Assembly (NCBI GenBank): GCA_963762565.1
Contig: CAVXLD010000001.1
Location: 128,001-192,000 of the forward strand
Direction: 5' to 3'
Length of the DNA stretch: 64,000 nt
DNA from: an uncultured Verrucomicrobiae bacterium
Lineage (GTDB): Bacteria; Verrucomicrobiota; Verrucomicrobiia; Chthoniobacterales; JAFAMB01
This document shows, in pieces, positions 1-64,000 of this stretch. How positions within the stretch are numbered: the first letter of the stretch is position 1; each line of letters begins with the position of its first letter. The notes below the pieces were generated by a model. The model had not been told where the DNA came from and ran no database searches. It was given only the letters and a program-made list of their open reading frames with translations. Made by a program: the position numbers and the translations under genes.

Positions 1-142
1 CATACGCGCTGCCCAAGCTGGAGACGCTTTGTTCGTTTAAAGCAAAGCTGCCCGCCCAGCTTGCCGGCGGGGTCCAAATCAGGAACGTAACAAAGCCAAT
101 TACAGTAGAGAACGACTTCCGCCATCCTGGTGCAGAGTTCAT
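1..142 (-). CDS. fadL: FadL-family outer-membrane long-chain fatty-acid transporter, 5' end only (runs off window)
   Basis: Hand translation from ATG at 142: MNSAPGWRKSFSTVIGFVTFLIWTPPASWA-GSFALNEQSVSSLGSAY. Signal peptide plus the FadL/OmpP1 N-terminal motif; divergent from the fad genes. Confidence 0.8.
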   Translation of the reverse strand, partial: MNSAPGWRKSFSTVIGFVTFLIWTPPASWAGSFALNEQSVSSLGSAY

Positions 143-375
143 GGGGGATACAAAAACGAAGCGTTGTGGGGGAGGAATACTACAACAGCAAAAAAGTAAG
201 AACCGTTTTTGGCCGCAGTTACAAGCCAATTCCGCTAAACCAGCAGCAAATAAGCTTGCAAAGTCGAGCTTCAGAATGAGATTGGGTTTAGCGGGACGGC
301 GGTGCTGGAAGTTAAGGCTGGAAGTTAATTTAACGAAGGTATCTGATGGCTGAATCGCTCCGTCCCGGGTCTTCC

Positions 376-2196
376 ATGAGTAGTCCGTTATCGACGACTC
401 CCACTCGCGTTTTTGACCTGCTAGTTCACCAACAGGCACATTATCCGAAGACCGATTCGCTGGCTTACAAGGTGAACGGCGTGTGGGTGAAATTTAGTAC
501 GTCCGAGGTGCTCTCCATCGTCGAGCACCTAGCCTGCGGGCTCCAGCTGGCCGGCATTAGAGCCGGGGATAAGATCGCCAACGTCACCGATAACAATCGA
601 CCGGAGTGGAACTTCATCGATCTCGCCAGTCTGACGCTCGGCGCCGTTCATGTCCCGATCTACCCCAACGCCTCACCCGACGATTATCGATTCATCCTCT
701 CTGATGCCCGCCCGAGCCTGGTTTTCGTCTCCAATCAGCGTCTGTTAGAGTTCATCCGGCCGATCGCAGCCGAGATTCCGGACATCGGACACATCTATAC
801 TTACGATGAGGTGACGGGGGCTGACTCCTGGAAGAAATTGGCTGAAGCGGGGAAAACCGCGCTGCTTGACACTGCGAACAGGGAAAAGTTAGCGGAGACA
901 CGAGCTGCCGTTAAACCAGAAGATCTGGCCACGCTCATTTACACGTCGGGTACGACCGGACAACCAAAAGGGGTTATGCTTTCGCACGCCAATCTCGTGA
1001 GCAACGCCATGGCGGCCGCGGAGATTCTACAGCCGTGCGGCCATGAGCGAGCTCTTTCGTTCCTTCCTTTGTGCCACATTTACGAGCGAACCGTGGCCAA
1101 TATGTACGCCTATGTCGGCACCTCGATCTATTACGCGGAAAACTTGGACTCTATCGGGCAAAATCTGAGGGAAGTTCAACCGGATACCTTCAGCAGCGTT
1201 CCCAGACTCCTGGAAAAGATGTACGAACGGATTCTGGCTCGGGGTGAACAACTCTCTGGATTGCAGCGGCGCATCTTTTTCTGGGCGCTTAATCTCGGGT
1301 TGAACTTTGATCCGGACGCTCATTGCCCGTGGTTCAAACGGCTGCAATTAGCAATCGCAGATTTTCTAGTGTTCCGGAAGTGGCGAGAAGCGTTCGGCGG
1401 GAGAGTCAGCGGGATAATTTCAGGGTCCGCCGCCCTCCAGCCGCGGTTAGCACGCGTGTTCTTTGCTGCTGGGATCTCCGTTTGGGAAGGCTATGGACCA
1501 ACGGAGGCGGCGCCGGTGATCGCGGTCAATCGGCCTAAAACCACCTTGCACAAGCTGGGGACAGTTGGACCAGTTATTCCGGGCGGAGAAATCAAAATTG
1601 CCGAGGACGGCGAAATTCTCTATCGCGGTCCGAACGTGATGATGGGCTACTATCAGCGCCCGGATCTTACCAAGGAAGCAATCGATTCAGAGGGCTGGCT
1701 TCACACCGGTGACGTCGGGGAGATGGATGGCCCATTGCTTAAGATCACTGATCGTAAGAAAGAGATCTTTAAGACTTCCGGCGGAAAATACATTGCTCCT
1801 CAACAGGTCGAAAATCAGCTGAAAGAATCGCGTTTCATCGCCCAGTGCATCGTTGTCGGTGAAAATCATAAGTTCCCGGCGGCATTGATCGTTCCTCAAT
1901 TTGACGCAGTGCGATCTTGGCTGACGACACAGAATGAAGAGATCGAGGATCGAACGGAGATGTCGAAACATCCGAAGGTGATTGAGTTGATTCAGAGTGA
2001 AATTGATCACTGTAATTCGCGTTTTGGCCGTTATAGCCAGATTAAGAAATTTGCTCTCGTAGCAGAGGAATGGACCATCGCCAGCGGAGAACTAACGCCA
2101 ACATTGAAACTGAAGCGCAAACAAATCTTGAAGAAGCACGCCAAGGAGATCGCCGCTTTATATGAGAAAGAGGAGTTGGCGTCCGCCACCTATTAG
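376..2196 (+). CDS. fadD: Long-chain fatty acid--CoA ligase
   Basis: AMP-binding motifs YTSGTTGQPKG, EGYGPTE, GWLHTGD. Start is 346 or 376. Confidence 0.92.
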   Translation: MSSPLSTTPTRVFDLLVHQQAHYPKTDSLAYKVNGVWVKFSTSEVLSIVEHLACGLQLAGIRAGDKIANVTDNNRPEWNFIDLASLTLGAVHVPIYPNASPDDYRFILSDARPSLVFVSNQRLLEFIRPIAAEIPDIGHIYTYDEVTGADSWKKLAEAGKTALLDTANREKLAETRAAVKPEDLATLIYTSGTTGQPKGVMLSHANLVSNAMAAAEILQPCGHERALSFLPLCHIYERTVANMYAYVGTSIYYAENLDSIGQNLREVQPDTFSSVPRLLEKMYERILARGEQLSGLQRRIFFWALNLGLNFDPDAHCPWFKRLQLAIADFLVFRKWREAFGGRVSGIISGSAALQPRLARVFFAAGISVWEGYGPTEAAPVIAVNRPKTTLHKLGTVGPVIPGGEIKIAEDGEILYRGPNVMMGYYQRPDLTKEAIDSEGWLHTGDVGEMDGPLLKITDRKKEIFKTSGGKYIAPQQVENQLKESRFIAQCIVVGENHKFPAALIVPQFDAVRSWLTTQNEEIEDRTEMSKHPKVIELIQSEIDHCNSRFGRYSQIKKFALVAEEWTIASGELTPTLKLKRKQILKKHAKEIAALYEKEELASATY

Positions 2197-2268
2197 AGAG
2201 CGTGGCGAGGAACGTGCAGGGCGACGGTTGCAAGTGCCGGGAGGACAGGACATTTGGAATACTGAATC

Positions 2269-3558
2269 ATGAAGGAACCGATTTATATCGTTGCCGGGGT
2301 CCGCACTCCGTTTGCCAAGTCAGGGACTATCCTGGCGGACACCACGGCGATGGACCTGGGTAAGACCGTAGCCAGCCTCCTGATGGCAAAGACAGGACTT
2401 GCGCCCGAGAAGATCGAGGAAGTCATCTTCGGATGTGTCGGGCAACCAGCGGAAGCACCTAATATCGCGCGAGTCATTGCCCTGCGTGCCGGTCTGCCTG
2501 AATCCGTGCCGGCCGTTACCGTCCATCGAAACTGCGCGTCGGGGTTCGAAGCCGTGACCCAAGCTGCCGAGAAAATGATCGCGGGTCGCGGTGATGTCTT
2601 CCTCGTGGGCGGCGTCGAAAGCATGTCACAGATACCGCTGCTTTATTCCTATGAAACTGCTAAAAAATTGGGCGCGTTCGCCCGTGCAAAAAATATTGCT
2701 CACAAATTTCAAGCGGCTACCCAATTTCGGTTAAGCGATCTGAAGCCGGAGGTTGCGTTACAGCTTGGTCTTTCCGATCCGGTTTGTGGCCTCAATATGG
2801 GGCAAACCGCCGAGAACGTGAGTCGTGATTTCAATATTTCGCGTGAAGAACAGGACAGCTTTGCGATGCAATCCCATCATCGCGCCATTGCGGCTCGGGC
2901 GAATCTGGATGCCGAAATCACGCCGGTGTACCTGTCCAGATCTAAGAACGGCAAAGCCTACCTGCAGCAGGACAACGGGCCACGAGAGAACCAAACGATG
3001 GAAGCTCTGGCCAAACTCAAGCCGGTGTTCGAAGCGAACACTGGTACGGTGACGGCTGGTAACTCGTCTCAAATCACGGATGGAGCAACTGCGCTTCTTT
3101 TAATGACCGAGAAAGGCTTAAAGGAGTCTGGTTTAACGCCATTAGGCCGGCTGCTCGGGTATGACTACGTGGGGCTGGATCCTGCCAGGATGGGCATGGG
3201 GCCGATCCATGCGATTCATCGGGTAGAGCAGCGAGTCGGTCTTGGGTTGAAAGACGCCTCTATCATCGAGATCAACGAGGCCTTTGCGGCCCAGGTGCTA
3301 GCCTGTCAAAAAGCGGCTGTCTCGGCGGAATGGAGCAAGAAGCATCTCGGAAGAGATTCAGCTCTGGGAGAAATCCCGGATGAGATCCTCAACGTGAACG
3401 GAGGAGCAATCGCTCTGGGTCACCCCGTTGGAGTGACCGGATCGCGTTTAGTGCTTACCGCGTTAAAGGAACTTCACCGTAGGCAGGCCGATAAGGCGTT
3501 GGTTGCTCTGTGCGTTGGGGGCGGCCAAGGAGGGGCGCTTTGGCTAACGCGAAATTGA
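2269..3558 (+). CDS. Acetyl-CoA C-acyltransferase (3-ketoacyl-CoA thiolase)
   Basis: NCASG, INEAFA, GHPVGVTG and CVGGGQG thiolase motifs. Confidence 0.95.
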   Translation: MKEPIYIVAGVRTPFAKSGTILADTTAMDLGKTVASLLMAKTGLAPEKIEEVIFGCVGQPAEAPNIARVIALRAGLPESVPAVTVHRNCASGFEAVTQAAEKMIAGRGDVFLVGGVESMSQIPLLYSYETAKKLGAFARAKNIAHKFQAATQFRLSDLKPEVALQLGLSDPVCGLNMGQTAENVSRDFNISREEQDSFAMQSHHRAIAARANLDAEITPVYLSRSKNGKAYLQQDNGPRENQTMEALAKLKPVFEANTGTVTAGNSSQITDGATALLLMTEKGLKESGLTPLGRLLGYDYVGLDPARMGMGPIHAIHRVEQRVGLGLKDASIIEINEAFAAQVLACQKAAVSAEWSKKHLGRDSALGEIPDEILNVNGGAIALGHPVGVTGSRLVLTALKELHRRQADKALVALCVGGGQGGALWLTRN

Positions 3559-3590
3559 TATTACCCTAAAGGAATAGAAGGAAACGAAAC

Positions 3591-5723
3591 GTGGATCGAA
3601 CCATTACTTGTGAAGTTCGCGGGCCCGGGATCGCCTTTTTAACTTTCGATCGCCCTGGCTCGGCGGCCAATATTTTCGATCAGGCGACCTTTGAACAGCT
3701 GAATGCGTTGTTGGATCAAGTAGAGAACGACTCGTCCGTACGCGGTCTGGTCATCGTTAGTGCAAAGCCAAAGATCTTCATCGCAGGAGCCGATCTCACC
3801 GGATTCTCTAAGGACCCGAGCGGAGAGAACCTGGCAAAGATCGTCGATCAAGGGCAACTCACCTTTGATCGCATCGCTAATTTGAAGTTCCCGACGGTCG
3901 CAGCGATCCACGGGGTCGCGCTTGGCGGTGGGCTTGAGATTGCGTTGGCCTGCGACTATCGAATTGCCTCACTCGATTCAGCAACCAAGGTAGGGCTGCC
4001 GGAGACAAGTCTCGGTATCATCCCCGCGTGGGGAGGTTGCACGCGCCTTCCCCGATTAGTGGGGTTACCGACCGCTCTCGAGGTGATCCTGTCCGCGAGA
4101 CAATATCCCACCCGACAAGCCCAGAAACTCGGCTTGATCGACGATTCCACTTATCGCGAACGATTGGACGGCCTGGCCACAAAAATGATTGTTGATGGCC
4201 GCGGACGAAAGCGGGAGACCAAGACTCATTTTTCCAATATCTCACTACTCCCAGCGATCATTGCTGACCGAGTAAAAAAGAAGACGATCGAAAAGACGCG
4301 CGGACACTACCCTGCTCCTTTGAAAGCCCTCGAAGTTGTGGTCAACGGGCTGAAGAGCACAACTGCGGTCTCCTTCGAGAACGAAAAGAATGCTTTCATC
4401 GAACTGACAAAAGGTGAGGTCGCCCAAAACTTGATTCGAATCTTCTTTCTGCAGGAACGCTCCAAGAAATTGACGATTGGGGATCTTAAACCGGAAGTTA
4501 AACCCAAGCGGGTTCTCGTGGTGGGAGCTGGGCTGATGGGCTCGGGAATCGCGCAATGGCTGAGCGCGCGCGGGCTCAATGTGGTTCTAAAGGATGTCGG
4601 ACCGGACCCCCTGGCTAAAGGTCTGCAGTCCATCGAGCGAGTTTATCGTGACGCCGTCAAACGGAAGATTCTAAGTGAGGTCGATGCCCGCGCCGGGTTT
4701 GATCGAATTTTGCCGATCTACGAGGATGTGCCGTTAACGAACGTCGATCTCGCCATAGAAGCGGCTGTCGAAAAACTCGACCTAAAGAAACAGATTTTTT
4801 CGGAGCTCGAGCCGAAAATTCCAAACACTCTGCTGATTGCATCAAACACGTCCGGACTTTCGATTGACACGATTTCGGAGGGACTGACTCATCCCGAGAA
4901 AGTCGTCGGGGTTCACTTTTTCAATCCGGTCCATCGCATGCAATTGGTTGAGGTCGTGCGCGGCTCGCGGACCAGCGAAACCGTGCTGGCGATGGCGATT
5001 CAGTTCGTTAAATCAATCGGTAAGTTACCGGTGCTAGTGAAGGATAGCCCGGGCTTTTTAGTGAATCGGATCTTGCTGCCGTACTTGGTGGAGGCCATTA
5101 GAATTTTTTCTGAAGGGCACAGCGTCGAAGCGATCGACCGGGCAATACTGGATTTCGGAATGCCGATGGGCCCGCTGCGCCTCAACGATGAGGTCGGGCT
5201 AGATGTTTCGCTGCATGTCGGAAGTGATTTGGCTGCGCGAGTATCGCATCTGCCACCCCTCAATAATGTGTTACCTCGAATGATTCAGAAGGGCTGGTTA
5301 GGGAAAAAGTCCGGAACCGGCTTTTACATTTATCGAGATCAGTCAGAGACACCCAACCCAGGGCTCAAGGAGTTGCAGCCATCCATCGAACCAACCAATG
5401 CCAATCAACTGACGGACCGATTGATTTTTATTATGGTCAATGAAGCCGCCAGAGTATTGGAAGAAAAGGTGGTAACCGATCCGGCAGATGTGGATTTCGG
5501 AATGATCATGGGCACCGGTTGGGCGCCGTTCCGCGGCGGCCCATTAAAGTACGCAGACACCGTCGGAATCTCCACTGTGGTCAGCCGGTTAACCCATTTG
5601 GCCGGAAAGTTTGGAGAACATTTTAAACCGTGTGCGCTGCTCAACGACATGGTTAATCACGGAGGCACGTTTTTCGGGCCGGTAGGATCCAACGCTGAAG
5701 TAAGTCGGGCGACTGGCTCCTAA
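3591..5723 (+). CDS. Fatty-acid oxidation complex alpha subunit (enoyl-CoA hydratase / 3-hydroxyacyl-CoA dehydrogenase, FadJ/FadB-like)
   Basis: Crotonase domain (FIAGAD, ALGGGLE) followed by GAGLMGSG, SNTS, HFFNPV, PGFLVNR. Confidence 0.93.
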   Translation: MDRTITCEVRGPGIAFLTFDRPGSAANIFDQATFEQLNALLDQVENDSSVRGLVIVSAKPKIFIAGADLTGFSKDPSGENLAKIVDQGQLTFDRIANLKFPTVAAIHGVALGGGLEIALACDYRIASLDSATKVGLPETSLGIIPAWGGCTRLPRLVGLPTALEVILSARQYPTRQAQKLGLIDDSTYRERLDGLATKMIVDGRGRKRETKTHFSNISLLPAIIADRVKKKTIEKTRGHYPAPLKALEVVVNGLKSTTAVSFENEKNAFIELTKGEVAQNLIRIFFLQERSKKLTIGDLKPEVKPKRVLVVGAGLMGSGIAQWLSARGLNVVLKDVGPDPLAKGLQSIERVYRDAVKRKILSEVDARAGFDRILPIYEDVPLTNVDLAIEAAVEKLDLKKQIFSELEPKIPNTLLIASNTSGLSIDTISEGLTHPEKVVGVHFFNPVHRMQLVEVVRGSRTSETVLAMAIQFVKSIGKLPVLVKDSPGFLVNRILLPYLVEAIRIFSEGHSVEAIDRAILDFGMPMGPLRLNDEVGLDVSLHVGSDLAARVSHLPPLNNVLPRMIQKGWLGKKSGTGFYIYRDQSETPNPGLKELQPSIEPTNANQLTDRLIFIMVNEAARVLEEKVVTDPADVDFGMIMGTGWAPFRGGPLKYADTVGISTVVSRLTHLAGKFGEHFKPCALLNDMVNHGGTFFGPVGSNAEVSRATGS

Positions 5724-5814
5724 CCATGAAATGGTTGCAGAGCGCTCGGAAACTGACGACAACCGGCCCCGGTTTGAAAAGTGGGCGACCTCTCGGTGAG
5801 CGGTCTGCAAATCG

Positions 5815-5936
5815 GGGAGGGCGCGCGTCCCCGCGCGCCGCGAGGACGTGGCACAACCTAAAGGTGTATGTTGGCCCCCGATTACAACACATGCTCGGCT
5901 TCGGCGACAACGGATCGCGGGGACGCGATCCCTCCC
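5815..5936. repeat. REP-like inverted pair, family A (GGGAGGG-hairpin arms)
   Basis: GGGAGGGCGCGCGTCCCCGCGCGCCGCGA at 5815-5843 and GGATCGCGGGGACGCGATCCCTCCC at 5912-5936. The same arms recur at 27560-27677, 31711-31889, 45881-45905 and 48914-49097. Confidence 0.85.
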
Positions 5937-5952
5937 GGTCGCTCGGTTTCGC

Positions 5953-7857
5953 ATGCAAAGTGATAAACTAGCGTTTGACCGCAGTTATCCGCCGATCGAA
6001 CGGGCGTTCGCTGGGTTCGATCCGGCAGATCTACAAGCCTATCTCGACGGAGAGTTCGTGGAGACACGAAACTTCGTGAAGAGCATCATTACCCGGCCAG
6101 AGTTTCGTTATTTCGAGGGCACTGATCTGCATGCCTATAGAAAACAGGTGCTCGACTGGTTGCGCGCGATTTCAGATGCCGGCCTGGGGCGCTTGTTTTT
6201 GCCTCCGGAGCTCGGCGGCGAGGCCAACTTAAGGAAATTGATAGCGGTCGTGGAGACCCTCAGTTTCCATGATGGGAGCCTCCTGATCAAACTCGGTGTG
6301 CAATTCGGGCTCTTCGGAGGGAGCATTCACCAGCTGGGGACGGAATATCATCATCGGGCATATTTGCCTAAAGCAGCCGCCTGCGAGTTATTCGGAGGCT
6401 TTGCCATGACCGAGATCGGTCATGGCTCAAACGTCCAAGCTTTGGAGACAACCGCTCTGTATGATGCTGAACACCGGGAATTCATCATCAACAGTCCATC
6501 GTACAGTTCGGGGAAGACTTTTATCGGCAATGCTGCTGTCGACGGACGGTTCATGGTTGTGTTCGCGCAGTTGCATATTGGAGCCACAATCCATGGGGTC
6601 CACGCCTTCGTAGTTCCAATCCGGGATGCAAGCGGCCAGGCTCTTCCCGGGATTGCGATCGAAGACAACGGGCTCAAGCTCGGTCTTAACGGGGTAGATA
6701 ACGGTCGCATCTGGTTTCAGAACGTGCGGGTGCCTAAGACAGAACTATTGAATCGGTTTGCAGAGGTAACCGACGACGGCCAATACCGGAGCCAGATCAA
6801 GAGCAATAATCGCCGTTTCTTCACGATGATCGGCACGTTAGTGAACGGTCGCATCACCATGGCTTTAGCCGCGAACAGTATGGCGAAATCAGCGCTTACT
6901 ATCGCGATCCGTTACGCAGCGCGTCGACGGCAATTTGGAGAAGCCGTCCAGGAAACGCTGGTGCTGGATTACCCGGCAACCCAACGGAGGCTCATGCCCT
7001 TGCTGGCCAATGTTTACGCCTTTGACTTTGCGGTGAAACGCCTTGCTCAGGTCCGCGAAACCTCGCCATCGACCAGTGCACGCCCAATCGAAACTTTAGC
7101 CGCTGGCATCAAGGCTTTCTCTACGTGGAACGCAATCCGCACTATCCAGATCTGCCGGGAAAGCTGCGGCGGCGAAGGTTATCTGTTTGTGAACCGGTTC
7201 GCGGCCCTGAAAGCTGATGCCGATATTTTCACCACCTTCGAGGGCGACAACACTGTCCTGATGCAGCTAGTCGCCAAGAACCTCCTTGGGGAGCTACAGG
7301 ACCAGCTTAAAGAGATGAAGCCTGGCCGGATTGCCCGTTTTTTTCTGGATCAGCGATTAAGAGTGCTAAAAGGGAAATTTGCCAGCCTGGCGACCGACAG
7401 CGCCTCCGAGCTGACTCCCGAGCACCAGCTAAGTCACTTCCGGTTTCGCGAATCAACCCTGCTGCTCCGGTGCGGCGAAGCGTTTCGGCGGTTGGTTCGC
7501 CATAAGGCGATAGATGCATACTCCGCTTTTAGTCAGCTACAGCCGGAATTACTGGAGCTAGCAGAGGCTTACGCCGAACGCCAGGTGCTGGAAAGCTTTC
7601 TTCAAGGCATCACGGACATATCCAACCAAACGTTACAGCGGCCATTGCGCAAGCTGGCTGACCTTTTCGCTCTTTACCATCTGGAGAAACACAAAGGTTG
7701 GTTCTTGGAGAACGGTTTCATGTCGGCAAAAAAATCGAAGGCGATCACAAAACAGATCACTGGTTTGTGCGCCCAGGTTCGGCTTGATGCGGTCGGACTA
7801 GTAGATGCCTTCGGTATCCCCGACCAGTGCCTCAGCGCCCCGATTGCGTTGGGGTAG
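5953..7857 (+). CDS. Acyl-CoA oxidase-like flavoprotein (ACOX / acyl-CoA dehydrogenase family)
   Basis: FAMTEIGHGSNV, GLNGVDNG, CRESCGGEGY, TFEGDNTVL. Start moved to ATG 5953, after the repeat. Confidence 0.85.
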   Translation: MQSDKLAFDRSYPPIERAFAGFDPADLQAYLDGEFVETRNFVKSIITRPEFRYFEGTDLHAYRKQVLDWLRAISDAGLGRLFLPPELGGEANLRKLIAVVETLSFHDGSLLIKLGVQFGLFGGSIHQLGTEYHHRAYLPKAAACELFGGFAMTEIGHGSNVQALETTALYDAEHREFIINSPSYSSGKTFIGNAAVDGRFMVVFAQLHIGATIHGVHAFVVPIRDASGQALPGIAIEDNGLKLGLNGVDNGRIWFQNVRVPKTELLNRFAEVTDDGQYRSQIKSNNRRFFTMIGTLVNGRITMALAANSMAKSALTIAIRYAARRRQFGEAVQETLVLDYPATQRRLMPLLANVYAFDFAVKRLAQVRETSPSTSARPIETLAAGIKAFSTWNAIRTIQICRESCGGEGYLFVNRFAALKADADIFTTFEGDNTVLMQLVAKNLLGELQDQLKEMKPGRIARFFLDQRLRVLKGKFASLATDSASELTPEHQLSHFRFRESTLLLRCGEAFRRLVRHKAIDAYSAFSQLQPELLELAEAYAERQVLESFLQGITDISNQTLQRPLRKLADLFALYHLEKHKGWFLENGFMSAKKSKAITKQITGLCAQVRLDAVGLVDAFGIPDQCLSAPIALG

Positions 7858-7863
7858 TTTAGA

Positions 7864-8142
7864 AAGGAGCTAGGAGCCAGAATCTAGGAGCTAGGGGGTG
7901 TGTCGTAGCTCCAAGATAGTCGTTCTCGTCGTCGTCCTCGTCCTCGTTCTCGATGAGGCGCGCGCTAGCATCACCGATGTGACAAACAGAGGCGTGTTCG
8001 CGAAGATCAAAGTCGTCGGTGATTCGAAAATGCCCGGAGAAAACAAACGTCTCGAGGACGAGGACGACGACGAGCACGAGAACGACTTCGGCGGAGCCAC
8101 TACACGCCCTCCTAGCTCGTGGATTCTAGCTCCAAACTCCTT
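7864..8142. repeat. Nested inverted short-tandem-repeat element (GGAGCTA heptamer outer arms, GTCCTC hexamer inner arms)
   Basis: aggagctaggagccagaatctaggagct ... cctagctcgtggattctagctcc enclosing cgttctcgtcgtcgtcctcgtcctcg ... cgaggacgaggacgacgacgagcacgagaacg. Confidence 0.85.
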
Positions 8143-8150
8143 GCTCTTGT

Positions 8151-8834
8151 TCACGCGCCCTGGGCCTGGTAGACCCCCTTAAGGTCGACCGAGAGACTCG
8201 GGTCAGCCAAGACCCGGGGATCGATCTTCAGGCTATCCGCTATAATGTGCCGGAGCCGCTCGAGATGGACGTTCTTCCGATCCAACTGATTTTGGCTGGC
8301 CCACCGGGCGGCGGCAACGATCAAGCTGGACACTTGCTCGGCCGTTAACTTCTCGGTGTTGATGATGATATCGAAATCGCTCCGATCGTTACTGTCGATC
8401 CCGTAGAGGCGAAGGTACCGTTTCCGGTTCTGTTCGTCTCTCTGCAACGTACGGTAGAGCACGGACTCGTAGGTCAGACCTTTATCGACCTCCCGGCGGA
8501 AAATCCGCTTGGCTCGTTCCTCCAGTGAAGCCTGTAACCAAACCCGGAGATCGGCATTCACCAGCCAGGCGGCCAGGCGTGAACCCACGACTACCTTCGG
8601 CTGAAGTGAGAGCCGGATTTGATTCAAGTCGGTCAGGTAGTCGAAAGTTCGGTTCTGCTGCGATTGTTCATGAATTTCTTCAAAGCTGACTCCGATATCG
8701 GCCGCCAAATCCCGAAAGGTGTAATTCACGACCTTGAGCCCCAAGGTCCGGCCGACATTCATTGTGGCCGTGGTGTTACCGCAACCGCTTAAACTGGAGA
8801 TCGCAATCCTTAATGACTTTGAATCCGGGTGCAC
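8151..8834 (-). CDS. Cytidylate kinase-like family protein (type 2)
   Basis: P-loop-like SSLSGCGNTT, VVGSRLAAW, ASLEERAKRI, RYLRLYGID. Confidence 0.75.
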   Translation of the reverse strand: MHPDSKSLRIAISSLSGCGNTTATMNVGRTLGLKVVNYTFRDLAADIGVSFEEIHEQSQQNRTFDYLTDLNQIRLSLQPKVVVGSRLAAWLVNADLRVWLQASLEERAKRIFRREVDKGLTYESVLYRTLQRDEQNRKRYLRLYGIDSNDRSDFDIIINTEKLTAEQVSSLIVAAARWASQNQLDRKNVHLERLRHIIADSLKIDPRVLADPSLSVDLKGVYQAQGA

Positions 8835-8838
8835 GCCG

Positions 8839-9768
8839 TTAAACTTTCCTGTTTTTGAGAAACCATTCGTACGTCGACTCGATCCCTTTACGCAGAGGGA
8901 TCTTTGCCTGCCAGCCCAGCTTGCTGAGCTTGCTCACATCTAGAAGCTTCTGCGGCGTTCCATCCGGCTTGGTGCTGTCAAATTCCAGCGTCCCGGTAAA
9001 GCCGACGACGTCGCAAACCAACTCCGCCAACTCTCGAATCGTCACATCCCGGCCGCAGCCAACGTTAACGATCTCGGGGGAGTCATAGTGCTCGATCAGA
9101 AACGCAACCGCATCCGCTAAATCGTCGGTGTGCAAAAATTCGCGCCTCGGATTACCTGTGCCCCAAACGACGATGCTTGCGTTGCCGGAGACTTTGGCTT
9201 CGTGCGCCTTTCTTAGCAAGGCTGCCAGGACATGTGAGTTCTGCAGGTCGAAGTTGTCGTCCGGACCATAGATGTTTGTCGGCATCAGGGAAACAAAGTT
9301 CGCCCCGTATTGGCGAGCGTAAGCCTGACAAAGTTTGATCCCGGTTATCTTCGCCAATGCATAGGGTTCGTTGGTGGCCTCAAGCGGACCCGTCAATAGG
9401 GCATCTTCAGATATGGGTTGAGGCGCGAGCCGCGGATAAATGCACGAGCTTCCCAAGAAGAGCAGCTTCTTCACACCGGCCAGAAAGCTCGCAGCAATGA
9501 CGCTGTTTTGGATTTCCAGGTTTTCTAATAGGAACTCAACGGGAGACTGGTAGTTCGCCTGAATCCCACCCACTTTGGCCGCCGCCACGACGACTACTTG
9601 GGGCTTGGCAGCCTTGAGGAATTCTTCGACTGCTCCCCGCTCCCGCAGATCAAGTTCCTGTCTGGTTCTTGTGAACAGCTCGATCCCGGGTTTCTGCGCG
9701 AGATTGCGAACGATCGCGCTCCCTACTAAACCTCGATGGCCAGCGACAAAAACGGAGCGGAATCGCAT
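8839..9768 (-). CDS. fcl: GDP-L-fucose synthase
   Basis: AGHRGLVGSA, AAAKVGGI, GSSCIYP, YALAK, SHVL, PDGTP. Confidence 0.95.
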   Translation of the reverse strand: MRFRSVFVAGHRGLVGSAIVRNLAQKPGIELFTRTRQELDLRERGAVEEFLKAAKPQVVVVAAAKVGGIQANYQSPVEFLLENLEIQNSVIAASFLAGVKKLLFLGSSCIYPRLAPQPISEDALLTGPLEATNEPYALAKITGIKLCQAYARQYGANFVSLMPTNIYGPDDNFDLQNSHVLAALLRKAHEAKVSGNASIVVWGTGNPRREFLHTDDLADAVAFLIEHYDSPEIVNVGCGRDVTIRELAELVCDVVGFTGTLEFDSTKPDGTPQKLLDVSKLSKLGWQAKIPLRKGIESTYEWFLKNRKV

Positions 9769-9812
9769 GAGGCAGCTTAGCTAACGCGTTTTTTTGGACT
9801 GGTCAACGGCAG

Positions 9813-10004
9813 AGGAGCTAGGAGCTAGAATCTAGGAGCTAGGAGGGTACGGACAAAAGTGGACGGAGTGGACTGAGTAGACGCAGTGGACAGAGTGGAA
9901 CCGGCCACCGGCCGATGCGCCTGATTGCGTCCACTAAGTCCACACTGTCCCCGCCGATACGCCGACACGCCCTCCTAGCTCCTGGATTCTAGCTCCTGGC
10001 TCCC
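9813..10004. repeat. Nested inverted STR element (GGAGCTA heptamer arms; GTGGACnnA nonamer inner arms)
   Basis: Same outer arms as 7864-8142 and 18471-18714; inner gtggacggagtggactgagtagac / gtccactaagtccac. Confidence 0.85.
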
Positions 10005-10076
10005 TTCTTCGGATTCGACAACGGCGTTAGGCCGAGTTTCTTATACCCCATCTTAATGGTAAGTTTAAACGACCTT

Positions 10077-11276
10077 ATGAACTTTGAGTTCGATCCGATC
10101 GAGGAGGCGCTGGTCGCCTTGCGCGAGGGAAAGCCGGTGATTGTGACCGACGACGCTCAGCGTGAAAATGAGGGCGACCTGATTTTGGCAGCGGAAAAGG
10201 CGACTCCAGAGACGATCAGTTTCATGATTCGTTACACCTCGGGCGTGATTTGTGTTCCGATGGAAGGTTCCGCTCTGGACCGTTTGGATTTGCCTTTGAT
10301 GACCCGAAGGAATACCGAGTCAATGCGCACGGCATATACCATCTCGGTCGACGCAAAGAATGGGGTCACGACCGGAATATCGGCGGCGGACCGCTCTCGA
10401 ACGATCCGACTCCTGGCGGACCCAAGTACCGAGGTCGACGATCTGGTTAGGCCGGGGCACGTTTTCCCCCTACGGTATCGTCGGGGCGGCGTGTTGCGCC
10501 GAGCTGGCCATACAGAGGCGGCAGTCGATTTAGCCCGGCTGGCAGGACTACGTCCAGCCGGCGTTCTGGCTGAAATCGTCAACGATGACGGCACCATGGC
10601 ACGCTTGCCGGAGCTCTTTGCCTTTAAGGACAAGTTTGGCCTCAAGATATGCACGATCGAAAATCTGATCGCTTACCGGCGGGTTCGAGAAAAACTCATC
10701 GTCAAAGAGACAGATGTCGAACTGCCGACGGACTACGGCGATTTTCGGTTGCATCTCTATCGATCCGTTGTGGACAATGTCCATCACCTGGCGCTTACGA
10801 CCGGACCTTTGCCGCCGGTAAACCCAACGCTGGTTCGGGTGCATAGCGAGTGTTTAACCGGTGATGTGTTCGGTTCTCGCCGATGCGACTGCGGCAATCA
10901 ACTGCACGCCGCGTTACAGCAGATTCAAAATGAGGGTGCAGGTATCCTCGTATACATGAGACAGGAAGGCCGAGGGATCGGCTTAGCCGCCAAGATCCAG
11001 GCTTACAAACTCCAGGAAGAGGGTCTCGACACGGTCCAGGCAAACGAGAAACTCGGTTTCCCTAGCGATCTGCGCGAGTATGGCCTCGGGGCACAGATTT
11101 TAGTCGATCTTGGAGTCCACGATATCCGTCTACTCACGAATAACCCAAAGAAAGTCATTGGGCTGGAAGGTTACGGTCTAAACATCATCGACCAGATCCC
11201 GATCCGGGTTCCGGCGAATCCGCACAACGAGAAGTATCTCGAAACCAAAAAACTTAAGCTGGGACACTTGCTGTAA
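10077..11276 (+). CDS. ribBA: Bifunctional DHBP synthase / GTP cyclohydrolase II
   Basis: RENEGD, GHTEA, RVHSECLTGD, RCDCG, RQEGRGIG, TNNP. Confidence 0.96.
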   Translation: MNFEFDPIEEALVALREGKPVIVTDDAQRENEGDLILAAEKATPETISFMIRYTSGVICVPMEGSALDRLDLPLMTRRNTESMRTAYTISVDAKNGVTTGISAADRSRTIRLLADPSTEVDDLVRPGHVFPLRYRRGGVLRRAGHTEAAVDLARLAGLRPAGVLAEIVNDDGTMARLPELFAFKDKFGLKICTIENLIAYRRVREKLIVKETDVELPTDYGDFRLHLYRSVVDNVHHLALTTGPLPPVNPTLVRVHSECLTGDVFGSRRCDCGNQLHAALQQIQNEGAGILVYMRQEGRGIGLAAKIQAYKLQEEGLDTVQANEKLGFPSDLREYGLGAQILVDLGVHDIRLLTNNPKKVIGLEGYGLNIIDQIPIRVPANPHNEKYLETKKLKLGHLL

Positions 11277-11311
11277 GGTGAGAAGTGAGAGGTGATTAGT
11301 GGGACGTGACT

Positions 11312-11563
11312 GGTAGGGCGAAAATCTCGGCGCGGCCTACGGGAACCACCTTCCTGGCTGAACCGCGCCGGATTTGAGCCATGCGTGCGCGGTGTATTGC
11401 CCACGACGTTATTGCTCACCGTCGGATCGAAGCCAGCGAGGTGGTCCATCCACGGCGCGGCTCAAATCCGGCGCGCACGGTCCCAGCGCAGGTGGCCCAT
11501 CCTCAACGCGCCGAGATTTTCGCCCTACCGGAGTCTCGGCCATTTCGGGAGCCTCGCCCTACC
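11312..11563. repeat. GTAG-type REP doublet (REPIN-like) plus a single REP
   Basis: GGTAGGGCGAAAATCTCGGCGCG 11312-11334 is the exact reverse complement of 11507-11529. TTCGGGAGCCTCGCCCTACC at 11544-11563 matches the pair at 25298/25489. Confidence 0.85.
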
Positions 11564-11611
11564 ATCCTGGCCCTTGCGGGCAATCTTGGCCGGAGTATCG
11601 TCCCAAGCTCA

Positions 11612-12088
11612 ATGTCGAATCAGTTTCCAATTCGTCCCGATACGCAGACTGAGACGTGGCGGTTCGGAATCGTGGCCAGCGAATACAACCGCGAATATGT
11701 GGACGGGCTAGTTGGATTTGCCAAGGACGAGCTTCTAGCGATCGCCCCCAAGAGCGAGGCGACGGTTGTTCGGGTGCCCGGCTCTTTCGAAATCCCGATC
11801 GGGGTGCAGGCGGTCATCGAGCATCAGCCTATCAATGCAGTTCTCGCCTTTGGCGTTATCTTCGATGGCGAGACCATGCACGCAGAGCTGATTGCTGGCG
11901 CAGTGACTACTGCGCTAATGAATCTGAGTCTGCAGCATAAGATCCCGATTTTACACGAAGTACTTGTTGTTAAAACGGATGAACAGGCCAAGGAACGATG
12001 TTTATTACCCAAGATAAACCGGGGTATAGAAGCCGCCCGCGCTGCGATCCGGATCTTAAGTACCCTGAGCAACCTGGCAAAGGAGTAG
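11612..12088 (+). CDS. ribH: 6,7-dimethyl-8-ribityllumazine synthase
   Basis: GIVASEYN, VPGSFEIP, GVIFDGETMH; lies between ribBA and nusB. The upstream ORF extension is repeat sequence. Confidence 0.9.
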   Translation: MSNQFPIRPDTQTETWRFGIVASEYNREYVDGLVGFAKDELLAIAPKSEATVVRVPGSFEIPIGVQAVIEHQPINAVLAFGVIFDGETMHAELIAGAVTTALMNLSLQHKIPILHEVLVVKTDEQAKERCLLPKINRGIEAARAAIRILSTLSNLAKE

Positions 12089-12091
12089 GCT

Positions 12092-12526
12092 ATGGGGAAG
12101 CGACGAGAAGGCAGAGAAGCGGCCGTGCAACTTTTGTTTCATTGGGATCTAAACGCTCAGCAACCATTAGAGGAGGCTGATCTGGATGGGTTCTGGCAGC
12201 TTCGAACCGCCAATCAAGCCACTAAAGAGTTTGCCACCCGGGTGGCCAGCGGAGTGATCGCGGAGCAAGGTATCATCGACGAAAAGATCACCCGTTACAC
12301 GGCCAACTATGAACTGAAACGGATCTCGGCAGTCGACCGCAATATTCTGCGAGTGGCCATTTACGAGATGCTTTTTTGCAATGACGTTCCACCCATTGTC
12401 GCAATCAACGAAGCGATCGAGATCGCCAAAAAGTTTGGCACTGAAGAATCCGGGAAATTTGTGAATGGCGTGCTCGACCGGGTAAAACTTGATCTGAATC
12501 GCCCACTAAGAACGGCGGCGAGTTAG
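12092..12526 (+). CDS. nusB: Transcription antitermination factor NusB
   Basis: RREGREAAVQLL, VDRNILR, INEAIEIAKKFG, FVNGVLD. Confidence 0.96.
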   Translation: MGKRREGREAAVQLLFHWDLNAQQPLEEADLDGFWQLRTANQATKEFATRVASGVIAEQGIIDEKITRYTANYELKRISAVDRNILRVAIYEMLFCNDVPPIVAINEAIEIAKKFGTEESGKFVNGVLDRVKLDLNRPLRTAAS

Positions 12527-12610
12527 AATGTTCGCGCAGCACTCCCGATTCTGGCTAACCGAGGGCGTGCCATCCCGGGCACGTTGATCAAACGAAAACA
12601 GCGACATTCT

Positions 12611-13456
12611 ATGGCTTTTGGATTTCTCAAAGATTTGTTCGACCGGTTTTCCGGAAAACCCGTCGACTGGGACGAGCTCGAGGAGAGCCTCATTCGTGCC
12701 GACATTGGGGTCCCGATGACGCTTGAAATCATCAAAGCTCTGCAAGAAAGGCCAAACGTCAGCGCCAAAGAAATCGTTAATGTAGTCAAGCAGCACATCG
12801 AACAGATTCTTCCCCTGGCCAATCCGCGCCTCAGACCACTACCGGATCGTCCGAAAGTTATTTTGATGACCGGAGTGAACGGCACGGGAAAAACGACCTC
12901 CACCGCCAAGCTTGCGCATGTTCTTAGGAGAGAACGTCACTCAGTGATGTTGGCGGCAGCCGATACCTTTCGGGCGGCTGCGATCGAACAGCTCAAGATT
13001 TGGGGTGAACGCGTTGGCGTCGAGGTCGTCGCGGGTGAATATCAAGCGGATCCGGCTGCGCTTTGCTATGACGCCTATTCCGCTGCCAACAAGAGGAACA
13101 TTGAGTTCTTGATCTGTGACACCGCCGGACGTCTTCACACCCGCTACAATTTAATGCAGGAACTCGGCAAAATTGTCCGCACTCTGCAGAAACATGATCC
13201 AGCAACCCCGCACGAAAGCTTGCTTGTAGTGGACGCAACCACCGGGAGCAACGCGCTCGTTCAAGCTCGCGAATTCAAGGAAGCCATCGGGTTGACCGGT
13301 CTCGTGCTCACTAAACTGGACGGCTCTGGAAAAGGCGGTATCGCAGTCGCCATTCAACAAGAGCTGGGTATCCCTCTCCGGTTCATCGGCACCGGGGAGA
13401 AAGTGGGCGATTTCGCGTATTTCGATCGGGAGCAATTCGTTGATCAGCTGTTATAG
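12611..13456 (+). CDS. ftsY: SRP receptor FtsY
   Basis: GVNGTGKTT, DTFRAAA, DTAGR, TKLDGSGKGG, GTGE. Confidence 0.95.
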   Translation: MAFGFLKDLFDRFSGKPVDWDELEESLIRADIGVPMTLEIIKALQERPNVSAKEIVNVVKQHIEQILPLANPRLRPLPDRPKVILMTGVNGTGKTTSTAKLAHVLRRERHSVMLAAADTFRAAAIEQLKIWGERVGVEVVAGEYQADPAALCYDAYSAANKRNIEFLICDTAGRLHTRYNLMQELGKIVRTLQKHDPATPHESLLVVDATTGSNALVQAREFKEAIGLTGLVLTKLDGSGKGGIAVAIQQELGIPLRFIGTGEKVGDFAYFDREQFVDQLL

Positions 13457-13471
13457 GATTAATCCGCACCT

Positions 13472-15073
13472 ATGGCTGACCGGCACCCTCTGAAAATAGC
13501 TGCTGCTGAACCCCCGAAGTCGACAGTCAAGGCGGACCATCGGTCCCACGGTTTACGCTTCGGTCCGCCGCAACCTTTCTCGTACGATTGGCTCAAGCAG
13601 CATGCAGAGAATCTCGCGGCGAAGGAATATCAGTCTCCCCCACTGCCTGACCCGAACATTGTCGCTAACATCGACTATGACGCTTACGGCAAGCTAAAAT
13701 ATAAGCAGGACTTCGCTCTTTATGGAGACGGCCAGACCGGGGTCTTTCCCATTACCTTCATGTTTGTGGGGCATTATTTCCCGAAGACGGTCCGGATGTA
13801 TGCTGTCGAGAAAGGGGCTGAGATCGCCCGCGAGATTCTCTACGACCCTGAATATTTCGACATTCCGGCCAACAGTGTCGCTAAAAAACTTCCCACTGAG
13901 CCTTCCTGCATGGCCGGCTTTTGGGTCATGGAAGCGAAGACCGGCCCACTCGATTGGCATAAGGAAGAGCCATGGGCAACCTTTCTCGGCGCCTCTTATT
14001 TCCGGGCCAAGGGAGAACTCGGACAAGTTGGTATATCGGCTCGCGGTATCGCGCTAACACCCGGAGGAAGTGGGCCTGAAGAATTCCCAGACTTTGTGGC
14101 GTTCTGGTTTAGTCCAGCCGAATCCGCCACTGAACCGCTCAACTGCTATGCCCTGCTTGACGGCCCAAGCGTCACCGGTGCTTATCGCTTCGCCCTCCAG
14201 CGAACCAAGGCTGTGATCACGGACGTTGAAGCGACCCTTTTCTTCCGTAACCCCGTCGAGCGGCTCGGCTTAGCCCCCCTCACCTCGATGTACTGGTACT
14301 CAGAGACCGTGAAACCCGTAGCGGTGGACTGGCGACCGGAGGTTCACGATTCCGATGGACTAGCCATGTGGACCGGCAACGGGGAGCGCATCTGGCGTCC
14401 CTTGAATAACCCGCCACGGATCGTGATATCGAGTTTTTCGGATGAGAATCCTCGCGGCTTTGGGTTGATGCAACGAGACCGCAGCTTCGACCATTATCTC
14501 GATGGCGTCATGTATGAGAAGCGGCCTTCAGTCTGGATCGAGCCGCTCGGCAATTGGGGCTCCGGTGCGGTTCATCTGGTCGAGATTCCGACGGGCGATG
14601 AAATCAACGATAACATCATTACCTATTGGTGCCCAACTAAGCCGGTGCAGGCAAAGGACCGGATCGCGCTCCGCTACCGTCTGCATTGGGTCGCGGACGA
14701 GCCCTATCCTCCACCGCTCGCTCGCTGCGTCGCGACTCGCCTCGGACGGGGAGGACGACCAGGCCAGCCTCATCCTGCTGGCGTTCGAAAATTCGTAGTT
14801 GAATTCCTCGGCGGCCCATTGACGGCGCTGCCTGATAATGCAAGACCGGAGCCGGTACTCTGGGCGTCGCGGGGCAAATTTTCCTACTTTAAGGTAGAGA
14901 AAGCCCCCGGTAGCACACTCGGTCTTTGGCGAGCGGAATTCGATCTGGAAGCGGATGGACACGATCCGGTTGAGATGCGCCTTTTCTTAAGGACACCGGA
15001 TCAAGTGCTGACTGAAACCTGGCTTTATCAGTATCATCCGTTTCATGTTGAAGGAGCTCCAGTCGGAAATTGA
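13472..15073 (+). CDS. Glucan biosynthesis protein OpgD/OpgG (MdoD/G) family
   Basis: FLGASYFRA, SARG, EEFPDF, LAPLTSM, RPEVHDSDGL, GFGLMQRDR, TETWLYQ. Confidence 0.9.
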   Translation: MADRHPLKIAAAEPPKSTVKADHRSHGLRFGPPQPFSYDWLKQHAENLAAKEYQSPPLPDPNIVANIDYDAYGKLKYKQDFALYGDGQTGVFPITFMFVGHYFPKTVRMYAVEKGAEIAREILYDPEYFDIPANSVAKKLPTEPSCMAGFWVMEAKTGPLDWHKEEPWATFLGASYFRAKGELGQVGISARGIALTPGGSGPEEFPDFVAFWFSPAESATEPLNCYALLDGPSVTGAYRFALQRTKAVITDVEATLFFRNPVERLGLAPLTSMYWYSETVKPVAVDWRPEVHDSDGLAMWTGNGERIWRPLNNPPRIVISSFSDENPRGFGLMQRDRSFDHYLDGVMYEKRPSVWIEPLGNWGSGAVHLVEIPTGDEINDNIITYWCPTKPVQAKDRIALRYRLHWVADEPYPPPLARCVATRLGRGGRPGQPHPAGVRKFVVEFLGGPLTALPDNARPEPVLWASRGKFSYFKVEKAPGSTLGLWRAEFDLEADGHDPVEMRLFLRTPDQVLTETWLYQYHPFHVEGAPVGN

Positions 15074-15111
15074 CGAGTCCATCCAAAGCGCGATACAGGC
15101 TCGTATCACGT

Positions 15112-15350
15112 ATGAAAACCGCCTCCGTGCGCGACTTGCGCAACCGCTTCGCAGATATCGCCAAATGGATCGAAGACGGGGAAAAAGTCGCTATCACACG
15201 TAACTGAGCTATTTTCGCTACTCTCTCGCCGGCAACTCCAAGACCAGCTCGTAAACCGGATTGGGCTGCCCGGTTCAGACAGTATCAGGCGGTAGGGCGA
15301 AAACTATCGAAGAAGAGACGGAAGAGTCCTGGTCCAATTTGCGGGATTGA
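15112..15350 (+). pseudogene. Phd/YefM-type antitoxin pseudogene
   Basis: MKTASVRDLRNRFADIAKWIEDGEKVAITRN, in-frame TGA at 15205-15207, then AIFATLSPA...PDWAARF, and a frameshift near 15310 to ...EETEESWSNLRD*. Confidence 0.75.
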
Positions 15351-15368
15351 CAGCATGCCAGGCGACGC

Positions 15369-15561
15369 CCCCAGTAGAGTAGACGAATGTGTTCCGGCGA
15401 GCCGATGAACTCAGCGCCAAACACGCCCGTTCAGCTCCACAACGGACGATCGATTTAATCCACGTCGCATCGCCCTCGAAAGCGACGCAAAAAATTTTCT
15501 ATCCTTCGATAATCGACAACGTCTTCTGGCGAGGGCTGCCGGACTAAGAACTAATCCCTGA
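15369..15561 (+). pseudogene. PIN-domain (VapC) toxin remnant, C-terminal part only
   Basis: PVE*TNVFRRADELSAKH...RTIDLIHVA / IALESDAKNFLSFDNRQRLLARAAGL; internal stop, frameshift and missing N-terminus. Confidence 0.7.
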
Positions 15562-16251
15562 GTCTCGCGCCAGGTATAAGCCACGAGAACTGAATGCGTC
15601 TGGCAAATACTCGACGCTGAGACGTGCTCGCCGAAAAAGGTCCTTCCACTGATCGTGGTCTAACAAAAGCAACTCATGCCTTTCGACCGCATACCTGACA
15701 TCTATTCCATCTGCGAACAAATGATGCCCGATCAATATCGCGACATCCCCCTTCCTATCGCTCGTCATCAGGCGGCAAACCTTTCGCCGGTCGTCTGCTC
15801 CAGTAGCGATGTTGGCCTCGCCGGCACGCCACGCGTTAGGCTCGATAAAAGGCTCGATAAAGATGGCTCCTCCCGGGGCCAAATGGGCCTTGAAACAACC
15901 CAGGGCTGATAGAATCGCTTCAGCCGTTAGCAGGTGCCCAATCGCGCTGAACAGACAGATCAGAAGGTCGAACTTGCGCCCCAGCTCGAATCGCTGCATA
16001 TCGGCGACTTGAAAATTTCCATCGGGCCGTTTTTCGCTCGCGATCCTCACAAGAGCGGGCTCAAGATCGATACCGGCTACTTCGTATTCGGGCAAGAAGC
16101 GGAGGTGTTCGCCTGTGCCGCATGCGATGTCTAAGATTGTGCGTCCCTCGGGAACAAATCGACGAAAAAGCTCCCGTAACCGATCGGTTTCTCCCCGGTA
16201 ATCCTTCTTAGAGTAAACTAGGTAATAATATTCGGCGGAAGCAGAATACAT
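15544..16251 (-). CDS. Class I SAM-dependent methyltransferase
   Basis: ILDIACGTGEH, GID, ADM, FDLLICLF, LAPGG. Confidence 0.88.
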   Translation of the reverse strand: MYSASAEYYYLVYSKKDYRGETDRLRELFRRFVPEGRTILDIACGTGEHLRFLPEYEVAGIDLEPALVRIASEKRPDGNFQVADMQRFELGRKFDLLICLFSAIGHLLTAEAILSALGCFKAHLAPGGAIFIEPFIEPNAWRAGEANIATGADDRRKVCRLMTSDRKGDVAILIGHHLFADGIDVRYAVERHELLLLDHDQWKDLFRRARLSVEYLPDAFSSRGLYLARDSGISS

Positions 16252-16446
16252 AGCCTGCATGGTAACAAATGCGCAGGCATTTGTGTACCATGCAGGCTAC
16301 CGCAGAATGATCCGGCAAAGCCGGACAATTCTGCTGAAATCTACAGAGAGAGATTCCGACAGCCGACTTTTCCGGCGTAGCCGGAGAAGTCGGCTCATAG
16401 CCTGCGCAGCCGAAAAATGCCTGCGCATTTTTCGGCTGCGCAGGCT
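16251..16446. repeat. Cluster of REP-like hairpins (may also terminate the upstream minus-strand gene)
   Basis: Hairpins at 16251-16299 and 16399-16446 share AGCCTGC..GCAGGCT ends; two TCCGGCnnnGCCGGA palindromes at 16311-16325 and 16371-16385. Confidence 0.8.
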
Positions 16447-17837
16447 TAGTTTGCAGCCACTTCTTCAGACGGTTGAACCTGGCGTTTTTTGAAGTGGAGC
16501 TGGAAAATCCTGAGACCGTCCGTTTGGGTTATCGTCACTAAATATTCCTCAATCTGGACTTGTTCGCCCTGTTTGGGTAAGTGTCCGAGGAGCTGGACGA
16601 CATACCCGCCGATAGTGGCCACTTCGGGGTTCTCCAGGTGAAGATCAGCCAGCTCTTGGAGCTCGTAGAGGTTCAGTTGACCCTGGACGACGAACTCTTC
16701 TTCGTTGAGCCGGATAAATTCTCGAGCTGGTTCCTGATCGAACTCATCCTTGATTTCACCAACCAATTCTTCCAGCACATTGTCCATTGTTACAATCCCA
16801 ACCGCTCCCCCAAACTCATCCACTACCACCGCCAAATGCACTCTTTTTGCCAGGAATGTATTCAGCAGCTTATCCAATGGCATAAATTCCGGGACCGGTA
16901 GAAGATCGCGCTTGATCGCTAAAAGATCCGGCTTGGGCTTCTTCATCTCCTTCATCAGGTCTTTGATATGAATCAGACCAATCGTGTTGTCGAGATGGCC
17001 CTGAACCAAAGGGAAGCGAGTGTGTGCCGACTCGATCGCGACCTGAAGATTGGCTTCGAAGGAATCTTGGGCGTCCAAGTAGATCACATCTCCCCGCGGT
17101 GTCATAATATCTCGAACAACGCGGCGTCGAAAATCCAACGCGTTAATGAGGAGCTCCCTACTCAGCGCAGTAACCTCCGTTTTGGAATCGCTTTCGGTAA
17201 GGATAACCCGGAGTTCTTCCTCGCTATGGCCTAGCTCATTTTCGGCCACCGGATCCAGACGCAGAAGCTTCAGGATCTCCCTGGCCGAGACTTGCAGGAA
17301 CCAGATGGCGGGCCTGAAGATAAGGTAAAATAGATGTAACGGCGCGCACAGCCAGAGACTGGTCTCAAGAGCTTTCCGAATCGAGACGGTTTTCGGGGTT
17401 AATTCGCCAAGAACAATGTGAAAGTAGGTGATCAGAGCAAACGCCAATGTGATCGAGACGCCATCAACCACCGCTGGTGAGTTAATACCTACGTGAGAGA
17501 GGAGCGGTGAAAGCAGGCCGGCGACATAAGGTTGCCCGATCCAACCCAGGGCCAGGCTGGCTAGTGTGACTCCCAACTGAGTCGCCGATAGATAAGCATC
17601 CAGATTTGCGATGACATGCTTGGCTAAACGCGCCCTCCGATTCCCCTCCTCTTCAAGAAGATCAAGCTGGCTGGATCGGACTTTGACCAAGGCGAATTCC
17701 GAGGCCACAAAGAATCCATTCAGAAAAATCAGAAGCAGTATAACGAAGAGGTGGGTGAACACCCCACTAGGGGTAGTGTCCTCTGTCTCCGCACCCAGGA
17801 ATGGTAAAACCATCCCTAAAGAAATCGCCATGATCAT
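16446..17837 (-). CDS. HlyC/CorC (CNNM-CBS) family transporter
   Basis: NGFFVASEFA, SATQLGVT, GELTPK, CBS pair (IMTPR, HTRFP, VVDEFGG), CorC tail. Confidence 0.93.
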   Translation of the reverse strand: MIMAISLGMVLPFLGAETEDTTPSGVFTHLFVILLLIFLNGFFVASEFALVKVRSSQLDLLEEEGNRRARLAKHVIANLDAYLSATQLGVTLASLALGWIGQPYVAGLLSPLLSHVGINSPAVVDGVSITLAFALITYFHIVLGELTPKTVSIRKALETSLWLCAPLHLFYLIFRPAIWFLQVSAREILKLLRLDPVAENELGHSEEELRVILTESDSKTEVTALSRELLINALDFRRRVVRDIMTPRGDVIYLDAQDSFEANLQVAIESAHTRFPLVQGHLDNTIGLIHIKDLMKEMKKPKPDLLAIKRDLLPVPEFMPLDKLLNTFLAKRVHLAVVVDEFGGAVGIVTMDNVLEELVGEIKDEFDQEPAREFIRLNEEEFVVQGQLNLYELQELADLHLENPEVATIGGYVVQLLGHLPKQGEQVQIEEYLVTITQTDGLRIFQLHFKKRQVQPSEEVAAN

Positions 17838-17886
17838 TGGAAATTAGGCCATTCTCAAGCACCAGGTATTGCTGTCGGTTCCATAG

Positions 17887-17956
17887 TCCGCCTTCGTCCC
17901 TTTCTGCGGGACTTCCGCCGTCGCTAAAGCTATGGCGGACAAGTCAGCGCGACAAG
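17887..17956. repeat. 30-nt hairpin unit (family B) nested in a related unit
   Basis: TCCGCCGTCGCTAAAGCTATGGCGGACAAG (17914-17943) inside TCCGCCTTCGTCCC..GGGACT|TCAGCGCGACAAG. Confidence 0.8.
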
Positions 17957-18146
17957 CCTACCTCGAAATGCCGAGAGAGCCTTGAAATGGCCGGTCTTTT
18001 TCGCAAGGAACGAGACCCGACATTTCGAGATCCTCGCGGGCTCAGCAATGAACTTACCCTCGATTACCAGCGATCTATCGACTGGACAGCATCGTTTACG
18101 CTGCTGCCACCTGACGGTCAAGAGTGAAGATCCCGCGGCTGCGGGA

Positions 18147-18416
18147 CTACCAACTCGATTTAGTGACTCCAGGAATCAATCCCTGGGAAGCACACTCCCG
18201 AAAAGCAATTCGGGATAGGCGAAAGCGCCGGTTGAAGCTACGGCGGCGCCCGCTTTGTTCACAGCGATTAACCAAGCGCGTCGGACTGGCGTCTCGCGGG
18301 AGCTGGGCGAGCCCTTCGTAGTCGCCTTTAGCCTTTAATTCGGCTCGTAGGGCGGCATACTTCTTCACCGTCTTCAGCTTCCGTTTGTTCCTTTCAATCC
18401 AAGCTTTCTTCGCCAT
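18147..18416 (-). CDS. rpsN: 30S ribosomal protein S14 (89 aa, no CxxC pairs)
   Basis: MAKKAWIERN...LPRDASPTRLVNRC...SRIAFRE...GLIPGVTKSSW. Confidence 0.96.
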   Translation of the reverse strand: MAKKAWIERNKRKLKTVKKYAALRAELKAKGDYEGLAQLPRDASPTRLVNRCEQSGRRRSFNRRFRLSRIAFRECASQGLIPGVTKSSW

Positions 18417-18470
18417 AGAGGAGTGACGACCATACAGGGAAGCGCCCTCTTTTCAACGGAAAAATTAAGG

Positions 18471-18714
18471 GAAAGGAGCTAGGAGCCAGAATCTAGGATC
18501 TAGGAGAAAACGTGTAGGCGGGTTGGCGTATCGACGTTTCGGCGTGCGCTGGACGCCGCGATCGAATGGGATCCGCCTTCGCCAAGCCTTCGGCGCGACG
18601 GGCTTTATGGGACCTGTAGGACCTACCTGATTGACGCATACCTCCGGTGAGTCTAATCGGCTTTGCCACACCCACACGCGCGTCTCTCCTGGCTCCTGGA
18701 TTCTGGCTCCTTTC
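18471..18714. repeat. Nested inverted STR element containing a family B unit
   Basis: GGAGCTA-type arms at both ends; TCCGCCTTCGCCAAGCCTTCGGCGCGACGGG at 18572-18602. Confidence 0.8.
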
Positions 18715-18891
18715 TTAGGGCGTCCGGCCGATCCAAGCAGGGATCTGAACAGGGATACTCGAACCGGAAACATAATCCTGGGAATAGCTGGCCGGAGCAT
18801 ACTCACGGTGACCGGCGATATAGACGAAAGCGAGGAGGTTCAGCGTTCCTACAGTGATGAAAGCGATCAGTGGCAAACGGAATTTTTTCAT
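18715..18891 (-). CDS. Small predicted membrane/secreted protein (58 aa)
   Basis: Hand translation MKKFRLPLIAFITVGTLNLLAFVYIAGHREYAPASYSQDYVSGSSIPVQIPAWIGRTP; basic N-terminus plus hydrophobic helix; fills a gap between repeats. Confidence 0.55.
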   Translation of the reverse strand: MKKFRLPLIAFITVGTLNLLAFVYIAGHREYAPASYSQDYVSGSSIPVQIPAWIGRTP

Positions 18892-19136
18892 GGACCGAGG
18901 CTAACGCCGGTCCGTGTTTCTATTAAATCGATAGATTATCTATGATTATCGTTTGTATCGATGTACCGCCTTGGGACGGATCCTTGCCGGCACTGACGAC
19001 GGTTCAACCGAAAGTGGACCTAGTGGACTGAGTGGACGTAGTTGCGAATGCCTTTGCTTGATAGACGCCCCTAAGGCAGCAGAAATACTGCGGAGTAGCC
19101 GGAGTGTTTCTGCCGTAGCCTGCTTCGGCGAGCAGC

Positions 19137-21551
19137 TTAATGATTCCAGAACTGGCGGAAAGCGTTGGACCAATTGCGGTCCTGGACCCGTTGGCGGGCG
19201 TGATCGCCCATCTGGCGGCGGAGTTCCGGGTCAGCTGCCAAGCGTCGGATCGCCTCAGTAAAGTCCTCTACATCCAGCGATCGCGTGATGAACCCGTCTA
19301 CCCCATCGGTGACAAGCTCAGCCGGACCGCCTTGATCGGAAACAACACAGGGTAAACCGGCAGCCTGAGCTTCCAGGACGACATTACCAAAGGTGTCGGT
19401 AGTACTCGGAAAAATGAAAACATCGCTCGAAGCGTAGGCAGCACCGAGCTCCTTTCCTTTCAAATAACCCGTATAGCAGGCTTCGGGTGCAATGTGCCGT
19501 AATTCTTTAAGGTAGGGGCCGTCACCAACAATCAATAGACGAACCGGGAGCTTCTCTTGTCGTAGTCGGTTCACGGCCTTTGCGGCGATATCGAGGTTTT
19601 TCTCCTTTGAAATTCGTCCCACATAAAGAAGTCCGATCTCTTCCGGAGCTTTGCCGAAATGGCTCCAAAACTTCGGATCACGGAGTCCCGGATTGAAAAG
19701 CCGGGTATCGATTCCTCGAGGAAAAATCTTCAGCCGCTCAGGAGCGATCCCGCGCCCAATCCATCGTTGCCGGTAGTACTCAGAGTTGACGTAGACCAAA
19801 TCAAGCTGGGAGTAGAACCACTGCATGAAATTCCAGGCCAATGTTTCCATATAGTTGTCCTGGGTGAGAATCCGGACGTACTGGGGAAAGTCCGTGTGAT
19901 AGATGCCCACGGCGCGTATATCGAGAATTTTGGCTGCAACCAATGCGGTTAAACCGACTGGCCCCGGCGTACTGATAATCAACTCGGTGAATCGCTCACT
20001 CTGGACGTAGTCGATCATATGCAACACCGGCGGGAAGCTCAGCTTTTGCAACTCGTATTCTGGCAACTCGAACTCGCCAATCGGAACAAAGTTCTTGATT
20101 GGGATATCAGCAATTCCGATCTGCTGACGCGAAGTGACGACAATGAGATCGGCTCCACTTTCCAGGCCGGCCGCCGTCATTTTTCGGATCGTAGTGGTGA
20201 CGCCGTTTACGTCTTCCAAGGTGTCGGTAAACCAAGCCCGTTTCGTGTTTTGCAGAACGTCCGGGACGAAATTTACGGTACCTAAACAAATGTCGGTCAA
20301 TCGGCTCCGGGACGGCGCCTGGCTATGGTAGCCGTAGAAATAGGGGCCCAGCAGTAAAGCGAGCGGCGTCAAAGCACTGAGCGTTTGCACAGCGTCCATC
20401 ACGTTGCCGGCAGAGATTTGCTGGACAAAACGATCAAAGAACCGAAACCCGAGCTGGTTAAAGACGGTAGCAACGAGCAAGAATGCTCGTCGTTCGGGTT
20501 CCTGAACTCCCTGGGTCTCCTTCGCAAGTTGAGCTTGGACGTCCTGATTCCCGAAATAATTAGCGAGCTCAGGCCAGAGGGACAGGTTCACCGGCTTGGC
20601 TAACTCGAAGATCTTGCCGGAGACGATTCCGTTAAAGATGAGACCGATCTTCTCGCCAATACTGAAATGGGTGGGGTTTTTGCCTTCTAAAAACCGCGAG
20701 ATAACGACCTCCAAGAAACCCAGATTCGGGCTAACTGCAGCTGAGAACTTGTCCTTGGCGAATTGGTACGCGGTATTGTAGAGGCCGTGAGCAATCACCA
20801 ACGGGGTACCGCCGAACCCGCGAGTGACGCAATCACCATGCTCCAAGTAGTGCAGAAAATCGCGGATAGATTCTGCATCCGCTGTTTCTGTGTAGGCGGA
20901 ACCGGGAAAGATTCCGGCATGATCATCGGAGCCAGCCACCAGCACCTTACGCCACGGTTCTGGATGAGTTGGCGCAAGTTTTTGGCGCTCGGCAAATTCA
21001 TCGATCCTTTCCGGCGTCAGCGAACGAAAAACGAAGCGGGCAACCTCGCTCAACAAGCTGTCTCGCAGACCGTTGACCCCTTCGAAATGCTTGAACAGCA
21101 GGATCAGCTTTTGGACGTGATCGGCAGTCAGACGACGGTCTTTGTCGTAGAAAGGATGGGCCACAGCATGGCAGATCCCATTGCGACTTAGATACTCTCG
21201 TACCTCGAAAATATTCCGGCGTAGTTCCTGGATCTCGGAATGCTGCGTTTCGGAGATATTCCAAACGAGCAGATGCACTGACACACGGTCGTCGGGGAAC
21301 TCAGCTCCGACTTCGACACTGACGAAGCTGCCGGGTAAGCTGGCGATTTCCAGACAACCGTCGATGCGATTGTGGTCAGTGAAAGTCACAAAAGTCATCC
21401 CCTTCTCTTTGAGCCGATGATAAAGGGCGCGCGGAGCAGAATAACTATCGGGAAAATCGAATCGACGAAAGAGCCACTCAGCGGATCGGTCGCTAAACCG
21501 GGAGTGGAGATGGAGATCGACTTTAGCTGCCATCCTAGTTTCTGCGGACAT
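19137..21551 (-). CDS. PHP-domain / GT4 glycosyltransferase fusion
   Basis: N-terminal DLHLHS, TDHN, AHP, GSDDH; C-terminal YVGRISKEKN, FPSTTDTFGNVVLEA. Confidence 0.9.
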   Translation of the reverse strand: MSAETRMAAKVDLHLHSRFSDRSAEWLFRRFDFPDSYSAPRALYHRLKEKGMTFVTFTDHNRIDGCLEIASLPGSFVSVEVGAEFPDDRVSVHLLVWNISETQHSEIQELRRNIFEVREYLSRNGICHAVAHPFYDKDRRLTADHVQKLILLFKHFEGVNGLRDSLLSEVARFVFRSLTPERIDEFAERQKLAPTHPEPWRKVLVAGSDDHAGIFPGSAYTETADAESIRDFLHYLEHGDCVTRGFGGTPLVIAHGLYNTAYQFAKDKFSAAVSPNLGFLEVVISRFLEGKNPTHFSIGEKIGLIFNGIVSGKIFELAKPVNLSLWPELANYFGNQDVQAQLAKETQGVQEPERRAFLLVATVFNQLGFRFFDRFVQQISAGNVMDAVQTLSALTPLALLLGPYFYGYHSQAPSRSRLTDICLGTVNFVPDVLQNTKRAWFTDTLEDVNGVTTTIRKMTAAGLESGADLIVVTSRQQIGIADIPIKNFVPIGEFELPEYELQKLSFPPVLHMIDYVQSERFTELIISTPGPVGLTALVAAKILDIRAVGIYHTDFPQYVRILTQDNYMETLAWNFMQWFYSQLDLVYVNSEYYRQRWIGRGIAPERLKIFPRGIDTRLFNPGLRDPKFWSHFGKAPEEIGLLYVGRISKEKNLDIAAKAVNRLRQEKLPVRLLIVGDGPYLKELRHIAPEACYTGYLKGKELGAAYASSDVFIFPSTTDTFGNVVLEAQAAGLPCVVSDQGGPAELVTDGVDGFITRSLDVEDFTEAIRRLAADPELRRQMGDHARQRVQDRNWSNAFRQFWNH

Positions 21552-21593
21552 GACACTAGCTCACGCTGTAGCGCTGGCAAATAATTAGATCGA

Positions 21594-21724
21594 AGCGCCC
21601 CGTGGAGCGTGCCTCGCTTGCGAGTCCGACGAACCACCCATTGCGTATTTCCTCTTTCCGCGGGCTGTCAGGCGAAAATATCTCAGAGTCGGCCTTGCAA
21701 GCGAGGCACGCTCCACGGGGCGCT
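21594..21724. repeat. REP-like inverted pair, family C (GTGGAGCGTGCCTCGCTTGCGA)
   Basis: 21594-21630 is near-perfectly inverted at 21688-21724; copies at ~27760-27790, 30613-30795 and 56335-56363. Confidence 0.85.
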
Positions 21725-22487
21725 ACTTCCCCACCTCAACGCTCGCCGCCTTGAGATGATTGGCGATAAACTTTTCGTACGATAACGGTTGCCGGTCCTG
21801 AAGAGCAGCGGTGACCAAGCTCTTAACATGGGACCAAACTGCGGGAATCTCGCAATCTGCGGGGTGAATCCCGATCCGCAGCAACGGTTTATCTCGTAAC
21901 CGAGAAAGCAGACCTTGGTTCCAAGCCAGGCTCACCATCCGCCTCCAAGGGGCTCGAGTGCTCCACACCAACGATCGTGAGTAATAATTGTGAACCCCGT
22001 CAAAAACTTTAACGGAGCCCACATTGGTAATGTAAGAAAACCCCACCTTGCGGACAGCGGCTTCCGCTTCGTAGCCCAAAAGCCAAGCCGGTGCTACGAA
22101 CCCGTTCAGCTTTCGGTCCAGGAATGCCAAGTCCTCAATACCCATTTGGAGGCGGGAAATCGCTTCATCCCTGGCGAGATCGAAAAATTCTCCTTCACCG
22201 GCCGTGTACACTTGAGTCGTGAATTTGGTAATACCGGCATCCGTTGGTTTGGGATTGCGAGCGTGATAATAGCCGTGCAGCACGGGTTCGTAACCTTGTC
22301 GTACTCGATCTGATACCCACTCTTTGAATGCAACGTTATCCCGGACCGGCGCGTTGTGGTGATGGTTTGGGATGACCAGTAACGAGCCCTCGGAGACACC
22401 CAGGCTGCGAAGGGCCTCTATAATTTTGTCACAGCTCGCCTGAGTCAAAGGCGATACATCATGAACGGAAACGACGAGAGCTCTCAT
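21723..22487 (-). CDS. DUF2334 / polysaccharide deacetylase-like protein
   Basis: VSVHDVSP, LHGYYH, EGEFF, GFVAPAW, RIGIHP. Confidence 0.8.
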   Translation of the reverse strand: MRALVVSVHDVSPLTQASCDKIIEALRSLGVSEGSLLVIPNHHHNAPVRDNVAFKEWVSDRVRQGYEPVLHGYYHARNPKPTDAGITKFTTQVYTAGEGEFFDLARDEAISRLQMGIEDLAFLDRKLNGFVAPAWLLGYEAEAAVRKVGFSYITNVGSVKVFDGVHNYYSRSLVWSTRAPWRRMVSLAWNQGLLSRLRDKPLLRIGIHPADCEIPAVWSHVKSLVTAALQDRQPLSYEKFIANHLKAASVEVGK

Positions 22488-23961
22488 AAAAGTCAGACAA
22501 ACGCTGGCGAAGCCCGAAAACGAGACAGAGTGCACCGCTCACAATCGGAAGCCAATCTCCAAAAGAACCGTAGGGCGTCATATCATTCGCCACCGGAAAG
22601 TCGAGGCTATATGTGGACAATAGACGTGTCCTCGGCGGCGCCTCCTTTACCACTCTGCCGCTAGCGGTCTGCATAAAGGCTCCGGCTCGATCGGACTCAA
22701 AGATGATAGGCCTTCCGAGGGAGACGCCCCAGCAACGAAGGTTCTCGCTAAATTGTTCCTCACCAATCGCTGTCCCTTTCGGAGTATCAACCAAGACAAC
22801 AAATCCTTGAGCCGGGACCTTGAGCCCGGCTTTGAGCGCCTTTAACGACATGCCTTCCTGGTTAATGAATGGAAGTAGCGCAACACCTTTGACGGAAAAG
22901 CTCTGAAGATTCTTGGGAACCTGATCTGCTAAGATTTGAAAACCGGGATTCTTTTGAAACGAGAGCACACTTTTGACTGTGGTCGGAAGATAGGCGGAAT
23001 AACCAGAGATGGGTGCATTACTAGCGGCGGCTACCCCTGTGATTACGCCGACATCGGGCGCCGCTGACTTCCGATCGAAGCTCTTAGATTCTATCCCCCC
23101 TTCAGTGATTCGCCGCCAAACCAGCAAATCCGATTTCAAAGCCGCTACTCCAGGAAGCAAACTGTTGAGCTCGCTCGCGCTGGATCCGGGCGATGCCGTG
23201 ATGCTAATCCTGAGCTGGAGAGGTTGCGGTCGAGGCTGAGCAAATTGGAAACCGGCGGCGGCAATGACGAAGAGCATCGCCAAAGTAAAAACGATGTCGA
23301 AACGGGCCGCCCAGTTCATCCTCCCCGGCTGCAATGCGAGCCGCCGAATCGCCAGAAAAATGATCGCATTGGCAAATACCGCGATGAAACTCAAACCGAA
23401 CGGACCCGTGACTCTAACAATTTGGAGGAGCGGAAGATTTGCGGCGATCGGCAAGCCGACTGGATTCCAAGCGGTCAAGATCATTCCGCGACACCATTCT
23501 AGGAACGTCCATGAACTTGCGATCAGAACCGCCTGACGGAGATGCGCGGTGGAAACACGCCACGCCTCGGCATTACCGGGCGCCCCCATAAAAATCGGCT
23601 GAAGCCCTTTTTTGCGCTTCTTTTCATCGGGTTTAGCCAGCTCCGGGAGCTTACAGAATCGCCAGACGAACCAACTCCAAACGATACCTAGAAGGCCAAG
23701 CACACCCAGAATCGTTCCGAGCTCTTGATACCGATGTTCTTTCCACAGCCAGTGAAACGTGATGAGAGCAAAGCTCGTGGAAAACAGGGCGCCCTGAACG
23801 ATCACCATTCCCGCTCTTCCTCTTAGGGAAAGCAAAGAGAATAGGATCGGAACAAAAGCAACCCAAATAAGCCAAGACAAGTTCCAGGGAGGCAGACCTA
23901 GGGCAAGCAAAGCGCCCGCAAGAAGACTCAATAGGAGCTGCCACAACCAAGCCAATCTCAT
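22459..23961 (-). CDS. Apolipoprotein N-acyltransferase (Lnt)-like membrane protein with degenerate nitrilase domain
   Basis: Lnt-like TM region (ALGLPPW, EWCRG..TAWNPVG, TGPFGLSF) and C-terminal TPYGSFGDW. WPE reads WRR, ICYE reads INQE, and no KxxLVPFGE is present. Confidence 0.7.
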   Translation of the reverse strand: MRLAWLWQLLLSLLAGALLALGLPPWNLSWLIWVAFVPILFSLLSLRGRAGMVIVQGALFSTSFALITFHWLWKEHRYQELGTILGVLGLLGIVWSWFVWRFCKLPELAKPDEKKRKKGLQPIFMGAPGNAEAWRVSTAHLRQAVLIASSWTFLEWCRGMILTAWNPVGLPIAANLPLLQIVRVTGPFGLSFIAVFANAIIFLAIRRLALQPGRMNWAARFDIVFTLAMLFVIAAAGFQFAQPRPQPLQLRISITASPGSSASELNSLLPGVAALKSDLLVWRRITEGGIESKSFDRKSAAPDVGVITGVAAASNAPISGYSAYLPTTVKSVLSFQKNPGFQILADQVPKNLQSFSVKGVALLPFINQEGMSLKALKAGLKVPAQGFVVLVDTPKGTAIGEEQFSENLRCWGVSLGRPIIFESDRAGAFMQTASGRVVKEAPPRTRLLSTYSLDFPVANDMTPYGSFGDWLPIVSGALCLVFGLRQRLSDFYESSRRFRS

Positions 23962-25157
23962 GACGCCCCCTTTCGGCGGAGCTCGATAAAGGTTCGCCAA
24001 ATTAATAGAACGATGAGCGGATAAATCGCCGGGTGAAATCGTTGAGGAAGCCAAGGCGACGAAAACATAAAAAGGAGCCCTTCAAGCATGGCCAGGAACA
24101 AATAAAGCCGGGGCATGAATACCTTATTGGCCGAAAAAAAAAGCAATCCGAGGCCTGCAACTAAATGGGTGGGTACAAGCCAAGCCACGTTCCAATTCTG
24201 ATATGCCTCCCAGTGCAAGGTGTTCGCCGCCAGCACAACTAAGAACAGTCCGGTAAAACCGAACACCATATAAATGACCGCTGAAATCAATCGAGACGCC
24301 TTGCGTCCGCGCAACGCCCATAGTCCGATCCAGGCGATAAGCACGGCAGAAAATACAATCTCCGGATCGAATGCTCGAGGTATTCTTGGCAGAGGACGAG
24401 CTGGAAACAGCCGAACCGGCGCCTGGCCAAAAGCATCATCATTAATTTTAGTCTGGCATACCGCGGACTCGAGGTTTGCCGGCAGAAAACAGGCTTCCCG
24501 AGGCTGAACCAATCGATCAACCCCAGCCCCCAGCAATAAATAAATGCCAAAGCGAATCCAGGGAATCCGATCCAGGTAAGGATCCAACATTTGGCGAAAG
24601 GTTACTCCGGCGACAGTCTTGTCTGCCACAGGCGTTCCGATGATTTTCTCAAAAGCGTCTCGCACTCGGGTTGAGCAGTTATCAAGGAGAAAATCGTATC
24701 GATAGTAGCGATTCTCTGGGGCGAGATTCGTCTCCAGCGCCTCGAACAAGCTCTGTTTTTGTTCAGGGGTTAGATTTAGTTGGGCTTCAGTTACGCCTTG
24801 ACCCAGAGCACCATGCTCCTCGATGTCCGCGGCTCCTTGATCCACCGAAAGCTGGTAAAGAAGGTCGCCTCGCGCAAATCGGAGGTAGAAATTGCCCACA
24901 CTCATGTCAAACGTCCCAAAGTTGTAGAGCCGATCAAATCCAAGTTCTGGATCCAGTATCCGGATCGCGCTGTGTCCGAAAGCTGTATACAGCTCATCAC
25001 CAGGTGAACAGGTCACCAGAGAAATCTTGGTGGCAGGGCTGAGCGCAGGAAGTCCGCCCGGTTGGTTCTCTTCGGCAGCGCGAGCACTCCAACTGAGCAG
25101 GATTAAGGTGGCAAACAGGCCGCAAAAAATACATTTCCAGTCGGTAAACGCCCTCAT
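23958..25157 (-). CDS. DUF4105 / Lnb-type lipoprotein N-acyltransferase-like protein
   Basis: PGDELYTAFGHSAIR, YNFGTFD, YRYDFLLDNCSTR, FLP, then ~5 C-terminal TM helices. Its stop overlaps the next ATG (ATGA). Confidence 0.78.
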   Translation of the reverse strand: MRAFTDWKCIFCGLFATLILLSWSARAAEENQPGGLPALSPATKISLVTCSPGDELYTAFGHSAIRILDPELGFDRLYNFGTFDMSVGNFYLRFARGDLLYQLSVDQGAADIEEHGALGQGVTEAQLNLTPEQKQSLFEALETNLAPENRYYRYDFLLDNCSTRVRDAFEKIIGTPVADKTVAGVTFRQMLDPYLDRIPWIRFGIYLLLGAGVDRLVQPREACFLPANLESAVCQTKINDDAFGQAPVRLFPARPLPRIPRAFDPEIVFSAVLIAWIGLWALRGRKASRLISAVIYMVFGFTGLFLVVLAANTLHWEAYQNWNVAWLVPTHLVAGLGLLFFSANKVFMPRLYLFLAMLEGLLFMFSSPWLPQRFHPAIYPLIVLLIWRTFIELRRKGAS

Positions 25158-25297
25158 TGGCGGACTCTGCGATATTTCAACGAGCATCCGTACGCCGGTT
25201 CTTGCGGCAAGGACCAAGACTCTGGCACGAGAAAATCTTCCGTCCAGTACTTTGGTAGGGGGGAACGCCGGGAACGAGCTAGAACGCCGGGAACGCT

Positions 25298-25508
25298 GGT
25301 AGGGCGAGGCTCCCGAACCTACACAAAGGGTTAGCAAAGGCTAAACTCCGAGGCGAATCGCTGATACGCTGTACCGACAAACGCGCCGAGCCGTGGCCCA
25401 GCGATAGATCACGGCTCGGCGCGCTTCATGGCCTATGAACACCGTTCGCCAGGTGACGTACATGGCCCTTCGCGATAGCGATGGATTCTTCGGGAGCCTC
25501 GCCCCACC
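25298..25508. repeat. GTAG-type REP doublet with inner inverted repeat
   Basis: GGTAGGGCGAGGCTCCCGAA 25298-25317 / TTCGGGAGCCTCGCCCCACC 25489-25508; inner cgcgccgagccgtg / cacggctcggcgcg. Confidence 0.85.
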
Positions 25509-25531
25509 AATGATTGTAGCCTAAATCCTCC

Positions 25532-27478
25532 CTACCCCACCCGACGTTCGGCATCCGTGCGTAACCACTCCCAGAGTCGCTTCAGCGCCTGGTCTAGTTC
25601 CGCCTTTGTGGTGGCTAGCGCCTCGCGGCTATCGACGGAGCGCCGGCCGAATAGATAGAACTTGATCTTCGGCTCGGTACCGGACGGCCGAACGGCTATT
25701 CGCCGCCCATCAGCCAAATGAAACATGGTCATTTTTTCCTTCGGCAATACATCGCCTTCGACATCTCGAATCCCGCCCTCGCTAAAATCCACCACCTCGG
25801 TGACCGCACTAGCATCGATTTCCTTGGGCGGCGATGCCTTATATGACTCTGCCAATCGACGGATCTTTTCCGAGCCCGCTGCTCCCTCGAAGACCAATGA
25901 ATTACCTTTCTCGAGATAATATCCGTACTCGCAATAGATATCATCCAGAAGCTCATCGACGGTCCTATTGAGAGACTTCGCGTAGGCGCACATTTCTGCA
26001 AACATCACCGTCGCGGCGTTGGCATCCTTGTCGCGAACAAAATCCGCGCCGCTGTATCCGTAGCTTTCCTCTCCCCCGAACACAAAAAAGCTCGAATGTT
26101 CCAGCCTGGCCCGGCGGGTTTCTTCCTCGGTCAATGACCGGTACCGTTGGCGAATCGGCTCCGGCAACTGGTTTTCATATTTGCCCAGTTTCTCGCCGAT
26201 ATATTTGAAACCGGTCAAAGTCTCAACGCAGCGCAGACCTTCCTTCGAAGCGATCGCCTTCTGCAGGTCAGTCGTGACCAATGTCTTGATGATCACGCAG
26301 CGTTCCTTGTTCGCATCGGTCAGGATCCCGTTCGCCCGATAAGCTTGGATCCGGTAGTAAGCCAATAAAGAACCGATCTGATTTCCGGTCAGCAAAACCA
26401 ATTCACCAGCCCGGTTCCGAACCGCCACTCCCATCCGATCGGCGTCCGGGTCGGTGCCAACCACTAGATCTGCACTGGTCCGGTCAGCCAATTCCATTCC
26501 TTGAGCGAGCGCTTCTGCATTCTCAGGATTCGGCGATTTAACCGTTGGAAACGCGCCATTTGGTTCCATTTGCTCATCCACTGTCGCGAGATCGAACCCG
26601 ATCTCCCGAAGCACCGGCACTGAGATGACGGCTCCGGTGCCATGGATGGGCGTAAAAACGATTTTGAGATCTTTCTCCCCATTCACCATCTCCGGCCTAA
26701 GTACCAAGGTGCGAAGCCGAGTCTTATAGATCTCATCGAAATCTGCGCCCAACGGAATCACTTTGCCTTGTTCGGTCGCAGGAAGGGCTTCGTAGGTTTC
26801 GCGGGCAATTTCATTAAAACATTGGATTACGCCGGTGGCGTGCGGTTCGACGAGCTGCGCGCCGTCCGAGAAGTAGGCCTTGTAGCCATTATCGTGTGGT
26901 GGGTTATGGCTTGCCGTTATCACAATCCCGGCCGTAGACCCGGTGTGCCGGACAGCAAATGAAAGTTCGGGCGTTGATCGGGCCGACTCAAAGAGGAAAA
27001 CGTTGCAGCCTAATTCGGAAGCCACTTTAGCGGCTAGTTCGGCGAACTGGCGCGAGAAATAGCGAGTATCATGAGCAATGCAGAGGCTTGCCCGCTCGGA
27101 TACTGCGCTCTTGGCCAAGTGCGCTTTCATATAAGTGACCAATGCCTGAGTCGCCTTGCTGACATTGTAAAAATTCATCGCGTTGGTCCCAACGCAGGGG
27201 TACTGCGGGCAACACGCCGCATTGTGGGCTCCCTGCTCTGCTCCCGTCACTACTCGGCCAATCGATCGGCCGCGAATCCCTCCGGTTCCAAACGCTAAGG
27301 TCCTGAAGAAACGGTCATTCAGTTCAGCCCAAGCCTGAGCCGATAGCAGTTCCGCTACGGAACTCCGGTAGATCGGGTTGTCTCCGGAGCCAAGGAGCTG
27401 CAGCATATTGGCTGCGCTTGACTGCAATAGTGAACCGTCATCCACCGCTTGCTGAATCGTCTTATGCAGGTCGCTCAT
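25532..27478 (-). CDS. Phosphoglucomutase/phosphomannomutase
   Basis: FGTGGIRG, ITASHNP, DPDADR, GEESYG, RPSGTEPKIK. Confidence 0.95.
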   Translation of the reverse strand: MSDLHKTIQQAVDDGSLLQSSAANMLQLLGSGDNPIYRSSVAELLSAQAWAELNDRFFRTLAFGTGGIRGRSIGRVVTGAEQGAHNAACCPQYPCVGTNAMNFYNVSKATQALVTYMKAHLAKSAVSERASLCIAHDTRYFSRQFAELAAKVASELGCNVFLFESARSTPELSFAVRHTGSTAGIVITASHNPPHDNGYKAYFSDGAQLVEPHATGVIQCFNEIARETYEALPATEQGKVIPLGADFDEIYKTRLRTLVLRPEMVNGEKDLKIVFTPIHGTGAVISVPVLREIGFDLATVDEQMEPNGAFPTVKSPNPENAEALAQGMELADRTSADLVVGTDPDADRMGVAVRNRAGELVLLTGNQIGSLLAYYRIQAYRANGILTDANKERCVIIKTLVTTDLQKAIASKEGLRCVETLTGFKYIGEKLGKYENQLPEPIRQRYRSLTEEETRRARLEHSSFFVFGGEESYGYSGADFVRDKDANAATVMFAEMCAYAKSLNRTVDELLDDIYCEYGYYLEKGNSLVFEGAAGSEKIRRLAESYKASPPKEIDASAVTEVVDFSEGGIRDVEGDVLPKEKMTMFHLADGRRIAVRPSGTEPKIKFYLFGRRSVDSREALATTKAELDQALKRLWEWLRTDAERRVG

Positions 27479-27559
27479 AAGTTAGAACTGGTTGGGGTAA
27501 CTACTTTATGTGAAGCAACACGCATATTCCAGGCGAGACAACTCGAAAGGAGGTCGAAA

Positions 27560-27677
27560 GGGAGGGATCGCGTCCTCGCGATCCTTCTTTAGCGAAGCCC
27601 GCGACAGAGCAGATCACGCGTTTAGCCAGGTTCACCAGGCAGACCTGGTCGCGGCGCGCGGGGACGCGCGCCCTCCC
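27560..27677. repeat. REP-like inverted pair, family A
   Basis: GGGAGGGATCGCGTCCTCGCGATCC ... TCGCGGCGCGCGGGGACGCGCGCCCTCCC. Confidence 0.85.
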
Positions 27678-27789
27678 TGCTCTGTGTCACCAATTCAGCG
27701 GATTTCACACGCAATAGCGCCGACGGAATACGGGTATGAACCGCGATTTCCCCTTGCTTACCACGGCCTCGCAAGCGAGGCACGCTCCA

Positions 27790-28677
27790 GTGTTGCAGGA
27801 CAAAATTGAAGCAGCCATTTCACGCCGGTCCGGCCTAAGATCACCCAACACCGACGTTTGCCGTCTGGTCAATGGGACCGGAGACGGCTTGGACGGAATC
27901 ATCATCGACGACTTCGGCGGGCGCTGGCTGGTCTCAAGCAAAGAAGGAGAAAACCGGCCTAAGCTTCCACCGGCATTGGGCTATCGCGCTCTTTATGCGA
28001 AAACCCTTTCGAAAAACGAGAAGACGCGTCCCTCGTACATCGGAGGCGAAGAGTTAACCGCACGTTTCCCCATTCTTGAAGATGGGCTTTCCTACTGGAT
28101 CGATTTCCAAAGTGGCTATTCGCAAGGCTTATTCATTGACCAGCGCCTCAATCGCCGCCGGTTACGCGAGCTTTGTCCCGGCAAAACCGTACTCAATACG
28201 TTTGCTTATACGTGTAGCTTCGGAGTAGCCGCGGTTTCCGCTGGAGCCAACGCGGTGAACCTGGATCTCTCCCGCAACTACCTCGAATGGGGTCAGCAAA
28301 ACTACCAGCTGAACGGTCTGCAACCCCAGCAAAGCGACTTCGTCTATGGCGACGTGTTTGATTGGATGGCCCGTTTCGCCAAACGAGGCCGCCGGTTCGA
28401 CATAGTGATACTGGACCCTCCAACGTTTTCACGTAGCCGAGCTTCAGGTGTTTTTCGCGCAGAAAAAGATTACGTAGCGTTGCTAGAACGCGCGCTTCGC
28501 GTGATCGAACCCGCAGGGACCGTTCTTTGCTGCCTGAACGCTCACCATATTTCCGCGGGCGAGTTCAGGTACCTGCTGAAAAGCAGCCTCCCACCTTCCG
28601 CGGGCTTGCTGCAAATGCCAATGCCCGAGGATTTCCCAGGAAGCGATTATCTGAAGAGTTTCTGGGTACGGGTGTGA
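27790..28677 (+). CDS. RlmI/RlmK-like SAM-dependent (rRNA) methyltransferase
   Basis: GLFIDQRLNR, VLNTFAYTCSF, DLS, LDPPTF. Start uncertain (27736 or 27790). Confidence 0.85.
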   Translation: MLQDKIEAAISRRSGLRSPNTDVCRLVNGTGDGLDGIIIDDFGGRWLVSSKEGENRPKLPPALGYRALYAKTLSKNEKTRPSYIGGEELTARFPILEDGLSYWIDFQSGYSQGLFIDQRLNRRRLRELCPGKTVLNTFAYTCSFGVAAVSAGANAVNLDLSRNYLEWGQQNYQLNGLQPQQSDFVYGDVFDWMARFAKRGRRFDIVILDPPTFSRSRASGVFRAEKDYVALLERALRVIEPAGTVLCCLNAHHISAGEFRYLLKSSLPPSAGLLQMPMPEDFPGSDYLKSFWVRV

Positions 28678-28683
28678 CGGTTC

Positions 28684-28800
28684 GCGTTTGGCGTTTGGCG
28701 TTTGGCGTTTTGGCGTTTTGGCGTTTGGCGTTTGGCGTTGGGCGTTTGGCGTTGGGCGTTGGGCGTTGGGCGTTTGGCGTTGGGCGTTGGGCGTTGGGCG
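28684..28800. repeat. Heptamer tandem array (GGCGTTT/GGCGTTG)n
   Basis: ~16 consecutive units visible directly after the stop codon. Confidence 0.95.
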
Positions 28801-29015
28801 GTTCACCGTTCGCTGGTTGGCTTTTCGTGCTCGTCCTCGTGCTCGACGAAACCCGGGCCACCTCGAAAAGAGATCCATCATCCCTGTTCTCCTTTTGCTG
28901 GCCATCAATCGCTTTCAGGCGTCGAACGCGCTCTCGAGGACGAGGACGAGAACGATAGGACCCCTTGCACGAGAGCGAGCCTCACGTATATGATTTCGCG
29001 ACCAAACGTTCCCCT

Positions 29016-29204
29016 ATGCTCAGATTCGCTTGCATCCTCATCCTGCCGCTCAGTTTTTTGTTGGCATCCTGTGACAACAACACCCAAGAAGATTCTCGCT
29101 GGGATGTCATCTATAAGGATCTGGACTCCGGCGGCAAAGTTCAGCCGTGGAAAGACGCTCAACAGAGCTGGAACAGCTCTAATCACGGGAAGGACTGGAA
29201 CTAG
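29016..29204 (+). CDS. Small predicted lipoprotein (62 aa)
   Basis: MLRFACILILPLSFLLAS-CDNN..., lipobox LASC. Confidence 0.6.
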   Translation: MLRFACILILPLSFLLASCDNNTQEDSRWDVIYKDLDSGGKVQPWKDAQQSWNSSNHGKDWN

Positions 29205-29214
29205 GGGTTGGCGG

Positions 29215-29664
29215 TTATCCCTTCCGCCACCGCTCAATCACGTAATCGGGAGTCTCTCGAATCTGTTCGGCTAGCTTGAACTTGGGCTCGAATTCTGGAA
29301 AGTAGGCATCCCCATCGTACTCGTTCTTCACGCGGGTAATCAGGAGTTCCCGGCACTGGTCAAGTAGTTGGGCGTAAATTTCGGCGCCGCCGATAACAAA
29401 AACTTCCGACGAATATTGGTCTGGATCGAATTGGGAAAGATCTCGAATCATTTCGACTCCCGGCCAGGAACGGGTGCGACTGACAACCAGGTTCTGCCGG
29501 CCGGGCAATGGTCGTCCGATTGACTCAAAAGTTCGGCTTCCCATGATGATCGGGTGACCGAAGGTCGCCTCTTTGAACCATTTCTGTTCACCGGGAATGC
29601 GCCATGGGATCCGGCTTCCACGGCCGATTACGCGAGACGGTGTCATGGCAGCAATAGCGATCAC
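29215..29664 (-). CDS. folA: Dihydrofolate reductase
   Basis: IAAM..RVIG...IPW, IMGSRTFESIGRPLPGR, IGGAEIY, GDAYFP. GTG start inferred. Confidence 0.93.
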   Translation of the reverse strand: MIAIAAMTPSRVIGRGSRIPWRIPGEQKWFKEATFGHPIIMGSRTFESIGRPLPGRQNLVVSRTRSWPGVEMIRDLSQFDPDQYSSEVFVIGGAEIYAQLLDQCRELLITRVKNEYDGDAYFPEFEPKFKLAEQIRETPDYVIERWRKG

Positions 29665-29749
29665 CCGGAAATAGCCGATAGCCAATAGCCAATAGCCGAC
29701 AGTCCTGGTGTGGGCGAGGTCACGCCGCCTCCGTTGAACTCCTCTCTCG

Positions 29750-30544
29750 TCATACCGCGATCGGCGCCTTGATGGTCGGATGAGGGTCGTATCCCGCGAG
29801 CTCAATGTCTTCGTACACGAACTCGTGCAAAGTCGCTGGTACTTTCCTAAACTTGATGGTTGGCAGAGCCTTAACTGGCCGGGACAACTGTTCTTTCACC
29901 TGATCCAGATGATTCAGATAAATATGCAGGTCCCCGAAGGTGTGAATGAAGTCACCTGGCTCCAGATGACAGACCTCGGCGACCATTAAAGTCAGCAATG
30001 CGTAAGAGGCGATATTAAACGGCACCCCCAGAAACAAATCGGCACTACGTTGGTAGAGCTGGCAGCTCAAACATCCATCCAGCACGTAGAATTGGAAGAG
30101 GGCGTGACAAGGTGGCAAAGCCATTTGCTTTAATTCTCCCGGATTCCATGCAGTCACGATCAATCGACGGCTGTCCGGGTTTTCTTTGATCATGCGAACA
30201 ACTTCACTCAGTTGGTCTACCGGTTGGCCGTCAGCGGTTTTCCAATCTCGCCATTGCGCGCCGTAAACGCGACCCAATTCCCCTTGGGGATCCGCCCACT
30301 CATCCCAGATCGTGACGCCGTTTTCGTTAAGGAACCGGACATTCGTCTGTCCACGGATAAACCAAAGTAACTCGTGAACGACTGATTTAAAGTGGACCCG
30401 TTTGGTGGTCACTAAAGGGAACCCCTCGGACAGGTCGAATCGGGCCTGAGCCCCAAAATAGGAGAGTGTGCCAACGCCTGTGCGGTCGTGTTTTGGCCGG
30501 CCCTTCTCCAACACCAAACGGAGCAGTTGATGATACTCTTTCAC
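29750..30544 (-). CDS. thyA: Thymidylate synthase
   Basis: [34 protein letters not shown]; 264 aa from GTG 30544. Confidence 0.96.
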
Positions 30545-30551
30545 CGGTACG

Positions 30552-30853
30552 TAATTTATCCGCAGATTGCGCAGATTACGCAGATTTTTTTTCGGTGGGG
30601 CGAGGCCATAAACCGTGGAGCGTGCCTCGCTTGCGAAGCCGTGGTGAGCAACGCTGACGATGTGGCAGCGCATCCGCCGGCTGCGCTCTTGCGTGTGAAG
30701 TTGCAGGAGGCGGGAGATAGAGCGCTGACCGAAATAGGGCCTGCTTCAAAATGTTGCTTTGTTTACCACGGCCTCGCAAGCGAGGCGCGCTCCAAGGCTT
30801 CGCCTCGCCCTACCCGAAAAAAAATCTGCATAATCCCCGTAATCTGTGGATAT
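30552..30853. repeat. Three-layer nested inverted repeat (nonamer STR / GTAG-REP / family C)
   Basis: cgcagatt(g/a) units, ggtggggcgaggc and gtggagcgtgcctcgcttgcga are mirrored by ggcctcgcaagcgaggcgcgctcca, gcctcgccctacc and aatctgc. Confidence 0.85.
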
Positions 30854-30879
30854 TTGGCCTGACAAAACGCGAGTATAGA

Positions 30880-31671
30880 ATGGAACCGAAAGCAACGACA
30901 GCTCTGGTCGATACGCAAAGCCTTCCGGATCACCGGGAAGTTAGAATCGATCGTGTCGGTGTTACCGATGTGCGTTTCCCGATTGTCGTCCGAGACAAGG
31001 CGCACTCTTCTCAACACACCATTGCCAGGGTGGCCTTGACCGTTGACTTACCACATCACTTCAAGGGCACCCATATGAGCCGCTTCATAGAGGTGCTTAA
31101 CGAGCATGGCTCGGTGGTACACGTCGATAATATCAAAGAAATTTTACACCACCTCCAACAGCGCCTTGATGCTCAACAAGCGCACGTCGAATTCGAGTTT
31201 CCGTTTTTTATGGAAAAAAGCGCTCCGGTAACGGGATCGGTCGGCCTGATGGATTATAATGTGCGCTTTACGGCGACCGCCTCCCGCAAGGAGTCCGATT
31301 TACTCTTAACCGTAATCGTCCCAGTAACGACGCTTTGCCCCTGTTCCAAAGCCATCAGCAAATATGGAGCGCACAATCAACGCGGGCAGGTCACCTTCAG
31401 CATACGGTCTAGCCGGCTGGTTTGGATCGAGGAGCTGATTCAGTTGGTGGAAAGCTCGGCCAGCGCGGAACTATACAGCTTGTTAAAACGTCCCGATGAA
31501 AAGGCACTGACCGAACGAGCCTACGAGCACCCCGTATTCGTCGAAGATCTGGTCCGCAATATCGCCATCAAAGCCAACGCCGATTCAAGGATCATTTGGT
31601 ATCGGATCGAAGCGGAAAACTACGAATCGATCCACAATCATAACGCTTATGCGATGATCGAGAAGGGGTAG
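30880..31671 (+). CDS. folE2: GTP cyclohydrolase FolE2 (type IB)
   Basis: KGTHMSRF, TTLCPCSK, AHNQR, KRPDE, FVED, ESIHNHNAYA. Confidence 0.95.
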   Translation: MEPKATTALVDTQSLPDHREVRIDRVGVTDVRFPIVVRDKAHSSQHTIARVALTVDLPHHFKGTHMSRFIEVLNEHGSVVHVDNIKEILHHLQQRLDAQQAHVEFEFPFFMEKSAPVTGSVGLMDYNVRFTATASRKESDLLLTVIVPVTTLCPCSKAISKYGAHNQRGQVTFSIRSSRLVWIEELIQLVESSASAELYSLLKRPDEKALTERAYEHPVFVEDLVRNIAIKANADSRIIWYRIEAENYESIHNHNAYAMIEKG

Positions 31672-31710
31672 GCAGTATTTCCTTCTCGGATTGAATGCGG
31701 GCCCATCGCC

Positions 31711-31889
31711 CGGAAGGGATCGGATCCTCGCGATCAGGAAGGGATCGGATCCTCGCGATCAGTTTGGTGTCGGACCGAGGATGTGATGTAATCTCGGACG
31801 AAATTACGCCTTGGGCTTTGGCATGTCCCCGCGGCGCGCGGGGATCCTCCGTCGCTAAAGCTATGGCGGACAGGCAGCGCGCTCTCCCC
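31711..31889. repeat. Family A pair with duplicated left arm and a family B insertion in the right arm
   Basis: ggaagggatcggatcctcgcgatc x2; right arm split by TCCTCCGTCGCTAAAGCTATGGCGGACAGG (31845-31874). Confidence 0.82.
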
Positions 31890-31945
31890 TTTTAGCGGCC
31901 TCGGTGAACGAGGCCGCTCCACGCAAGTGTCTAAGCTAAAGCTGG

Positions 31946-32944
31946 CTAGTCTTGTTTCTTTTCTTTGTCCTTGTTTTCACCCTTCCCTTCGGGTTTAGCC
32001 TTCTGTTCCGCTGGCTTGGCGTTGGTCTCGTGGTGTTCCTTCTGAGTCTCAGCTTTTGGCCTCTCTTCGCGTTTCTCCTGAGCAGCAGCCTCTTTGCCCT
32101 TGCCTTCTACTTTATTTGTTTCTTCTCTGGCTTTTGCGGCCGGCCCGTTACCCTTGGTCGTCTCCTCTTTGGTCCCCTGCTCTTTGGTTGTTTCTTGTTT
32201 GTTTGTTTCTTGTTTAGTCGCCTCTTTGCGCTCCTCTCCCGGAGTCGCCGCGTGGTTCGCTTCTTCGCTGGCTCCTACTTTAGTGACGGCTGTCTTGGTC
32301 GGGTTGCCCTTATTGACAGAGAAGCGTTGGTTTTGGTCGTGAAGCGCTGTGTCTTCGTGAGTACGCTGCTCCTGCGTCGCCTCTAGATGTTGTTCATGGG
32401 CGGCAGCTTCTTCTTGGGCCGTCGGTTTGGCTTCGATGCCTCCGGGGCCATTGAAGCTGACCCGGTTGACCGTAACATTCCTAATCACCGTCCGGTCAAC
32501 GTAGGTGTTGTGAACGACCGTCGTATTCACATGCCAAACGGCGGTGTTACAGAGAAATCTGCCACCTTCCCATCTGCCCCCAACGAAACCGGTTCCAAAA
32601 TAACCGAACCCATAGTTAACACCACCGTAGAAGCCGAGATGAAGCCCCCAATACCCGGCATTCCAACCGTAATGTCCTCCTACGAAGCCCCAGTAACCTG
32701 GCGTCCAAAGATATCCAGGCTGCGGTGCTAAGACCCAGACGCCGGGAACCCAATAATAGTCGTCCTCTCCGTAAGCCCAGTAACCCGGAGTCCAAATGTA
32801 GCCGTCCCCAGGGCAGAGCGGCTGGTCGAAAACCGGAAGCGGAGGAGGTGCGATCGTGATCGAAATATCTGCTGAGGCGAGCGAGGGCGTCATGCCCAGC
32901 AGTAACGCAAGTAGGATGAATCTAACTCTGATGAACTTCAGCAT
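31946..32944 (-). CDS. Secreted YXWGXW-repeat protein with Lys/Glu-rich tail
   Basis: Signal peptide, APPPLP, repeated YIWTPGYW/YYWVPGVW, FYGGVNYGFGY. Confidence 0.85.
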   Translation of the reverse strand: MLKFIRVRFILLALLLGMTPSLASADISITIAPPPLPVFDQPLCPGDGYIWTPGYWAYGEDDYYWVPGVWVLAPQPGYLWTPGYWGFVGGHYGWNAGYWGLHLGFYGGVNYGFGYFGTGFVGGRWEGGRFLCNTAVWHVNTTVVHNTYVDRTVIRNVTVNRVSFNGPGGIEAKPTAQEEAAAHEQHLEATQEQRTHEDTALHDQNQRFSVNKGNPTKTAVTKVGASEEANHAATPGEERKEATKQETNKQETTKEQGTKEETTKGNGPAAKAREETNKVEGKGKEAAAQEKREERPKAETQKEHHETNAKPAEQKAKPEGKGENKDKEKKQD

Positions 32945-33180
32945 ATTGTAGGGAGTATTTGTGTCAGGTAATCGTGGTTTGCGGGCCAACCTCGACACGG
33001 CTTAAGCCGGCCAACGCAAGCGTTTTATCACAAGCTCAACTGTGAGGGCCGATCCGACAGAAAGCGGGGCTGTTCACTGTCTAAACCTAGACCACTACAT
33101 TGATGCTAGGCAGGTATCACCTGCTGTTCCATTAAACCAAAGCAACCATCGATGGTTGCGCAATTCAAAACGGAAAAAGT

Positions 33181-33218
33181 TTGGGGCGCAATCCGCAATA
33201 ACAGCGGTCGCGCCCCAA
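33181..33218 (-). terminator. Probable intrinsic terminator
   Basis: TTGGGGCGC...GCGCCCCAA stem followed on the minus strand by ACTTTTT, 23 bp after the 33242 stop. Confidence 0.6.
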
Positions 33219-33241
33219 GAACTGATATCAGTTGAGGTTAC

Positions 33242-34186
33242 TTACTTCTTCTTGTCTTTGTCCCCACCGCCCTTTTTTGGAGGTGCGCCGCCGCCGTGAT
33301 GCTCCGGGGCTTTATTAGTGGTGTGATGCTCGGGGGGGTTGCTAGTGGTGTGGTGCTCGGTGGTATGATGTTCGGTAGTACCATGGTGTTCGGTAGTACC
33401 ATGGTGCTCGGTAGTTCCATGATGCTCGGTAGTTCCATGATGCTCCGTAGTTGCATGCTCGTTCCCGTGATGCTCGGCGCCATGTCCACCGGTAGTCTCT
33501 TTATGTTCCTCCTCGTGAGCCGTCTTCGTCTGGGCCGATTTTCCAGGGTTACCTTTGTTCTCCGAGAACTTTTGGTTATGGTCGTGGAGCGCGTCATTAT
33601 GATGAGCTAGTTGCTCCCCTGTTGGCCCACGATGCGCCTCGTGGTCGAACTTTTCCTCCTCAGCTGTCGGTTTCCGGTCGATTCCGCCGGGTCCGTTAAA
33701 GCTAGCTCGGTTATTCGCCTCTACCCACGAATGGTTAGCGTAAGTATTGTGAATCCCGGCGCCGACATGCCAGCAGGCGCTATTATAAAAGAAATGGCCG
33801 CCTTCCCAATGGCCACCCCAGAACCCGGTTCCGAAATAACCAAATCCATAGTTAATTCCGCCGTAGAATCCGACGTGAGGTCCCCAATAACCGACGTGCC
33901 AAAAGTAGCCTCCATTACCCCAGCCCCACCACCCTGGAGTCCAAAGGAATCCGATCGTCGGCGGCAGTATCCACACGCCAGGGACCCAATAATAGTCGTC
34001 GTCTCCCCAGCCCCAATATCCAGGGCTCCACAAGTATCCATCCCCAGGGCAGGGCGGTTGATCGTAGACCGGGATTGGGGGAGGCGCGACTGTAATCGAT
34101 ACGTCCGCTGAGGCGAGCAAAGGTGTAAAACCTAGCAGGCCGGCAAACAGCATTAGGTGCACTCGTTTAGTAACGAACTTCAACAT
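33242..34186 (-). CDS. Secreted YXWGXW-repeat protein with His-rich (TTEHHG)n tail
   Basis: Paralog of 31946-32944; 18-bp tandem repeats encode TTEHHG. Confidence 0.85.
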   Translation of the reverse strand: MLKFVTKRVHLMLFAGLLGFTPLLASADVSITVAPPPIPVYDQPPCPGDGYLWSPGYWGWGDDDYYWVPGVWILPPTIGFLWTPGWWGWGNGGYFWHVGYWGPHVGFYGGINYGFGYFGTGFWGGHWEGGHFFYNSACWHVGAGIHNTYANHSWVEANNRASFNGPGGIDRKPTAEEEKFDHEAHRGPTGEQLAHHNDALHDHNQKFSENKGNPGKSAQTKTAHEEEHKETTGGHGAEHHGNEHATTEHHGTTEHHGTTEHHGTTEHHGTTEHHTTEHHTTSNPPEHHTTNKAPEHHGGGAPPKKGGGDKDKKK

Positions 34187-34340
34187 AAGATGAACTGCGA
34201 TTGTATCAGGCGCCGCACGTTCTCCACGCGACCAAACGGCCACGTCGATGAACGTCAGCATTTGTAAAAAGATCGATCTACAGGCCAATCCCAGAGAGAG
34301 CGGGGTGATATCTGGTAAGACCGGAGAGAGATCTTAAGGA

Positions 34341-34362
34341 TTTAATAGGTTCACCTATTAAA
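34341..34362. promoter_or_regulatory. Candidate transcription-factor operator
   Basis: Perfect AT-rich inverted repeat TTTAATAGGT-TC-ACCTATTAAA, ~155 bp upstream of the YXWGXW gene. Confidence 0.45.
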
Positions 34363-34425
34363 CTCGCTAACATGCGACTAGTTGCGCAGGTCGAACACGT
34401 TGGAATAGCTCGGCGGTGCGTTCCA

Positions 34426-34522
34426 AGTAAGCAGTAAGCAGTAAGCAGTGCTCAGCAATCAGTCGCGCGGCTGATTGAGCAGCACGCCGTTACCGATCAC
34501 TGCTTACCGCTTACCGCTCACT
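34426..34522. repeat. Inverted heptamer STR pair (AGTAAGC / GCTTACC)
   Basis: agtaagcagtaagcagtaagc ... tgcttaccgcttaccgctcact. Confidence 0.8.
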
Positions 34523-34579
34523 TATGGCGCTGGCGAGACCAGGGCTTTAAACCATCCACTTTCTTTGAACGTGAATGGA

Positions 34580-36160
34580 CTAGTCATAGCGCTTCAAGCG
34601 GCTCCAAATCTCCGACAGATTCCGGCGTAATCCGCGGCAGATAAAAATCGGCCGCGCGTTTTCGTAAGGCATTGCATACGGCACGCCGAATTTTCCTACG
34701 ACCTCGACCGAATCACAACCCCGTCGCCAGCGATTCGGATCACCGTTGATGTGTATAATGGTGCTCCCATCATAACCACGGGCGCCCCAAAGAAAGTACT
34801 GATTTTGTCCGCATAACGCGGGCGGCAATCCGTCCTGTTGACCGTACACGTCCAAAGCGGCTGCTTCTCCGTAATCGACCGCCAGAATGGCCGTTCGAGA
34901 GCGCTCATCGGCGGGCAACGAATGATAGATAGAAGCCACCTGTTTCTCCATGGCTCGCCAACCGAGCTCGTCCGAGAACAGTTGGGTAAGCGGAGCCCCG
35001 ACACCCGCGGCCTCTGAGGGCGGTGGAGCAAGGTGAGTAAAATCCAGATAACTCGCCAACACCGGTGGATCCAGGATCGGCAACACGATCGGAGCACAGA
35101 TTAAAGACACGATTAGTGCGGCCATTACCCAGATTGTTCGGAGGATGGGCCCAATCCGCGCCATCATCACTGCACCCACGGCAAACAGCGAGGGGTAAAC
35201 CGGGAAGAGATAATAGCTTTTCCCATGAGCGAGGAACACCAGGATGCTTGCCCCGATCAGTCCAACAGACAGAAACCGGGCCGGTTTTAGCGGCGTCCAA
35301 AAGAACGGGACTACGACTCCGGTGATCCATAACGGCGCCAAAAGAATATTCATCTCGAAGACCTGAATAATCTCGAAGCGAATTGGTGATCCCGTCAGAT
35401 TCGCACCGGTCGATAAATGATTCGCATGCACTTCAAAAAAGGGCCACCCGTGAAGCGCTTGCCAGATCAGGCTGGGTAGGGCCACGAGGACGGCAATCAA
35501 GGCTCCAAGCCAAAGTGCCGGCCGGGCCAGGATCCACCGGGCAGAGGTCAGGAGAACACCGACCGCGAGTGGGACTAACCAAAATGCGATCCCGTATTTT
35601 GCTTCCATGGCCAGACCAGCGACAAGCCCAGCCCAGATGAACGCCCGCCGGTCCTCTTTGATGACCGCCCGAGCAAGAAAATAGGCAAACGCGGTCCAAG
35701 CGATCGGTTCGAAAGTTGGAGTGGTGGTTGTGGTCGTGAGAGCGACGAGCGCGGGAGCGATGCCGGCAGCCAACCCGGCAATCCAAGCGGCAGTCGAATT
35801 ACCTCCTAGCAGCCTGGCGAAAGAAGCCGTCAGCAGAACTAGTCCGGCCGCCGCTGCCACTGCTGGTAAACGCAATAGCCATGGGTTGTCGCCAAAGAGT
35901 TGCGTAGTAGCAGCTAATAGCGGAACCAGCGGGGGCTGATCGACGTATCCAAAGTCTGGATGCCTTCCGCAAACGATGAAATAAAGCTCATTTCGGAAAA
36001 TGTCGTAACGGCCGGCAACAGCCAGATGAACCAGCCCAATAACAAGTGCGATCAGCCACTCGACTGGAAACGCCGTCAGCGTCGTGAACGCCGACGACGG
36101 CTTCTGATGGCGCTCGGTTCCTTGGTCTACCGAGGAGCCTGCTTGTCCTTTACTTCTCAT
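34580..36160 (-). CDS. GT-C / glycosyltransferase family 39-like membrane protein
   Basis: FRNELYF...GYVDQPPL, KY, many TM helices, KSYYL, DYGEAAA. Confidence 0.85.
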   Translation of the reverse strand: MRSKGQAGSSVDQGTERHQKPSSAFTTLTAFPVEWLIALVIGLVHLAVAGRYDIFRNELYFIVCGRHPDFGYVDQPPLVPLLAATTQLFGDNPWLLRLPAVAAAAGLVLLTASFARLLGGNSTAAWIAGLAAGIAPALVALTTTTTTPTFEPIAWTAFAYFLARAVIKEDRRAFIWAGLVAGLAMEAKYGIAFWLVPLAVGVLLTSARWILARPALWLGALIAVLVALPSLIWQALHGWPFFEVHANHLSTGANLTGSPIRFEIIQVFEMNILLAPLWITGVVVPFFWTPLKPARFLSVGLIGASILVFLAHGKSYYLFPVYPSLFAVGAVMMARIGPILRTIWVMAALIVSLICAPIVLPILDPPVLASYLDFTHLAPPPSEAAGVGAPLTQLFSDELGWRAMEKQVASIYHSLPADERSRTAILAVDYGEAAALDVYGQQDGLPPALCGQNQYFLWGARGYDGSTIIHINGDPNRWRRGCDSVEVVGKFGVPYAMPYENARPIFICRGLRRNLSEIWSRLKRYD

Positions 36161-36642
36161 CCCTCGAGGCCAGGATCCGGTGCGACCGGTACATCAGCAT
36201 CGGCCAATTGGCGCATGAGTTGAGCAGCAAGGCGCAGAAGCTCTCTCTCAACTGGGGTTAAGATGGACGACATTGCGGTGGCCAGCCAAGTTGCCTGCCG
36301 GCGGGCGTCATTCCTGAGCAAGTCTTCACCCAGCGCGGTGATCTCAGTTAACGATTGGCGGCGATCGACCAGGTCTGGGCGTCGAACGATCAAATTGCTT
36401 TCTTCAAGGTCGGTCAGGGTTCGGGTCAATGACTGCGGTTGTACGCGTTCCTTGGCCGCTAAAGCTGTAACCGTCAAAGGCCCGCTCAGAGCGAGGCGAC
36501 CTAAGACACTGAGCTTTGATGGACTGAGACCGTGACTCATCCGTTCGGCCCGCAATCGTCGATAAAGCTGGGTAGCGCCTCGGCGAAGGGCGCGGGCGGC
36601 GGCCATGGTTTCCTCGGGTTCGGACAGAGATTGGGCAGGCAT
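36157..36642 (-). CDS. MarR-family transcriptional regulator
   Basis: LSVLGRL..GPLTVTALA, PQSLTRTL..LE...LIVRRPDLVDRR; ATGA overlap with the downstream gene. Confidence 0.92.
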   Translation of the reverse strand: MPAQSLSEPEETMAAARALRRGATQLYRRLRAERMSHGLSPSKLSVLGRLALSGPLTVTALAAKERVQPQSLTRTLTDLEESNLIVRRPDLVDRRQSLTEITALGEDLLRNDARRQATWLATAMSSILTPVERELLRLAAQLMRQLADADVPVAPDPGLEG

Positions 36643-36645
36643 TAT

Positions 36646-36667
36646 TTACTAAGCTATAGCTTAGTAA
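36646..36667. promoter_or_regulatory. Putative MarR operator
   Basis: Perfect 22-bp palindrome TTACTAAGCTATAGCTTAGTAA 3 bp upstream of the MarR ATG; core repeated at 36781-36793. Confidence 0.7.
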
Positions 36668-36797
36668 TTTCTGGGTGGCAAACGGTTAAATCTACATGGC
36701 ATACCAGCAGGCGTATGACGGATAGGACTTATGGGACCAATGGGACTTATGGGAGCGGCAGGGAAGCGCGCCACTTTTATTAAGCTATAGCTTTACT

Positions 36798-36945
36798 TTA
36801 GGTCACGGTTCTAGCGGAATCGTCTTCCTCATCCCGCACCTTGTAATACACGATCTCCGAGTCATTCGGATCCAGGTTATGAATCATGCCACTCGGCATG
36901 AAACCGGCCTTGGCGAATAACGCCTGCATCGGCTCGTTGCTCGTG
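36798..36945 (-). pseudogene. GNAT acetyltransferase C-terminal remnant
   Basis: Hand translation ..TSNEPMQALFAKAGFMPSGMIHNLDPNDSEIVYYKV..; no N-terminal part. Confidence 0.55.
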
Positions 36946-37002
36946 CGAGCAACATCTTTCTAGGCTAGGCAATTCAAAGACTAACCGCTACTCTTCACGT
37001 TC

Positions 37003-38661
37003 GTGAAGACTAGCACCTCGATTTGGTCTTCTTTGCGTAATCCGGTCTACCTGCGAGTTTGGACGGCTTTGGTAGTATCAGGATGCTGTGTCACAGCTCA
37101 GGACACGGCCGCGACCTGGGCTATGAACTCAAAGGGAGCCTCCGCGCTCTTGCTTTCGATGATGTCGAGCGCCAGCACTCTCCCTTTTTTTCTCTTCACA
37201 CTTCCGGCCGGCGCACTCGGCGATTTGATGGATCGACGGCGACTGCTGCAGGTTTTCAGCTGTTGGTTATCAGTCAGCGCCGCCCTGCTAGCCGTCTGCG
37301 CGTTCCTGAATAAATTAAGCCCGGAAATTATCCTTGCCGGCGTATTCTTGCTCGGAATCGGCTTTGCTTTTCAGGCTCCCGTGTCCTCGGCTGCGATCCC
37401 GGAAATTGTAGGAAAGGAAGACCTCCCTTCGGCAACAGCACTTGGGGGAGTTCAAATGAATTTATCCGGGATCATCGGGCCAGCCATTGGCGGTCTATTA
37501 GTGCCGCTGGTCGGCGTAAGCGGTGTATTCAGTATAAACGCCGCCGCATTTCTTCTCGTGCTTCTGGCGATCAGTAGCTGGCCCCGCAAAAAAAACCCGA
37601 TCCAAGCTCAACTGGAAAGCTTCTCCGATTCAGTGATCGGCGCATTCCGTTTTATGAAGTATGCGCCCGGTGTCCGAGTTATTCTACTGCGAAATCTACT
37701 GTTCGGCATCTTGATCGGTGCGACGCCGGCGTTGTTGCCCGTGGTCGGGCTGAAGGCGCTTCATTTCGATTCATTACACTTGGGGTTTGTGTTCACCTGC
37801 ATGGGAATCGGTTCATTAACAGGCGCCATTGTGATTCTCGAACCCGCCAGAAAAAGGCTAAGACCGAACCAGATGACTCTGTTAACCGGCCTTGTTTTAG
37901 CCATTAGCTACGCCTTGATGGCGGTGGTACGAAATCCACAGATTTTTCTTGTGGTGGCCGCGATAGCGGGCGCCGCTTGGACGATTTCCGCTTCCGAGCT
38001 TTGGGTTGCAGGTCAACGGGTCATACCCGATTGGATCCGAGGCCGGCTCAACGCTACGCAGATGATGGTGTCTCAAGGAGGCGTTGCATTAGCCGGTATT
38101 CTTTGGGGAGCCTTAGCAACCGTGCTCGGCATACAGTGGGCCCTGATCTGCGCGAGCATCATGGGAATCGCTAGCGCGCTCGCCGCGAAACTTTTATCCA
38201 TCGATTTTTCAGCGTCGGTCAACCTGGACCCTCACCCGTTGCCCACTCTCGGACCCTTGCCTTATTTACCGCAGGCAAACGATGGTCCGATCACGACCGC
38301 AATGGAGATCGAGGTCGCGCCGGAAAACCATGTCCGCTTTTTCCGCCTGATGATCCAACTGCGCCTGGTCTTTATGCGAAACGGCGCCTTTAACGCTCGC
38401 TTGGACCAGGACATGACAAATCCAAATCGATTTCGCCTGTACTCGATGGTGAAGTCCTGGTCAGAATTTCAGAAGCTTGGCGAACGCATCACCCGGGATG
38501 AACATGTGCTCTGGGCCGAACTCTGGACCTTGCATGTGGGGACGGAAGCACCGACGGCGAAACGTTACCTCGGCATTCAACAATGGACCGCGCCAGATTC
38601 TTTAGCCACGCGGCTGAAACCTATCTCCAATTTTGCGCCTTCGGGCGAAGAGAGGAGCTAG
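37003..38661 (+). CDS. MFS transporter with C-terminal soluble extension
   Basis: ~12 TM helices, GALGDLMDRRRLL motif A, hydrophilic C-terminal domain. Confidence 0.9.
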   Translation: MKTSTSIWSSLRNPVYLRVWTALVVSGCCVTAQDTAATWAMNSKGASALLLSMMSSASTLPFFLFTLPAGALGDLMDRRRLLQVFSCWLSVSAALLAVCAFLNKLSPEIILAGVFLLGIGFAFQAPVSSAAIPEIVGKEDLPSATALGGVQMNLSGIIGPAIGGLLVPLVGVSGVFSINAAAFLLVLLAISSWPRKKNPIQAQLESFSDSVIGAFRFMKYAPGVRVILLRNLLFGILIGATPALLPVVGLKALHFDSLHLGFVFTCMGIGSLTGAIVILEPARKRLRPNQMTLLTGLVLAISYALMAVVRNPQIFLVVAAIAGAAWTISASELWVAGQRVIPDWIRGRLNATQMMVSQGGVALAGILWGALATVLGIQWALICASIMGIASALAAKLLSIDFSASVNLDPHPLPTLGPLPYLPQANDGPITTAMEIEVAPENHVRFFRLMIQLRLVFMRNGAFNARLDQDMTNPNRFRLYSMVKSWSEFQKLGERITRDEHVLWAELWTLHVGTEAPTAKRYLGIQQWTAPDSLATRLKPISNFAPSGEERS

Positions 38662-38739
38662 GAGGAAGTGTATGGGCGTGTGGGCGTATCGGCGTGTCGG
38701 CGATGTGAGCGCTGAAGGCGCGATAGACTCGGAAATTCA

Positions 38740-39410
38740 TCACTGGCGGTTATCGATCCAGAGCACTCGATAGACTAGATTCGGTTCGCGGAAATGCGGG
38801 CGCTCGGAACGACCCGCAATGGTGAATCCCCAGGATGTAATCAGCTGCTCTGTCGATGGTTCTCGGGACGGATCCTCGCCGCGGGTTTTTGCTTCATTGA
38901 ATGTCCCGATGATAAGGCGGCCGCCCGAGATCACGACGTGTTGCTGCGACTTTCGGTTTCTCGTTGAGATTTGAGTAGCCGCCCGATTAGGTCCGATTGC
39001 CTTTTTGGTGGAACGTATTCCAAACCAGTCCTGACAAAATCATAACGGCGGGGCGGATTCCAATCGATCGCGTTACCTAGAAACAGACGCTCCCTCCATT
39101 GCGGTAACCGCTGCCGCGCTAGCTCAATCAATTCCGGTGAAAAATCCAGGCCGTACGGTTCGATGCGATAACCCTTCGCCGAAACCCAGTCGAAAAGGCA
39201 CTCAAGTAAAAAGCCATTGGCGCATCCGATATCCAAGAACGCTCCATCACGATCAACACTGTCGGCGATTAGGCCACGAGCTTGTGTCCAATGGTCCTGG
39301 TCTCCACTATGGCCGGATTGGGCTCTCGGATTACCACCTGAGAGATACGCTACGGTCAGCCTCGCACGGTTTTCCCGGTACCAAGCGGCATCATCCATTC
39401 CGTCTGCCAT
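38740..39410 (-). pseudogene. Class I SAM methyltransferase split by a short insertion
   Basis: FLDIGCANG..GLD; frame breaks after GRLLK and resumes as HVVISGGRLIIG if ~29 nt (38941-38969) are removed. Confidence 0.6.
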
Positions 39411-39460
39411 AGCATTATCGCTGGGAAAACTGTTTTAGTACTTGCTCGGGATTCAAGCTA

Positions 39461-39700
39461 ATGAAAATCACGATGAACAACGACGAACTTCGCGCGCTCA
39501 ATCAAAACGGAAAATCTATCAGATTGCCTGGGTCACCCGGGACCTAGAAAAGAGCATGAGAGCTTGGGTGGAAAACCTGAAAATCGGGCCTTGGACGGTG
39601 CTCACATTCACTGACCAATCGCTCAAGTACCTTGAGGTCGACGACAAACCGGTTACTGCGCCTTTCAAGTTCTTGATCGGGATTTCCTGGATCGGCGGCG
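39461..39700 (+). pseudogene. VOC/glyoxalase-family remnant
   Basis: MKITMNNDELRALNQ, frameshift, RKIYQIAWVTRDLEKSM..W...LKIGPW, then truncation into repeats. Confidence 0.55.
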
Positions 39701-39732
39701 AGAGAACACTTAGCCGCTACAAAAAGAAACCT

Positions 39733-39939
39733 AACCGCAGATTAACGCAGATTTACGCTTAAAGACAATAAGACCACGAACGGACTCGAATGTTAACAAC
39801 CGGTTCACGGAGCGCGGAGAGGCCATTATTATCTCTCTAGCTTACCCTTTTCTCAATCGGCTTGCCGAAAACTCGTGTCAATTCGTGTGCATTCGCGGTT
39901 TATTCCAAATCTGCGTCAATCTGCGTTCATCTGCGGTTC
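39733..39939. repeat. Nested inverted nonamer/decamer STR element
   Basis: aaccgcagattaacgcagatttacgc ... aatctgcgtcaatctgcgttcatctgcggtt; same type at 46188-46492. Confidence 0.8.
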
Positions 39940-39961
39940 GTCTCTTTTGGCCCGCAGCAGT

Positions 39962-40738
39962 CTAGCGCGGCGTCCAGACAGCGGGCCACGTCGATCCCAC
40001 TTGAGTGAACCCATATTTCGCCAGAATTGGCCGGCTGGTTGGAAGGGCGTCAACCCGCAGGTAGTGTGTTGATTTGAATTCCTTAGCCCGCGCGATCCGA
40101 GCCGACAAAAGAGCCCGATAAACTCCGCGGCCACGAAATTCATCGAGCACGCTACCGCCCCATAGCCCGGCAAACTGGGTTTGGGAGGAAGCAGTCACTC
40201 GCCCCATACCAGCCGGCTTTTCATTCACATAGGCGATGAAGGCAAGATCCCGCCGGAGCGGGTCATTTTGATTGAACCGAAGTAACTCACCTGTGGTAAA
40301 AGATGCTCCCCAAATCTCCGTTTCAAGCTGAAGGAAACACTCGATCGCGCGCTCGTCATTGACCGGTCTAACGGTGATGCCTGCCGGGAACGGCGCCACT
40401 AGACTTGGCGGCAGGGCCTCTAAATCCAGAATCATGAGCGCTTCTTCTGTTCCTATCGCGAACCCCCGTTGACGCAACCGTTCAAGCAAATCAGCCGGTT
40501 CATCGTGACGGTAAACCTTCCATTCAAAAGTTCGCGCCAACTTGTTGAAATAGTCGATCTCGGAGTCGATGATTTTTACCGATTCTTCAGCGGAGAAGTT
40601 CGAATAGACGATAGCGTTACGGTTCCCGAGTTTGGCGATCCCGCGGACCACACCCTGCGTCCTTTCCAATGTGGTGTCTGGGTCAGGTATCGTCTGCCGC
40701 TCGGTGTCAAGACACGACAATATTTCTAGGTAGTTCAT
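39962..40738 (-). CDS. GNAT-family N-acetyltransferase
   Basis: LWGGSVLDEFRGRGVYRAL, DALPTSRPIL..YGF. Confidence 0.88.
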   Translation of the reverse strand: MNYLEILSCLDTERQTIPDPDTTLERTQGVVRGIAKLGNRNAIVYSNFSAEESVKIIDSEIDYFNKLARTFEWKVYRHDEPADLLERLRQRGFAIGTEEALMILDLEALPPSLVAPFPAGITVRPVNDERAIECFLQLETEIWGASFTTGELLRFNQNDPLRRDLAFIAYVNEKPAGMGRVTASSQTQFAGLWGGSVLDEFRGRGVYRALLSARIARAKEFKSTHYLRVDALPTSRPILAKYGFTQVGSTWPAVWTPR

Positions 40739-40929
40739 CGGTGGTTGTACGGCTCGTCTAGGGTATCATGAGTCGCAACTTCGTTGGTGCAACCGTTCGA
40801 CCAAATCGGCTTGACAGGATTGCGTGTATTTGCCAGAAGCGCTTTGTGTCTCGCTCTGTTTGGTCGAGCTCGCGGGATTGCTCTGAGTCCGGTGCGAGCG
40901 CAGGTAGGTTTTTGGCCATTCGGCTGGTC

Positions 40930-42311
40930 GTGAGTAGTTTTTCACGCGTTATAGTTGGGTCGTTAGCATTGTTTTCAGCTAGTTCGCCATCGGGCCTCCA
41001 GGCACAGTACAGTGATACCAAGATCGGCGAATACCTAAACTATGCATTGGGGGCTACTAACGGCAGTGTTTATGTTGGCTATAACTCGATCGGTTATGCA
41101 TCACCGGTCATTTACACGACCGCTGCCGGTTGGACCGGTCTACCGTATTCGGCCGGATTTGACCCATCATACCCCTATTATGGATATGCGAACGGGGTCA
41201 GCCGCGATGGCACGGTGGTATCAGGTTATACCTGGGGAGAAGTTTCCAACGGAGTGTATGTGCAGTACGCGGTCTATTGGGTAAACGGTACAGAACAAAT
41301 AGTCCCTGCGCCGCCGGATGATGCCCAACCTAGCCTAATGGCTGCGACCGCCGTTTCGGGTGATTGGAGTACACTATTGGTCGAGGATACAACCGGCTCT
41401 AATCCATCGAAGGTCGAGACGTATGTGTACCAGATCGCAACCCAAACTTTCACTTCGGTTGGTTATTTAGGCACGGCGACTCAGCAGGCGTACGGCGCTG
41501 CGCTCAACTATGACGGTTCACAGCCGCCACGGGGTACAGCAACTTAGACAACGGTGACAACGATGGTTTCCTGTGGACCCAGAAATCGGGCCTGCAAGAT
41601 CTTGGTGTCCCCCAACCGGGAACTTACTATGTTGAGCCCACATGCATGAGCGATGACGGAACGGTCATTTTCGGCCGGTACACCGTGGGCGGCGGATGGG
41701 TTGGGTTCCGGTACACTACGTCCGGTGGATTTCAAGATACTGGAGGTATCAGTATCAGCGGATGCACGGCCGACGGAACCGAAGCCTTCGGGATTGAGAA
41801 CCTCTATTTTCCTGCTATTTGGACCACAACCGTGGGTGGTGGCTATCTTGATTTTTGGCTGAAAGCGCATGGAATCAAGGCCAAACTAGGCGATCTTATG
41901 GCACCGGTAACCATCTCGCCGGACGGTTCTCTATTAACCTCAATCGGACCGTTTGTGTATCTGAACGACCAAATCTGGTACGGAACTTATCAGATCGGGT
42001 TACCTTCTCCGCTTAACATTGCACCGCTCATCACAACTAAAGTTGTTAACTTATCGACGGCTTATGAGACGACTTTAACTGTTCCTGCGCCCGGTGTGAT
42101 TCAATACGCGGAATTTACCACCGGGGCGACCGCTGGGGTTGTCGCTAAACCCAAGAACGCCGCGAGCTTTCATCTCAAAGCCAACGGTTCATTCTCCTAT
42201 ACGCCGAAAAATGGGTATAGAGGTAAGACCGATGATTTTACCTATCACTTAGTGGGTCCAGGCGGAACGAGTACCGCTGCGCAGGTGAAAATCTACGTCG
42301 CAGCGCCTTGA
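40930..42311 (+). pseudogene. Secreted beta-repeat (HAF-like) protein with C-terminal Ig-like domain, frameshifted
   Basis: Repeats ANGVSRDGTVVSG, ATAVSGD, MSDDGTVIFG; C-terminal NGSFSYTP..G..D.FTY. The two ORFs join with a 1-nt correction near 41519. Confidence 0.65.
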
Positions 42312-42321
42312 GCGCCGGCTG

Positions 42322-42432
42322 CGGAAGCTCGCCTTAGGCTCGCTTCCGAATAGCAAATAGCAGATAGCAAATAGCAAATTCACGCTACCCAACGCTGGGT
42401 TCGCTGACCCTTTGCTATTTGCTATCCGACGA
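42322..42432. repeat. REP hairpin plus AATAGCA heptamer inverted pair
   Basis: cggaagctcgccttaggctcgcttccg + aatagcaaatagc.. / tttgctatttgctat; related to 47308-47456. Confidence 0.75.
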
Positions 42433-42472
42433 GTCGGGCGGCTGCCCATGCGCGTCAAGATAAGGAGTCGAC

Positions 42473-43732
42473 TCATAAAGCTGCGAGTCTTTGAAAGAGG
42501 TTGGTTCGATCGGAACGGGAGTCATAACGGCAAAAGTAAAAGAAATGTTGAAGCCAGTCTTGGTGAGGGGAAGCGGCGATTAAGGGAAGCAAACGACTCA
42601 AATAGGCAGCGATTTTGAGTGGACTGAGAGCGTTTAGTTCAACGCCCCAAGGCTGAAGGGCAAAAGCGGTCTGCAGCAAGGCAATGGCTAGTAGTTTTGC
42701 TAAGAGTTGAATCTGGACCCAGAGTGGATTGCGAGCGGGAAGCTGACCGAGCTGAAAATGAGATTTCCAACTTTTGAAAAGCACTTCGATTTGCCACCGA
42801 GTGCTATAGACTTCCCAGAGTTGCTGGGCACTGAGTTGTTCAGCGGTGACGTTGGTCAATAGGATGGTCCAACCTAAAAGTTTGCGATAGCGTTTGGTGA
42901 GCTTTAGCGAGCGATCTTTTTTGGCGTTGGCCCGAGCGTGCCGCCGACGCTGAGCGGCTAAGGCTGGGGGCAAGCGCAAAGCCACTAAACGCACCGGGAG
43001 TCGCTCTTCGGCGCCTAACAGCAGCTCGACACTGAGTTGACAATGGTTTTGGACTAAAGCCAAAAGCTCGACCGGCTTTTGAGTTTTGGGATCAAAGAAA
43101 ACAAAATCGCTGCGGCAGCGACTCAAGAAATAGGCTCCGGCCTGGATGATCTGGCGCCAAACTTTAAAGACGGCGTAGCCCAAGTCGCGAATGACCAAGT
43201 CTCCGGGTTGGAGCAAACTTAAAATCAAGCTCGAGGCCTTCTGATCGTTGTCGGTCAGGGCACCGAGTTGGAAATGAAGCCAGCTTTGAGAACGCAGTTC
43301 AAAGACGGCTTGGATTTTGACGCTGGCAAGCTTGGCTTGGTGTTGATTACCACAAGCCGGAAAACAACTTGCCAGTCTGGGATGGAGGGCTAAAGCGGTG
43401 CTGTCCTGGAGCAAAACTCGGCCGAAAGGTTCCAACAGCCGACTGGGGCAAGAGCGGTGCATAAAATTGGCTAACAAGCTGGCCAAACAAAGTTGTAGAA
43501 AACCTAGCAGCCTTCTGTCGCAGCGCTGATGCAGAGCTTGTTTAGAGAACAGTCCGGCTTGCAAGGCACTTAATTGGGCCGCCCAGCTTTGGAAAGAATA
43601 GGCTGGGTAGCACAGACTCAAGAGGATGGATTGAAGGAATGCTTCCAGAGAGAGTTTTTTAGGGCGACGTAAGACAAAACCAGAGCTTCTAGCCAAGGTT
43701 TGCAGAGGCAAATAGGAAAAGCGTTGCAGCAT
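42473..43732 (-). CDS. IS4-family DDE transposase
   Basis: LLQDST, IRDLGY and the Y-2-R-3-E-6-K signature YSTRWQIEVLFKSWK. Confidence 0.92.
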   Translation of the reverse strand: MLQRFSYLPLQTLARSSGFVLRRPKKLSLEAFLQSILLSLCYPAYSFQSWAAQLSALQAGLFSKQALHQRCDRRLLGFLQLCLASLLANFMHRSCPSRLLEPFGRVLLQDSTALALHPRLASCFPACGNQHQAKLASVKIQAVFELRSQSWLHFQLGALTDNDQKASSLILSLLQPGDLVIRDLGYAVFKVWRQIIQAGAYFLSRCRSDFVFFDPKTQKPVELLALVQNHCQLSVELLLGAEERLPVRLVALRLPPALAAQRRRHARANAKKDRSLKLTKRYRKLLGWTILLTNVTAEQLSAQQLWEVYSTRWQIEVLFKSWKSHFQLGQLPARNPLWVQIQLLAKLLAIALLQTAFALQPWGVELNALSPLKIAAYLSRLLPLIAASPHQDWLQHFFYFCRYDSRSDRTNLFQRLAAL

Positions 43733-43820
43733 ATGATATATAGTATAAAAACTATATATTTGCACCGCTTTTTTTCGCTCTCTTTCTTGCTCTTTAGAGC
43801 GTTAGACTTCTTTCCTAACC

Positions 43821-44012
43821 ATGGGCTATCCGGTCAAACTCCAAAAAGTCGATCGTCCCACCAATCGCAGCTTCTATGTCAATTTGCCTGCCGCTCTGGC
43901 CGACGCTATTGAACTGGACAAAGGAGAAGAATTAGAGTGGTTCGTCGAAGACAAAAACACCCTCATCCTGCGTCGAAAGAAACCGACTAAGCCCCTCAAA
44001 CTCAAGCACTAA
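43821..44012 (+). CDS. AbrB/MazE/SpoVT-like small DNA-binding protein
   Basis: VKLQKV...SFYVNLPAALADAIELDKGEELEW..ED..TLILR swapped-hairpin pattern. Confidence 0.75.
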   Translation: MGYPVKLQKVDRPTNRSFYVNLPAALADAIELDKGEELEWFVEDKNTLILRRKKPTKPLKLKH

Positions 44013-44081
44013 CTCCTTATCTTGACGCCTATGGGCAGCCGCCAGGCGGCTGCCTGGCGGCTGCCGGACGAGCTCGGGTGT

Positions 44082-45755
44082 CTAATACGAGATCTGTTTA
44101 TCGGCGGGCCACTCCACCGTGTACTCAAATTCGATGATTTGTTTCGCTTGGGGGTCGACGCCAAAATTCCATGTCACCTTTCCGCTGTCTTTATCTAGCG
44201 TGGCCGGCTTAGGGGAAATCTGTCCGGGCGCGACGCTGATCTGACTGTCCTGAGAAACCGGTAGTTGGTCGTAAACCGTGATCTGAACTGGCGTTTTCCG
44301 ATGATTCTGAACCGTTATTTGGTACTTCTGCTGTCTCTGCCTGCGATGGTTGAACAGCCCGGTCTCGGCTTGGCGGTTGACTAGCTCCTTGCGATCAATC
44401 TTAATGGCGTCGTCGCGTCCGCAAAAGAGATCAAACTCCGCACCCGCCACGATCTCCCGCATCGCCACTTTGCCAATCAAGTCGCCGTCCCGAAAGACAT
44501 GAACGTCGCCCGCCAACAAAGTGTCCGGCGAAGAATTGGTTAAATGCACCTTCACAAAGGCGCCGAGCTCGAGCTTCGGTGTCGCGACGTAGGCCAGCTG
44601 CCCGTTCAGTTTCAACTGGTTCAGGTTTGTCTGGTGAGGTTGGCCGTCACCGGGAATATCGACCGGATTAGCCGCCAGGTAAGTAACTGCCAGACCGGCG
44701 GTCTGGAGACTTGCATTCTGTATGTTCACTTCTGCTGCTTGCTGGCCCGGCGCACGCGCCATCGGAACCGGAATCGACTCCGCTTTAGTAGCGGATCTGG
44801 GTGCGCCTTCCGGATTCTCTGTCGTCACCTGCGGCGCCACCAGCGTTAAATAGTCCGGACTAAGCTCTGGTAGCTCACCATTCTCTCCGGGGCGCGCCGT
44901 GGAGACGCTTAGTCTGACGCCGGTCCAGTCTTCTCCGGTCTTTTGGCGAACGAGGGCGCTGTATCCCAACTGTACCGAACCATCGCTGGTATTGACACGA
45001 GCATCGTAGACCGGCTCCCAAGCTGCATTGGATACGGTGTATCGGACAAACAAAGTCAGTTCAGTGGCAGCCGATGCGTCCACATTCACTAACACTTTGC
45101 GAACGGCCTTTTGTTGACTCAAACCGTTCAACTCCAGTTTGGTCCGGTCGATCTCGAGTTGCAGGGACCGTTCCTTCGTTTGGAGTTCGAGTAGTGTACT
45201 GGCAGCGTCGGTCAAACCATTGACATAAAAGTCGTAGACCTTTTTAAGATCATCGACATCTTGAGCTCCTTTTTCCGAATGCCCGACACCGGAGCCAATG
45301 CTTTTGAAAAAAGATTCCCGGTCTGCTGCCAAGGCGATCTGTGCATCCAGCGAGGCCTTCTGTGCCAAGAGGTTGTCCAGTTGGCCTTGTACTTCGGCGG
45401 TTCGGGGATTGGCGTTGGTTGCCCAGAATTGTTGCCCGACGTCGACACTGCGGATAGTGACCGGACTACCGGATTTGCCGGTAACCTCGATCGTTTTTTC
45501 ATCCAAGCCGGTGGTTAGCCCGCCAATTTCTACCACTGACGGTCCCGCCGGTATCTGAGTAACCGCCGAGCGGGTGACGCGGGCCCGATCACCGTAAACG
45601 GTGACCTCAACGATTCTGGCGTCCAATTGGGCGCGGCCGGGAACGGGTTCAGTATTTCCTGACGTCTGAGCGCCCGCCGGTGCTGCGCCGTATGCTAGGA
45701 CGACCAGCAACGCGATCGCCATAACCGACCCGCCACGGAAAAAGTTTTGTCTCAT
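44082..45755 (-). CDS. DUF4140/DUF4139 (MuiA-like) secreted protein
   Basis: VTVYGDRARVTR, coiled coil, WEPVYD, QKTGEDW.GV.L.VST..P. Confidence 0.85.
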   Translation of the reverse strand: MRQNFFRGGSVMAIALLVVLAYGAAPAGAQTSGNTEPVPGRAQLDARIVEVTVYGDRARVTRSAVTQIPAGPSVVEIGGLTTGLDEKTIEVTGKSGSPVTIRSVDVGQQFWATNANPRTAEVQGQLDNLLAQKASLDAQIALAADRESFFKSIGSGVGHSEKGAQDVDDLKKVYDFYVNGLTDAASTLLELQTKERSLQLEIDRTKLELNGLSQQKAVRKVLVNVDASAATELTLFVRYTVSNAAWEPVYDARVNTSDGSVQLGYSALVRQKTGEDWTGVRLSVSTARPGENGELPELSPDYLTLVAPQVTTENPEGAPRSATKAESIPVPMARAPGQQAAEVNIQNASLQTAGLAVTYLAANPVDIPGDGQPHQTNLNQLKLNGQLAYVATPKLELGAFVKVHLTNSSPDTLLAGDVHVFRDGDLIGKVAMREIVAGAEFDLFCGRDDAIKIDRKELVNRQAETGLFNHRRQRQQKYQITVQNHRKTPVQITVYDQLPVSQDSQISVAPGQISPKPATLDKDSGKVTWNFGVDPQAKQIIEFEYTVEWPADKQISY

Positions 45756-46187
45756 AGTAGGGCTTACCCGGGTGTGTAATCGAAAGTTTCGTCGTCGCTC
45801 GTCGTCGCGAACGCGAACAGCTCTATAATCCTGGATGTAGTCTCACGCTGGATCGAGTTTGTCATGGGCTCGATAACGGCGGATCGCGAGGACGCGATCC
45901 CTCCCCAGGCAATGGCTATGTTCATTAGGAGGACCGGCATCAAGGCGCCTAATGACTAATTCCGTTCGGACTGGAAGCAAACCACCAAAAAAAGATAGTC
46001 TGAGGAAGTAATGCGGGCCCAGAGCTATTTGCGCGATTACTATGCTCAACGGGCTGCGCAGCGGGCAAACCACGCCCGGCGAATCTCCGGCCATAAAGAG
46101 ATAAAGTTCGCAGAAGCCTTTCAGCAAATTACGCCGGTTGTGCTAAAAAAGTTTCGATAACCCCGAACCCACACGCAGGAAACAAAC

Positions 46188-46492
46188 AACCGCGAATGGA
46201 CACGAATTGACACGAAGACAAAAGGAAAAGTCCAACCGCAGATGAACGCAGATTGACGCAGATAATATCGGCTCCGATTAGGTTATTTGAAGTTATTGGC
46301 CGTAGATTTCTGGTCGGTCGGCCTATTGCGGCAAGTAGCGAGGACAAATACATAAACGATTCGCCTATCGGAATAAAATGAGGCAAGGCTCCACGAGCCG
46401 AGCGAAGAAACCTCGTCCATCTGCTTAAATCTGCGTCCATCTGCGGTTAAATCTTTTCTTTTTTTCGTGTCAATTCGTGTCCGTTCGCGGTT
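46188..46492. repeat. Nested inverted decamer STR element
   Basis: aaccgcgaatggacacgaattgacacgaa / ttcgtgtcaattcgtgtccgttcgcggtt enclosing a cgcagat / atctgcg pair. Confidence 0.85.
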
Positions 46493-46513
46493 TAGAGATG
46501 TCCGTTCCCCCAA

Positions 46514-47308
46514 ATGAAAACAACCAATCTCGCATTCATTCTTGTTAGTGCTATCTGTCTCACTAACGCCGCGGCCAAGGCTGCGGATCGAACACTGACT
46601 TTCGGTGTCATTGCCAAAGCCAATAACAATCCGGTCTTCCATGTAGTCAGAGTAAGCTCGGAAGCAGAGGCCAAAAAACTAAGTGCAGAAAAAGGTGTGC
46701 AAGTTAAGATTGATTGGCGGACGCCAGACGAAGAAGATCCCCAAAAACAGGCGGAGGCCATCGAACAGCTTGTAAATGCCGGCGCTTCCGGCATCGCGGT
46801 CAGCTGTTCAGATCCGAATAAGTTGACTTCGGCGATTGATGACGCAGTGGCACACGGGGTGCCAGTAGTTACTTTTGATTCCGATGCTCCGAAGAGCAAG
46901 CGATTTGCTTTTGTGGGGACGGACGACGTGGAGTGCGGCCGAGACCTTTGCCGCGCTATCGCTAAAGAGCAAGCGCACCCCGAGGTTAACGGCTGGGCTA
47001 TGCTCGCAGGTTGGGCTCTGTTCAGCGACCGCGCTCTAAAATGGTCCCCGGGCACAGTAAAGGTGGTTGCCATTGTTTCTCATCCAGCCACCTTTCAGTA
47101 TATCCGGGAGGGCTACACCGATCTGTTGCTTGCCCAGCAAGTTTACAACTGGGGAGCGCGCCCGGTGGATCTCCTTTTCGACGCGGTTCAGAACGGTAAA
47201 TACCCGGCAGACTGGTTTATCAAAATTTCCCTGTTGCCTGTTACTAAGGACAATATGGACGACCTGTACAAGCGCTGGACCGCCTGGCTTCAAGGCCAGA
47301 GCAGCTGA
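46514..47308 (+). CDS. Sugar ABC-transporter substrate-binding protein, apparently internally shortened
   Basis: Signal peptide, IAKANNNPVF, VVTFDSD, VGTDD; only 264 aa. Confidence 0.75.
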   Translation: MKTTNLAFILVSAICLTNAAAKAADRTLTFGVIAKANNNPVFHVVRVSSEAEAKKLSAEKGVQVKIDWRTPDEEDPQKQAEAIEQLVNAGASGIAVSCSDPNKLTSAIDDAVAHGVPVVTFDSDAPKSKRFAFVGTDDVECGRDLCRAIAKEQAHPEVNGWAMLAGWALFSDRALKWSPGTVKVVAIVSHPATFQYIREGYTDLLLAQQVYNWGARPVDLLFDAVQNGKYPADWFIKISLLPVTKDNMDDLYKRWTAWLQGQSS

Positions 47309-47456
47309 CGGTAGCTCGCCTGAGGCTCGCTACCGAATAGCCAATAGCCGATAGCCAATTGAAAATACTTCGTGGCGATCTGGTTTAACGGTCTTTTTTG
47401 GCTATTGGCTATCGGCTATTGGTAATGCCGAACGAGCCTCAGGCGAGTTCGGCAGG
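47308..47456. repeat. REP hairpin pair with AATAGCC heptamer arms
   Basis: cggtagctcgcctgaggctcgctaccg-aatagcc.. / ggctatt..-gccgaacgagcctcaggcgagttcggc. Confidence 0.8.
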
Positions 47457-47489
47457 CTTGGCCCGATTATTGTTGTAAGAATTCTTCCT

Positions 47490-48446
47490 ATGCCTCCCTT
47501 TCGCTCATCACTTGCGATCACCATTGGTCTGTCCCTTATGCTAAGCTCTGTTTCAGCCCTGAATGCGCAAACACGGACAAAGACTAAACCCCCTTATCCA
47601 ACCGTTGCTAAGAGTGTCTCCTGGATCGTGAACGTCCCTTATGTGACGGGAGGCGGCGCCGAACAGCAGCTAGATCTTTATATTCCCACTGATCGGCACG
47701 GCGAACCGCTCGTTGTCTTCATCCACGGCGGCGGTTTTGATCATGGCGATAAGGCAGGCGACAGTATTAACCCCAACAATCTTCAATGGCTCTGGCAAGG
47801 TTACGCCATGGCTTCGGTGAATTACCGCTTTTTGCAACATGCACTGTGGCCCGCGCAAATTGAGGATTGTAAAGCGGCTATCCGCTGGCTGAGGGCGCAC
47901 GCTAACGATTATGGCTATGCACCAAATAAAATAGCGGTCGTTGGCGAGTCGGCCGGAGGGCATCTCGTTGCAATGCTGGGAACGACTACCGGAAAGAAAG
48001 TGTTCGACGTCGGTGAGAACCTTGATCAGACCAGCGATGTGACTTGTGTAGTCGATTTGTTTGGACCGGTGGATGTGACGAGGCTTCCGGGGCTAGCCGC
48101 GAAATTGCTGGGAGCGGATAACAAAGACAATCCAGAGCTGCGACGGAATGCCAGTCCAATCACCTACGTGCACGAGGGACAGCCGCCCATCCTGGTAGTT
48201 CACGGTACGGACGATAAACTCGTGCCCTATGAACAGGCGGAACTATTCGCCGATGCGATGGACAAGGTCCACGCGCCCTACCATTTCCACACGGTCGCTG
48301 GCGGCGGTCACAATCCTTTTTTCGGACTTAATACGAATCCAAAAACAGGTTGGTTTGACGCGGGCGGCGGCGGGATCGGGCTCTTTGAGGACCCAGCGGT
48401 TGAACCAATGATTATCGAATTCCTGCATCAAAATCTTGGGAGCTGA
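47490..48446 (+). CDS. Secreted alpha/beta hydrolase (HSL-type esterase)
   Basis: IHGGGF, GESAGGHL, HGTDD..VP, GGH. Confidence 0.9.
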   Translation: MPPFRSSLAITIGLSLMLSSVSALNAQTRTKTKPPYPTVAKSVSWIVNVPYVTGGGAEQQLDLYIPTDRHGEPLVVFIHGGGFDHGDKAGDSINPNNLQWLWQGYAMASVNYRFLQHALWPAQIEDCKAAIRWLRAHANDYGYAPNKIAVVGESAGGHLVAMLGTTTGKKVFDVGENLDQTSDVTCVVDLFGPVDVTRLPGLAAKLLGADNKDNPELRRNASPITYVHEGQPPILVVHGTDDKLVPYEQAELFADAMDKVHAPYHFHTVAGGGHNPFFGLNTNPKTGWFDAGGGGIGLFEDPAVEPMIIEFLHQNLGS

Positions 48447-48575
48447 TGGAGCCAAGTGGAGTGGTGGAGTGATGGAGTGATGGAGTATTGGAGTATTGGA
48501 GTGTTGGTGTACTGCATTACTCCAGCACTCCATTACTCCGTTTGATTCCTCCCGCGTCGTCGCTTGTTTACCCAT

Positions 48576-48867
48576 ATGACTTCGCCGTTGCTGCTCAATC
48601 GCCGAACTGCATTAAAACTCGGACTCGGGACGGTATTGGTGGCCTGCTTGGGCTCCGTGCGGCGCGGGCAGTCTTGGCCAAGCTGAGATCGCGCGCTCAC
48701 TCCTTGTGTACTTCACAGACGTGCAAGCGCAGGTCAGGAAGCTGGCTGAAAACGGAAACGTCGACGCAATCGTCAGGGAACTGAAACCGCAAATAAGAGC
48801 CACCTACTCGACCTGGGAACACGACTGGTTTATCGAGGCGGCGATACGGTATTTTGCGCAGGCGTAG
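48576..48867 (+). pseudogene. Tat-signal protein remnant with central deletion
   Basis: MTSPLLLNRRTALKLGLG.. (twin-arginine motif), then out of frame LGQAEIARSLLVYFTDVQ...WEHDWFIEAAIRYFAQA*. Confidence 0.45.
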
Positions 48868-48913
48868 CGAGGAGCTTCGTTCTCGTTCTTAGAATGAAGA
48901 AGGGCCCATCGCC

Positions 48914-49097
48914 GGGAGGGATCGCGTCCTCGCGATCCGTTTGTTAACGAAGCCGAGGACGTGTTGTGATCTTGGACAAAAATACACCTTTGGGTTGTGC
49001 CACGTCGTCGCGGCGCACGGGGATCCGACGTCGCCCCCGTGGTGATAAAATCGATTAGATGCAACCGGCTATGTCGGACAGGCGGCGCGCCCTCCCC
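48914..49097. repeat. Family A pair with family B insertion that itself carries an insert
   Basis: Right arm split after GGGGA by TCCGACGTCGCC[31 nt]GGCTATGTCGGACAGG (49024-49082). Confidence 0.8.
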
Positions 49098-49202
49098 GAT
49101 CCCCGCGACTCAAAGGCGGTTAAAGGACGTCGTCACTTTTTATATGAATTTCGCCACTTTTGCTATCCCGTTTCCATGGAAGATCGGCTAGACTGCCCAG
49201 TT

Positions 49203-50342
49203 ATGTCCCCCCTAAACATCAGTCAAAAATCGTCTTTTTTATCGGCAGAAAAGACCGGCTTCAGAGGTCTCTCTTGCATCGTTTCCAGGGAATATGGGGC
49301 TCGTCTTATTCCAATGATTTTGGCGCCGTTACTCGCAGTAGCACTGCTTCCGGCTTTCGGAGCCGACAGCGGCTACAACGGTGGCCAACCAACCAATCCC
49401 AAGGACCTAAAAGGCAAAAAGATCGTTTTAGCCGATGTGCCAAAACTGATCGGGATCGGATATTTCGCCGCCACAACCAAGGGCGAAGCGGAAGCGGCTG
49501 CGGAATTGACCAAGAACGGTCTTCCGACCGAGGTCACCACGGATGCACCGACCGAAGCAGCGATCCAGAAACAGATTGAGTATATCGACAATGATATCTC
49601 AAAGGGAGTCGATGGGATCCTGTTCGCATCGAATGATCCGACCGCGATCTCGCCAGTGCTGCGCAAGGCGCTCAAGGCAGGCATCCACGTCATCGGTTAT
49701 GACGCGGAGTCGGAGCCGGACGCCCGGGAATGGTTCATTCAACAGGCTACACCGGACGGAATCGCCAAAGCCTTGGTCGATTCGATGGTAGCCGAGGTCG
49801 GCAAGAAGGCCGATATCGGGATCGTCACTAGTTCGTTGACCGCGCCGAATCAGAATGCCTGGATTGCTGAAATCAAAAAATACATTTCTGCCCAGGGCTT
49901 AGGGCTCAATATTGTGGCGATTCTTCCGTCGGAAGAGGACCAACAGAAGGCATTCCAAGCTACCGGTGACATCATCAAGGCCCACCCGACCGTCAAAGGA
50001 ATCATCGGCTTATCCAGTGTCGCGTTTCCTGGAGCAGCGGATGCCATCACCCACGCGAATCTAATCGGCAAAGTTGCCTGTACCGGACTGTCGACACCGA
50101 ACCAGATGAAACCGTTTGTGAAATCCGGGTGTGTCAAATCCGTCGTTTTGTGGAACCCGGTGGATCTCGGTTACGCCGCCGTTTATGCCATGCGAGCGGT
50201 AGTGGATGGAAAACTTAAGCCGGGCGACACCGAGCTTGAAGCAGGCAAACTTGGGAAACTCAAGCTGATCAACGGCAGCCAATTCTTGCTGGGACCGCCC
50301 TTTATCTTCAATAAGGATAACATCGACCAGTTCGATTTTTGA
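49203..50342 (+). CDS. LsrB/RhaS-like sugar ABC substrate-binding protein
   Basis: VPKLIGIGYF, NDP, TSSLTAPNQNAW, GLSTPNQM, LWNPVDLGY, FNKDNIDQFDF. Start 49203 or 49314. Confidence 0.85.
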   Translation: MSPLNISQKSSFLSAEKTGFRGLSCIVSREYGARLIPMILAPLLAVALLPAFGADSGYNGGQPTNPKDLKGKKIVLADVPKLIGIGYFAATTKGEAEAAAELTKNGLPTEVTTDAPTEAAIQKQIEYIDNDISKGVDGILFASNDPTAISPVLRKALKAGIHVIGYDAESEPDAREWFIQQATPDGIAKALVDSMVAEVGKKADIGIVTSSLTAPNQNAWIAEIKKYISAQGLGLNIVAILPSEEDQQKAFQATGDIIKAHPTVKGIIGLSSVAFPGAADAITHANLIGKVACTGLSTPNQMKPFVKSGCVKSVVLWNPVDLGYAAVYAMRAVVDGKLKPGDTELEAGKLGKLKLINGSQFLLGPPFIFNKDNIDQFDF

Positions 50343-50473
50343 GACGGTTTACTTTTGCGGGGTTCGCCTGCCCGTTTGCTGGTTCTCGGCGAGCAAGGAC
50401 GGCTCGCCGGAAACGATAAGAAAGAGGATCCAGCAACACGGAACGAGGCTCATTAGTTCGGGGAGGTAAAGCC

Positions 50474-51154
50474 ATGAGCACAAGTAGAAGTCCAGGTTCG
50501 GAAAGTCCGTACAGCGCTGCGGAGCTTGGCATGTTAGCTCATCTGTATCGAGGCGAGATGTATCGCAGCAAGGTCTGGCGAACCCGGCTCGACGCGACCA
50601 CCAACTGGGCTGTAGCGACCACCGGGATCGCTCTCTCCGTCGCTTTTGCCAGCCCTGCAAACTCGCCTCTCCCCCTCGTTCTGGTGTCCTTAATGTCTCT
50701 GGTATTTCTTGCCATCGAAGGCCGCCGCTATCGGTATTTTGATATCTGGCGAACGCGTGTCCGGTTAATGGAGGTTTCAATGTTCGTTCCCCTTCTGCGG
50801 CTTGAAGGGGTACGCGTTGATAACCGCTGGAACGAAGAGCTGGCCAATGACTACGAACGGCTTCGTTTTCACATCACCTTTTTGGAGGCTGCTGGACGAC
50901 GGTTGCGACGAAACTATTCGTTCCTATTCGCGGTCCAAGCTGTTAGCTACATCGCCAAAATCTGCATCCATCCGACTCCGGTCACGTCACTCGACGATCT
51001 CTGGCAGCACGCGGCGATCGGTCCACTTCCCGGGCAGATCGTTCTAATTTTCGGGTTTCTCTTCCACACCAGCCTGGTTGCCCTATCGGTCCTCACTTTG
51101 AAAGGACAGCGGGCAGCCGGCCGGGTTGAATCGATGCCGGTTAAGTATGTTTAG
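50474..51154 (+). CDS. DUF2270 membrane protein
   Basis: AHLYRGEM.RS..WRTRLD.TTNWAV, EGRRYRYFDIWR.RVR..E. Confidence 0.85.
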   Translation: MSTSRSPGSESPYSAAELGMLAHLYRGEMYRSKVWRTRLDATTNWAVATTGIALSVAFASPANSPLPLVLVSLMSLVFLAIEGRRYRYFDIWRTRVRLMEVSMFVPLLRLEGVRVDNRWNEELANDYERLRFHITFLEAAGRRLRRNYSFLFAVQAVSYIAKICIHPTPVTSLDDLWQHAAIGPLPGQIVLIFGFLFHTSLVALSVLTLKGQRAAGRVESMPVKYV

Positions 51155-51168
51155 ATGTGACAGATTAA

Positions 51169-51918
51169 ATGCCGATCAGGAAAGAATCCGGGAATCGCGT
51201 TTTTAGTTATTTTTGCCGGTATTTGGTGCGTCTGATCTTTTCTTGGTCGTGTCGAGTCCATCGGCTCCGAAAGAGTCAAGAGTACCCGAGTGGACCGTTT
51301 ATTGTGGTGGCAAACCACATCAGCCATTTCGATCCGCCAATGCTCGGATGCTGGTTTCCGCGGTACATCGACTGGATGGCCATGGAGGAATTATATAGTA
51401 AACGCTGGAGCGCATGGCTCATGCGTTCGCTCTGCGCGATTCCGGTGAAACGGGCTGCCGGTGATTTCGCTTCCTTACGGGCCGCGCTGGGTCGACTGAA
51501 GCTTGGCCGAGTTGTCGGCATTTTTCCGGAGGGCGGCATTCGGGCGGGGACAGGATCGATTCTAGAAGGAGCGCCGATTTGGGGAGGGTTTGCCGGGCTC
51601 AGCATCCTCTCGGATAAACCGGTCGTTCCCTGTGTTATCATCGGGACTGATCGTCTTTACCGGCCTAAGAATTGGCTGCCATTCCGCCGTGTAGAAATAT
51701 GGATGGGGTTCGGCGAGGCGATTCAGCCTCCAAACGATGTCCCGCGGGAACAAGCTCAAGCGGTTTTAGTCGACCGTGTCAGAGCATCCCTAAATGCACT
51801 CAAAGAAGAGCTGGTCCGACACTACGGGCTTCGTCCCGATGACTTGCCTCAAACACCGCAGTACCGGAAAAGAGAAAACGCTACGCCGACAAACAGAAAG
51901 GGCGGTTCGGCTGGCTAG
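51169..51918 (+). CDS. 1-acyl-sn-glycerol-3-phosphate acyltransferase (PlsC family)
   Basis: NHISHFD, FPEG motifs. Confidence 0.88.
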   Translation: MPIRKESGNRVFSYFCRYLVRLIFSWSCRVHRLRKSQEYPSGPFIVVANHISHFDPPMLGCWFPRYIDWMAMEELYSKRWSAWLMRSLCAIPVKRAAGDFASLRAALGRLKLGRVVGIFPEGGIRAGTGSILEGAPIWGGFAGLSILSDKPVVPCVIIGTDRLYRPKNWLPFRRVEIWMGFGEAIQPPNDVPREQAQAVLVDRVRASLNALKEELVRHYGLRPDDLPQTPQYRKRENATPTNRKGGSAG

Positions 51919-51940
51919 CTCGAAGATTTTTGGAAGAAAA

Positions 51941-52032
51941 TGGGTTGGGTGGGACTCGAACCCACAACCAACCCCGAACTCCGAAATTCTTCGCGAGCAG
52001 GAGCTTTCGGGGCTGCTCTACCATTGAGCTAC
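51941..52032 (-). repeat. tRNA-Lys-derived repeat (D arm to 3' end) with anticodon loop replaced by a nested hairpin
   Basis: Identical to the tRNA at 51941-51972 and 52012-52032. 51973-52011 reads CCCGAA[CTCCGAAATTCTTCGCGAGCAGG]AGCTTTCGGG instead of GCCTTAAAAGGGC. Confidence 0.9.
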
Positions 52033-52283
52033 ATCTCGGGACCGCTCTTGAGTAGGTAGATCGCGATCTGCGGATTCTTTTTCGCTTTGAGTTGGCGCTC
52101 AAGCAGTCTCGCCGACCGAATGTCCGGCATTTGCTTGGTAGCGACGAGCTCTAAGGGCAGACCAAACCGTCGGGTAGAATGGACCTTGCCACGTTGGTGT
52201 TCGCCGAAGCGCCGATCGAGATTTTCGGTCGACCCGATATAGTGCCCGCCACAAGACCCACGAATGATATAGACCCACGCCAT
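52029..52283 (-). CDS. Stand-alone GIY-YIG nuclease (84 aa)
   Basis: MAWVYII...HYIGST.NL.RR..EH..G...ST......ELV......ARLLERQLK; stop TAG lies within the tRNA-derived repeat. Confidence 0.88.
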   Translation of the reverse strand: MAWVYIIRGSCGGHYIGSTENLDRRFGEHQRGKVHSTRRFGLPLELVATKQMPDIRSARLLERQLKAKKNPQIAIYLLKSGPEM

Positions 52284-52295
52284 CCTAACCAAAAA

Positions 52296-52367
52296 TGGGT
52301 TGGGTGGGACTCGAACCCACAACCAACGCCTTAAAAGGGCGCTGCTCTACCATTGAGCTACCAACCC
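52296..52367 (-). tRNA. tRNA-Lys (TTT)
   Basis: GGGTTGGTAGCTCAATGGTAGAGCAGCGCCCTTTTAAGGCGTTGGTTGTGGGTTCGAGTCCCACCCAACCCA folds as a cloverleaf; no encoded CCA. Confidence 0.95.
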
Positions 52368-52407
52368 AAAAAATCTGCATTCCATTCTTCCCCTTGGCAT
52401 CCCTAAG

Positions 52408-52461
52408 CCACAACCAACCCCGAAAGCTTTCGGGGCTGCTCTACCATTGAGCTACCAACCC
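52408..52461 (-). repeat. tRNA-Lys-derived repeat (5' end to T-stem) with anticodon loop replaced by a palindrome
   Basis: Minus strand GGGTTGGTAGCTCAATGGTAGAGCAGC-CCCGAAAGCTTTCGGG-GTTGGTTGTGG, then divergence. Confidence 0.9.
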
Positions 52462-52537
52462 CGGGAAAACGGACTGGAATACTATAGCTAAAACGGAATG
52501 CCGCAAGCGGTTTTGAGCTGCGGTTTGCGTGAAGTCG

Positions 52538-53116
52538 TCAAAACAGATCCTGAAGCCGGACCTCGACATCCGGGAACGCTTGGAAAGCAACGATCCCCTG
52601 AGAGACGACAGTACCTTCATATTTGCCGTTCGCATTCAGGCGAAATACTCGGACGAACGCATTCGCCAGATCGATGATCCAATACTCTGGAATGCCAGCG
52701 CTCTGGTAAGCCTGGAGCTTTTTTTCAGAATCGTATTTCAGGCTGGTATCTGACACCTCGACTACGAGATAGATTTGTTGCGGCAAAATGTGTTGGCGTC
52801 GGGTTCCTGCATCTGTCGTGAATAGAACCAAATCGGGCTGCAGTTCATTAAAGTCCGGGATCGGAATCGGCCGTCCCGGACCAACCTTGAACCGGCCTTT
52901 CTTTTGCTCGCCGAAGATTTCGTTGAGCCTTTCCAGGATAAATTGATGCTCAGGACCGATCGGCGCCATTTGGATAAGGAGACCATCGAACAGTTCAACC
53001 CGGTCGGTTGGTTGCAGAACACCACTTTCGCCAAGCCTATGGTACTCCGCCACGGTGAGCCGTCGTAAGGAGAAGGCAGCTTCCTCAGCAGGGTTGGACA
53101 AAACTGATGAAGCCAT
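52538..53116 (-). CDS. Uma2 (DUF820) family endonuclease-like protein
   Basis: LTVAEYHRL, RVELFDG, QPD, LVVEVSDTSL.YD...K...Y..AGIPEYWIID. Confidence 0.92.
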   Translation of the reverse strand: MASSVLSNPAEEAAFSLRRLTVAEYHRLGESGVLQPTDRVELFDGLLIQMAPIGPEHQFILERLNEIFGEQKKGRFKVGPGRPIPIPDFNELQPDLVLFTTDAGTRRQHILPQQIYLVVEVSDTSLKYDSEKKLQAYQSAGIPEYWIIDLANAFVRVFRLNANGKYEGTVVSQGIVAFQAFPDVEVRLQDLF

Positions 53117-53494
53117 GGGCTACACATAGCCTACCCCTCTAAAAATCGCGAACAAATCGGAAACAGTTCGTCGTTCGAGATTCACTGTTCGCAGCCTACA
53201 CCGGGATCGCTCCACCCACGTGCTTCCCATCAACACAGACCGTCTAACAACCGCTTGACGGCCCGCCGCGTTTCACCATTGCCCCTATAACACCGCTCCA
53301 TTGCTCCACTGCTGCAACACTCCGTTTGCCACCTCACGTAGCAACTTCTGCAAAAAACGTTGGGCAGGCGATACGCCTGCCCAACGTGGTTATGTTACTG
53401 TTATGAAATTACGGTAGAGATTTCGCTTCTCAGGTTGTGGGGGCTCTTCAGCCTTCGCCAAGGCTACGGCGGACAAGGCGACGCGAACTCAGAG

Positions 53495-53701
53495 CTACCG
53501 ATAGTACCAATGGCCGTGCCGCCAGAACCGGCGATGCCAGTAAGGATGTGCATAGTAGGCGTACCCACCTGGTCCCCAGTAATAACCCGGAGCATAAAAT
53601 CCAGGTCCACTGACGACGAAGACAACCCGGGCATCGGCTGGTTTCGGGCACAACGTCAGTGCCGCGAACAACGCCGAAAGCGCGATAAGTATTCTTTTCA
53701 T
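53495..53701 (-). CDS. Small secreted Tyr/Trp/His-rich protein
   Basis: Signal peptide (PADA-), GYYWGPGG..HPYWHRRFWRHGHWYYR. Confidence 0.65.
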   Translation of the reverse strand: MKRILIALSALFAALTLCPKPADARVVFVVSGPGFYAPGYYWGPGGYAYYAHPYWHRRFWRHGHWYYR

Positions 53702-53851
53702 ATCTACAAGGTTTTTAACGTAGGACCGGGCGATGGGTTACGGGAAAAGGCGAGGCCATGCGGAGTGATGGAGTAGTGGAGCTCTGCGCTGTCGGGTTGG
53801 AGCGTGCGAAGTGGACGGTCATCGGGTGCACTTCAGCGGTGTCGTCGCGTA

Positions 53852-53873
53852 ATTCTGACGGCAGCGTCAGAAT
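53852..53873. promoter_or_regulatory. Candidate regulator binding site
   Basis: ATTCTGACG-GCAG-CGTCAGAAT inverted repeat ~95 bp upstream of the repeat-protein ATG. Confidence 0.45.
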
Positions 53874-53968
53874 CTACTGACGAGTCCGGGCAAAACGGCT
53901 CAGAAATACTTGTCCCAGGGGATGTTTTTCCGTGCGACTCAGCCGGAAAGACCGTATTGGCTGAGTTT

Positions 53969-54586
53969 ATGAAAAGATTCCGCTTGACTGCTTTCGTTGT
54001 GGCTAGCGCGCTGTCGCTAACAACCGCCAATGCGATGCCCGATTTGGGCCGCGAAACCGGGAAGTTTATCCGGCAAGAACAACCCGCACCAAAGGGAGTA
54101 CGGACTTTTGAGCCGGCTAAATTACCGGTAGCAAAAGGAAGCGATAATACAAAGGTGTCGATGGCAGTACCGCTACATCCTGGCGACGGGAATCTAGCGA
54201 TGGGAGTACCGCTTCGTCCCGGCAACGGCATTCTAGCGATGGGAGTACCGCTTCGTCCCGGCAACGGCATTCTAGCGATGGGAGTACCGCTTCGTCCCGG
54301 CAACGGCATTCTAGCGATGGGAGTACCGCTTCGTCCCGGCAACGGCATTCTAGCGATGGGAGTACCGCTTCGTCCCGGCAACGGCATTCTAGCGATGGGA
54401 GTACCGCTTCATCCCGGCAACGGCATTCTAGCGATGGGAGTACCGCTTCATCCCAGCAATGGCATTCTAGCGATGGGAGTACCGCTTCATCCCAGCAATG
54501 GCATTCTAGCGATGGGAGTACCGCTTCGTCCCGGCAACGGCATTCTAGCGATGGGAATACCGCTACGCCCACCGACGGCATTCTAG
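53969..54586 (+). CDS. Secreted protein with tandem 13-aa units (MGVPLRPGNGILA)
   Basis: Signal peptide MKRFRLTAFVVASALSLTTANA, ~42-aa linker, 10 full units plus a partial 11th. May extend to 54651 if a 1-nt deletion is corrected. Confidence 0.7.
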   Translation: MKRFRLTAFVVASALSLTTANAMPDLGRETGKFIRQEQPAPKGVRTFEPAKLPVAKGSDNTKVSMAVPLHPGDGNLAMGVPLRPGNGILAMGVPLRPGNGILAMGVPLRPGNGILAMGVPLRPGNGILAMGVPLRPGNGILAMGVPLHPGNGILAMGVPLHPSNGILAMGVPLHPSNGILAMGVPLRPGNGILAMGIPLRPPTAF

Positions 54587-54609
54587 CGATGGGAGGTTCG
54601 CTGCGTCCC
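54161..54609 (+). repeat. 39-bp tandem repeat array (~11.5 units)
   Basis: atgggagtaccgcttcgtcccggcaacggcattctagcg repeated head to tail without spacers. Confidence 0.95.
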
Positions 54610-54673
54610 GAGGAATTCCAGCTTGAGGCGGGCTTCGTCTTTCCAGCCTGATCTGATCCCTACCGGGATCGGG

Positions 54674-55177
54674 TCAGGGCTCGACAAAGCTTGTGTGCAT
54701 CAGCACCACGCGCCAGCCCTCGGGCAGTTTTCTCATCACGATTGTCGCCGTCCCAAATTCCTTCTTTTTCGCGAAGGTGATGGTGTCCCAATCCAAAACT
54801 TCTGCGAAATCAGGCGCCAGCATCTGCACTTGGACTCTATCAAGGGTCAATTCCCCCATTTCCGATGGGTTTGGATACCCCCCGTGCAGCGCCTTGCTAA
54901 GTAGGTCCCAACCATGGACCGCCTCGCCCTCGACAACTACAACCAAGGCGTCGGAGCGCCAGAAGGCATCAAGATAGCCATCAAGATCGTGCCGATTCCA
55001 GGCATCGGACGCCTTGACTACTTCATCATAGACCTCCTTTTCGGGATCATCTGCACCAGCAACCTTCTGCTGGTTGATCGTGTCGAGATTGCTCTTCGAA
55101 TCCGCCGCAATGGTCGCCGTGAGCAGCGAAAGACAGCCGACAATCGACAGGACTGAGGATACGCTTAACCGGCCCAT
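54674..55177 (-). CDS. NTF2-like (DUF4440/YybH) secreted protein
   Basis: Signal peptide, AWNRHDLDGYL..FW.S, GW, G..T.V.RK...GWRVVLMHTS. Confidence 0.8.
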   Translation of the reverse strand: MGRLSVSSVLSIVGCLSLLTATIAADSKSNLDTINQQKVAGADDPEKEVYDEVVKASDAWNRHDLDGYLDAFWRSDALVVVVEGEAVHGWDLLSKALHGGYPNPSEMGELTLDRVQVQMLAPDFAEVLDWDTITFAKKKEFGTATIVMRKLPEGWRVVLMHTSFVEP

Positions 55178-55489
55178 TTTTGAAACTAGGAGGCCGTTAT
55201 TATCCCAGACCTAGGCCAGATTGTCCAGTTGAGCGGATCCCAGATGAAACCGCGGTGTCGATATAAGCATCCATGCTTTTGGGGGAACCCAGTGTTGGCG
55301 CCTACTATCAATCATCATTAGCAGATGTCCAGCGTTTGAAGTGGGCAAATATATTTCCACTTAGTGGGTCGAGGCTGTGTTCAGATTCGAGGCTCAGACC
55401 GGCGCTTATTTTTGAGCAGGTACTGCAGCGTTCGCGCTGCGTTAAGACGCTACTTGGTTCTTGCGGACGCAAAAGCTCCAGGGTCGGCA

Positions 55490-56161
55490 TCAGGAAGACA
55501 CTAGATGGAGCCGATCTCGCAAGCTTTTGAGACCGCTACCTCCGAAGCCCAAGATGAAAACCTGAGTCCCGAGCCTACGCGCGCCCTCCCCGTCCGCGAT
55601 CTCGTCATCGCCGACGTGAAGGAGTTCTGCAGGCTCGACCTTAAAACGCCGCAGAGCTTCTTCGAAGATTCGTGGTGACGGTTTATCGGCTCCCACCTGG
55701 CTGGATACGATGACCTGTTCGAACAGATGCAAAATCCCAACGTGTTTAAGAATCTCATAAAGACGAAGATCGAAATTGGAGATAATCCCTAAATGAAAAC
55801 CGGCGCTGCGAAGGTCCTGCAAAAGCTCGAATGCGCCGGGTTCCAAGCGCCAAACACCGGGTAGCGCAAATTCGCTATAAACGGCGTCGAAGAAGTCTTC
55901 GAACGGATCGACCTTAGCCCCTGCGGCGGCCAACGTTTGCAATACAACCTCTCGCCACCAGCTCCGACCGTCGTCAGATCGGGGACCCGGTACATCCGGC
56001 AATCGAGGAACAAACTTCCAGGCCGTTCTAAAGCCTCGCTCCAGATTGGCAGGGTTTAACTCAGCTCCGAACCGTCTCGCCACCGCGGCGTAAGTCACGC
56101 CGACCGGATGTGTGAGCCGGATCAGCGTGTTGCCTGCATCGAAGGTGACGACTTTCAACAT
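55490..56161 (-). CDS. HAD-superfamily hydrolase (REG-2-like)
   Basis: FDAGNTL, ISNFD, KPSPRIF, HVGDD. Confidence 0.9.
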   Translation of the reverse strand: MLKVVTFDAGNTLIRLTHPVGVTYAAVARRFGAELNPANLERGFRTAWKFVPRLPDVPGPRSDDGRSWWREVVLQTLAAAGAKVDPFEDFFDAVYSEFALPGVWRLEPGAFELLQDLRSAGFHLGIISNFDLRLYEILKHVGILHLFEQVIVSSQVGADKPSPRIFEEALRRFKVEPAELLHVGDDEIADGEGARRLGTQVFILGFGGSGLKSLRDRLHLVSS

Positions 56162-56400
56162 AGCCTGGAGTTCCGGGATTCACCAAAACGTCCTGGAGTC
56201 AATCAATTTACAAGGTACGTTTGGATACTCCGGAGATGTTTGCGTCCCGAATCCGGGAACTCCAGGCTGGCTTGACGGTCAACTTTTTCGTCATATCTTA
56301 GTAGACTCGACCGAAATGGCTGGGACTGTGTGCCGAGTCGGCCTCGCAAGTGAGGTCGCTCCAAACGGAGTCCAGGGCCGCTCGGTCACTTATTGTTTAT

Positions 56401-57663
56401 ATGAACAGCGATCTACTTGCGGTGCTCGATTATATGGAGCGCGAGAAAGGCATTAAGCGGGAAATACTGCTTGAGGCTTTATCTGGGGCTCTGCTCACCG
56501 CCGCAAAAAAGAGCGTCGGGCCTGCCCGCGATCTCCGAGTGACCATTGATCCGAAAACCGGGGAGATTACCGCTCTAGCCAATTTGGTCGTTGCCGACGT
56601 GGTGCGGAGCATTCATGACGAGATCACTCTCTCACGTGCCAGAAAGATTAAACCCGAGGCCGTTGTTGGCGATGTGATCGAAGTGGAAGTAACGCCTGAA
56701 GGCTTTGGTCGAATCGCTGCTCAGACTGCTCGCCAAGCCATCCTGCAGCGGATCCGCCAGATCGAAAAGGAAATGATTTTTGATGAGTTTAAGGACCGGG
56801 CCGGCGAAATCGTGAGCGGCACGGTGCGCCGGTTTGATCGCTCCGATGTGGTTGTGGATCTCGGCAAATTCGAGGCCGTAATGCCAATGCGCGAGCGTGT
56901 CGCCACTGAGGACTATAATATAGGGGACCGCATCCGGGCTTACGTTGTTGCTGTCGAAAACACCAACCGGGGCCCAGAGATCATTATCTCGAGGAGTCAC
57001 CCGAATTTCGTGCGCCGGCTGTTTGAAGTGGAAGTCAGTGAGATTGCTGACCGGACCGTCGAGATCAAGGCGATTTCCCGGGAAGCAGGTTATCGCACCA
57101 AGATCGCCGTCTGGTCTGCGGACGAAAAGGTGGATCCGGTGGGTGCTTGTGTCGGAATGCGGGGCTCCCGAGTAAAAAACATCGTGAGGGAACTGAACCA
57201 GGAAAAAGTGGATATTATCCGCTGGAGCGCGGACCCGCGGGAATTCGTAATGGAGGCGTTAAAGCCCGCCAAGATCAAATCGATCACGATCGATGAGGAG
57301 CGGAAAGCAGTGCAGGTGACGGTGGACGAAGATCAGCTCTCGCTTGCGATCGGGCGCCGTGGCCAAAATGCTCGATTAACCTCTCGCTTGTCTGGTTGGG
57401 AAATTAATATTTCCAAGGACGAGTCCGTTACGCACGCGTTTGAACAAAAGCTGGCTCAAGCCATCACGACTCTTGCCAAGACTCTTAATATCGACGAGGA
57501 GACAGCTCGGTCGCTGGCTCGGGCAGGGATGAATAGTGTCGACGGAATTTTGGAGATTGATCCAAAAGACATCGCGGAACTCCTGCAGATCGATTTAGAG
57601 CAGGCACAGAAAATTCAGGAATCGGCGAAAAAGGAACACGAACGAAAATTGGCGTCCATCTGA
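56401..57663 (+). CDS. nusA: Transcription termination factor NusA
   Basis: FGRIAAQTARQ, S1 domain, KH motifs DPVGACVG.RGSR and AIGRRGQN. Confidence 0.97.
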   Translation: MNSDLLAVLDYMEREKGIKREILLEALSGALLTAAKKSVGPARDLRVTIDPKTGEITALANLVVADVVRSIHDEITLSRARKIKPEAVVGDVIEVEVTPEGFGRIAAQTARQAILQRIRQIEKEMIFDEFKDRAGEIVSGTVRRFDRSDVVVDLGKFEAVMPMRERVATEDYNIGDRIRAYVVAVENTNRGPEIIISRSHPNFVRRLFEVEVSEIADRTVEIKAISREAGYRTKIAVWSADEKVDPVGACVGMRGSRVKNIVRELNQEKVDIIRWSADPREFVMEALKPAKIKSITIDEERKAVQVTVDEDQLSLAIGRRGQNARLTSRLSGWEINISKDESVTHAFEQKLAQAITTLAKTLNIDEETARSLARAGMNSVDGILEIDPKDIAELLQIDLEQAQKIQESAKKEHERKLASI

Positions 57664-57705
57664 AAGAGGTGGAGCGAATGCGAGAATTAGAGAAACAGAT
57701 CACTC

Positions 57706-60092
57706 ATGGTTACACGAGCAGGCACTCGAAAAGAATCCACCACGAAGACCCCGCGGAAGCACGATGCTCCCGCAGATAAGAGTGCTGCGCCCGTCCCCAC
57801 TTCCCCCACCGCCCCACGCCCGGCAGAGCCTAAGGAATCTACCGATCTAATTACTCCCAGGAAGAAACGGCCGCCTTCAAGCGGGGCAGGCGGGCCAGCG
57901 GCCCAGGCGGGCCAAGCGGCCCAGGCGGGCCAAGCGAACACAAACCGGCAGGGGCGAGGCGGTCCGGGGTGCCGCCAATCAGTAAGGCTCGGGTTCACCA
58001 GGCAGAGGCGAAGCCCGCCCCGAGCGCAAAAGAAACGCCTCCGGCGCAACCGGCACCAGGGTCGACCCCTCAGGCAAAGCCGGCCCCGAAACCCGAGACG
58101 GTTTCGCTCATTGAAGAGAAACGCCCAAAGAAGAACGAACCGGCGGCTACCACCGAGACGCGGTCTGTGCTTCCACCGATCTCGAAAATCAGGCCCCCTA
58201 CAATTTCCAAACCGGCTGAACCCGAACCAGCGCCTCAGCCGACGACAGCACCGGCCGAGCCCGTCGCTCCCGCAAGCGAGGCCCCTCGGACCGACCAGGT
58301 TCCCGCGGTATCCGACGATAAGACAGTTCATATCAAGCCGCCGATCATCGTCCGTGAGCTTGCTCAGCGGATCGGTATCAAACCGTTTCAGCTGATCAGT
58401 GATTTGATGGAGATGAATATCTTCGCCGCGATCAACCACTCGATCGAGCCCGACGTAGCAGCGGCGATCTGCAAGAAACACGGTTTCGTTTTCGAGGTCG
58501 AGAAACGGGAAAAAGGCGGCGGCGTTCATAAGCCGGAGCCAGTGGTGGAAAAACCACCAGTGCCGGTGACGCCACCGGAGCAAGAACTCGAGCTGCGTCC
58601 GCCGATCATCACTTTCATGGGTCATGTGGACCACGGGAAGACCTCGTTAATGGATGCGATCCGGAAGACACGGGTGGCGGCCGGTGAAGCCGGAGGAATC
58701 ACCCAGCATATCGGAGCCTACACGGTCAAGCACAACGCCCAGAAGATCACCTTTTTGGATACGCCTGGTCACGAGGCCTTTACAGCGATGCGAGCACGCG
58801 GCGCAAATGTAACCGATATCGTGGTACTCGTGGTTGCGGCTGATGACGGCATTATGCCGCAAACGATTGAAGCGATTAATCACGCCAAGGCGGCAAAAGT
58901 ATCGATCATCGTCGCGATCAACAAAATCGATTTACCGTCCGCGAATCCGGACCGAGTCAAAGGCCAGCTCCAGGAACGAGGGCTGACGCCCGAAGATTGG
59001 GGCGGCAACACAATTTGTTGTCTGGTGTCGGCCACGAAAGGTACGGGCATCGATCACCTGTTAGAGATGATGTTGCTACAGGCCGAAGTCATGGAGCTAA
59101 AGGCCAGCCCGTCGGTACCGGCTCGCGGTAACGTGATTGAAGCCCAAGTGGAACCAGGCCGCGGACCAACCGCAACCGTGGTGATACGGGTGGGCACTTT
59201 GAGCGTGGGTCAAGCTTTCATCTGCGGGAATTATTGGGGAAAGGTGAAATCTTTGATCAGTGATGCCGGACAGAACCTGAAAGAGGCCGGGCCTTCTACA
59301 CCAGTCAAAGTCCTTGGATTTACTGGGTTACCCAATGCTGGTGACGAGCTGCTAGTGACGGATTCCGAACGTTCAGCCCGGACGCTCAGCGAAGAACGGT
59401 TGCTAGAACTCCGGAATCACAAGCTGGCGATGCCGCAACGGGCGACCCTAGAATCGCTTTTCGATAATCTAGACGAAGGCAAGAAACAGCTGCAGCTCAT
59501 TCTGAAATGTGATGTGCAGGGGTCTGGTGAAGCGATTGCCGCGTCTCTCGGCCAGATCGAGAGCAAGAAGATCGACCTGGAGATCATTCACTCCGGTGTA
59601 GGCGCGATCAGCGAATCAGACGTCTTGCTAGCCAGCGCTTCCAATGCGGTCATCGTCGGATTCAATGTCAAGACCGAGAACCAAGCGGCAGCAGCAGCCA
59701 AGCGCGAAGGAATTCAGATCAAGCTTTTCAGCATCATCTACGAACTGATCGATCAAGTAAAAGAGGCCATGGTCGGGATGCTGGATCCGGAAATTCGGGA
59801 GGCTATTACTGGCCATGCCGAAGTCCGTCAAGTATTCGACCTGTCAAAAGGCACGGTCGCAGGTTGCTATGTTGTCGATGGCAGAATCATCCGTTCCGGC
59901 AGGGCGCGAGTCTTGCGCAAGCGGCAGCCAATTTATGATGGCGGAATCGCCACTCTGCGCCGGTTCCAAGACGATGTGAAAGAGGTCCGCGCCGGGGTCG
60001 AATGCGGCTGCAAGCTCGGAGATTTCAATGAATACGAGGTTGGTGATATCATCGAGTGTTACACACTGGAAAAGATCGCCCAACAACTGTAG
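57706..60092 (+). CDS. infB: Translation initiation factor IF-2 (apparent frameshift near 57966-57969)
   Basis: [17 protein letters not shown]. The N-terminal Pro/Ala-rich region from ATG 57706 joins the main frame if one G is added in the GGGG run. Confidence 0.93.
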
Positions 60093-60193
60093 CCTGGATT
60101 TTCTCGCAAAGCTCCGGCGCGTTCTCTATCGCGTCACGCCCTCTCTAAAGTTGCACCAGAAATCGCAGAACGTTTGCGAGAAAATTCAGGCTT

Positions 60194-60547
60194 ATGAAAC
60201 ATCGTTTGCAGCGGGTCAACGAGGTGGTTAAACGCGAGCTCAGTGAATTGATTACACGAGAGCTTAATTTTGAATCTGAAGTCCTGGTCACGATCCCGGC
60301 AGTTGAGATCAGCCCTGACCTTAAAAATTGCACTGTTTACGTCAGCGTCATCGGGGCAACCTATCAAAAGTCCGACGTAATCGCCGAACTGCAAGAACAC
60401 CGGATTAACCTTCAGCGAGAACTGTCAAAACGAGTGGTGCTAAAATATACTCCCCACCTACACTTCAAATTAGATAATTCGATTGAGCGCGGAAGCCGTG
60501 TGCTCGAGATCATTCAAGACCTCGAAGAACCGCCCCGGGAAGAATGA
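60194..60547 (+). CDS. rbfA: Ribosome-binding factor A
   Basis: R..RV.E, VEISPDL....VY, YTP.L.F..D.SIE; follows infB. Confidence 0.93.
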   Translation: MKHRLQRVNEVVKRELSELITRELNFESEVLVTIPAVEISPDLKNCTVYVSVIGATYQKSDVIAELQEHRINLQRELSKRVVLKYTPHLHFKLDNSIERGSRVLEIIQDLEEPPREE

Positions 60548-61521
60548 ATCAGGGATTTGCACCAATCGGAGACGTCCTCCAATCAGCTCGGACGTTCGCG
60601 GTGTTAACGCACGTGCGGCCGGACGGAGACGCCATCGGTTCACAACTGGCGATGGTACTGGCTTTGCAGAAACTGGGTAAGACCGTCGTGGCGTGGAATG
60701 AAGATGGACTACCAGAAAGCTTCGCGTTTTTGACCGGCTCGGAGTTGATTACGAAGCCGCCGGATCAGCCGATGGAATTTGACGTGGTACTGGCGCTGGA
60801 CACTGCAGCGAAAAATCGGCTCGGTACCGGCATCGACGCGGTCCGAGCCTACAAAACGCTAGTTAATATCGATCACCACGCGAGTAATCCTGGGTACGGT
60901 GATCTTAACTACATCGATGTTCAGGCACCGGCTACGGGTCAAATTATCTACGAGCTGCTCCAGGACCAAAAGCTTCCCTTTTTCCCAGAAATCGCTGATG
61001 CGCTCTTCGTCGCGATCTCAACTGACACGGGCTCTTTTCGCTACCAGAACACCACCGCGCAGACTTTTGAAATTGCCGGGAAATTGGTCGAAGCAGGTGT
61101 TGACCTGGCCACGATTTCACAACGCGTCTATGAGAACTATCCGAAGCGGCGGATCCTACTACTCGGCCAACTGGTCAATGAGGCGACCTTCCATGCGAAT
61201 GATCGCATAGCAACCTTTAGCCTGAGTGAGGCAACCAAAGCGAGATTGGCCATTGACCCGGCGGATATCGACGGGCTAATCGACGTCATCCGGAGCATTG
61301 ATACCGTGGTAGTCGCAATCTTCTTCGAAGAACTTGCAGAGCAGCGCGTTCGGATCAGTGTCCGATCAAAGGATCCTAAAATAGACGCGAACAAGATTTG
61401 CTCGACCTGGGGCGGAGGCGGTCATCAGCTGGCCGCCGGAGCGCGGATTCGGGGTACGCTGGAAGAGGTGCGTACGAAGGTAATCAGTTACGTCAGCAAT
61501 GAAGTCCTTAAGTACTCTTGA
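60544..61521 (+). CDS. nrnA: DHH/DHHA1 phosphoesterase (NrnA-like)
   Basis: H.RPDGDAIGS, IDHH, TDTGSF, GGGGH..AAG. Confidence 0.88.
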   Translation: MNQGFAPIGDVLQSARTFAVLTHVRPDGDAIGSQLAMVLALQKLGKTVVAWNEDGLPESFAFLTGSELITKPPDQPMEFDVVLALDTAAKNRLGTGIDAVRAYKTLVNIDHHASNPGYGDLNYIDVQAPATGQIIYELLQDQKLPFFPEIADALFVAISTDTGSFRYQNTTAQTFEIAGKLVEAGVDLATISQRVYENYPKRRILLLGQLVNEATFHANDRIATFSLSEATKARLAIDPADIDGLIDVIRSIDTVVVAIFFEELAEQRVRISVRSKDPKIDANKICSTWGGGGHQLAAGARIRGTLEEVRTKVISYVSNEVLKYS

Positions 61522-62221
61522 TGGGTTGCTGTTAGTCGACAAAGAAGAGCAAATGACCAGCCATGATGTCGTGGCAACGGTCCGACACCGTTTGGGGGTG
61601 CAGAAGGTGGGCCACTGCGGAACCCTTGATCCGTTTGCTACGGGCCTTTTACTAATCGTGATTGGTCGAGGCACTAAAATTCAGGACCTTTTGATGAGCG
61701 AGGATAAGGAGTATGTCGGGACCTTAAAGCTGGGTGTGACAACCGATTCACAAGACCGTGATGGCAATGTGCTTGAAACCCGTCCGGTAGAGCAAGTCGA
61801 GTCGGGCAAAATAGAGTTAGCCTTCAAGAAGTTCCATGGCGATTTCTATCAAATGCCTCCCATGGTTTCCGCCATTAAGCGAGACGGAGTGCCGCTTTAT
61901 AAGCTTGCTCGACAGGGTAAAGTGGTCGACCGCGAGCCCCGTTTCGTCCACGTGTATGCCCATGAGATAAAGGCGATCCGGTTGCCAGAAATCGACTTCC
62001 GAGTGATCTGCAGCAAAGGTTTTTATGTCAGAACGTATGCTCATGACATTGGCACTGAACTCGGATGTGGCGGCCATCTTTCCTCCTTGCGTCGTACTAA
62101 ATCGGGCCGCTTTTCGGTCGATCAGGCGATCACGGTCCAAGAAATCCGGGATTTAGACCGCGAAAACTTAACGACAAAAATCATTTCTTTACCCGACGTG
62201 TCCCGCATGCGCGGAGCCTAA
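61499..62221 (+). CDS. truB: tRNA pseudouridine(55) synthase
   Basis: VGHCGTLDPFATG, K.Y, PP.VSA, SKGFYVR. Confidence 0.95.
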   Translation: MKSLSTLDGLLLVDKEEQMTSHDVVATVRHRLGVQKVGHCGTLDPFATGLLLIVIGRGTKIQDLLMSEDKEYVGTLKLGVTTDSQDRDGNVLETRPVEQVESGKIELAFKKFHGDFYQMPPMVSAIKRDGVPLYKLARQGKVVDREPRFVHVYAHEIKAIRLPEIDFRVICSKGFYVRTYAHDIGTELGCGGHLSSLRRTKSGRFSVDQAITVQEIRDLDRENLTTKIISLPDVSRMRGA

Positions 62222-62225
62222 GCCC

Positions 62226-63173
62226 ATGAAGTTGTTGCAATCGGTGGAACAGCTTTCGACCCTTACCGGGCCGACTCATCTGGCTATCGGGGTTTTCGAT
62301 GGGATTCATCTTGGGCATCAGGCCGTAATCAAACGGGCGATCGCCGCCGCGGAAAAAGCGGGGGGCACCTCGGTGGTATTAACTTTTCATCCCCATCCGG
62401 TGCGAGTGCTTCGCCCTGAGAAAGCGCCGCGGCTTCTCACCTCCACTCAGCATAAGACGATGTTGATCGAGCAACTCGGCGTGGGAGCTCTCTTAATACA
62501 GGAGTTCACGCTCGCTTTTTCGCGAACACCGCCGCGCGATTTTGTTCTACAGCTGCTGCTGCATGCTAGACGGTTGCAAACGATTTGTGTGGGCGAAGGT
62601 TGGAGCTTCGGCGCCAATCGCTCCGGCTCGGTCGATCTGTTGGATGAACTTGCCCTCAGCGAAGGGTTCACTTTAGATACCGTTGAGCCCATCATTGTCG
62701 AAGGCGATGCAGTGAGTAGCACTAGAATTCGAGAAGCTGTCGAAAGAGGTGAACTTGCGCAGGCAGCGAAACTCTTAGGGCGACCGTTTACGGTCCTGGG
62801 AACGGTTACTAAAGGGAATCTTTTAGGTAGACAGCTCGGCTTCCCCACCGCAAATCTCCGTGCCCATAACGAGCAATTTCCTCCTAACGGCGTGTACGCG
62901 GTGAAAGCTTGGCACAAAGCCAAAGAGTACGGCGGCGTCGTTAACATTGGCATCCGGCCGACCCTGGAACAGACGATGGGTGAGCGGGTCCTTGAGATTC
63001 ACCTTTTTGATTTCGATCAGGATATCTATGGGGACGAGGTAGAAGTAAGTTTTCTAGAGTATCTGCGGCCGGAAAAGAAATTCGAGAGCCTCACACAGCT
63101 GAAGGAACAGATTGGGCGGGATGCAGGCGTGGCGTTGGGGATTTATCAGGGGCGGCGAGGCAGTGAAAAGTGA
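62226..63173 (+). CDS. ribF: Bifunctional riboflavin kinase / FAD synthetase
   Basis: GVFDGIHLGH, SSTRIR, GFPTAN, NIGIRPT, EIHL. Confidence 0.96.
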   Translation: MKLLQSVEQLSTLTGPTHLAIGVFDGIHLGHQAVIKRAIAAAEKAGGTSVVLTFHPHPVRVLRPEKAPRLLTSTQHKTMLIEQLGVGALLIQEFTLAFSRTPPRDFVLQLLLHARRLQTICVGEGWSFGANRSGSVDLLDELALSEGFTLDTVEPIIVEGDAVSSTRIREAVERGELAQAAKLLGRPFTVLGTVTKGNLLGRQLGFPTANLRAHNEQFPPNGVYAVKAWHKAKEYGGVVNIGIRPTLEQTMGERVLEIHLFDFDQDIYGDEVEVSFLEYLRPEKKFESLTQLKEQIGRDAGVALGIYQGRRGSEK

Positions 63174-63361
63174 TTGGTGAAAGGTGATTGGTGAAGTACG
63201 CCCAGCGCCGGTCGACGTCCAGAGTGAGACAGGCTAGCGGCTTCGACGATTTCCTAGGACCAATCTGCCACTAGATTTGGCCACGCGACAACCTCTCCGA
63301 AAACCTCTAGGTCATTTAGAAGCCTCGCCCCACCAATCACCAATCACTAATCACCAATCAC

Positions 63362-63874
63362 TTATCTGCCACTCACCCCTAGCCGGCCCAAGACGCCCAG
63401 CGTCAAAGTTCCCGTCACTGGCTGGCCGGAACTGACTTGATAGCGCTGGAGAGCAGTCTGCGTGTTGGGGCCAAAGTCGCCGTCGATGTCACCATTATAG
63501 TACCCCAACCGGTGCAACGCTTGTTGGACCTGGCGTACCTGTCCGATGGTATAACCGTTGACTGCAGTTCGGTCTGCTGATTCGATCGTTGTGCCCAAAG
63601 GCAATTTTCTTGGCGCAGGATCGATCTGAACCCGAGGCGCCAGCTTAGCTTCCTCGATTGGCGGATTGACAAGCAGGTTATTATCAAGCGGACTGTAGAG
63701 TGAGCGATACTGTTGCGTATTCGCAAACGATCGGACCTGCGGTAAATGCACCTGCGGAACATGGACCGCAATCGGTGCTTCGATATGCGGGGCAACTACT
63801 ATCACCGGCCGCGACTGCGCTTGCGTCGAAGAAGCAGCGCCCACAAACAACAAACAGAAGAACAACTTTCCCAT
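63362..63874 (-). CDS. Secreted protein with C-terminal peptidoglycan-binding domain
   Basis: Signal peptide; VQQAL..LGYY.G.IDG.FGP.T..AL..YQ...G.PVTG. Confidence 0.85.
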   Translation of the reverse strand: MGKLFFCLLFVGAASSTQAQSRPVIVVAPHIEAPIAVHVPQVHLPQVRSFANTQQYRSLYSPLDNNLLVNPPIEEAKLAPRVQIDPAPRKLPLGTTIESADRTAVNGYTIGQVRQVQQALHRLGYYNGDIDGDFGPNTQTALQRYQVSSGQPVTGTLTLGVLGRLGVSGR

Positions 63875-63928
63875 AAGAAACCTCCTCAACGACCGGCCCA
63901 CCTTCGTTGCGCTATCGCGCGACGGCTA

Positions 63929-64000
63929 TGCACGGTGAGGGAATCGAACCCCCGACCTACTGGGTGTAAACCAGTCGCTCTACCGCTAAGCTAACCGTGC
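63929..64000 (-). tRNA. tRNA-Val (TAC)
   Basis: GCACGGTTAGCTTAGCGGTAGAGCGACTGGTTTACACCCAGTAGGTCGGGGGTTCGATTCCCTCACCGTGCA. Confidence 0.93.

Follow-up and report, generated by a model that had tools for sequence, protein, structure and literature searches.

The locus at 17887–17956 of the window, as we call the 64,000-nt stretch of an uncultured Verrucomicrobiae genome that was analysed, raises the question of how a hairpin of about 30 nt came to lie inside an older relative of itself and to recur at other places in the same DNA, and of what moved it there. A sequence-only reading had proposed a mobile unit, with GGGA in front of three of its copies, and with the small GIY-YIG gene behind a tRNA in the window or a RAYT as the candidate enzyme. 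We examined the unit in its host genome (G000; 6.1 Mb, 93.7% complete), which contains the window, and used five same-genus genomes (G001–G005) for orthologous sites. The answer that we favour, with a probability of roughly 60%, is that this 30-base insertion, which contains no gene, represents a dispersed copy of the hairpin recognised by a small Slx1-like GIY-YIG nuclease that would act in trans. In any case the unit is real, and it has a directly testable candidate enzyme.

Every unit listed by that reading was found at its coordinates, and the two uninterrupted family A arms that it named are also real (Table 1). The 30-mer matches at 17914 and 31845, with no chance match in 100 shuffles, and a two-arm profile recovers five of the six listed window units (17914, 18572, 31845, 49024 and 53448), the degenerate one at 63897 falling below its score. 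The descriptions had to be amended on several points. The unit in the GGGAC repeats is present, but as a 31-nt subtype with a bulged base that ends in GACGGG. Units do fill family A arms, but a filled arm is not exactly an empty arm plus a unit, since there is one extra base at +2; the composite of arm and unit at 31845 has been amplified as one whole. Finally, the degenerate copy beside tRNA-Val does exist, and because all 5 same-genus genomes have it, it is a relic fixed long ago rather than a recent insertion. At 53448, different unit-like variants are found in two relatives, and most of the unit is missing in one. Repeats of other kinds also occur in this DNA: an IS at 42437–44043 of the window, with a DDE transposase and 32-nt inverted repeats, has near-identical copies elsewhere, some inside family A arms; a 39-nt tandem repeat lies in a 260-aa ORF without Pfam match (window 54081–54665); and a CRISPR-like array with a 36-nt repeat is located at G000:C2:93331-96846.

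Table 1. Coordinates of units, empty target arms and the GIY-YIG gene in the window
Feature	Position	Strand	Remark
Type A 30-nt unit, nested in older relative	17914..17943	+	Fold favoured on minus strand
Outer 40-nt type B relative	17887..17956	+	Interrupted after ACT by the 30-mer
Type B 31-nt unit, bulged base in right stem	18572..18602	+	Inside GGGAC nonamer repeats
Type A unit in REP-like family A arm, one extra base at +2	31845..31874	+	
Long-loop form, 59 nt, in family A arm	49024..49082	+	Usual arms, variable 33-nt loop
Type A unit at old site	53448..53477	+	
Degenerate unit	63897..63926	+	Right stem overlaps tRNA-Val 3' end (tRNA-Val 63929-64000, minus)
Empty family A arm (target without unit)	27649..27677	+	
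Empty family A arm (target without unit)	5815..5841	-	
84-aa GIY-YIG behind tRNA-Lys, candidate of the sequence-only reading	52032..52283	-	Different clade

The whole G000 genome was scanned with a two-arm model with a free loop, adopted because a first profile had drifted to type B and lost most of type A. This model returned 503 non-redundant copies including variants, and at that score 617 raw matches were obtained versus 8 in the reversed genome. The copies include 40 of type A (30 nt), 234 of type B (29–32 nt, with the bulged base) and about 130 long-loop copies of 57–63 nt, besides smaller classes; in a 49-nt class, about 34 of 39 are mis-parsed right halves of ~96-nt copies whose loop contains another repeat. 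Long loops are nearly all different (130 distinct among 137), and in one 31-copy family the arms are 95% identical and the loops 53%. We rejected long loops as captured guides, as a genome-wide match search gave decayed relatives only, and as local copies, the longest common word being 7.45 versus 7.55, with no local similarity. As separate observations, the loops of the ~130 long-loop copies (such as 49024–49082 of the window) are A-rich and tightly held at 31–37 nt between near-identical arms; the spacers of the host's REP doublets vary as much (41% identity); and some ~96-nt copies carry a whole REP-like hairpin of another family in the loop (for example G000 C5:330562 and C1:24470).

The unit is a discrete insertion of 29–31 nt with fixed ends and co-varying stems. 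Within repeat families filled and empty forms coexist: one family A context has 40 filled versus 115 empty copies, and a second has 5 versus 98, with an exact junction. The same picture came from three gene sites compared with the five same-genus genomes. At C5:274539 a clean 30-nt gap separates the filled site from G001 and from 4 of 5 paralogous matches, the fifth carrying an insert of its own; at C1:1124314 the gap is equally clean and the site is empty in 3 of 3; and C5:384914 is empty in G004 and filled in G002, while in G003 and G005 it is shorter by 30 in a loose alignment. At 17887–17956 itself three layers could be distinguished, with no element in G001 and G004, the outer element only in G002 and G003, and outer plus inner in G000. 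The uninterrupted outer copy was found in tandem in contigs of two soil runs (X7 and X10); among the read-run contigs no joint skipping the 30-mer at 17914 was detected, and the joints near 18571 are likely due to paralogous repeats. In run X5 one contig passes over 242 bases (window 18566–18807), among them the type B unit and the nonamer array; it may represent either a larger composite's empty allele or a paralogous repeat. The alignment of filled and empty sites, in the host genome and its relatives, thus bears out the claim of a mobile-type insert with fixed boundaries and no target duplication.

Target duplications of 2–5 nt were at chance level only among 177 matches. The absence of target-site duplication, a 4-nt unpaired tail and the clean 30-nt gaps in orthologues set the unit apart from classical MITEs, which have terminal inverted repeats and duplicate their target. 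In 171 distinct contexts, the base before the unit is A or T in 120 and the base after it is C or T in 125, so that the general target is a weak (A/T)|(C/T) bias and not GGGA; the position of some copies after GGGA reflects the amplification of one composite repeat. Units also nest within one another at a recurrent point, after (G/C/A)CT, and form head-to-tail arrays with spacers of 0–2 nt (15 junctions). When 172 filled sites with five or more empty twins were compared, 17 were precise, 122 had one extra base at or near +2 and 33 were of other types; by context, the extra base was seen in 25, a precise junction in 11 and others in 21. The extra base follows the first flank base and is typical of older copies, and most of these scars (85 of 122) are not independent events, as they lie in long-loop composites that were multiplied jointly. 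A second REP-like arm occurs with and without one extra base in 138 versus 132 contexts. As this arm shows both forms about equally, single-base insertions in hairpin repeats are common in the lineage.

That the stems covary, as had been claimed, was confirmed on 86 distinct sequences: 4 of 9 pairs change on both sides, a score reached by 0 of 500 shuffles, and slid controls collapse. Covariation backs an outer stem of 6 bp and an inner one of 3 bp, and the structure rests on it since single-copy folding energies are modest (at 17914 one strand gives a z of −2.7 and the other −2.2, with six other folded stretches between −1.6 and +0.8). Outer-pair mismatches on the plus strand are C.A in 17 cases and T.G in 4, C.A being a wobble pair on the minus strand, and the mean fold energy is −6.4 kcal/mol for the minus strand versus −5.4 kcal/mol for the plus strand. 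On both grounds the working form is likely that of the minus strand, with a 5'-CYTG tag, a 6-bp stem, a 3x3 GWA/GAA internal loop, a 2–3-bp GC inner stem and a free loop.

The unit is not confined to this genome. The type A pattern is present in 15 of 40 relatives and in 60 of 220 genomes of the phylum, the reversed pattern in none of either set. A species-wide scan gave at least 120 stretches with an exact match, and among the 80 with titles at least 13 phyla are named; at least 54 stretches among the scan matches listed are viral contigs. In-frame copies, in both orientations, were found in ValRS, alanine racemase, Fpg, TatD, NusA, RecF-like and RlmN-like proteins, among others. No autonomous copy with a gene between unit arms was found, nor any gene-sized cargo; an apparent 1.65-kb split at C10:117440 resulted from wrongly pairing two repeats that flank an ordinary gene, and none of the matches listed was a multi-copy IS element with unit-like ends. 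Likewise, no recurring mobility gene was detected in a neighbour scan that covered 140 of 285 proteins beside dispersed copies, all 140 of them from non-viral genome loci; any mover would therefore act in trans, in agreement with the earlier idea of a minimal non-autonomous element.

Neither of the enzymes originally named is a good candidate. The window GIY-YIG falls in another clade than the unit-linked branch described below, no unit lies in the 1.6–3.2 kb loci around the 11 matches nearest to it in relatives, and close relatives exist in only 4 of 220 phylum genomes. Its locus (window 51940–52460) is flanked by tRNA-half repeats with a hairpin in place of the anticodon arm, and occurs in tandem copies in G004 (L002). 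Other small GIY-YIG clades lie behind tRNA-Met, tRNA-Asn and tRNA-Val, each with its own tRNA-half repeats, and in L196 (G004:C207:3150-6365) and L226 a UPF0213-like GIY-YIG is flanked by a different hairpin repeat family, which suggests that each small GIY-YIG clade has its own repeat. As for the RAYT, none of 12 Y1_Tnp matches in G000 has a unit within 900 bp, and the co-occurrence check across the 220 genomes was negative (18/60 versus 35/160, p 0.22).

A small tRNA-linked GIY-YIG of another kind fares much better, so that the original suggestion was right in kind and wrong as to the gene. The partner is very probably one clade of 80-aa Slx1-like GIY-YIG putative nucleases encoded behind tRNA or tmRNA genes. 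In G000, tmRNA and several clustered unit variants precede a weak GIY-YIG match at C12:58348. Small GIY-YIGs with terminal FERYLKSGSGRAF-like motifs were found in ten relatives after tRNA-Gly, tRNA-Tyr or tmRNA, and most of these genes are preceded by an inverted pair of unit-type hairpins. Among 82 loci fetched by protein similarity alone, a unit lies within 350 bp upstream of the clade gene in 66 and downstream copies occur in only 7; as controls, 4 units were found in 84.5 kb further out and 4 in reversed sequences. A tRNA or tmRNA precedes the clade gene in 46 of the 82, and 19 of 30 additional phylum loci are also unit-linked. In unit-rich genomes, units also lie upstream of unrelated GIY-YIG-domain genes (L189, L195, L198 and L220).

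Co-occurrence was measured in the 220 phylum genomes, all at least 90% complete, of which 72 contain the clade. Of the 60 unit-positive genomes 39 have it, against 33 of the 160 unit-negative ones, kin not being independent, and it is present in 22 of 25 genomes with three or more unit copies; the family-stratified odds ratio is 8.3 (161 genomes, 14 families). Conversely, 21 of the 60 unit-positive genomes have no clade member and 33 clade-positive genomes have no exact 30-mer, and no clade member was found in three unit-rich relatives (G015, G017 and G021; 19–35 copies, 69–87% complete).

The clade protein has 80 aa and matches PF01541, some members also PF10544, and an alignment of 50 members shows conserved Tyr, Arg, His and Glu positions of catalytic type; the predicted structure (pLDDT 92.8) matches Slx1/HIGLE/UPF0213. 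Homologues are numerous (7,427 at E≤1e-25 among 7,999 scored), and a tree groups the 24 members sampled on a single branch (95), separate from the GIY-YIGs of the NTS-linked and window types. Hairpin subtypes A and B cluster on the protein tree, with 8 changes versus 16.8 when shuffled, on 53 rows of a poorly resolved tree in which kin are not independent.

The home cassette consists, in order, of the tRNA 3' end, hairpin 1, a spacer, hairpin 2 on the other strand and the 80-aa gene. The left stem of hairpin 1 is often borrowed from the tRNA end, and cassettes sometimes form tandem arrays; in three of these (L323, L326 and L333) the last codons of the gene run into the left arm of the next repeat. 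G000 has no intact cognate gene but three broken pieces, two of them behind tmRNA and a partial tRNA-Gly, with unit-type hairpins. Scattered copies share the arms of the cassettes and even cassette-specific loops: in G000 the tmRNA cassette has its loop class in common with 11 further places, and the tRNA-Gly cassette with 4, one of them 17887. By our own count, the outer element at this locus is identical in 32 of 36 nt to the hairpin before one broken cognate GIY-YIG (G000:C2:9366-9401). Because the hairpin before this piece (C2:9415) matches 17887 and the tmRNA-cassette loop recurs at 11 places, the dispersed copies appear to derive from cassette hairpins. Some copies in G000 are chimeric, with the left stem of hairpin 1 and the right stem of hairpin 2.

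From these comparisons we consider it probable that the clade enzyme causes the spread of the unit; for the chemistry our confidence is low, and the steps that follow are a sketch. The enzyme would bind the hairpin on single-stranded DNA and nick one or two bases 5' of the CYTG tag, much as SsnA cuts next to its own hairpin. Host repair would then set a copy into a nick at another place, either through nick-primed template switching or through ligation of a released oligonucleotide. The extra A or T at +2 of older copies could be a scar of re-cutting and end-joining, which would fit since the extra base lies at about the predicted cut place and Ku is present in G000. A length of 30 with open frames would allow copies to survive in genes as 10-residue loops. 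Single-stranded DNA fits better than one transcript because hairpins 1 and 2 are opposite in orientation. The CARG tail that marks the mobile form is missing from hairpin 2 of the cassettes, so that recombination between the two hairpins must be assumed as a further step. To our knowledge GIY-YIG enzymes are hydrolytic nucleases for which neither a covalent intermediate nor strand transfer is known, so the insertion step would be without precedent. A wider proposal, which we hold tentatively, is that an 80-residue GIY-YIG at tRNA ends, together with host repair, constitutes the transposition machinery of a 30-base element, and that each small GIY-YIG clade has its own micro-element. If true, this would be a class of mobile DNA without a transposase fold or target duplication, among the smallest cargoes known, which spreads over phyla and phages and writes 10-residue loops into essential proteins.

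Part of the evidence could be read differently. A tyrosine transposase (a RAYT or IS200-type HUH enzyme, or a Rep_trans-like element) might move the unit in trans by single-strand peel-and-paste, the GIY-YIG being a passenger that shares the hairpin. HUH chemistry fits landing without duplication, a tetranucleotide beside the hairpin and head-to-tail arrays; the landings in REP-like arms agree with it too, and the 12 Y1_Tnp matches could supply the enzyme. We regard this as unlikely, given that, apart from the missing linkage and co-occurrence reported above, 4 of the 5 best of these matches carry different palindromes of their own, no gene-sized cargo lies between unit arms, Y1_Tnp is absent from the 140 of 285 neighbour proteins scanned and PF02486 was not found in G000. 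About equally unlikely is that no dedicated mobiliser exists, the cassette being only the source of hairpins that template switching or illegitimate recombination at host forks spreads and conversion keeps uniform, with the nuclease merely restricting or removing them. Exact ends at unrelated, non-homologous sites in at least 13 phyla and phages, and the recurrent nesting point inside the unit, speak against such a host-only process and call for an enzyme that defines the ends; it would nevertheless account for copies that persist in genomes where the enzyme is broken or missing, for the chimeric copies and for empty sites whose folds are slightly more stable than those of shuffled pairs of flanks (−3.99 versus −3.65 kcal/mol).

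A route through RNA, in which tRNA read-through gives a structured transcript and a reverse transcriptase then writes it into nicks, seems very improbable. The position of the cassette downstream of tRNA or tmRNA on a shared strand (46/82) would suit it, the wobble pairs fit an RNA fold as well and hairpin 2 folds on the transcribed strand, but hairpin 1, which is also dispersed, folds on the untranscribed one. Insertions show neither a target duplication nor a tail, and in 4 cassette loci no Rfam family except tRNA and tmRNA reached the cut-off.

How repeats of 20–40 bases (REPs without a RAYT, RPEs, SDRs, NTS) enter new sites is a long-open question, and we know of no mover for most of them. 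Here a single 30-mer comes with filled and empty sites, a folding strand, a tag and a specific 80-aa candidate enzyme that has thousands of homologues, and because all of these are defined the question becomes testable with one small protein and a few oligonucleotides. The unit also accounts for the 10-residue inserts that recur in housekeeping proteins of uncultured bacteria. Moreover, the unit and its clade may offer a new specificity class of likely single-strand nucleases.

No published description of the unit was found in the open-access literature searched, and it was compared with known systems. Elements of the IS200/IS605 and IS91/Helitron types have no terminal inverted repeats and no target duplication, and carry a subterminal hairpin with a tetranucleotide. 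The unit resembles them in its hairpin and tetranucleotide, in having no terminal inverted repeats and in landing without target duplication, and differs in having neither a linked HUH gene nor an autonomous copy between arms. Rickettsia palindromic elements are longer than the 30-nt unit. According to the accessible part of PMC3733652, they are palindromic inserts translated in frame in working proteins, confined to one genus, whereas the unit adds 10 residues and crosses phyla. Nostocaceae small dispersed repeats, compared by description only, involve a very small module precisely inserted at a fixed point of another motif (via PMC4390886, as far as accessible), and in cyanobacteria SDR5 targets HIP1 (PMC4390886). 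The unit is likewise of the ~20–30-nt class, with precise insertion and empty sites; by the same description it differs in its weak target bias, its presence in many phyla and its candidate enzyme.

REPs and REPINs with their RAYT are hairpins of 20–40 nt tagged GTAG or CGTC, some in frame in genes and some inside other palindromes (Di Nocera et al. 2013, PMC3733652, accessible part). The unit is also a tagged hairpin with in-frame gene copies and insertion in other palindromes. However, its tag is CYTG, neither GTAG nor CGTC, and the terms 'CTTG' and 'GIY' do not occur in the accessible part of PMC3733652; moreover, no RAYT is flanked by the unit (0/12 Y1_Tnp within 900 bp), and REP-like arms are its targets. 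The unit is neither a RAYT-REP nor a classical MITE.

The closest parallel is provided by the Ssn nucleases, single-domain GIY-YIG enzymes found beside NTS/SRM hairpins; SsnA cuts 3 nt 5' of its motif on one strand only and tolerates loop extensions, and its authors raise a mobile-element origin for the hairpin repeat (Chenal et al. 2025, PMC11893778, accessible part). As far as that part goes, both systems pair a single-domain GIY-YIG of ~80–95 aa with an oriented hairpin of ~30 nt that bears a 5' tetranucleotide, occurs in hundreds of scattered copies and has a loop tolerant of extension. The clade protein is indeed a small single-domain GIY-YIG with an Slx1-like predicted fold, and its gene is linked to its own hairpin repeat (upstream in 66/82). 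On the other hand, six NTS-adjacent GIY-YIGs, used as a stand-in for cd10448, form a branch apart from the unit-linked clade; the SRM consensus matches 0 of 503 units on either strand; and the unit has a CYTG tag and a stem with a 3x3 internal loop. Its cassette is lodged at tRNA 3' ends, the word 'tRNA' being absent from the accessible part of PMC11893778, its precise insertion is seen in orthologous empty sites, and its copies enter genes in frame. As the clade is another one and no unit matches the SRM consensus, the unit and its GIY-YIG form a pair that appears to work like Ssn/NTS but is not a member of that system.

Follow-up and report, generated by a model that had tools for sequence, protein, structure and literature searches.

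What is an 84-aa GIY-YIG nuclease gene doing between partial copies of a tRNA-Lys gene, each of which has lost its anticodon arm to a hairpin? We came upon this arrangement on the minus strand of the window, by which we mean the whole 64,000-nucleotide stretch of DNA from an uncultured Verrucomicrobiae soil bacterium that was analysed. The answer that we favour, with a probability of roughly 0.55, is a minimal selfish cassette nested in the anticodon arm of a tRNA gene. In this reading the cassette comes with an intact tRNA of its own, relies on the tRNA promoter for expression and spreads through recombination that its nuclease stimulates.

Anatomy of the locus

An initial sequence-only reading had named the elements of the locus, and ARAGORN, Rfam, Pfam and identity comparisons agreed with it on the position of every one. 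Along the minus strand, the locus starts with the native upstream flank of tRNA-Lys (52462..52520), identified by alignment to unoccupied relatives. It is a promoter-like stretch (CCGCTTGCGG ... TATAGT) with TATAGT at 52486-52481, and the sequence around this box is kept 5' of tRNA-Lys in the aligned relatives. The flank may act as a promoter, and we put it no more strongly because a simple sigma-70 consensus and terminator scan made no minus-strand promoter call upstream of the locus. It adjoins the stranded 5' half of the original tRNA-Lys (positions 1-27; 52435..52461; 100% identity to the intact tRNA). This is followed by hairpin H (CCCCGAAAGCTTTCGGGG, 52418..52435), an exact palindrome which substitutes for the anticodon arm and forms the left end of the insert, and by a copy of tRNA positions 44-53 recognized by sequence identity (52408..52417). 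The first C of H is also tRNA position 27, and the whole 5' copy (52461-52408) consists of positions 1-27 and 44-53 with 100% identity. A 40-nt spacer (52368..52407), delimited by spacer comparison, leads to an intact tRNA-Lys(UUU) (52296..52367; ARAGORN; Rfam, 77.9 bits), the sole copy of this tRNA among the 43 tRNAs of the window's genome, G000. After a 12-nt leader (TTTTTGGTTAGG, 52284..52295) comes the gene for the 84-aa single-domain GIY-YIG nuclease (52029..52283; Pfam PF01541, AlphaFold). The end of the gene overlaps a copy of the tRNA D arm (positions 7/8-26; 52013..52032; sequence identity), and its TAG stop (52031-52029) is U8-A9-G10 of the 3' tRNA copy. The long hairpin H' (51972..52012; DNA fold) then forms the right end of the insert. 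The 3' half of the original tRNA-Lys (positions 44-73; 51941..51971; 100% identity to the intact tRNA) adjoins the native downstream flank (51830..51940), which contains a TTTT run and the end of a convergent acyltransferase gene and matches the corresponding flank of the metagenomic contig L117. Taken as a whole, the 3' copy (52032-51941 plus TTTT) spans about tRNA positions 7-76, is 100% identical over 7/8-27 and 44-73, and is still scored as a tRNA by Rfam (33.8 bits; gathering score 29). At the E-value threshold, Rfam returned tRNA matches only for 51700-52700, plus two chance-level plastid ones. The earlier statements that the copies are identical to the tRNA outside the anticodon region, that they flank the nuclease gene on both sides and that one of them supplies its stop codon thus hold for the window.

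The position of the native flanks led to a different view of where the insert lies. In the window, as in the related genome G004, it is the 5' half and not the intact tRNA that directly follows the native upstream flank. With the 5' half and the 3' copy adjoining the native flanks, the anticodon arm must be where the original gene was interrupted, and the insert contains the intact tRNA. This is at odds with the earlier notion of a unit inserted behind the tRNA. The insert measures ~450 bp here, not ~350 bp as first estimated. Compared with the native flank, the spacer matches at 12 of 30 positions (shuffled level 12.1), and where a locus has more than one 5' half, its inner spacers agree with one another at 28-30 of 30 positions. 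By these comparisons the 40-nt spacer is element-borne and not native flank. The GIY-YIG gene is the only ORF inside the insert. Neither among the ORFs of the insert nor among those of its neighbors (a Uma2 gene, the acyltransferase gene and DUF2270) was an integrase, a transposase, a tyrosine or serine recombinase or a HUH (Y1) transposase found, in line with the sequence-only reading, which had noted no integrase or transposase.

That reading had also named an assembly artefact as a danger. The layout is real: unitigs from three runs of a single metagenome study, possibly on the source sample itself, tile the locus and agree with it throughout the unique junction pieces, and the identical layout is present in the one-contig genome G225. 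Contigs of run X3 contain one low-depth joint, from 52456 to 52289, and contigs of run X5 contain a variant with a short hairpin in the 3' copy.

Occupied, empty and relic sites

Empty tRNA-Lys loci, which had been proposed as something to look for in relatives, were found. Contig L117 is an empty allele with a single tRNA-Lys between the same flanks, and its downstream flank differs from that of the window at three positions in about 110 nt. Ten of the 11 metagenome contigs with the window's flank are unoccupied, and the occupied one (L114) encodes a nuclease with 85.5% identity to the window's protein. The distribution within the window's genus is patchy. G000 and G004 are occupied, the gene-free genome G003 holds a relic consisting of a decayed 5' half and the hairpin, and G001 and G005 have tRNA-Lys sites without the cassette. 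G005, likewise gene-free, holds a different insert at tRNA-Lys and, 2.4 kb downstream of its tRNA, an old fragment comprising tRNA positions 27-76. Neither hairpin nor half is present at 13 of the 15 gene-free tRNA-Lys loci in relatives; as far as these loci tell, the tRNA fragments go with the nuclease gene. In a survey of the phylum, with 13 candidates scored per genome, eight of 401 sampled genomes matched at E <= 1e-18.

Recurrence at tRNA genes

We assembled a set of 81 loci from Verrucomicrobiota, 80 with relatives of the protein and the window's own. All 81 have a tRNA 3' end directly upstream of the gene and the gene joined to a hairpin, an association of gene, tRNA and hairpin that by this count is far beyond chance. 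An intact tRNA-Lys(UUU) or tRNA-Met(CAU) is located 5-22 nt upstream on the same strand in 71 loci. In five, the tRNA is 87-202 nt away with 3'-half units in between, and in another five no tRNA was called and a truncated or edge-cut tRNA 3' part is present. With these ten loci explained, the idea of a very small GIY-YIG unit tied to tRNA genes stands. Co-transcription of the nuclease gene with the tRNA, also suggested earlier, would fit the layout.

Expressed as numbers of 5' halves, genes and 3' halves, the most frequent layouts are 1/1/1 (28 loci) and 0/1/1 (23 loci); 0/2/2 occurs in five, and 13 loci carry two or three genes in tandem. The stop codon strictly comes from tRNA-derived sequence in 35 of 91 ORFs, many more overlap the GAGCAG box, and 0-4 nt lie between the ORF end and the GAGCAG-hairpin module in most loci. 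In a tree of the 91 ORFs the tRNA label is strongly clustered, with large clades of 42 Lys and 27 Met. The Met label needs three changes, at least two of which are forced by well-supported branches, and a branch of the nuclease with 42% identity sits at tRNA-Arg(CCU). Met and Arg sites do not have Lys as their inner tRNA but Met or Arg. Locus L031 carries two genes of different clades in tandem. Around the anticodon arm, GAGCAG ... TTGGT is found in three of the 43 tRNAs of G000, namely Lys(UUU) and two Met(CAU).

Tandem units have a mosaic structure in which long tracts of identity lie next to diverged stretches, a pattern that, at the level of these alignments, shows gene conversion acting in the arrays. 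That the halves match the tRNA perfectly is consequently not by itself evidence of recent insertion, and an argument that selection is proved by identical tRNA halves in old tandem pairs was dropped, since gene conversion explains this identity. In L019, a 5'-truncated tRNA immediately precedes the cassette and borders on an ORF that matches Phage_integrase (28.5 bits, cut-off 27.1), and L048 has a similar, weaker integrase-like ORF beside a 5'-truncated tRNA (22.3 bits, below the cut-off). These truncated tRNAs were considered as marks of the nuclease cut site and abandoned as such because of the adjoining integrase-like ORFs, which seem to belong to separate, additional insertions of integrase islands in the same tRNAs. 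The upstream tRNA of L003 is likewise 5'-truncated. A function of the tRNA copies as decoys against anticodon nucleases was set aside, the copies being truncated. Odd annotations were also seen, namely pseudo-tRNAs, 'tRNA-???' calls and N-terminally extended GIY-YIG ORFs running into tRNAs.

Could the cassette be the remnant of a classical tRNA island, in which a tyrosine integrase duplicated the 3' part of the tRNA and the GIY-YIG gene is leftover cargo? The direct repeat of the tRNA 3' half that flanks the gene is att-like, integrase islands use the same tRNAs (L019; weaker L048), and the displaced fragment of positions 27-76 in G005 would suit such an origin. However, the window has no integrase, the unit, about 320-450 bp long, has been preserved as such throughout the 81 loci, the anticodon arm has given way to hairpins, and the duplication extends to the 5' halves, something that integrases are not known to cause. 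Because of this anatomy, an island remnant is disfavoured and we give it next to no weight.

The hairpins

Where the anticodon arm would be, the 5' copy has the exact palindrome CCCGAAAGCTTTCGGG (52434-52419), and in DNA H is predicted to form an 8-bp stem. H' has a length of 41 nt and consists of the outer CCCCGAA/TTCGGGG stem of H around a 27-nt insert; the long variant also occurs in L006, L055 and L099. For the whole 3' copy the DNA fold gave -19.5 kcal/mol (z -3.4). While the hairpins of the window (52435-52418 and 52012-51972) flank the gene on both sides, the 23 loci of type 0/1/1 have one on the 3' side only. An H-like hairpin was found in 81 of 81 related loci. Its 43 distinct variants have a nearly invariant stem and a variable loop, and in seven of them the seventh stem pair is a compensated C-G for A-T. 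The hairpin substitutes for the anticodon arm at the identical two junctions in Lys and Met sites, and it also replaces the anticodon arm in Arg sites, of which only 3' units were seen.

The sequence-only reading had further suggested that the element mobilises the micro-hairpins of the window. This could not be upheld: the window contains no second copy of the hairpin when up to two mismatches are allowed, and the 6.1-Mb genome has three exact copies and nine with up to one mismatch, those outside the locus being without tRNA context. Generic hairpins like CAGCCCCGAAAGCTTTCGGGGCTG are present elsewhere in the genome, again without tRNA context.

Such generic hairpins, together with gene conversion in arrays, would be expected if the locus were a passive by-product, that is, if a tRNA had been duplicated in tandem, REP-like palindromes had hit the decaying spare copies and the GIY-YIG gene were a mere neighbor. 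In that case it would be hard to see why halves with a hairpin are confined to places that have or once had the gene, with 13 of 15 gene-free sites clean, why the hairpin sits at the same two junctions in Lys and Met sites and in the 3' units of Arg sites, why the stop of the gene is fused to the hairpin module and why the whole package is common to all 81 loci. A passive origin is strongly disfavoured and appears very improbable to us.

The nuclease and its conservation

The 84-aa protein matched Pfam PF01541 over residues 1-71 (52.1 bits, cut-off 22.6, E 8.2e-14). The AlphaFold model (pLDDT 90.0, pTM 0.80) is a bare GIY-YIG fold with the predicted element order E-E-H-H-E-H-H, a three-stranded sheet with flanking helices, and its Foldseek matches include UPF0213, Slx1, HIGLE, the UvrC N-domain and I-TevI. 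With NCBIfam, the sole match was sub-threshold, to a group I intron endonuclease model that covers enzymes of the SegB kind (18.4 bits versus a cut-off of 56), and searches of PADLOC and PHROGs gave no family in either. Residues Y5, Y15, G17, R25, H29 and E62 are present in all 91 ORFs and N70 in 88 of them. Following UvrC and I-TevI, we take the two motif tyrosines, the Arg, the Glu and the Asn to be the catalytic residues. The gene is single-copy in the window's genome. Among related nuclease ORF pairs the median dN/dS was 0.21 (46 of 600 sampled pairs, those with usable dS), and old tandem pairs (L004, L006, L030) with a dS of about 0.6 had values of 0.06-0.10. Judged by these ratios, the nuclease is under purifying selection and has been kept working.

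Purifying selection over long times and catalytic residues that never vary, features shared even by the two genes of old tandem pairs, are what one would expect of a domesticated host module, in which an Ssn-type nuclease made from a tRNA operon serves the cell, e.g. in the restriction of incoming ssDNA, in repair or in defence. Such a module would be inherited mainly vertically, with losses, and the hairpin-bearing tRNA-like pieces would be recognition sites or signals for RNA processing or stability. The large clades bound to one tRNA (42 Lys, 27 Met) and the 3' copy that is still tRNA-like by its Rfam score are consistent with this view, and SsnA modulates natural transformation in Neisseria (PMC11893778). 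Against it stand the occupied, relic and clean sites within one genus, the unoccupied state of 10 of 11 environmental contigs with the flank, the matches in no more than eight of 401 sampled genomes of the phylum, at least two changes of the target tRNA, the two lineages in tandem in L031 and the lack of a PADLOC match. In addition, the breaking of the sole tRNA-Lys(UUU) gene by something that brought a replacement along is the mark of an invader. We regard a domesticated module as unlikely, although it is the alternative that we take most seriously.

A possible route of spread

In the selfish cassette that we favour, some 450 bp interrupt the resident tRNA-Lys(UUU) gene within its anticodon arm. 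Two copies of the conserved GC-rich hairpin constitute the ends of the insert, the halves of the old tRNA stay on the native flanks, and the cargo comprises the spacer, the intact replacement tRNA-Lys, the 12-nt leader and the 84-aa GIY-YIG gene. While this anatomy, the occupied and empty alleles, the repeated association with tRNA genes, the patchy occurrence and the selection on the nuclease were observed, transcription, the site of cleavage and all DNA steps of the spread are our inference. Transcription of the entire block probably starts at the old tRNA promoter, with tRNA processing releasing the nuclease message. The nuclease may then nick or cut DNA beside a hairpin located between the GAGCAG box and the variable loop of the tRNA, which could be the cassette's own hairpin or the anticodon-arm hairpin of an uninterrupted tRNA gene. 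By analogy with the Ssn nucleases, the substrate is possibly single-stranded DNA. Repair that uses an occupied copy as template and the conserved tRNA halves as arms of homology would then copy the cassette in, and repeated hits on the inner intact tRNA combined with unequal exchange and gene conversion could produce the tandem arrays. GIY-YIG enzymes are hydrolases of DNA with no known joining activity, so that every joining step must come from the host.

Several features sit uneasily with this scheme. The inner intact tRNA keeps the presumed target, so simple homing predicts self-cutting, which must be rare, restrained or harmless. The numbers of 5' halves and genes often differ (0/1/1, 0/2/2), and hence nested insertion alone does not give the arrays. 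Switches to Met and Arg are not easy to reconcile with a cassette that travels with a tRNA of its own. Moreover, classical homing endonuclease genes tend to decay after fixation. Nearly all nuclease genes found here are intact and have been under long-term purifying selection, so a host benefit fits as well.

A selfish cassette might also travel differently, as a hairpin-ended single-strand transposon. Here, the nuclease would cut ssDNA beside both terminal hairpins and release a single-stranded or circular copy, made up of a hairpin flanked by tRNA positions 8-27 and 44-53, the spacer, the tRNA and the gene. Replication forks or R-loops would expose the anticodon-arm hairpin of a tRNA gene, this copy would enter it there, and the host would join the ends. 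Indeed, two palindrome copies bound the insert with tRNA sequence on both sides of each, a circle recombining at the hairpin-bearing tRNA copy would yield exactly the observed layout, and most loci have the end of the ORF joined to the GAGCAG-hairpin module within 0-4 nt. Ssn enzymes cut only ssDNA beside their hairpin, and the authors of the Ssn paper invoke IS200/IS605 elements for the hairpin-gene-hairpin layout (PMC11893778). On the other hand, the hairpin is not spread genome-wide (three exact copies in 6.1 Mb, with tRNA context at the locus only), and no excised or circular junction was present among the metagenome contigs, which could easily miss one. It also counts against such a transposon that, to our knowledge, GIY-YIG enzymes form no covalent intermediate and have no known strand transfer activity. 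We judge this route improbable, a little more so than a domesticated module.

Implications

Somewhat short of an even chance, and thus put forward tentatively, is the wider proposal that the cassette represents a distinct class of autonomous mobile element. It would be the smallest known with an enzyme of its own (0.3-0.45 kb), residing in tRNA anticodon arms and equipped with arm-mimicking palindromes, a replacement tRNA and a bare, hairpin-guided GIY-YIG nuclease, without integrase, transposase or intron. We found no published description of such selfish DNA. If the proposal is true, tRNA genes are targeted not by integrases alone but also by a very small element of nuclease plus hairpin, and it gets round the damage to an essential single-copy gene by carrying a spare tRNA. 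The Ssn single-strand nucleases, described only recently, would be linked to a concrete selfish life cycle, and natural nuclease-hairpin pairs with defined flanks (GAGCAG, hairpin, variable loop) would be at hand for tests of how 84 amino acids read a DNA structure. The pseudo-tRNAs, the 'tRNA-???' calls and the extended GIY-YIG ORFs reading into tRNAs would be accounted for as well. With an empty allele (L117) and an occupied one (the window) at hand, the question is directly testable.

Comparison with known systems

Small GIY-YIG proteins of the UPF0213/YhbQ type (PDB 1zg2, 1ywl) are the best relatives of solved structure and resemble the 84-aa protein in size and fold. The profile E-value to 1zg2 was 1.4e-8, and Foldseek gave E 4.2e-4 with 35% identity for structures of this type. 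In the literature consulted, no tRNA or hairpin context is on record for them. SegB is larger and has a DNA-binding part, and Seg and I-TevI enzymes in general carry a separate DNA-binding domain, whereas the 84-aa protein is a bare catalytic domain.

Like the cassette, tRNA islands with tyrosine integrases insert into a tRNA gene, re-form a complete tRNA and leave the displaced part of the old one behind as a direct repeat, and both use the region of the anticodon arm. The cassette differs in that it has no integrase, measures 0.3-0.45 kb and not kilobases, duplicates the 5' half and carries hairpins at its junctions. IS200/IS605 and REP/RAYT share with it the small size, an enzyme that recognizes hairpins at or near the ends and hairpins that can outlive the gene. 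Unlike these systems with their HUH tyrosine transposases, the cassette encodes a GIY-YIG hydrolase, has the tRNA anticodon arm as its target and possesses a hairpin that is not found genome-wide. This comparison follows in part the Discussion of the Ssn paper (PMC11893778).

The closest published relatives are the hairpin-binding Ssn GIY-YIG nucleases and SegB of phages. As far as the text of the Ssn and SegB papers was searched, a tRNA-nested arrangement of nuclease and hairpin is not described there. SegB is a free-standing GIY-YIG homing endonuclease from the tRNA gene cluster of T4-type phages (PMC2330249, PMC13096335), and a 2026 abstract states that it promotes segmental amplification of anti-defence loci (PMC13096335), which recalls the tandem arrays of the cassette. 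Both genes are lodged among tRNA genes, and the cassette may promote its own inheritance as SegB does. Occupied and empty alleles of one site are another common trait, represented here by L117 and nine further empty contigs and by the occupied window, L114 and G004. Unlike the cassette, SegB is a phage protein that splits no tRNA gene and has neither hairpin ends nor partial tRNA copies.

Ssn proteins were described by Chenal et al. (2025; PMC11893778). They are single-domain GIY-YIG proteins of about 94 aa that bind a flanking hairpin, the NTS/SRM repeats, and cut ssDNA site-specifically beside it, but neither double-stranded DNA nor RNA, and the authors liken the layout of hairpin, gene and hairpin to IS200/IS605 elements. 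The authors counted as members those proteins whose top CDD match is cd10448 or which reach E < 1e-10 in blastp against N. meningitidis SsnA along 75% of its length. According to Supplementary Data 4, an ssnA homolog is present in one Chthoniobacter genome, which is a hint only. The word tRNA is absent from the main text, and in the 12 of 14 supplement files searched it appears in gene descriptions only (PMC11893778). The published SRM search pattern had no match in the 81 loci and none in the hairpin context itself. Nevertheless, the resemblance is evident: both systems combine a single-domain GIY-YIG protein of less than 100 aa (84 aa here; the Ssn size limit is <150 aa) with conserved GC-rich hairpins that have oriented flanks on both sides of the gene. 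Unlike Ssn, the cassette has a hairpin that is not amplified in the window's genome, and its hairpins lie inside partial tRNA copies, the entire unit being nested in a tRNA gene together with a replacement tRNA.

A tRNA-Lys gene split around a GIY-YIG gene

The locus lies on the minus strand of the window. A promoter-like TATAGT within the flank (52486-52481) precedes tRNA-Lys positions 1-27 (the 5' half, 52461-52435), the palindrome CCCCGAAAGCTTTCGGGG (52435-52418, its first C common to tRNA position 27) and tRNA positions 44-53 (52417-52408). After a 40-nt spacer follow an intact tRNA-Lys(UUU) (52367-52296; ARAGORN, Rfam 77.9 bits), a 12-nt leader, an 84-codon GIY-YIG ORF (52283-52029; Pfam E 8.2e-14) and a second tRNA copy from position 7/8 to 73 plus TTTT (52032-51937), in which a 41-nt hairpin replaces the anticodon arm. 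Both partial copies are 100% identical to the tRNA outside this arm, and the 3' copy is still recognized as a tRNA by Rfam (33.8 bits; gathering score 29). The 16-nt core of the palindrome is exact and occurs only once in the window even when 2 mismatches are allowed. The ORF product is confidently predicted as a bare GIY-YIG fold (AlphaFold pLDDT 90), the closest solved look-alikes being UPF0213 proteins, Slx1, HIGLE, the UvrC N-domain and I-TevI. The window's genome, G000 (6.1 Mb, 15 contigs), holds one copy of the GIY-YIG gene and one tRNA-Lys(UUU) among 43 tRNAs; the organism names attached to homologs assign it to Verrucomicrobiota. A Uma2 gene, an acyltransferase gene and DUF2270 adjoin the locus, and no integrase or transposase was found among the genes of the locus and its neighbors.

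The Uma2-family gene (putative restriction endonuclease fold; 52538-53116, minus strand) lies between the tRNA flank and a gene for a small, secreted-looking Tyr/Gly/His-rich protein (53495-53701, minus strand). It looks like another local insertion, because in the same-genus genome G005 the small-protein gene sits much closer to the tRNA. Farther on, an ORF at 53804-54586 (plus strand) encodes about 12 tandem repeats of the peptide MGVPLRPGNGILA; its opposite strand is open too.

The arrangement is not an assembly artefact. All unique junction pieces were covered with zero differences by unitigs of one study (three metagenome runs, possibly of the source sample); these unitigs break at repeats only, and the one-contig genome G225 shows the same kind of layout. 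In a low-depth contig of run X3, 52456 is joined to 52289, the tRNA 3' end and part of the leader running into a tRNA copy that starts near position 6; the contig could stem from another strain or organism with a variant lacking the gene.

Empty and occupied alleles

In same-genus genomes the native upstream flank carries the motifs CCGCTTGCG, TAGCGATACT/TATAGT and CCGTTTTCCC. It adjoins the intact tRNA in the unoccupied genomes G005 and G001 and the 5' half copy in the occupied window and G004; therefore, the anticodon arm is where the old gene was split. The added sequence, about 450 bases, spans hairpin to hairpin with the intact tRNA inside. The sequence-only reading, which had a unit of about 350 bp inserting behind the tRNA, has to be revised on both points. 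Its expectation of empty tRNA-Lys loci in relatives was borne out. Scanning metagenome contigs for the native flank joined to the tRNA 5' half yielded 11 contigs; in 10 of them an ordinary, intact tRNA-Lys comes right after the flank. One of these loci, L117, is a true empty allele: a single tRNA-Lys leads into the downstream flank that also follows the 3' copy in the window, differing at 3 of ~110 nt. In the remaining contig (L114) the flank leads into the 5' half, hairpin, spacer and tRNA, and then a gene with 85.5% identity to that of the window.

The hairpin-bearing tRNA fragments belong to the gene. At 13 of 15 gene-free tRNA-Lys loci of relatives neither a hairpin (4 mismatches allowed) nor a half copy was found. 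The other two are in G003, where a decayed 5' half and hairpin remain and the gene is absent, and in G005, where a different 2.4-kb insert leads to an old fragment (tRNA positions 27-76) that sits on the native downstream flank. The G005 insert (L083, 773-3270) comprises a split GH32 glycosidase gene and a small gene pair containing DUF2283, without an integrase, and the flank beyond the fragment resembles the native downstream flank of the window. Within the window's genus, G000 and G004 are occupied, G003 holds a relic, and no cassette is present at tRNA-Lys in G001 or G005; in G001 a gene remnant stands beside a tRNA 3' half at the end of another contig, and the tRNA of G002 was not located. 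Of 401 genomes sampled evenly across the phylum, with only 13 candidates scored per genome, 8 gave matches at E <= 1e-18.

Recurrence at tRNA genes

A word-indexed protein search returned 140 relatives at E <= 0.001, several with an N-terminal extension that is translated tRNA-Lys. A scan of one genome per species gave 166 encoding stretches; the 80 best of these were retained and, with the window locus, made up a set of 81. The proposed tRNA association held among these homologs: in 71 of the 81 loci an intact tRNA lies on the same strand 5-22 nt upstream of the gene, and in five more at 87-202 nt with intervening 3'-half units. No tRNA was called in the last five, and in all of them the 3' part of a tRNA nonetheless lies directly upstream. 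Among these five, a contig end cuts the tRNA of L070, the upstream copy in L047 is degenerate, with an intact tRNA-Lys 31 nt downstream of the gene region, and the upstream tRNAs of L003, L019 and L048 are truncated where the anticodon arm begins. Integrase-like ORFs abut the 5'-truncated tRNA just upstream of the cassette in L019 (12-1313; 28.5 bits) and adjoin one in L048 (846-2486; 22.3 bits, below the cut-off). These truncations, of tRNA-Lys in L019 and tRNA-Met in L048, look like classical islands entering the same tRNA genes as the cassette. The called tRNAs (n=76 loci) are tRNA-Lys(UUU) in 48 loci and tRNA-Met(CAU) in 28. A tRNA-Met(CAU) of G000 (C6:33597), of the type invaded in those 28 loci, is unoccupied, since that genome holds only one gene copy.

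The general layout consists of 0-3 units of [5' half 1-27, hairpin, positions 44-53, ~35 nt spacer], the intact tRNA, and 1-3 units of [leader, gene, (..)GAGCAG, hairpin, 3' half 42-76], the latter repeating every ~320 nt. Counted as 5' halves/genes/3' halves, 28 loci are of type 1/1/1, 23 of type 0/1/1 and 25 of some other type; the gene is present two or three times in 13 loci. The idea that tRNA-derived sequence supplies the stop codon is supported. In the window the TAG is U8-A9-G10 of the second copy; among 91 ORFs the stop is the TAG of TAGAGCAG in 31 and that of U8-A9-G10 in 4, and many of the remaining ORF ends overlap the GAGCAG box.

tRNA-Arg(CCU) is a third target. In G225, three tandem genes of a distant branch (42-43% identity) lie behind it (L105, 721-1800; spacing 319 nt), each followed by GAGCAGC, the hairpin CCCCGACGAAGTCGGGG and an Arg 3' half; the same genome holds a Met-linked copy with a 5' half.

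Several loci depart from the common picture. In L099 (G015, 614-1099), the sole such case among the loci seen, the gene, a long hairpin and a 3' half fragment are inverted, upstream of and divergent from tRNA-Lys. In L089 (G020) the gene is in two pieces (535-678 and 2765-2854), codons 1-30 right after tRNA-Lys and codons 31-78 inverted ~2 kb off beside a hairpin, suggesting that an inversion or insertion has interrupted the gene. Lys-type cassettes also occur on contigs binned as Acidobacteriota ('Candidatus Acidoferrum'; L036) and Nitrospirota (L044), reflecting either cross-phylum transfer or mis-binning; in the tree, L044 is placed among Udaeobacter sequences.

The hairpin and its flanks

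A hairpin is present in all 81 loci. Across 43 distinct variants with flanks, the stem CCCCGAA/TTCGGGG hardly changes, and the loop, 3-5 nt long, varies freely. Seven of the variants carry the compensated stem CCCCGAC/GTCGGGG and may be only one or two events, because their proteins cluster together; L053 has CCCCGC-AAC-GCGGGG. L006, L055 and L099 share the long hairpin found in the window's 3' copy. The hairpin is always preceded by GAGCAG(C), the 3' strand of the D stem, and followed by TTGGT at Lys and Met sites and by CGCAT at Arg sites. Only 3 of the 43 G000 tRNAs, Lys(UUU) and two Met(CAU), have GAGCAG and TTGGT around the anticodon arm, a distribution that fits recognition of these flanks. 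Generic intergenic hairpins of G000 such as CAGCCCCGAAAGCTTTCGGGGCTG (C7:345314, C7:371584, C1:84471, C5:600380 and others) contain the cassette hairpin's core without tRNA context.

Evolution of the gene and its arrays

The tRNA label clusters strongly in a tree built from 91 full ORFs (0 of 500 shuffles as low), with one clade of 42 Lys and one of 27 Met; the Met label requires 3 changes, and well-supported branches force no fewer than 2 of these. The catalytic residues are invariant, and the median dN/dS is 0.21 (46 of 600 sampled pairs, 0.05 < dS < 1.5). Tandem genes are mostly mutual nearest kin; the two exceptions are L031, whose genes come from two clades, and L006_1, which is nearer to L026_1 than to its own tandem neighbor. 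Within tandem units, identical tracts stand beside diverged ones, a mosaic that shows gene conversion at work. The spacer preceding the intact tRNA matches the spacers before inner 5' halves (28-30 of 30 positions), whereas its identity to the native flank of the outermost half is near the shuffled level in most loci; the block was therefore inherited with its own spacer.

Relation to known systems

The feature is real and recurrent, and we favor reading it as a selfish cassette nested in a tRNA gene (probability roughly 0.55). It is apparently undescribed in print: full-text literature searches turned up no account of a GIY-YIG cassette that is nested in a tRNA gene of a bacterial chromosome, the nearest hits being two papers on SegB (PMC2330249, PMC13096335) and one on the Ssn nucleases (PMC11893778). 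The present analysis contributes a Verrucomicrobiota branch with the gene downstream of an intact tRNA, a matched empty allele, flank evidence for splitting of the old tRNA gene, selection and tree data, and a direct comparison with the Ssn motif. According to their description, Ssn enzymes are ~94-aa, single-domain GIY-YIG proteins whose genes are flanked by hairpin repeats (SRM); they bind the hairpin and cut adjacent single-stranded DNA, leaving duplex DNA and RNA uncut (PMC11893778). The main text of that paper makes no mention of tRNA, across 12 of its 14 supplement files the word is confined to gene descriptions, and the published SRM search pattern had 0 matches in the 81 loci; hence we claim for the cassette nuclease a likeness to the Ssn family in how it works, and not membership. 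That the cassettes form a class of their own is a tentative proposal, to which we give somewhat less than even odds. We regard the cassette as akin to hairpin-associated small GIY-YIG nucleases and to homing-type selfish genes.

Follow-up and report, generated by a model that had tools for sequence, protein, structure and literature searches.

The window, a 64,000-nt stretch of DNA from an uncultured Verrucomicrobiae bacterium (contig CAVXLD010000001.1 of assembly GCA_963762565.1, positions 128,001 to 192,000), contains a cassette of about 520 bp built around the only tRNA-Lys(UUU) gene that ARAGORN finds in this genome (G000). In the sense of the tRNA, the order is: an upstream block, a 5' partial tRNA copy (copy C), a spacer, the intact tRNA-Lys, a 12-nt linker, a GIY-YIG nuclease gene and a 3' partial tRNA copy (copy A).

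52462..52512, minus strand: conserved upstream block that abuts copy C on its 5' side and has hexamers resembling a promoter (TTGCGG ... TAGTAT/TATAGT)
52408..52461, minus strand: copy C, a 5' partial copy of tRNA-Lys that covers positions 1 to about 54 and has the hairpin module in place of the anticodon arm
52413..52441, minus strand: 29-nt conserved block GAGCAGC-CCCGAAAGCTTTCGGG-GTTGGT in copy C (palindrome at 52419-52434)
52369..52407, minus strand: spacer between copy C and the intact tRNA
52295..52368, minus strand: intact tRNA-Lys(UUU) (ARAGORN; Rfam RF00005, 77.9 bits)
52029..52283, minus strand: gene for a single-domain GIY-YIG nuclease of 84 aa (Pfam PF01541, E 8.5e-14)
51941..52032, minus strand: copy A, a 3' partial tRNA-Lys copy (positions 7-73) with the hairpin module in place of the arm (alignment and Rfam)
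51967..52018, minus strand: the 29-nt block of copy A, its loop split by a nested 23-nt insert (51979-52001)

The nuclease gene, which the earlier note had missed, starts with an ATG 12 nt past the tRNA end and stops with a TAG (52029-52031) that coincides with tRNA positions 8-10 of copy A. Four neighbouring ORFs were scanned: an acyltransferase, a DUF2270 protein, a Uma2 protein and the GIY-YIG protein. The upstream block is a promoter by eye, from its conserved hexamers; in relatives that lack the 5' copy, the same block abuts the intact tRNA-Lys (G005 L010, G012 L017, G001 L009). A sigma-70 consensus scan of 51850-52560 gave neither a promoter on the tRNA strand nor a terminator at the hairpins, so what we say of promoters rests on hexamers read by eye. 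Homologous spacers in several related subfamilies also appear by eye to carry TTGCCR-N15-17-TAAWAA or TTGACG-N17-TAAGAA; the spacer in the window matches these hexamers weakly, and the consensus scan flagged none in it.

Both partial copies derive from tRNA-Lys(UUU), and in both CCCGAAAGCTTTCGGG replaces the anticodon arm. Outside the swapped stretch they are identical to the intact gene over 33 and 21 nt (copy A) and 27 nt (copy C). The earlier note had taken them for two tRNA copies; neither is whole, as they span positions 1-54 and 7-73. ARAGORN calls the intact gene alone at this locus, with neither copy forming a complete cloverleaf. In the alignment, most of the T arm is missing from copy C, as is the 3' acceptor strand, and neither ARAGORN nor Rfam calls this copy a tRNA. 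Copy A gives an Rfam tRNA match of 33.8 bits that spans model positions 7-64 and has 33 nt instead of the 7-nt loop. That such copies are dead for decoding, as had been proposed, is borne out: they cannot decode.

At 52419-52434 the 16-nt palindrome is the sole match in the window at up to two mismatches (0.07 expected). In copy A it is split into CCCGAA (51973-51978) and AGCTTTCGGG (52002-52011), and the nested 23-nt hairpin described earlier is indeed present between them, at 51979-52001. The swap had been described as 13 nt exchanged for the palindrome, set on the remaining base of the anticodon stem (GC..GT). The palindrome swap is real, but the swapped unit is a 20-nt module, GC-hairpin-GT, lying within the 29-nt block GAGCAGC-hairpin-GTTGGT. 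In relatives, the whole 17-nt arm of tRNA-Met and tRNA-Lys(CUU) backbones is replaced by GC-CCCGAAAGCNTTCGGG-GT; GC..GT is therefore part of the module and not leftover stem, and the same 20 nt at these other backbones indicate that the module was brought in as a unit. As single-stranded DNA, the 29-nt block of copy C is predicted to fold at -9.7 kcal/mol (z -4.0), and the outer stem of copy A is retained in the predicted fold despite the insert. The 23-nt insert recurs inside the hairpin at one other locus in identical form (L144) and, in the opposite orientation, at L056 (Met type), L175 and L232 of G015, the last with 19 of 23 positions identical. As a dispersed family in its own genome the insert was rejected: it finds itself alone at up to five mismatches, and the other matches look like chance.

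The palindrome has nine sites in its own genome at up to one mismatch, compared with none for the reversed control. Exact copies of the hairpin number three, two of them at the tRNA-Lys locus if the split copy is counted; the remaining sites are apices of unrelated palindromic repeats. Two exact sites (C7:345314 and C7:371584) and a repeat family of about 19 copies with the apex CCGAAAGCNTTCGG were considered as tRNA-derived sequences or known RNAs and rejected, with neither tRNA context nor an Rfam family in either case. One sub-threshold match to an Rfam miRNA model turned up among these repeat and palindrome sites, and we take it as chance. Across the 43 tRNA neighbourhoods of this genome, the module is absent near the other 42 tRNA genes.

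GIY-YIG enzymes that have been characterised act on DNA. In the protein encoded here, the Pfam GIY-YIG domain covers residues 2-72 of 84, the AF2 model is a single compact domain (pLDDT 89.6), and Foldseek returned GIY-YIG folds only, with UPF0213 1ZG2 and Slx1 as the top matches. The nearest solved structure is the UPF0213 protein 1ZG2 (E 2e-5, identity about 30%). Among 15 cassette proteins, Y5, G17, H29 and E62 never vary, and conservation reaches at least 90% at Y15, R25, R31 and N70; given the GIY-YIG fold, we take all eight to be catalytic-type residues. The group I intron endonuclease model TIGR01453 scored 18.4 bits against a cut-off of 56, which does not make the protein a homing-endonuclease match, and an NCBIfam search gave no model above its cut-off. 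Purifying selection acts on the nuclease, with a dN/dS of 0.06-0.22 in the seven computable pairs (three more pairs were saturated) and of 0.11-0.15 between the gene in the window and the G004 copies.

The layout of 5' partial copy with hairpin, spacer, intact tRNA, GIY-YIG gene and hairpin with 3' partial copy is widespread, occurring at tRNA-Lys and tRNA-Met genes of many soil Verrucomicrobia. The observation of one palindrome in both copies beside an intact tRNA is confirmed, and with nine sites in its own genome and more than 100 public loci that hold the module, the pattern exceeds chance. Among 80 loci picked by hairpin pattern, 41 had both a tRNA and a GIY-YIG gene, 19 a tRNA only, 4 a GIY-YIG gene only and 16 neither. 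A second set of loci was picked by protein similarity alone, independently of the hairpin. Here a hairpin lies 3' of the gene in 68/78 loci, an intact tRNA ends at most 30 nt upstream of the gene in 59/74 (Lys-UUU 46, Met 10, Lys-CUU 3), and a 5' hairpin copy precedes the intact tRNA in 35/57. The hairpin occurs in backbones of four tRNA types, namely Lys(UUU), Lys(CUU) and two tRNAs with a CAU anticodon. The earlier note's view of the swap as a replacement with fixed boundaries, as opposed to drift, is supported, and the swap recurs in relatives and in other tRNA types.

What is conserved is the block itself, in sequence and not only in pairing. In the protein-picked set, the flanks GAGCAGC and GTTGGT are present at 109 and 115 of 125 hairpins; stem positions vary in at most 5 of the 125 and the four central positions in 7 to 30. 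The stem is invariant across lineages with saturated synonymous sites, and the hairpin of copy C is identical in G000 and G004 although the dS of the gene is 0.7-0.9. The outer ends of the copies differ from locus to locus. The hairpin begins at or within a few bases of the nuclease stop codon, and tandem arrays occur both of 5' units and of GIY-YIG plus hairpin units. A few loci (L146, L150, L151, L171) carry full-length hairpin-bearing tRNA-like copies.

The module belongs to the cassette and is not an editing product. Of the general hairpin-loop editing envisaged earlier there is no sign: 1 of 43 tRNA neighbourhoods has the module, which travels with the small GIY-YIG gene or its remains. 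Empty alleles are present in relatives (G005, G012), and decayed or frameshifted nuclease genes are frequent among related loci, in a comparison that left out L023. Between G000 and G004 the cassette and the flanking gene are equally diverged (81% for each), so the cassette looks vertically inherited within the genus (g1), with no sign of a recent transfer. A phage collection held no relative of the nuclease, and a plasmid collection gave three distant matches, all on large plasmids. One DNA contig (run X4) joins 52456 to 52289. We rejected this joint as an excision product; most likely it comes from another strain in which the tRNA is directly followed by a hairpin copy, as in L144.

Paralogous nucleases, 38-42% identical, sit at fMet, Asn and Pro tRNAs of relatives. 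The hairpins of their cassettes differ, as does the junction, where the stop codon falls within the anticodon loop. Each nuclease subfamily has its own hairpin, which points to recognition by the protein. Nuclease lineages also cluster by tRNA type: the tree shows 3 changes, where shuffling gives 11 on average and not one of 200 shuffles came as low. The fMet-type stem, TCCCGC/GCGGGA, is the core of the Neisseria NTS motif as given in PMC11893778, and the fMet-type junction, ...TCATAA-TCCCGCG..CGCGGGA-TC, is much like that NTS core with its upstream TCAT.

Taken together, we favour reading the locus as a tRNA-lodged cassette of an Ssn-like nuclease and its cognate hairpin, with a probability of roughly 0.55. 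The layout looks like a barely described kind of selfish DNA element. The hairpin is most likely a DNA hairpin recognised by the nuclease itself, by analogy with the Ssn family. We infer that the nuclease binds or cuts it, acting on single-stranded DNA, and that the cassette moves or once moved. The cassette would have lodged in the tRNA-Lys(UUU) transcription unit behind the native upstream block, and the partial tRNA copies would be products of recombination. These copies may also serve as homology arms by which the cassette sits in, amplifies at and spreads between orthologous tRNA genes, with one intact tRNA presumably kept throughout. Several points speak against this reading: the closest solved structure is a UPF0213 protein, the hairpin is not scattered over the genome in the manner of NTS in Neisseria, the cassette diverges like its flank within the genus, and relatives of the nuclease are absent from the phage collection and few and distant among plasmids. 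The proposed steps also leave unexplained why a cognate intact tRNA lies between two hairpin-bearing copies. A homing model has an unsolved problem of immunity, since the unchanged tRNA stays inside the cassette.

The copies lie inside the transcription unit, behind its native upstream block, and the hairpin could instead act in RNA. Transcribed hairpin tRNA pieces would then be processing or stability signals of the nuclease mRNA, decoys for RNase P/Z or modification enzymes, or an antitoxin-like inhibitor of the nuclease, a view near to that of the earlier note. In a close relative, one RNA-library contig (run X15, record 10) spans the 5' hairpin, spacer, tRNA, linker and first nuclease codons, and a second one (record 9) includes the hairpin of copy A and its insert, flanking genes being at zero depth; but such contigs may derive from DNA, and they give neither ends nor strand. 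Reads at 85% likeness from two RNA runs left the nuclease gene body and the flanking genes uncovered, which decides nothing in either direction. The G-T pair that closes the module forms on the sense strand only, the hairpin stands at or near the stop codon as a 3' stabiliser would, and full-length hairpin tRNA-like copies do exist. Against this, a single clear compensatory stem variant was seen (L051), the 29-nt block is held in sequence and not just in pairing while the outer ends vary, and the match of hairpin to nuclease subfamily points to protein recognition; characterised GIY-YIG enzymes, Ssn among them (PMC11893778), act on DNA. Most copies lack half of the cloverleaf, which makes the tRNA mimics or decoys of the earlier note unlikely, and nothing at the locus points to PrrC, the anticodon nuclease it had brought in. 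We consider a role in RNA unlikely overall. Slightly less plausible still is an immobile pair of nuclease and hairpin kept by the host, which might curb recombination at tRNA loci or the uptake of single-stranded DNA there, or amplify local tRNA genes. Such domestication would suit the purifying selection seen on the protein, a descent within the genus that looks vertical and the tandem arrays, as well as the precedents of SsnA, which modulates transformation (PMC11893778), and SegB, which amplifies tRNA segments (PMC13096335). The distribution is patchy, however, with cassette-type genes (E < 1e-30) in 5 of 41 related genomes and hairpin-type 5' copies at 4 of 19 tRNA-Lys loci of relatives; decayed genes are frequent, and in 19 of the 80 hairpin-picked loci a hairpin copy alone remains. 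Such gain, decay and loss are typical of selfish elements.

Islands integrated in tRNA genes usually leave partial tRNA copies next to an intact tRNA. The footprint here is of that general kind, and could be read as the remnant attachment sites of an integrase-borne island once present in the tRNA-Lys gene. We regard this as largely refuted and very improbable: the whole unit spans only about 520 bp, the four neighbouring ORFs scanned include no integrase, and one of the copies is a 5' portion, of a kind that integrases do not duplicate. Island repeats, besides, keep the native tRNA sequence, but here the same foreign module sits at four tRNA types. Scarcely any weight can be given, finally, to a single old mutation or conversion, functionless and passively inherited in spare copies. 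It would suit a cassette that diverges like its flanks within genus g1, but is refuted by the pattern of conservation: the stem stays invariant where synonymous sites are saturated, the hairpin occurs in Lys(UUU), Lys(CUU) and two CAU-anticodon backbones, and it is tied to the nuclease gene or its remains. The earlier note had named, as the outcome that would undo its claim, a palindrome found nowhere else and due to one old mutation; the hairpin is instead widespread and conserved.

If the pairing of nuclease and hairpin holds, the 29-nt block would be a substrate prediction for a family of tiny programmable single-stranded DNA cutters. Recurrent "tRNA pseudogenes" that confuse annotation would be explained, "spare tRNA copies" would not by default be decoding or decoy RNAs, and a new way for selfish DNA to use highly conserved genes as landing pads would be suggested. 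A wider idea, which we put forward tentatively as possible rather than probable, is that stand-alone GIY-YIG (Ssn-type) nucleases are the engines of widespread, undescribed mini mobile elements. These would use tRNA genes as universal homology arms, carry a lineage-specific junction hairpin that replaces or adjoins the anticodon arm, and keep one intact tRNA for survival of the host. On this view, such tRNA junctions could be the ancestors of dispersed Ssn motifs like the Neisseria NTS.

Among known proteins, UPF0213/YhbQ-type stand-alone GIY-YIG proteins (BH0048, PDB 1ZG2) and the Slx1 domain are closest in solved sequence and fold. Slx1 is a structure-specific nuclease acting on branched DNA, and we know of no hairpin or tRNA association for it or for the UPF0213/YhbQ-type proteins. 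IS200/IS605 TnpA and REP/RAYT systems are alike in that hairpins bracket the gene of a small nuclease-type protein, which recognises them on single-stranded DNA. They differ in their HUH fold, and transposition ends, target tetranucleotides and dispersed copies are not in evidence here. SegB of phages T4 and T6 is a free-standing GIY-YIG homing endonuclease in a tRNA gene cluster; its recognition site overlaps a conserved tRNA motif, and it drives the inheritance and tandem amplification of neighbouring tRNA segments (PMC2330249, PMC13096335). The likeness is a GIY-YIG gene among tRNA genes. SegB is, however, larger, multi-domain and phage-borne and cuts double-stranded DNA; the protein here is chromosomal and, at 84 aa, lacks the Seg-type combination of a nuclease with a DNA-binding domain, and the accessible text describes no hairpin-substituted partial tRNA copies at SegB loci.

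The Ssn family (CDD cd10448; SsnA of Neisseria meningitidis), first described in 2025, has a close analogue here, in a fixed, easily recognised genomic setting within tRNA transcription units. A literature search returned no publication linking GIY-YIG to Udaeobacter or to tRNA copies that are partial or hairpin-substituted; the supplements of PMC11893778, which lie outside that search, could list Verrucomicrobial homologs. In PMC11893778, whose authors themselves draw the analogy to IS200/IS605 TnpA and REP/RAYT, Ssn is a single-domain, monomeric GIY-YIG protein of roughly 94 aa that cuts single-stranded DNA next to a hairpin repeat flanking its own gene. Three differences stand out. The hairpins here are built into partial tRNA copies with an intact tRNA inside the unit, and the word tRNA does not occur in that paper. 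The Lys/Met-type stem CCCGAA/TTCGGG is unlike NTS/SRM, the fMet type of relatives alone sharing TCCCGC/GCGGGA. And the Neisseria motif is dispersed in tens to hundreds of copies, unlike the hairpin in G000. We call the nuclease Ssn-like for its size, domain and hairpin setting; membership of cd10448 and cleavage of single-stranded DNA are putative. The shared features are a single GIY-YIG domain in fewer than 100 aa and a gene flanked 5' and 3' by the same hairpin motif, whose own flanks are conserved and oriented; here the two blocks (52413-52441 and 51967-52018) point the same way on either side of the nuclease gene. Of the Ssn homologs, 42% are likewise flanked on both sides, and motifs differ among homologs as they do here among subfamilies (PMC11893778). 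In both systems the loop is variable or extendable and the stem sequence conserved: the Ssn loop is dispensable and tolerates extensions and the stem sequence is required, which fits the loop variation and the nested 23-nt insert of the tRNA-Lys cassettes.

The tRNA-Lys(UUU) locus of the window carries an intact tRNA gene followed by a small GIY-YIG nuclease gene, and both lie between two partial tRNA copies in which a hairpin replaces the anticodon arm. The earlier note had described a tRNA with two tRNA copies sharing a swapped stretch. The swap was confirmed: the palindrome (52419-52434) and the 23-nt insert (51979-52001) lie exactly where the note placed them, and apart from the swapped stretch neither copy differs from the intact gene. 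Missing from that description was the nuclease gene between the copies, and neither copy is a whole tRNA.

Features of the tRNA-Lys(UUU) locus, in tRNA sense (window positions)
52512 to 51941, minus strand: whole region, every feature on the same strand
From 52512, minus strand: conserved upstream block, ahead of copy C
52461-52408, minus strand: copy C (5' partial copy), tRNA-Lys positions 1 to about 54; no Rfam match
Between copy C and the intact tRNA, minus strand: spacer, 39 nt
52368-52295, minus strand: intact tRNA-Lys(UUU) (ARAGORN and Rfam)
Between the intact tRNA and the ORF, minus strand: linker, 12 nt
52283-52032, minus strand: ORF of 84 codons, GIY-YIG (Pfam E 8.5e-14); stop codon at 52031-52029
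52032-51941, minus strand: copy A (3' partial copy), tRNA positions 7-73; partial Rfam match, 33.8 bits

The middle gene is the sole tRNA call at the locus by ARAGORN and Rfam; in the partial Rfam match of copy A, 33 nt occupy the place of the 7-nt anticodon loop. GIY-YIG is the entire domain content of the ORF (Pfam), and its TAG stop codon forms tRNA positions 8-10 of copy A. Within the window, the palindrome matched once at up to two mismatches (0.07 expected); across the genome there were nine sites at up to one mismatch, against none for a reversed control. The genome has 43 tRNA genes, including this single tRNA-Lys(UUU), and the module (the 20-nt GC-hairpin-GT unit) was absent from the neighbourhoods of all 42 others. 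A 92-nt ARAGORN call of tRNA-Ala(cgc) on contig C3 (959130-959221) is probably false; it is a GC-rich 46-mer in tandem direct repeat.

A Uma2-family gene (PF05685; window 52538-53116, minus strand) lies between the upstream block and the next conserved gene in this genome only. That gap measures 837 nt here versus 82-210 nt in relatives of the same genus, which suggests that the gene was inserted recently. A 13-residue unit, MGVPLRPGNGILA, is repeated about a dozen times in tandem in an ORF at window 53804-54586 (plus strand).

The search of the genome and its relatives suggested in the earlier note showed that the module recurs in relatives' copies of tRNA-Lys, tRNA-Met and tRNA-Lys(CUU). The GC and GT beside the palindrome had been read as the remaining base of the anticodon stem. 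This does not hold: in relatives' tRNA-Met and tRNA-Lys(CUU) backbones, the 20-nt GC-CCCGAAAGCNTTCGGG-GT stands in place of the entire 17-nt arm, and the native arms of these tRNAs start and finish differently from the module. In tRNA-Lys(UUU), the module's two terminal bases at each end merely coincide with the native stem.

We fetched 19 tRNA-Lys loci of relatives and left one out of the evaluation. A hairpin-type 5' copy was present at 4 of the 19 (genomes G004, G020, G003, where it is decayed, and G006, where it is a variant), and 14 had the intact tRNA alone; in three genomes (G005, G012, G001) the upstream block directly adjoins it. The layout is complete in G004, where two nuclease-plus-hairpin units stand in tandem, and in G020 the nuclease gene is truncated. 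Scanning one genome per species for the module gave at least 119 stretches, of which 80 loci were fetched. Among the matches listed, 41 of the 80 had a tRNA and a nuclease gene, 19 a tRNA without the gene, 4 the gene without a tRNA, and 16 neither; the last group includes some contig ends and, from other phyla, about nine chance matches. The real cases, again among the matches listed, came almost all from soil Chthoniobacterales or Candidatus Udaeobacter genomes.

A second set of 80 metagenome loci is free of hairpin bias because it was picked by protein similarity alone. Of these protein-selected loci, 68 of 78 had the hairpin 3' of the gene and 59 of 74 had an intact tRNA ending no more than 30 nt upstream of it (Lys-UUU 46, Met 10, Lys-CUU 3); a 5' hairpin copy preceded the intact tRNA in 35 of 57. 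The layout also varied: 5' units or nuclease-plus-hairpin units stood in tandem, some hairpin "tRNAs" were full-length, and the order could be permuted. Every locus displayed had one tRNA copy with a real anticodon arm, the remaining copies carrying the hairpin. Cassette-type genes occurred in 5 of 41 related genomes, broken nuclease genes were frequent and orphan hairpin copies were present; this patchy distribution fits a cycle of gain, decay and loss.

Hairpin and nuclease are both conserved. Among 125 hairpins of the protein-selected set, found at up to two mismatches, which caps the visible variation, each of the twelve stem positions varied in at most 5, and the four central positions in 30, 12, 7 and 24. 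The flanks GAGCAGC and GTTGGT were present in 109 and 115 of the 125, respectively. In 3' copies the C-terminal coding sequence of the nuclease lies directly upstream of GAGCAGC, so the functional unit would be the 29-nt block (GAGCAGC-hairpin-GTTGGT), not the tRNA remnant; the nuclease stop codon (TAG or TGA) often overlaps this block. The predicted fold of the block as single-stranded DNA is a hairpin of 10 pairs closed by a 4-nt loop (-9.7 kcal/mol, z -4.0), and the outer stem survives the 23-nt insert. Nuclease dN/dS values of 0.06-0.22 in seven pairs, three further pairs being saturated at synonymous sites, indicate purifying selection, and the cassette proteins retain the typical GIY-YIG active-site residues. 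Between the window's genome and G004, at dS 0.7-0.9, the copy C hairpin is identical, and the hairpin sequence is therefore under selection.

Elsewhere in the genome, an intergenic repeat of about 100 nt in about 19 copies, GGGGAGCCGC...GGCAGCC-A-CCGAAAGCNTTCGG-G-GTAGACAGGCGGCTCCC (for example C1:962453 and C3:384302; L224, L225), matches no Rfam family; its apex and immediate flanks resemble the cassette's hairpin block. The motif CCGAA-N4-TTCGG occurs 63 times in the genome, versus 9-28 times for five control palindromes. A 20-nt hairpin, GCCCCGAAATTCTCCGGGGT, found at three mismatches to the module, is common to C3:469442 and C10:519392, a few hundred bases from tRNA-Asn and tRNA-Gly(UCC).

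The 23-nt insert is not a private mutation: Lys-type and Met-type cassettes both have it, and in either orientation. L144 carries an identical copy, and a related insert, reversed relative to the tRNA flanks, occurs in L056 (a Met cassette), L175 and L232 of genome G015 (19/23 identical). The reversed inserts hold a second CGAAAGCTTTCG palindrome and thus form a hairpin inside a hairpin loop. The loop segment may flip between its inverted arms, or insertion into the palindrome may occur on either strand.

Cassette nucleases group by tRNA type, with 3 changes on the tree versus a shuffled mean of 11 (0 of 200 shuffles as low). The protein of L051 has a long branch, and its hairpin a compensatory stem variant. 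Relatives also have paralogous nucleases, 38-42% identical to the window's protein, directly after tRNA genes for initiator fMet (L234, L252, L236), Asn (L238-L240) and Pro-GGG (L253). A partial copy of the respective tRNA comes after each gene, with another hairpin (fMet, TCCCGCG..CGCGGGA or TCCGGCA..GCCGGA; Asn, TCCGCC..GGCGGA; Pro, GTCGCC..GGCGAC) and another junction: the anticodon loop is kept and contains the TAA stop codon, and the hairpin takes the place of the 3' strand of the stem and of the variable loop. At L232, unlike all other loci, tRNA-Lys sequence lies just upstream of the nuclease gene on the opposite strand.

We propose that the hairpin is the nuclease's cognate DNA site. 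The partial tRNA copies would be recombination products that may also make the cassette homologous to every orthologous tRNA gene. Two crossovers, in the intact tRNA and in the 3' copy, could carry gene and hairpin to a naive tRNA locus, where an intact tRNA would remain; nicks at hairpins could explain the tandem arrays. Between the window's genome and G004, however, the cassette diverges as its flanks do, and the cassette was not found in the phage collection, both of which count against active mobility here. So do the position of the cognate intact tRNA between two hairpin copies, which fits no model stated, and, if the native arm is the target, the intact tRNA's escape from cutting, which no model explains.

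The hairpin-bearing tRNA pieces might instead act as RNA, which we consider unlikely. Run X15, a soil metatranscriptome, contains a contig of a close relative reaching from 5' hairpin through spacer, tRNA and linker into the first nuclease codons; a second contig spans the copy A hairpin with its insert, and the flanking genes have zero cover. This hints weakly at transcription of the whole unit. The contigs show neither strand nor ends, such libraries can contain DNA, and they do not favour an RNA-level role over DNA recognition. The earlier note's observation stands, and its interpretation, hairpin editing that yields tRNA decoys, receives only partial support.

Known proteins offer comparisons with the cassette nuclease. 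Among solved proteins, UPF0213 BH0048 (1ZG2, E 2e-5) comes closest and Slx1 next. According to two reports (PMC2330249; PMC13096335), SegB is a phage GIY-YIG enzyme found in tRNA clusters; a tRNA motif is what it recognises, and it drives the inheritance and amplification of tRNA segments. It is larger, phage-borne and cuts double-stranded DNA, whereas the cassette protein has 84 aa and fails the model corresponding to SegB. We found no description in the literature of hairpin-substituted tRNA copies around GIY-YIG genes. As described (PMC11893778), Ssn is a single-domain monomeric GIY-YIG protein of ~94 aa whose cut in single-stranded DNA falls a few bases 5' of a hairpin repeat, which flanks the gene on both sides in 42% of homologs; the stem sequence is needed, the loop is dispensable and takes extensions, and the motif differs between homologs. 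Those design features that can be read from sequence all appear in the cassette, the loop tolerance matches its central-position variation and nested insert, and the relatives' fMet-type stem equals the core of the Neisseria NTS motif. The Ssn description makes no mention of tRNA. We interpret the locus as one case of a tRNA-lodged version, apparently unpublished, of the Ssn-type design of nuclease plus hairpin.
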